DNA of 15,117 bases from Thermoplasmata archaeon (GCA_020348445.1 CP070751.1:1240808-1255924); one strand, 5' to 3'. Counted from the stretch's first letter, positions 1 to 15,117 are shown. Notes: generated by a model not told the origin, from the sequence alone. Made by a program: numbers and translations.

Positions 1-5
1 TAGAA

Positions 6-1574
6 TTGGTCAACCTGCTTAATGAAGCTAAAAACGAATCTAATCATCTGAATGAAGTGGATGTCTCGTCAGAGATCTACAAAGATCTATCCCACATGGT
101 TGGGAAGGAGCGTGTTAGTGAAAGCAATCTTGACCGCCTCTTATACAGCCACGATTTAGCCCCCCTGCCAAAGGAGATGTCTCTCGCATTCAAAACCATT
201 CCTGACATAGTTGTCAAGCCACGTGACGCCATAGATGTCTCTAGAATCATGAAGTATGCGGTTGAAAATGATATTCCTGTTATACCAAGAGGTGGAGCAA
301 CATGGGCATTTGGGGGAGCAGTTCCCGCTTTTGGCGGCATTGTTCTAGATATTGGAAGTATGCAAGAGATCCTTGATGTAAATAAAGAAAATTTATTCGT
401 GACAGTAGAACCTGGGATTAACTGGAAGAAACTATACGACACTCTGTTGAGCAAAGATCTTCTAATAGGGGCATATCCCAGCAGTGCACCTGGAGCTAGT
501 GTAGGTGGCTGGGTGAATACGGGTGGTGTTGGAGTAGGATCCTATAAATATGGGGGAATAGATCAGTTGATTCGGTCTTTGGAAGTTGTCTTATCGGATG
601 GTACAATTATCACGACGGGATGTAAGAACGTATTAAATAATTCATCTGGATATAACCTAACTGACTTGTTTATAGGCTCTGAGGGTACACTTGGGATTAT
701 TACAAAAGTTACCCTGAAGGTTTTTCCAGCCCCTGAAGAGATCCGTCCTACATCATTTGTCTTTCGCGATCTAGAAGAGGCGGGGGAAGCGATTCATGCT
801 TTGACGCGGACTAACATCACTCCTTACCACATTGCCTTTCTTGATGGAGCACACTACGATTTATTGCGTGAACTAGATAAAGATTCCCCAAAGATTGGGG
901 CTATGGTTAACATCACCTTTAGTGGAGACACCAGGATTATTGATATTCAGGATAAAACTACAGAAAAGATCATGGCAGAATATGGTGGGAAAAAAACAAC
1001 CAAAGAGTTCGCAGATCATGAATGGGATGAGCGATTCTTCGAGTCTAAGGCACGCCGCCTTGGACCAGGCTTAATTGTTGGAGAAAGCTTCTGTCCGCTA
1101 TCAAAAATTGTCGATATGAGTAAAAGATCACAAGGTGTATTGAAAAAATTGAAGATGAAAGGTGCAGTAGTCGGTACCGTCGCCGATCCGAATACGGCGT
1201 TATTCATGACCTATGCCATTTCAAATGAACATAAGCTTATAAAGAACATGGCTTCCATGGCGCTAGTGAAGAAACTAGCAGATGAAGCATTCAAAGTAGG
1301 TGGAAGACCAGGAGGTTTTGGACTCCTTTTTAGTGGAAATCTAAAAAAGATACATGGAAAAGGAGTTTTTGTGATGGATGATATTAAATCTGCCCTCGAT
1401 CCCCATTATATCATGAACCCTGGAAAATTGATTGAGAGTACAACCCGTTTCGGCATCCCGATCCCAGGTTTTGCCATGGCCGCTGGTATGAATATACTGG
1501 CATTCATGAAGCGAATGATGCCTGCGGACAAAATCGGAATGAAAAACCATGGAACAAAAAAGAAAAATGAATGA
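6..1574 (+). CDS. FAD-binding oxidoreductase of the VAO/PCMH (GlcD / D-lactate dehydrogenase-like) family
   Basis: 522 aa. N-terminal FAD_binding_4 signatures: PDIVVKP, VIPRGGATWAFGG, VTVEPGI, YPSSAPGASVGGW, DLFIGSEGTLGIITKVTLK; C-terminal LDPHYIMNPGK. Start is TTG at 6, but the frame is open back to the window edge, so the true start could lie upstream. Confidence 0.9.
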   Translation: MVNLLNEAKNESNHLNEVDVSSEIYKDLSHMVGKERVSESNLDRLLYSHDLAPLPKEMSLAFKTIPDIVVKPRDAIDVSRIMKYAVENDIPVIPRGGATWAFGGAVPAFGGIVLDIGSMQEILDVNKENLFVTVEPGINWKKLYDTLLSKDLLIGAYPSSAPGASVGGWVNTGGVGVGSYKYGGIDQLIRSLEVVLSDGTIITTGCKNVLNNSSGYNLTDLFIGSEGTLGIITKVTLKVFPAPEEIRPTSFVFRDLEEAGEAIHALTRTNITPYHIAFLDGAHYDLLRELDKDSPKIGAMVNITFSGDTRIIDIQDKTTEKIMAEYGGKKTTKEFADHEWDERFFESKARRLGPGLIVGESFCPLSKIVDMSKRSQGVLKKLKMKGAVVGTVADPNTALFMTYAISNEHKLIKNMASMALVKKLADEAFKVGGRPGGFGLLFSGNLKKIHGKGVFVMDDIKSALDPHYIMNPGKLIESTTRFGIPIPGFAMAAGMNILAFMKRMMPADKIGMKNHGTKKKNE

Positions 1575-2850
1575 AACAAACCTCATACAAAAAGAACCGA
1601 AGCCAAATCTAGTGCGAAACAAGCCACCCCATCTAGATGACATCTATGCATGTCTACAATGTGGTTATTGTAATTCCGTTTGCCCTATATATCGTGAAAC
1701 TGGATGGGAATCCCTTACTCCACGGGGAAAAGTATTCCTTTTAAAGCACCTCATCGGCAAAGATAGTTTTTTTGATAAAATACTGGGAAAGAAGATTACA
1801 GATTATCTTACAGGCAGAGGCCAGATATCTCTTAATGAGGCCATGACAAAGATATATACATGCACACTCTGTAGTCGCTGTGAAACAATTTGTCATGTAG
1901 ATATTGATTTTCATGAATACTGGGAAGAGATTCGAAAGTGGATGGTTGAGAATGGCATCAAGCCACCACCGAATACTATTGACATGTACAACTACATTGC
2001 CAATGAGGAATATAAAAACCCTTTTATGGAACCATTACCTAAACGAGACGAATGGTATCGTGACGATTACCAACTTCCTGAAACCGCAGATATCATCTAT
2101 TTCATAGGCTGTATGACCTCATACCACGAATATCAGTTGCTTTTGAACACATTAAAGGTCTTTTCAAGTTCAGGGTTAGATTTCACTACACTTGGAACCG
2201 ACGAGATGTGCTGTGGTGCGATCAACACATTGTCAGGTCAATGGGATAATTTCAAAAATATCGCTGAATATAATGTAGGGCAGATTGAAAAACGAGGCGC
2301 GACACAGGTAGTTACAGGATGTCCAGGCTGTTACCGTGCTTTCAAGAAATACCGTAAATTTGCAAAATGCAATTTTAAACTTCTTCACACCACTGAGGTG
2401 ATAGCAGAACTCATAGAAGGAGAAAAACTTAAATTTACAAAAGAATTTAAGGAAAAAAATCTGCCGATTGTGTATCACGATCCTTGTGAGCTTGGACGTG
2501 TTTCCGACTACGAAGGCAAAGGCATTTTCGAAGCGCCCCGTTATATTCTGAAAAACATTCCTGGTATCGATAACATCCTTGAATTTCCAAATAATCGAAT
2601 GGATGGTATTTGCTGTGGCGGTGGTGGAGGATTGAAAGCGCTTAACTATGATCTGACCATAGATATTACCCTCAGAAGGATTGATGAAGCCATCGAGCTT
2701 GGAGCAAATACAATAGTTTCTGCCTGCCCGAATTGCAAAGCCCAGATTGGTAATGGCGTTGAGATGAAAAAGGAACAAATGATAGATAGTGAAGAAAAAT
2801 TCAAAATGAAGGTGATGGACGTCCTTGATATTGCTGCTAAATCCCTCTGA
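1567..2850 (+). CDS. GlcF/HdrD-like (Fe-S)-binding protein: 2x[4Fe-4S] ferredoxin domain plus two CCG domains
   Basis: CLQCGYCNSVCP and CTLCSRCETICH; CCG motifs YFIGC, EMCCG, TGCPGC, YHDPCELGR, ICCGGGGG, SACPNC; GlcF-like ESLTPRGK. ATG 1567 overlaps the upstream TGA by 8 nt (ATGAATGA), the same geometry as hdrC/hdrB. ATG 1549 is an alternative start. Confidence 0.9.
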   Translation: MNETNLIQKEPKPNLVRNKPPHLDDIYACLQCGYCNSVCPIYRETGWESLTPRGKVFLLKHLIGKDSFFDKILGKKITDYLTGRGQISLNEAMTKIYTCTLCSRCETICHVDIDFHEYWEEIRKWMVENGIKPPPNTIDMYNYIANEEYKNPFMEPLPKRDEWYRDDYQLPETADIIYFIGCMTSYHEYQLLLNTLKVFSSSGLDFTTLGTDEMCCGAINTLSGQWDNFKNIAEYNVGQIEKRGATQVVTGCPGCYRAFKKYRKFAKCNFKLLHTTEVIAELIEGEKLKFTKEFKEKNLPIVYHDPCELGRVSDYEGKGIFEAPRYILKNIPGIDNILEFPNNRMDGICCGGGGGLKALNYDLTIDITLRRIDEAIELGANTIVSACPNCKAQIGNGVEMKKEQMIDSEEKFKMKVMDVLDIAAKSL

Positions 2851-2881
2851 TCCCTGCCATAGGCTATAAAAAAGGATAGAT

Positions 2882-3856
2882 ATGAGTGTTATTGATGCCA
2901 TACAGGCTTCATTTCAAACATTTCGCCGTTATTTCAAGCAGATGGCGCCGCTGTTCTGGGGCGTCTCAATCCTACCCTATTATATGGGGTGGTCTCTTGC
3001 TTCTAACAAGATTTATCCAACATATGTAGCACGAATTTTATTGCTTCCTGATCCGGCACCTGCACAGAATATGTTTTTGGAGCTGTTTATATTTTTAGGT
3101 GGGATTATTGCAATAGGTCCCCTCTTAGGTGGTGCAACAATCCTCTACAATGATTTTTTTGACAGAGGAATAGATAAACCCAGCAGGAGGAAGAAACACC
3201 TCCCATTGCTGAAAGGAATGCTAAAACCGAGATCTATATATCGATTATCAATAGCCCTATTCAGCCTTGCGTTTCTCCTGGCACTCTTTATTTCAATCTG
3301 GTTTGCTCTGCTCGTATTAGCGTGTATAATCCTTTCTATTATATATTCCTCTCCACCATTAAGGCTGAAGGAGCACCCTGGGTTTGACCTTTTAACAAAT
3401 GCTATAGCGAGTGGGATAATATGCACCATGGCCGGCTGGATTATTATTCGGCCAGTTCTTGAGTTCCCAATATTGTGGGGCATTGTCTCTTTCTTTGGTG
3501 TGGGAGCAATATATTTGCCAACGACAATCATCGATTTTGAACCAGATGTAAAAAAAGGAGTAAAAACGATTGCTACATATCTGGGAAAACGAAGAGCATT
3601 CTATTTAGGATGGAGCTTTGTTGTCCTTGCTAACAGCACTATTATATTGATGGGCCTTCTTAATTATATCATTCCTCCTAGATTTTTACTGTTTGTCTGG
3701 CCAATAATGATCGCTGAAATCTTATCATATTGGTACTATCTTAGGAAACTCGATTTCAAGGGGGGTTATTATGCGATTTTGGTGTTCTCTCTCTTAGTCG
3801 CTTTTGGAACTGGTTTAATTCTGTTTTATAATGCTGGCTTGCTAATAATTCCTTAA
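2882..3856 (+). CDS. UbiA-superfamily prenyltransferase, membrane protein (LyeJ/CrtEb/chlorophyll-synthase-like YSxPPxRLK subgroup)
   Basis: 324 aa with multiple hydrophobic helices. Asp-rich motif 1 YNDFFDRGID (3146-3175), IIYSSPPLRLKEHPGFD, motif 2 DFEPDVKKGVKTIA. AAGGA ribosome-binding site upstream. Confidence 0.88.
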   Translation: MSVIDAIQASFQTFRRYFKQMAPLFWGVSILPYYMGWSLASNKIYPTYVARILLLPDPAPAQNMFLELFIFLGGIIAIGPLLGGATILYNDFFDRGIDKPSRRKKHLPLLKGMLKPRSIYRLSIALFSLAFLLALFISIWFALLVLACIILSIIYSSPPLRLKEHPGFDLLTNAIASGIICTMAGWIIIRPVLEFPILWGIVSFFGVGAIYLPTTIIDFEPDVKKGVKTIATYLGKRRAFYLGWSFVVLANSTIILMGLLNYIIPPRFLLFVWPIMIAEILSYWYYLRKLDFKGGYYAILVFSLLVAFGTGLILFYNAGLLIIP

Positions 3857-4158
3857 AACCTCAATGTAATCTTAGAAATCATGTTCTCAAAGGCAATTGG
3901 GCTTTAGAGGAGACTTGTTTGGTTCTCAGTGACATTCTTATTTCATAGCATTATAATTTTTTATCATCACAAACTTTCTAAGATTATAAACTGTAGATGT
4001 CAAGTTAAGACTTTTTAACGGCGAATTATCAGGAGGGACTTCACGAAATTTTTTCGTTAAGTTGACAGTGTCTATAAACTAAAGGAAATTTATTAGTACT
4101 GTTTAGTTATACATCGAAATCCTGTAGATAATCAATAAATTTCAAAGGGGGACATACA

Positions 4159-5034
4159 ATGGGTAAAATCCAAAAGAAACTCGTTGCCTACATCGAATTA
4201 TTAAGACCAGGATGGTGGCCTGCTTGCTTTTTTATTGGTTTAACACCTGGAATATTGGTAATATATTTGAACAGTGGCTCTTTAGGTGAATTTATTCAAT
4301 TGAAAACTGTTGCATGGGCATTTGCCTACTGGGCATCAATCGTTGGTATTTATGCATTTAATGATCTAGTAGGCATAGAAGAGGATGCAGTTGTTAATCC
4401 TAAACGCCCGCTACCATCGGGTAGACTTACTAAAAAAGCTGTTTTAATTTTTTCGTTAATTTTACTAACGATTGGATTGGGTATATGGTGGTTCACCTTT
4501 AAAAATCCCTTGAGTTCCCTTATCCAATTGACCTGTATAGGTCTCATCGCAATCTACTCAGCTATGTATAAAAATAACTTACTCCTTGGCTTGGGAGCAG
4601 GCCTCATCCCTGTTGGTATATGGATCGCCTTTGCTCCTTTTAGTCTAGTCACAGTCGCCCTCTTTTTGTTACTATTTTTCTGGGAATTAACATTAGATGT
4701 CCCAGAAAATATTCTACACTTTGAGGGAGATGTCAAGATTCATCCACAGACGTTTGCTACGCTGTTGGGCCAGGAAAAATTTGCAAAAATCGGCCTTATA
4801 TTCGCCCTACTTACAGTTGCTGCTGTCCTATGGCTATTTTTCCTTTTTGATATGAGTTATATCTATCTGTTCTTTGCCGTAATTGGCTCCATAACTCTAC
4901 TTTATAGCCAGTTATCTATACGAAAAAGCATTGTTCCTGTACATCTCGGACGTTCACTAGGCCTTGTCATGTTTTCAATATTCATGATTAATATAGGAAT
5001 AATTACTTATACGATTGCTCAGTCATACCTATAG
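4159..5034 (+). CDS. UbiA-superfamily prenyltransferase (DGGGP-synthase/UbiA-like) with non-canonical Asp-rich motifs
   Basis: 291 aa with about 8-9 TM segments. ELLRP near the N-terminus, NDLVGIEEDAVVNPKRPLPSGR, and EGD..T second motif. GGGGG ribosome-binding site upstream of the ATG. Confidence 0.85.
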   Translation: MGKIQKKLVAYIELLRPGWWPACFFIGLTPGILVIYLNSGSLGEFIQLKTVAWAFAYWASIVGIYAFNDLVGIEEDAVVNPKRPLPSGRLTKKAVLIFSLILLTIGLGIWWFTFKNPLSSLIQLTCIGLIAIYSAMYKNNLLLGLGAGLIPVGIWIAFAPFSLVTVALFLLLFFWELTLDVPENILHFEGDVKIHPQTFATLLGQEKFAKIGLIFALLTVAAVLWLFFLFDMSYIYLFFAVIGSITLLYSQLSIRKSIVPVHLGRSLGLVMFSIFMINIGIITYTIAQSYL

Positions 5035-5052
5035 ACAATTGAAGTGAACATC

Positions 5053-5232
5053 ATGCCTTACAAACCCTACCGATGTGGGATTGATTGTAGAGGGGGGTAC
5101 TACTGCCTTATCTGCCTATTCGTTTTTAATTTACGAAAGGTATTGAAGAAATTTAAAAGAATAAGAACAAGGAAAAGTACTTTGGAAAAAAAACCTTCCA
5201 TGGACTCTCCCCAAAATAAGGAGAACGGGTGA
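5053..5232 (+). CDS. Putative small Cys-rich, basic protein (59 aa; alternative GTG start at 5044)
   Basis: Fills nearly the whole gap between the second ubiA and lplA. GAAGTGA SD-like sequence before ATG 5053; the stop abuts the lplA start (TGAATG); contains CxxxCxxxxxCxxC. No family recognised. Confidence 0.4.
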   Translation: MPYKPYRCGIDCRGGYYCLICLFVFNLRKVLKKFKRIRTRKSTLEKKPSMDSPQNKENG

Positions 5233-6234
5233 ATGAAGTTGTTTAATCTTGGCGAATTGAACTGGAGGCAAACTCAATTAATTTACCATGCACTCGCTTA
5301 TAAGAACATAGAGAGTTTGGTGTTACATTCCTCTAGTGATAGATATATGTGTGTTGGCCTTCACCAAAATCCACGGGATGAGCTAGACATTGAATACTGC
5401 AACGAGAACAACATCGGAATATTTCGGAGAGAGATCGGCGGGGGAGCAGTACTATTAGACAACAACCAGGTATTCTACCACCTTATTATACATCGAAACC
5501 ACCCAAAAGTACCATACGCCCCTGAGAGCTTCTTCAGGAGATTTCTTCAGCCAGTTATACAGGTATATTATGAGCTAGGGATATCAGCAGAATATCGTCC
5601 ACTTTGCGATCTTGTTGTGAGAGAGAAAAAGATATCAGGAAATGGTGGCGGGGAGATCGGAGAGTGTAAGGTTCTGGGAGGGAGCATTTTGTTAGATTTT
5701 GATTATGAACGCATGGCCCGAGCAATGTATTTGACAGATGGCCTAAAACAGAGGTTCCTCGAGTTGATGCAGAACAATCTAACCACAGTTCAGAAGGAAC
5801 TTGGAGTTATTCCTTTAAAAGAGGAGATTTACTCAATCCTGGCCACAAAGTTCGCAGATTTTCTAGGACCGATGACTGATGGAAGAATAGACGTAGAAAT
5901 AACCAAGAAAATGATGGAATTAGACAAGCAATATTCCTCTGACACATGGTTGTATCAAAGAGGAACTAAACAAATTTGGCGTGAGATCAAGGTACGCGAA
6001 GGAGTTCTTTTGCTTCATAAAGTGTTCAATACCCAAAAAGACTCTGGATGGGTTACTTGTGAGATTGAAGAGAACAGAGTCAAAAAGGTTACATTTTCCA
6101 ATGCTTTTCCACTATCTCATACTGATCAGCAGGAAATAGAGAATAGACTGGTTGGCATGGAATACGATGGAGATAAGTTACTATACAGAATTATTGAGAT
6201 GATAAAAGCCAATGGGGGTGTTATTGTTGCTTGA
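5233..6234 (+). CDS. lplA: Lipoate-protein ligase A family protein (BPL/LplA/LipB catalytic domain plus C-terminal domain)
   Basis: FRREIGGGAVLLD, KKISGNG and GGSILLDFD motifs, and an LplA-like C-terminal domain of about 80 aa. AAGGAG ribosome-binding site about 9 nt upstream. Confidence 0.9.
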   Translation: MKLFNLGELNWRQTQLIYHALAYKNIESLVLHSSSDRYMCVGLHQNPRDELDIEYCNENNIGIFRREIGGGAVLLDNNQVFYHLIIHRNHPKVPYAPESFFRRFLQPVIQVYYELGISAEYRPLCDLVVREKKISGNGGGEIGECKVLGGSILLDFDYERMARAMYLTDGLKQRFLELMQNNLTTVQKELGVIPLKEEIYSILATKFADFLGPMTDGRIDVEITKKMMELDKQYSSDTWLYQRGTKQIWREIKVREGVLLLHKVFNTQKDSGWVTCEIEENRVKKVTFSNAFPLSHTDQQEIENRLVGMEYDGDKLLYRIIEMIKANGGVIVA

Positions 6235-6658
6235 AGTAAAAGGGATGAAGTTTCCATTAGATAGAAAGTATTATACTAAGGAGGGAGCTCATATTTGGTT
6301 GAAGCCAGAGGGCGATCTTATAAAGATCGGGATGGATGCATTTGCCGCTGAGATGGCAGGGTCTCTTAACTTTCTCAATGTGAGTAAAAGTCGAGTAAAA
6401 AGTGGAGAAGTGATTGGGAGCTTCGAGTCAGCTAAGTTTGTGAGCAGATTCTACTCTCCCATCAGCGGGGAGATTATTTCTATTAACGATCAGGTTCTAA
6501 ATAACCCCCGAAAGATCAACGACGACCCATACAATTCATGGATTGTGGCGATGAAGCCTGACAACAATGAAGACGGAAGCGAATACATTATAGAAGGGAA
6601 GGATGAGATATTTAACTGGATATCTGAAGAGATTAAAAGGATGGAAGTTGATATTTAA
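6227..6658 (+). CDS. gcvH: Glycine cleavage H-like lipoyl carrier protein (GcvH/LbpA-like)
   Basis: YYTKEGAHIW, IKIGMDAFA, FESAKFVSRFYSPISGEIISIN (lipoyl Lys codon at 6434-6436), INDDPYNSWIV. Probable start is TTG 6227: GGGGGTG SD at 6214-6220, 8-nt overlap with the lplA stop, and N-terminus MLEVKGMKFP. The symbol marks the family only; no gcvP/T/L is present in the window. Confidence 0.92.
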   Translation: MLEVKGMKFPLDRKYYTKEGAHIWLKPEGDLIKIGMDAFAAEMAGSLNFLNVSKSRVKSGEVIGSFESAKFVSRFYSPISGEIISINDQVLNNPRKINDDPYNSWIVAMKPDNNEDGSEYIIEGKDEIFNWISEEIKRMEVDI

Positions 6659-6929
6659 ACAAGAGAGCCAAGAGTGTGTAAAAATTAGCCCGCTAAAACT
6701 ATGGACCTTTTAGTTTTTTCAATGGTGTTTGATCGAGGAGAATGGCTCAAGGTCTTAAACCTCTTCCTCATCTGTGAAGACGGTTGCAAGGCGAGTTGTG
6801 GAGACTGAGATCTCTCAAAATCCTGTGATCCCAAAGAAAAGACCTTCATTTTGTTGGACGGGGTGATTTCTCATTGACTGATTTCTTTGAGAGAGCCAAT
6901 TCAGGATATTACATACATCTTACAGGATA

Positions 6930-6943
6930 GAAAACTTTAAATA
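6930..6943 (+). promoter_or_regulatory. Archaeal BRE + TATA box candidate (GAAAAC TTTAAATA)
   Basis: Purine-rich GAAAA immediately 5' of TTTAAATA (6936-6943), in the gap upstream of hdrC and followed by a 14-bp near-palindrome. Confidence 0.5.
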
Positions 6944-7009
6944 CACATCTTGTACAATATATTATGTTATAATTATTACAAATTAGAAATCATTACAAAA
7001 TTGGTTGGA

Positions 7010-7174
7010 ATGTTTGAAAAACATGAAAAACTGTTAGAAAAAAATCCCTCACTTATAAAAAACAAAAAGAGGCCTAAAAAACATCGTGCAATCTGGGGAG
7101 GCATTAATAACATTGGACTTTTTATAACAAATGAGACTGCAGATAATCTAAAATACAGGTTTCAAAAAGGTTAA
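7010..7174 (+). CDS. Possible small basic protein (54 aa) upstream of hdrC
   Basis: ATG 7010 lies downstream of the TATA candidate; sequence MFEKHEKLLEKNP...RFQKG. No family recognised and no strong SD. Confidence 0.25.
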   Translation: MFEKHEKLLEKNPSLIKNKKRPKKHRAIWGGINNIGLFITNETADNLKYRFQKG

Positions 7175-7330
7175 TCTATGATTTTCTTTTTGCAGAAATT
7201 ATTAAATAAGGATTGCTTAATCACCCCCCATATAATAATATGGAAAATCGTCATATACTCCACCTGAATCGATTTATACTGGGGGAGAATTGTCAGCCAA
7301 CTGCCCACAGTACCTTTAAGAGATGAAAGA

Positions 7331-7867
7331 ATGACTAAAAAAGCATTATCTAGAGAAAAACCTATACTGATGGAGGAGTTAGATACTGGCTTTAAATTCG
7401 AAGTCACTGAAGAACCTGGAGGGGAGAATATCAAACGCTGTTTTGCATGTGGCACCTGTACTGTCGTCTGCCCGGTCTTTTCCGTGAACGATCAATACAA
7501 CCCACGTAAAATAATACGGATGATTTTATTTGGTTTGAAAGAGGAGGTTCTCAAGAGCAATTTCATTTGGCTCTGCTCTGGCTGTTATAGCTGTTACGAG
7601 CTATGTCCAAGGGATGTAAAGATAACACGCTTGATGGCTGCAGTAAGAAACATTGCTGTGAGAGAAGGCCATATACCTAAGCCCATGGAGCTCATTGTTG
7701 GTCTTATTGAAAAATTCGGTAGGATCCTAGAAGTGAGCGAGTTTGAGAACATAGTAAGGTCAAAAAAAGGAATGCCAGAACTAGATCTTACAATACCTGA
7801 ATTAAGGAAAGTTCTAAAAAGAACCAGGATACACGATGTAATAAAAAGTAGTGATATAGATGAATAA
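7331..7867 (+). CDS. hdrC: Heterodisulfide reductase subunit C
   Basis: EEPGGENIKRCFACGTCTVVCP and IWLCSGCYSCYELCPRDVK (2x[4Fe-4S]); YNPRKIIR; 8-nt overlap with hdrB. Confidence 0.95.
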   Translation: MTKKALSREKPILMEELDTGFKFEVTEEPGGENIKRCFACGTCTVVCPVFSVNDQYNPRKIIRMILFGLKEEVLKSNFIWLCSGCYSCYELCPRDVKITRLMAAVRNIAVREGHIPKPMELIVGLIEKFGRILEVSEFENIVRSKKGMPELDLTIPELRKVLKRTRIHDVIKSSDIDE

Positions 7868-8768
7868 GTCAGAATACGCGCTATTCCTAGGCTGCACCGT
7901 CTCAGTTAAAGGATTGAACTACGAGCTTTCTGCAAGAAAGGTTGCTGACAGAATAGGAATTAAGTTTGTGGATATACCTGAGTTTTCATGTTGTGGTTTT
8001 CCTCTTGGAGGTATTCATCACAGTTCTGCAGTAACGATTGCAGCTCGAAATCTGGCTCTTGCTGAGGCTCAAGGTCTAAATATCATTGCACTCTGCAGTG
8101 CCTGCACGGGGCATATGACAGAAGTGGAGAAGCTTTTTGCTAATGGGGCAAATGCAAAGGATTTGAAACGTATCAATGCATCATTGAAAGATTTAGGGTA
8201 TCAGTACAATGGTGGTGTCAAGGTCAGGCATTTCGCCCGGGTGCTTTATGAAGAAATTGGTGTTAATAAGTTAAGGAAATTAATAACAGATCCTTTGACG
8301 GGTCTGAAGATTGCTCCACATTATGGTTGTCACTATATTAAGCCTTCTGAGATTTTTGATGGTTTTGATGACCCAATACATCCGCAGAGCCTTGATAAAC
8401 TTATAGAGATAACAGGTGCAACTCCGGTCCAATATAGAGATAAACTTCAATGTTGTGGTGGCGGTATCCTTGCCATCGATGAGGAAACGCCTGTCAAAAT
8501 GGTAAAGCAAAAACTAGATCACATCAAAGAGGCAAATGTTGATGCTATGATTCTTGTGTGCCCTTTCTGTAACATCATGTACGATGAGTTTCAACCTACA
8601 GTGGAATCCACATTCGATGTTGAATACAGTATCCCTGTTCTATATTATCCCCAGCTTTTAGGTCTGGCGATGGGGTTGGATCCAAAAAAAGATCTAGCTG
8701 TAAAGCAGAACCAAGTGAAGGTAACGCCGTTGTTGGAAAAAATCGAAGGTTTAAGGGGTGGCAAATGA
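7860..8768 (+). CDS. hdrB: Heterodisulfide reductase subunit B
   Basis: Two CCG domains with all 10 Cys and the adjacent His: LFLGC, FSCCG, LCSAC, PHYGCHYIKPS, LQCCGGG, VCPFC. Confidence 0.95.
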   Translation: MNKSEYALFLGCTVSVKGLNYELSARKVADRIGIKFVDIPEFSCCGFPLGGIHHSSAVTIAARNLALAEAQGLNIIALCSACTGHMTEVEKLFANGANAKDLKRINASLKDLGYQYNGGVKVRHFARVLYEEIGVNKLRKLITDPLTGLKIAPHYGCHYIKPSEIFDGFDDPIHPQSLDKLIEITGATPVQYRDKLQCCGGGILAIDEETPVKMVKQKLDHIKEANVDAMILVCPFCNIMYDEFQPTVESTFDVEYSIPVLYYPQLLGLAMGLDPKKDLAVKQNQVKVTPLLEKIEGLRGGK

Positions 8769-11700
8769 ACAATAAGACTAAAAAGGTTGGCTCAGTTTTA
8801 GTCGTAGGGGGTGGTATTGGAGGAATGCAGTCTGCTTTGGACCTTGCAGAAGCAGGTTTTAGGGTCTACCTACTAGAGAGAACCCCAAGCATTGGAGGTA
8901 CAATGGCCCAACTGGACAAGACGTTTCCAACCAATGATTGTGCAATGTGCATTCTTGCTCCGAAACTGGTCTATACTGGTCGACATGAGAATATCGAGAT
9001 TATTACAAACGCTGAAATTACAGATATTGCTGGAGAGGCCGGGAATTTCCATGTCATGATTAAGAAGCATCCACGATTTGTTGATATAGATAAATGTAAC
9101 AGCTGTGGTGATTGTACAGAACATTGTCCAGTTAGTTTAGTATCTGATTTTGAGGAAGGACTTGCGTTGCGTAAGGCTATTTATCAGCAGTTTCCACAAG
9201 CGATTCCAAACATCTTTAATATTGTTAAAAATGAGGGCGTATCTCCTTGTGAATTGGCGTGTCCTGCGGGATTGAATGCTCAGGCATTTGTTGCACTCGC
9301 ATCGCAGGAAAAATTTGCAGAAGCATATGATCTTATAAGGGAGATTATTCCATTACCTGGATCACTTGGGCGGATTTGTTACCATCCATGTGAGTCTGAT
9401 TGTAATCGAAAGGATATTGACGAGCCGATTTCAATTTGCAGAATTCGGCGATTTATCTCTGATTATATTTATGATCATCCTAAGGTGCGTACTGATTATC
9501 ATAAGTACCGGAATGAAAAACTTAGAGAAAAAGAGGTTGTTAAAGTAGAGATTAAAAGAGGTAAGAACCGGAAAGTTGCTATTGTTGGTGCAGGTCCAGC
9601 AGGGCTTACAGCAGCATCTGATCTTGCTGGTATTGGCTATCAACCGACTATTTTTGAAGCTGAAAAACACAATGGTGGGATGCTTTATTATGGCATTCCA
9701 GAGCATCGGTTGCCTAAAGAGTATTTGAGAAAAGAAATAAATTTATTATGTAAAGAGAACAAAATTGACATTAAGAACAATATACGATTTGGTAAAGATT
9801 TTAATATTGATGATCTACGAAAACAAGGGTTTAAAGCAATTTTTATTGCGATTGGAGCACATAAGAGCCGATTGATACATGTTGACTGTTTCGAAGGTGC
9901 AGAATCCCGTATATTACAAGGAGTTGAATATTTGAAAAAACTGAACAGCGGTAAGATTCCTCAAGATTACTTTAAGGGTAAAAAAATCTTGGTTATCGGT
10001 GGTGGCAACGTCGCGATGGATTCTGCGCGTAGTGCAAAGCGACTTGGTGGCGACGTAACTATTGTATATCGACGATCATTGAAGGAGATGCCAGCACATA
10101 AAGAGGAAATACAACAGGCGAAGGAAGAAGGTATTACGTTTAAGTTTTTGACGAATCCACAACAGTTACTAAGGAGAGGAAAAGATACATGTCTGCAGTG
10201 TGTTAAGATGAAACTTGGGACTCCTGATGAATCGGGACGTAGGAAACCTCTTGTGATAAAAGATTCTGAATTTGATATTAACTGCGATTACGTTATTTTT
10301 GCGATAGGGCAAGAAGTTGATGTCTCATCTTTGAAGAAAAACAAGATTAAATTGAATAAATCAGAGTTAATTGAGGTTGATCCAGTTACACTACAGACAT
10401 CGCAAAAAGATGTCTTTGCTGGAGGCGATGCCGTAAGCGGTCCTGCATCTGCTGTAGAGGCAATAGCTGCAGGTCATGATGCTGCAATATCGATTGATCG
10501 ATATCTAAATAAAGAAGATATGAGAAAAGGAAGAGGGGAAAAAGAGTGTAAAAAGGCAGAAATTCCTCCTGAAGCGCCACGTTTTCAGTTGAAACGTGAA
10601 AGTCCATCTTATCTCCCAATAAAGCAACGTATGAAATCTTTTAACGAGGTGGACCAAGGTATTTCTAAAGACAGGGTAGTGCGAGAGGCACAACGATGTC
10701 TGAATTGTGAAGGGTGCTGTGAGTGTCTGCAGTGTGTATTGCACTGTGAAAGTGACGCTATTGATCAAAGTATGAAAGAGACGACGGAGACGCTTGATGT
10801 TGGCGCTATCATTGTTGCATCAGGATTTGATTTATTCGATCCCTCCCAAAAGGAGGAATACGGACATGGAAAATATGAAAACGTAGTAACCAGTAAAGAA
10901 CTTGAGAGATATCTTAGTGCTTCGGGCCCTACTGCTGGACACGTCATTAGACGTTCAGATAGCAAAGAGCCGAAGAATATCGCATTTATACAATGTGTTG
11001 GCTCCCGGGACGAGAACTCGAACGAATATTGTTCAAGTGTGTGTTGCATGTATGCAATAAAGCAGGCAATTATAGCCCAAGAACATACTTCTGGCTTGAA
11101 AACACATTTGTTCTTTATGGATATTAGGGCATTTGGTAAAGAGTTTGATGACTATTATATTAGAGCAGAAAAGGAGCATGGAGTTAATTTCACCCGATGT
11201 AGAATACCAAGCATAGAAGAGGATCCAGAAACAAAAGATTTGATTATAACCTACCTTGAAAACGAAGAAAGAAAACAAAAAGTATTTGACATGGTGGTTC
11301 TCTCGTGTGCACTGGAGCCATTGAAGTCCTCAAAAGAATTAAGCGACAAACTTGGTATCGATTTAAATGAATATGGTTTCTTTAAGACCAATCTTTTTTC
11401 ACCATTGGAAACCAGCAAACCAGGGATCTATGTCACTGGTACATCTTCGGGACCAAAAGATATTCCCATGACTGTAACTGATGCTAGTGGCGCTGCTGCA
11501 AAGGCATCATGTATTATTTCTTCTGAGAGGCATTCGTTAGAAACCTTTAAGGAGTATCCTCCTGAGAGGGATACAGCTAGTGAGGTACCAAGAATAGGTG
11601 TATTTGTATGCCGCTGTGGGATTAACATAGGTGCTTATGTTGATGTATCGTCTGTAGTTAAATATGCTAAGACATTACCAAATGTTGTACATACGGAGGA

Positions 11701-13237
11701 ATTTATTCACTCATGCTCCCATGATACTCAGATTAGGATCATTGATATAATTAAAAAACACAAGCTGAATCGTGTCGTTGTTTCAGCATGTACACCACGA
11801 ACCCATGAACAACTGTTCCAGAGTACCCTCAGAGAAGCGGGATTGAATCCACACCTTTTTGAAATGACCAATATACGGGAACAATGCTCATGGGTACATA
11901 TGAAAGAACCAGAAAAAGCAACAGAGAAAGCAAAGGATCTCATCAAGATGGCTGTTAGCAAGGCTCAACTAGACCAACCTTTAACAAGAGAAAAGCTTCC
12001 TGTGATTCCAAAAGGACTGGTCATTGGAGGTGGATTGTCTGGTATGACTGCTGCTTTGGAATTGGCTGAACAAGGCTTTGAAACATATTTGATTGAACGA
12101 GAAAATGATTTAGGTGGCTCCTTACGAAAAACATATTTCCTGCTAGGTAACGAGGATCCTCAAGAATTATTACAATCTCTTAAGAAAAAGGTGAATAATA
12201 ATAAAAGGATACGTGTTTTCACCAATGCTGAGATCAAAGACGTCCATGGACATATTGGTGACTTCACGACTAGGATTTCAATCGATGGAAAAGAGGAAAA
12301 AGAACTTAAGCATGGAATTATAATAGTGGCTACTGGTGCTAAGGAGTACGAACCTATAGAATACCTATATGGACATGACGATCGAGTACTAACCAAGTGG
12401 GAACTCGAAGAAAAACTAGTTAAAGGAGGTTTTTCAGCTAAAAATGTAGTTATGATTCAGTGCGTCGGCTGCCGAAACGAAGAACGAACATACTGCAGTA
12501 GAGTCTGTTGTGGAGATGCGATTAAGAATGCATTGAAGATTAAAGAAATAAGTCCAGAAACTAATATCTACATCTTATACAAGGACATACGAACCTATGG
12601 ATTCAGGGAAAAATATTATAAAGAGGCTGCTGAGAAGGGTGTGCTATTTATTAGATACGATGATGAAACTAAGCCCATTGTCACCAATAAGGATGGATTA
12701 AAGGTATCGATAATGGAGCCAATACTGAGAAGTCTAATTATACTTAAACCTGATATGATAGTTCTTAGTAATGCAATGCTTCCACAAGATGGCGCTAAAG
12801 CGCTTTCACAAATACTTAAGGTTCATACTACCAAGGATGGATTCTTCTTGGAGGCTCATATGAAGCTGCGGCCTGTGGATTTTGTAAGGGATGGCGTATT
12901 TCTATGTGGAAAAGCACATTCACCTAAATATATAGAAGAATGTATTGTACAAGCAAGTGCGGCTGCTGCAAGAGCAATTACTATTTTATCTAAGGATAAA
13001 ATCGAATCAGAAGCAGTTGTATCAGTAGTTATTGAAGATCTTTGCAGTGGCTGTGGTTTTTGCATAGAAGCCTGTCCATATTTAGCGATAGAGCTTAAGG
13101 ATGGAAAGGCCCAAGTGGATGCTGCTTCATGCAAAGGATGCGGTAGCTGTGCATCGACATGTCCATCTGGAGCAATTGAGCAAAAAGGATTCAAAAAAGA
13201 ACAAATCATATCAATGATAGATGCTGCAGCAAAATAA
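8765..13237 (+). CDS. hdrA: Large HdrA-family flavoprotein (HdrL type): split HdrA module with inserted GltD/NfnB-like NAD(P)H module, second HdrA module and C-terminal ferredoxin
   Basis: N-terminal VLVVGGGIGG and QLDKTFPTNDCAMCI. GltD-like PCELACP, GRICYHPCESDC, GAGPAG, GGGNVAMD, VYRR (about 9242-10720). QCVGSRD/YCSSVCC, GPKDIP. Second module VFVCRCG, VSACTPRTHE, NIREQCSWVH, GGGLSG, QCVGCR/YCSRVCC, SPKYIEE. Terminal 2x CxxCxxCxxxCP. ATGA overlap with hdrB and AGGGGTG SD. Confidence 0.95.
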   Translation: MNNKTKKVGSVLVVGGGIGGMQSALDLAEAGFRVYLLERTPSIGGTMAQLDKTFPTNDCAMCILAPKLVYTGRHENIEIITNAEITDIAGEAGNFHVMIKKHPRFVDIDKCNSCGDCTEHCPVSLVSDFEEGLALRKAIYQQFPQAIPNIFNIVKNEGVSPCELACPAGLNAQAFVALASQEKFAEAYDLIREIIPLPGSLGRICYHPCESDCNRKDIDEPISICRIRRFISDYIYDHPKVRTDYHKYRNEKLREKEVVKVEIKRGKNRKVAIVGAGPAGLTAASDLAGIGYQPTIFEAEKHNGGMLYYGIPEHRLPKEYLRKEINLLCKENKIDIKNNIRFGKDFNIDDLRKQGFKAIFIAIGAHKSRLIHVDCFEGAESRILQGVEYLKKLNSGKIPQDYFKGKKILVIGGGNVAMDSARSAKRLGGDVTIVYRRSLKEMPAHKEEIQQAKEEGITFKFLTNPQQLLRRGKDTCLQCVKMKLGTPDESGRRKPLVIKDSEFDINCDYVIFAIGQEVDVSSLKKNKIKLNKSELIEVDPVTLQTSQKDVFAGGDAVSGPASAVEAIAAGHDAAISIDRYLNKEDMRKGRGEKECKKAEIPPEAPRFQLKRESPSYLPIKQRMKSFNEVDQGISKDRVVREAQRCLNCEGCCECLQCVLHCESDAIDQSMKETTETLDVGAIIVASGFDLFDPSQKEEYGHGKYENVVTSKELERYLSASGPTAGHVIRRSDSKEPKNIAFIQCVGSRDENSNEYCSSVCCMYAIKQAIIAQEHTSGLKTHLFFMDIRAFGKEFDDYYIRAEKEHGVNFTRCRIPSIEEDPETKDLIITYLENEERKQKVFDMVVLSCALEPLKSSKELSDKLGIDLNEYGFFKTNLFSPLETSKPGIYVTGTSSGPKDIPMTVTDASGAAAKASCIISSERHSLETFKEYPPERDTASEVPRIGVFVCRCGINIGAYVDVSSVVKYAKTLPNVVHTEEFIHSCSHDTQIRIIDIIKKHKLNRVVVSACTPRTHEQLFQSTLREAGLNPHLFEMTNIREQCSWVHMKEPEKATEKAKDLIKMAVSKAQLDQPLTREKLPVIPKGLVIGGGLSGMTAALELAEQGFETYLIERENDLGGSLRKTYFLLGNEDPQELLQSLKKKVNNNKRIRVFTNAEIKDVHGHIGDFTTRISIDGKEEKELKHGIIIVATGAKEYEPIEYLYGHDDRVLTKWELEEKLVKGGFSAKNVVMIQCVGCRNEERTYCSRVCCGDAIKNALKIKEISPETNIYILYKDIRTYGFREKYYKEAAEKGVLFIRYDDETKPIVTNKDGLKVSIMEPILRSLIILKPDMIVLSNAMLPQDGAKALSQILKVHTTKDGFFLEAHMKLRPVDFVRDGVFLCGKAHSPKYIEECIVQASAAAARAITILSKDKIESEAVVSVVIEDLCSGCGFCIEACPYLAIELKDGKAQVDAASCKGCGSCASTCPSGAIEQKGFKKEQIISMIDAAAK

Positions 13238-13257
13238 AAACCATAAAATATAATTCA

Positions 13258-13280
13258 TTTTCAATATTTTTTTATAAAAA
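13258..13280. terminator. Candidate bidirectional T-rich terminator between convergent hdrA and osmC-like genes
   Basis: 64-bp AT-rich gap with a T7 run (13267-13273) on + and an A5 run (T-run on -), forming the perfect palindrome TTTTTATAAAAA at 13269-13280. T-tracts are the usual archaeal terminators. Confidence 0.4.
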
Positions 13281-13301
13281 GATAATATTAAATTATAATC
13301 A

Positions 13302-13736
13302 CTAAGTGACCTTCTTGAACTGCATTACACTCTCTATAGGAAACGAGACTGCATTTGTTAGAGGACAAGTTGTGCTCGAAACGTCAAAACATTGTTCTAT
13401 CTTATTTTTATATTTATTTTCTGCCCAAACGGTAAGAGTAATCTTTACTCTTGACAGCTTTTTTTTCTTTTCGTAATTATCCGCATAGGCTTTAATGTCA
13501 ACAATACAATCTTCGACTATTACTCGTGCCTTCACTGCTATCCAAATAAAGGTTGATAGGAGGCATGCACCAATACCTGAGATAAAAACTTCCATAGGGG
13601 CTGGAGCCATATTTGTTCCAAAATCGGATTTTGGTTTGTCAGTTTCTACCTCAAATCCTCTTATGATACTCCGTGTCTTAAGTCCGCCTTCCCAAAAAAC
13701 CTTGGCTTTTGCTTTAATTTCCTGAATATTTTTCAT
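13302..13736 (-). CDS. OsmC/Ohr-fold family protein (YhfA-like)
   Basis: FEVETDKP...APAPMEVFISGIGACLLSTF (first Cys) and TTCPLTNAV (second Cys); 144 aa from ATG 13736. The GTG at 13796 would add 20 residues with no family resemblance. Confidence 0.88.
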   Translation of the reverse strand: MKNIQEIKAKAKVFWEGGLKTRSIIRGFEVETDKPKSDFGTNMAPAPMEVFISGIGACLLSTFIWIAVKARVIVEDCIVDIKAYADNYEKKKKLSRVKITLTVWAENKYKNKIEQCFDVSSTTCPLTNAVSFPIESVMQFKKVT

Positions 13737-13756
13737 AATAACGCTATTGTCACTTG

Positions 13757-13764
13757 ATTTATAA
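13757..13764 (-). promoter_or_regulatory. TATA-box candidate (TTATAAAT) for a possibly leaderless osmC-like transcript
   Basis: Located 21-28 nt upstream of ATG 13736; no SD before that ATG; BRE not obvious. Confidence 0.35.
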
Positions 13765-13812
13765 GGAAATCGGACCGTAATACCATTGTTAAACACGTTT
13801 TTCTTTTATTTT

Positions 13813-15117
13813 CTATTTCTTTAATCTGTCTATTTCCTTTAGTAACTCAACAGCTCGTTTTTTATAAGCTGCTCTTAAACGTTTGTAATCCTCTTTGTTT
13901 ATGATCCCATCCTCGAACTCGTGTTCAACTCGTTTAATAGCCGATAACACCTTCTTTTTCTGCTCTTCTATCTCCTTAATCCTCTTTTTTTCAAGAAGTT
14001 TTTCCCTTCGTTTTTCTGGAGAAGTATCTCGTTTTTGTAAGGTGCTCTCTTCTTTGAAAAAATCTATTTTCTTTAACAGTAAAATAACCATAATCAAAAT
14101 TACTATGATAACTAATAGCCATGTAATGTAAGGGTTTGACTGATCATCTGCAGTTTTTTCCAATTTCATACTCATCGTTGTATAGGAATTTGGTATAACA
14201 TCTTCGTTTTTAGCAAAAAACCAGTATCTCCCGTAGTCCTCTAACCAAAAAAGTTCGTCATGAACCATTTCCAAGTCGTCACTGATTTCCAGTTCATTTA
14301 TGGTTAATAAATAGACCTCATATGTTACCTTTTTTGTCTCGTAAAGATATTGTTTTGTGAACAAGCCTTTAGTTTCGTTTTCATTCATACCAATCTGTGT
14401 AGTATATCTTACATATATTGATGCAATATTCGATGGAGCTGTGATTTTAAGGGTTAAGTTCGCATATTCTTGTGGGGGGAGTGAAACGTTATTTAACCTT
14501 CTAGTATTGTTCCATATTTCAGCGGTCCATCCTTGCGGGAGATCACTTACATTAAAACCTATTAATTCGTTATCAGTACCATTATTTAAAAGGGTTATAT
14601 TCTCAATTGTTGTGATGTAGAAAGGCATATATTGGTCTATCACTGGGAGCATTCCAATATCAAGTTTTTCGGATGTTAAATGAACTCCTATGCCCAGGAA
14701 GCTTTCTTTTTCTCTAGGGATGGATGTACCACCAATAGTTGCATTCAAATGTAGTGTGTCATTATTCAGGGAAGCATTTGTAGTTGAAAATGCAGTGATG
14801 GAAATTGATTCTCTTTGTCCATAATAAGAGAGCCTGTTTTCATCGGGAAACGGGTAGCCAACATAGAGATTGTCATCATCGGTTTTATTTAAATAGAAAC
14901 ATTCCATGTATCCCCCCGCTTTATATCTACATGCCATATTGGGGGTGTAGTTACAACAGTCTGCTGCAATAATACTATTATCTAGTATCCATATAAGGAG
15001 TGAATCGTTGAATATAACTTCACCTGTGTTATTAATGTAGAAATATTCGTTGACTTCTAATGTTTTTAGATCATCCTGTTGAAAGACGTATATCCAATGT
15101 CTGTCGATTTTGATAGG
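13813..15117 (-). CDS. Exported, C-terminally membrane-anchored glycoprotein-like protein with a cytoplasmic helical tail (5'-truncated by the window)
   Basis: I translated upstream of ATG 14937: the frame stays open to base 15117 (PIKIDRHWIYVFQQDDLKTLEVNEYFYINNTGE...DCCNYTPNMACRY). 14 N-X-S/T sequons in 434 aa, a NEW3/Ig-like LPQGW..LPPQEYANLTLKITAP segment, TM helix YITWLLVIIVILIMVILLL, and a charged tail with GIINKEDY. Confidence 0.85.
   Translation of the reverse strand, partial: PIKIDRHWIYVFQQDDLKTLEVNEYFYINNTGEVIFNDSLLIWILDNSIIAADCCNYTPNMACRYKAGGYMECFYLNKTDDDNLYVGYPFPDENRLSYYGQRESISITAFSTTNASLNNDTLHLNATIGGTSIPREKESFLGIGVHLTSEKLDIGMLPVIDQYMPFYITTIENITLLNNGTDNELIGFNVSDLPQGWTAEIWNNTRRLNNVSLPPQEYANLTLKITAPSNIASIYVRYTTQIGMNENETKGLFTKQYLYETKKVTYEVYLLTINELEISDDLEMVHDELFWLEDYGRYWFFAKNEDVIPNSYTTMSMKLEKTADDQSNPYITWLLVIIVILIMVILLLKKIDFFKEESTLQKRDTSPEKRREKLLEKKRIKEIEEQKKKVLSAIKRVEHEFEDGIINKEDYKRLRAAYKKRAVELLKEIDRLKK

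Follow-up and report, generated by a model that had tools for sequence, protein, structure and literature searches.

Lipoate genes beside a methanogen-type HdrCB-HdrL operon in a non-methanogenic Thermoplasmata archaeon: a deletion junction and a candidate substrate for HdrB

The locus described here belongs to an uncultured, non-methanogenic sediment archaeon of the Thermoplasmata, whose genome is a single contig with a CheckM completeness of 81.7%. The window, i.e. the whole stretch of DNA that was analysed, spans 15,117 nucleotides (GCA_020348445.1, CP070751.1:1240808-1255924) and contains the following features.

3..1574, plus strand: GlcD-like FAD-linked oxidase of the 2-hydroxyacid dehydrogenase type (FAD_binding_4 and FAD-oxidase_C), 5' end at the window edge
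1549..2850, plus strand: GlcF/HdrD-like Fe-S protein with 2x[4Fe-4S] and two CCG domains (CCG, E 4.4e-29; Fer4_8), partner of the oxidase
2882-3856 and 4159-5034, plus strand: two UbiA-family prenyltransferase genes (PF01040)
5233..6234, plus strand: lplA, Lpl(AB)-type lipoate:protein ligase (LplA-B_cat, E 1.7e-30)
6212..6658, plus strand: clade-A GcvH-like lipoyl carrier, 148 aa (GCV_H, E 9.6e-25)
6668..6859, plus strand: 5' remnant of a lipS2-like radical SAM lipoyl synthase gene (blastn and blastx to relatives)
7190..7330, plus strand: conserved leader upstream of hdrC (five-way alignment)
7331..7867, plus strand: HdrC, 2x[4Fe-4S] (TIGR03290, 114.7 bits; Fer4_8)
7860..8768, plus strand: methanogen-type HdrB with two intact CCG motifs (TIGR03288, 282 bits)
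8765..13237, plus strand: HdrL, 1490 aa, tandem HdrA with an NfnB/GltD-like insert (domain and structure-sequence matches)
13302..13796, minus strand: OsmC-family peroxiredoxin, convergent with hdrL (PF02566, E 1.6e-11)
13813..14937, minus strand: uncharacterised protein with one predicted TM helix (hydropathy) and a helical, charged tail; same orientation as OsmC

ORF and family searches agree with the first-pass annotation of this DNA in placing lplA, the GcvH-like gene, hdrC, hdrB and hdrL at these positions. As it had also stated, no gcvP/T/L, E2/E3, Mcr or MvhD gene was found among the window ORFs by Pfam and NCBIfam family calls. Two sets of conserved companions were absent from that account, the GlcD-like/CCG pair (3-2850) and OsmC (13302-13796). 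The GlcD-like oxidase, whose TIGR00387 score (208 bits) lies under that model's cut-off, recurs upstream as a conserved partner at orthologous loci (L062, L063, L066, L067, L073, L074 and L079), and no other CCG gene accompanies the clade-A H-like gene as constantly as that of the GlcF/HdrD-like protein. In at least eight related loci, the UbiA pair separates this CCG gene from lplA. At the other end, OsmC follows hdrL in five loci and holds the same position in L072, L073, L083 and L084, where the uncharacterised protein, which gave zero Pfam or NCBIfam matches, is kept beside it.

The ligase retains the KK[IV]SG lysine motif and possesses a C-terminal accessory domain, and the lipoyl lysine of the GcvH-like protein (K75, within an E-S-x-K motif) is invariant among 63 homologues. 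Both genes are under purifying selection, with dN/dS values against orthologues of 0.17-0.21 for lplA and 0.12-0.18 for the clade-A gcvH-like gene. The proposal that the carrier is not a canonical GcvH is supported, as it scores 85 bits against an NCBIfam GcvH cut-off of 117 and falls in a separate clade (A) with a support of 100/99. Its description as an orphan holds within the window but not genome-wide: the host encodes a canonical gcvH-gcvPA-gcvPB cluster at 4.33 Mb, plus gcvT, and three further H-paralogues. A ligase gene is located ~3 kb from the canonical cluster (4.32-4.33 Mb), and two Lpd-like genes are present in the genome. Each of the four non-canonical H-paralogues has a CCG-domain gene no more than 5 kb away.

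HdrB aligns over its full length with methanogen HdrB structures (PDB 8rvu/5odc, ~240 bits), and its two CX31-40CCX33-36CXXC motifs (C12, C44, C45, C79, C82 and C157, C198, C199, C234, C237) are conserved among 54 sequences. All ten cluster cysteines are retained. The earlier assignment of HdrB to the methanogen type rather than the sHdr type is supported, with scores of the Hdr subunits which all stay under the NCBIfam equivalog cut-offs (HdrB TIGR03288, 282 against 345; HdrC, 115 against 160; HdrA2, 1001 against 1100). HdrL is composed of two HdrA-like halves and an NfnB/GltD-like NAD(P)H-FAD-2x[4Fe-4S] module (aa 152-661), in which Fer4_20 and Pyr_redox_2 were matched at aa 160-570 and NfnB (5jca_L) with 267 bits. 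Its similarity is 667 bits to methanogen HdrA (5odc_A) versus 136 bits to sHdrA (6tjr). Domain and similarity searches revealed no FlpD/MvhD domain in HdrL or in the window ORFs, consistent with the MvhD-less HdrABC first described.

The lipoate genes had been reported to lie directly upstream of the hdr genes. While the order is correct, a gap of 672 bp (6659-7330) separates them, which holds the lipS2 remnant and the hdrC leader. The remnant consists of ~64 codons with two in-frame stops, one of them at the third cysteine of the CxxxCxxC motif. It matches L063 by blastn (73.5% over 238 nt, E 2e-33) and the N-termini of radical SAM proteins of relatives by blastx (E 2e-14). Within the window, no intact LipS-type synthase was found beside the ligase, only this 64-codon remnant; an intact LipS2-like paralogue (230 bits) is encoded at a paralogous lipoate-Hdr locus of the same genome. 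The leader contains a BRE/TATA-like block (GAGAAAtTATTAAATA) and a GAGgTGA ribosome-binding site, and is 79-86% identical to the regions upstream of hdrC in L083 and L072. Since the gap contains a dead lipS2 fragment and a promoter-like leader proper to hdrC, the contact between lplA-gcvH and hdr is a deletion scar and not an operon; hdrC-hdrB-hdrL is an independently promoted operon, headed by this predicted promoter-like element. The window is made of three joined modules, each conserved separately. The first comprises the GlcD-like flavoenzyme, the GlcF/HdrD-like CCG Fe-S protein and the two UbiA genes. The second is a partly decayed archaeal lipoate carrier and assembly cluster, with the Lpl(AB) ligase, the clade-A H-like carrier and the dead lipS2. 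The third is hdrC-hdrB-hdrL with its own promoter-like leader, followed by the convergent osmC.

Comparative analysis of the lplA-gcvH-like/hdrCB-hdrL linkage gave a divided answer. On the one hand, genes for lipoate handling and Hdr of this type are found together in several independent arrangements. The paralogous cluster of the host genome encodes, on one strand, LplA, GcvH, LipS2, LplA-DUF116, two HdrCB pairs, HdrL and MvhD, and is kept in two congeners (G003 and G004). In another congener (G001), GlcD, CCG, GcvH, HdrC, HdrB, HdrA and MvhD form one array, with a divergent OsmC. One metagenomic contig (L073, HdrB 79% identical) repeats the entire window layout; in this contig, and in L084 from a second organism, hdrB and hdrL are separated by an extra Lpl(AB) ligase gene. 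An H-protein gene is directly beside hdrCB in ~15 of 41 species-representative loci, a count which, like the others, overstates the evidence because kin are not independent. This pairing occurs in at least six arrangements and four phyla, including Thermoplasmatota, Bathyarchaeia and Desulfobacterota, and in other lineages the H-proteins concerned are of clade B, not of the window's clade A. On the other hand, lplA-gcvH is absent upstream of hdrCB-hdrL in the closest relatives, L083 (HdrB 88% identical), L072 (82%) and L087. In all nine loci outside the genus, the clade-A neighbourhood consists of LplA, GcvH, LipS2, LplA-DUF116 and a LipT-like flavoprotein with GlcD/CCG and two UbiA, and none of the nine has an Hdr gene within 10 kb of the H-like gene; in two genomes with clade A (G024 and G035), the nearest HdrB is ~25 kb away. 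The ~30 HdrA-like ORFs of the host genome also imply that chance nearness to some Hdr gene is not negligible.

Searches of the single-contig host genome (81.7% complete) returned no McrA, ComA or DsrC; E2 candidates were likewise not found. By this measure CoM-S-S-CoB, the substrate in methanogens, would not be available to HdrB here. HdrB, with its two CCG non-cubane motifs, HdrC and the flavin/Fe-S architecture of HdrA resemble the methanogen MvhAGD-HdrABC complex (PDB 5odc, 8rvu). In contrast to that complex, the window encodes a duplicated HdrA with an NAD(P)H module but no MvhD or hydrogenase, and the genome has neither Mcr nor comA. Strittmatter et al. 2009 (PMC2702500) likewise described a large fusion of HdrA with the glutamate synthase small subunit, HdrL, in Desulfobacterium autotrophicum, with NAD(P)H as its proposed electron donor. 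There, every HdrL locus is co-located with mvhD, unlike the window, and lipoate and H-proteins are not mentioned (PMC2702500). An H-protein-bound disulfide as substrate has already been voiced by Kohtz et al. 2022 (PMC9723716), who suggested for an Ehe/HdrA2B2C2 cluster of Culexarchaeia that a GcvH encoded among the Hdr/hydrogenase genes might offer HdrB its disulfide substrate in a non-methanogen; phylum and cluster differ from ours, and no ligase, OsmC, or comparative or experimental test was reported there.

Since lipoate genes and methanogen-type Hdr recur together elsewhere, protein-bound lipoate stays a testable candidate substrate. In our working model, which is plausible but tentative, a lipoylated H-like carrier would be turned over by CCG-domain enzymes at this locus. 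The Lpl(AB) ligase would lipoylate the H-like protein, and the dithiol/disulfide of the carrier would be turned over at the non-cubane clusters of HdrB, in HdrCB-HdrL, and/or of the GlcF-like protein. The NfnB-like module of HdrL would link this turnover to NAD(P)H, the HdrA flavins possibly to ferredoxin, and sinks such as OsmC, as a lipoyl-dependent peroxidase, would be connected as well. Gene content, motifs, selection, the recurrent co-location and the missing CoM, DsrC and E2 candidates are observations; that the proteins touch, which way the electrons run and which of the four non-canonical H-proteins would serve the window Hdr is inferred. The first-pass suggestion that HdrB reduces the lipoyl disulfide is partly supported, by the methanogen-type HdrB, the non-canonical H-protein and the recurrent co-location of lipoate genes with this Hdr type, but loses the adjacency in the window, which is a deletion junction. 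Its further suggestion of bifurcation is thermodynamically doubtful: with textbook potentials of -320 mV for NADPH and about -290 mV for the lipoyl disulfide, the coupled reduction of ferredoxin and lipoate by NADPH is unfavourable, and NADPH bifurcation to ferredoxin in HdrCB-HdrL is unlikely. The replacement of dihydrolipoamide dehydrogenase that it proposed stays hypothetical, two Lpd-like genes being encoded elsewhere in the genome.

A real possibility is that only rearrangement has brought the two gene sets together. LplA and the clade-A H-like protein would then belong to a lipoate assembly and carrier cluster whose partners would be OsmC and/or the GlcD/GlcF-like CCG enzyme, or the H-like protein would act as a scaffold for building and relaying lipoate, and HdrCB-HdrL would use another disulfide. 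The junction itself, the nine Hdr-free clade-A neighbourhoods and the nearest Hdr relatives devoid of lplA-gcvH all argue for this scenario, as do the two LplA-family genes flanking the H-protein, which resemble the LipM/GcvH/LipL lipoate relay of Bacillus. However, it leaves unexplained why two organisms have an Lpl(AB) ligase gene between hdrB and hdrL, as well as the contiguous lipoate-Hdr cluster of the host and its congeners (G000, G003, G004) and the H-proteins found directly beside hdrCB in other loci.

OsmC is a possible electron sink at the locus, judging from its family of lipoyl-dependent peroxidases. The cysteines of its GACLLST and TTCPLT motifs align with those of Ta0195, both catalytic-position cysteines being present, and two of the three OsmC genes of the host are located in lipoyl/CCG/Hdr regions. 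Like known lipoyl-dependent OsmC/Ohr systems, the window combines a two-cysteine OsmC with a nearby dedicated GcvH-like lipoyl protein, and a GcvH-like protein has been proposed as OsmC donor in Hyphomicrobium (GcvH_1-OsmC, preprint 10.64898/2026.10.01.755906). In contrast to these systems, including the Trichomonas OsmC with its H and L proteins, in which dihydrolipoamide dehydrogenase re-reduces lipoate, the adjoining candidate reductase here is an Hdr complex. Alternatively, OsmC would have its intramolecular disulfide reduced directly by HdrB or the GlcF-like CCG protein. The result would be a peroxide reductase driven by NAD(P)H, with no lipoyl intermediate and with lipoate genes as bystanders. 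We consider this improbable, even if OsmC lies convergently behind hdrL in five loci, follows a CCG protein in the same orientation in G467 and G522, and has an hdrB/hdrA array 4.5 kb away in G636. Indeed, osmC and hdrL are on opposite strands, which also sets the window apart from known lipoyl-OsmC systems, three of six OsmC homologue loci in a phylum sample have no CCG/Hdr neighbour, and OsmC/Ohr are known to take their electrons from lipoyl groups (Cussiol 2010, as cited in PMC5384416).

A sulfur-handling role similar to sHdr, with Hdr oxidising sulfane sulfur delivered on the lipoyl carrier much as on LbpA in sulfur oxidisers, is very improbable. The window shares with sHdr-LbpA and its sLpl(AB)/LipS1/LipS2/LipT proteins (Cao et al. 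2018, PMC6067878; Tanabe et al. 2023, PMC10332631) a GcvH-like lipoyl carrier distinct from canonical GcvH, a dedicated Lpl(AB) ligase and a LipS-type gene beside hdrB/hdrC/hdrA, and the paralogous locus of the host even has two HdrCB pairs. Nevertheless, sHdrA is ~350 aa long and devoid of ferredoxin domains, whereas the 1490-aa HdrL is a large methanogen-type tandem HdrA that has ferredoxin domains and a fused NfnB-like NAD(P)H module, and HdrB and HdrC are also of the methanogen type. Unlike the two pairs of sHdr (hdrC1B1...hdrC2B2), the window has a single HdrCB pair, its lipS2 is dead, and the lipoate and hdr sets are not one operon. DsrE, TusA and rhodanese sulfur transferases, which always accompany sHdr (PMC11094781), were not found among the Pfam matches of the window ORFs, nor was DsrC in the host genome. 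That the H-like protein is merely a second glycine-cleavage H protein is scarcely credible, as its GCV_H fold and lipoyl lysine are countered by the sub-threshold score, the separate clade and the canonical gcvH with gcvPA/PB and a ligase gene elsewhere.

More broadly, lipoate on H-like carriers may be the general "heterodisulfide" of methanogen-type HdrB and CCG enzymes in non-methanogenic anaerobes. Here, the NAD(P)H-linked HdrCB-HdrL would replace dihydrolipoamide dehydrogenase, keep the carrier reduced for OsmC as an organic-hydroperoxide reductase, and trade electrons with 2-hydroxyacid dehydrogenases of the GlcD/GlcF type, a generalization that we regard as rather doubtful for now. This locus illustrates that adjacency alone can mislead, the contact in the window being a scar between two separately promoted units. 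To the lipoate-Hdr theme are added two clades of H-like carriers with different gene contexts, a lipoate ligase that can sit inside hdrCB-hdrL, and the recurrence of OsmC, which offers a testable physiological sink. The substrate of HdrB outside methanogens is a long-standing question which matters for how sediment archaea, Asgard archaea, Bathyarchaeia, sulfate reducers and syntrophs conserve energy, and a lipoylated protein is a concrete candidate that can be expressed and assayed.

The first-pass annotation had placed lplA, a gcvH-like gene, hdrC, hdrB and hdrL (a tandem HdrA with an NfnB/GltD-like NAD(P)H module) on one strand, and all five were found on the plus strand of the window (G000:C1:1240808-1255924, G000 being the studied genome). 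As it had also stated, no gcvP/T/L, E2/E3, mcr or mvhD gene occurs among the window ORFs, and an Rfam search of the window returned no RNA family.

Features of the window
3-1574, plus strand: GlcD-like FAD oxidase
1549-2850, plus strand: 2x[4Fe-4S]/2xCCG protein (CCG, the cysteine-motif domain of HdrB/GlcF/HdrD)
2882-3856 and 4159-5034, plus strand: two UbiA prenyltransferases
5233-6234, plus strand: lplA
6212-6658, plus strand: GcvH-like gene, followed by a gap of 672 bp before hdrC
7331-7867, plus strand: hdrC
7860-8768, plus strand: hdrB
8765-13237, plus strand: hdrL (1490 aa)
13302-13796, minus strand: osmC
13813-14937, minus strand: ORF without family match, upstream of osmC in the same orientation, with a single TM helix and a helical tail rich in lysine and glutamate

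While the order and common strand of the lipoate and hdr genes were as described, their direct contact was not, since a 672-bp gap with a scar and a separate hdrC leader lies between them. Over its first ~200 nt, this gap holds the dead 5' portion of lipS2, a gene which in relatives comes after gcvH (73.5% identity over 238 nt to the homologous locus L063, E 2e-33; blastx E 2e-14), with two in-frame stops, one of them at the third cysteine of CxxxCxxC. The last ~140 nt resemble the hdrC upstream regions of loci L083, L072, L073 and L084, and a five-way alignment revealed an invariant BRE/TATA-like block ~140 nt before the hdrC start codon and a conserved ribosome-binding site, both kept even where the upstream genes have no lipoate relation. 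The lipS2 remnant and the conserved leader indicate that the lipoate/hdr contact is a deletion or rearrangement scar and rule out a single lplA-gcvH-hdrCB-hdrL operon; from its sequence, hdrCB-hdrL appears to be transcribed separately.

The linkage of lplA-gcvH with hdrCB-hdrL, on which the earlier proposal depended, was lost when traced from the H-like protein but partly recovered from HdrB. The H-like family comprises more than 120 clusters (48-83% identity) in Thermoplasmatota and one Asgard MAG. Nine loci, selected solely by the length of their contigs, were examined, and in no case does HdrA, HdrB or HdrC lie within 10 kb of the H-like gene. Their constant neighbours are LplA, a LipS2-like protein, LplA-DUF116, a LipT-like flavoprotein, two UbiA genes, the GlcD/CCG pair and a second H-protein upstream. 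In the three nearest loci (76-83%), the upstream order is identical to that of the window, and lipoate-assembly genes or an HpaB-like gene, with no hdr gene, lie downstream. The family is present in 8/401 genomes of the class, six of these eight having a close HdrB orthologue, a co-occurrence that spans just three or four genera; in two genomes (G024 and G035), HdrB lies ~25 kb from the H-like cluster.

Starting from HdrB, an H-protein gene was found directly beside hdrCB in ~15 of 41 species-representative loci: ten Desulfobacterota-type arrays of HdrC, HdrB, GcvH and a GlcD/GlcF fusion, three arrays of GcvH, HdrC, HdrB and HdrL, one Bathyarchaeia and one other Thermoplasmata. The Desulfobacterota arrays (L107, L109, L110, L112, L113, L115-L118 and L120) contain HdrA-like genes, HdrC, HdrB, an H-protein scoring above the cut-off for GcvH, and a GlcD-GlcF(CCG) fusion of 860 aa. 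The congener G001 has a single array of GlcD, CCG, GcvH, HdrC, HdrB, HdrA and MvhD. Among closer relatives, L073 (HdrB 79% identity) repeats the complete window layout, with hydrogenase-like genes replacing the gap. In both L073 and L084 (74%), hdrB is separated from hdrL by an additional Lpl(AB) ligase gene; L083 (88%), L072 (82%) and L087 have no lplA-gcvH upstream of the hdr genes. The L073 insertion (L073:6401-8824) consists of four opposite-strand group-4 [NiFe]-hydrogenase-like genes, namely Fer4, large, 30-kDa and Oxidored_q6 subunits. That lipoate and hdr genes are neighbours only, as the scar and the nine hdr-free loci suggest, we regard as somewhat less likely than a functional link, the ~15 hdrCB-adjacent H-proteins and the embedded ligases standing on the other side.

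Two side observations concern the lipoate cluster. In at least eight loci (L062, L063, L066-L068, L071, L073, L074 and L079), as at window 2882-5034, lplA is preceded by the UbiA pair and this in turn by the GlcF-like CCG gene, a conservation which suggests that a membrane prenylated compound may be part of the GlcD/CCG-lipoate module. The fusion of an LplA catalytic domain to DUF116 (513-543 aa) is constant in the LplA, GcvH, LipS2 cluster (L019:4860-6401, corresponding to 4580859-4582400 of the studied genome, G000; L062-L065, L068, L069 and L071), so DUF116 probably takes part in assembling or transferring lipoate.

When 56 H-family proteins were placed in a maximum-likelihood tree, they fell into two clades (support 100/99). 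Clade A contains the window protein and the 167-aa paralogue, every member adjoining LplA/LipS2; clade B contains canonical GcvH and the proteins beside hdrCB or GlcD/CCG genes, and its members, at 130-140 bits, exceed the GcvH cut-off, which clade A misses. The distinctness of the H-like protein from canonical GcvH was thereby borne out (85 bits against the curated cut-off of 117). Since clade B holds the hdrCB-adjacent proteins, the strongest Hdr adjacency elsewhere belongs to it and not to clade A. By gene order, the window carrier is tied first to its own maturation genes, like LbpA in the sulfur-oxidiser sHdr systems (PMC6067878, PMC10332631). A canonical glycine-cleavage role is rejected on the sub-cut-off score, the separate clade and a canonical gcvH with gcvPA-gcvPB elsewhere in the genome.

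The motifs of the proteins are intact. HdrB aligns end to end with the solved methanogen HdrB (~240 bits) and retains the ten cysteines of both CCG motifs (54 homologues). HdrL comprises two HdrA-like halves (aa 1-150 with 645-925, and aa 935-1490 including a C-terminal 2x[4Fe-4S] domain) and an inserted NfnB/GltD-like FAD-NAD(P)H-2x[4Fe-4S] module (aa 152-661); no MvhD domain was found in it. LplA has both the catalytic-lysine motif and the accessory domain, the lipoyl-lysine of the GcvH-like protein is invariant in the homologue alignment, and dN/dS against orthologues is 0.11-0.21 for lplA, gcvH-like, hdrB and the CCG gene. HdrL scores 667 bits to methanogen HdrA versus 136 bits to sHdrA; an sHdr system is dismissed because HdrA is of this type and no sulfur transferases occur in the window.

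Genome-wide, lpdA, gcvPT, mcr and CoM genes gave a divided answer: McrA, ComA, DsrC and 2-oxoacid-dehydrogenase E2 are absent from the G000 assembly (one contig, 5.16 Mb; CheckM completeness 81.7%), but a gcvH-gcvPA-gcvPB cluster, gcvT and two Lpd-like genes are present. G000 has five H-family genes and ~30 HdrA-like ORFs, and the source organisms of its homologues put it in Thermoplasmata. The nearest paralogues of the window LplA, H-like, HdrC, HdrB, GlcD-like and CCG proteins all lie at 4.56-4.60 Mb, where one strand carries LplA, GcvH(167), a LipS2-like radical SAM protein, LplA-DUF116, two ORFs of no assigned family, then HdrC, HdrB, HdrC, HdrB, HdrL(1492), MvhD and more HdrA-like genes; two further H-proteins there each adjoin a GlcD/CCG pair. 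Elsewhere, two GCV_T (aminomethyltransferase) matches (G000:C1:5091617-5093401) share a single 1263-aa open frame, beside which lies an ORF (5088853-5091207) whose N-terminal part is HdrA-like. At G000:C1:692126-692248, only positions 1344-1467 of the archaeal SSU rRNA model are matched (103 bits); the 3-kb locus showed no trace of the remainder, and the 16S may therefore be masked, interrupted or misassembled.

OsmC/Ohr proteins are lipoyl-dependent peroxidases (PMC5384416), and in Hyphomicrobium a GcvH-like donor has been proposed for OsmC (10.64898/2026.10.01.755906). The window OsmC has both catalytic-position cysteines. In the window and in L072, L073, L083 and L084, its gene is convergent with hdrL and comes right after it; in G024 and G035 it lies close to the H-like cluster, and it is divergent from a GlcD/CCG array with a nearby H-protein gene in G001 and at 4,557,891 in G000. 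Two of the three OsmC genes of G000 are in these Hdr/CCG/H-protein regions, and in a phylum sample a CCG or Hdr gene neighbours OsmC homologues at 3/6 loci. The ORF at 13813-14937 is kept beside OsmC in L072, L073, L083 and L084. In two other genomes (L128:6311-10601 of G467; L129 of G522), EtfB, EtfA(Fer4), a 391-aa CCG protein and, immediately 3' of it, OsmC share one orientation, with no Hdr or lipoate gene near.

With standard potentials of -320 mV for NADPH, about -290 mV for lipoamide and about -450 mV for ferredoxin, the NADPH bifurcation to ferredoxin and lipoyl disulfide raised as a possibility in the first-pass annotation is unfavourable. Confurcation would be feasible, as would plain NAD(P)H-lipoyl exchange, which requires no bifurcation.

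The sHdr-LbpA system is already established. For lplA/hdr or GcvH/Hdr in anaerobes, the only literature found was a remark that GcvH in an Hdr cluster of Culexarchaeia might present HdrB's disulfide (Kohtz et al., 2022; PMC9723716); lipoate does not come up in the HdrL paper (Strittmatter et al., 2009; PMC2702500). The case for the window carrier as the substrate of the adjacent HdrB rests on a secondary, non-conserved adjacency. A functional link of lipoyl carriers with Hdr/CCG enzymes is plausible, though we advance it tentatively. What is new is the anatomy of the junction, the division of the carriers into two clades, the presence of a ligase gene within hdrCB-hdrL and the connection to OsmC. 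The general proposal that lipoyl carriers may act together with HdrB/CCG enzymes is broadly supported by the genome comparisons.
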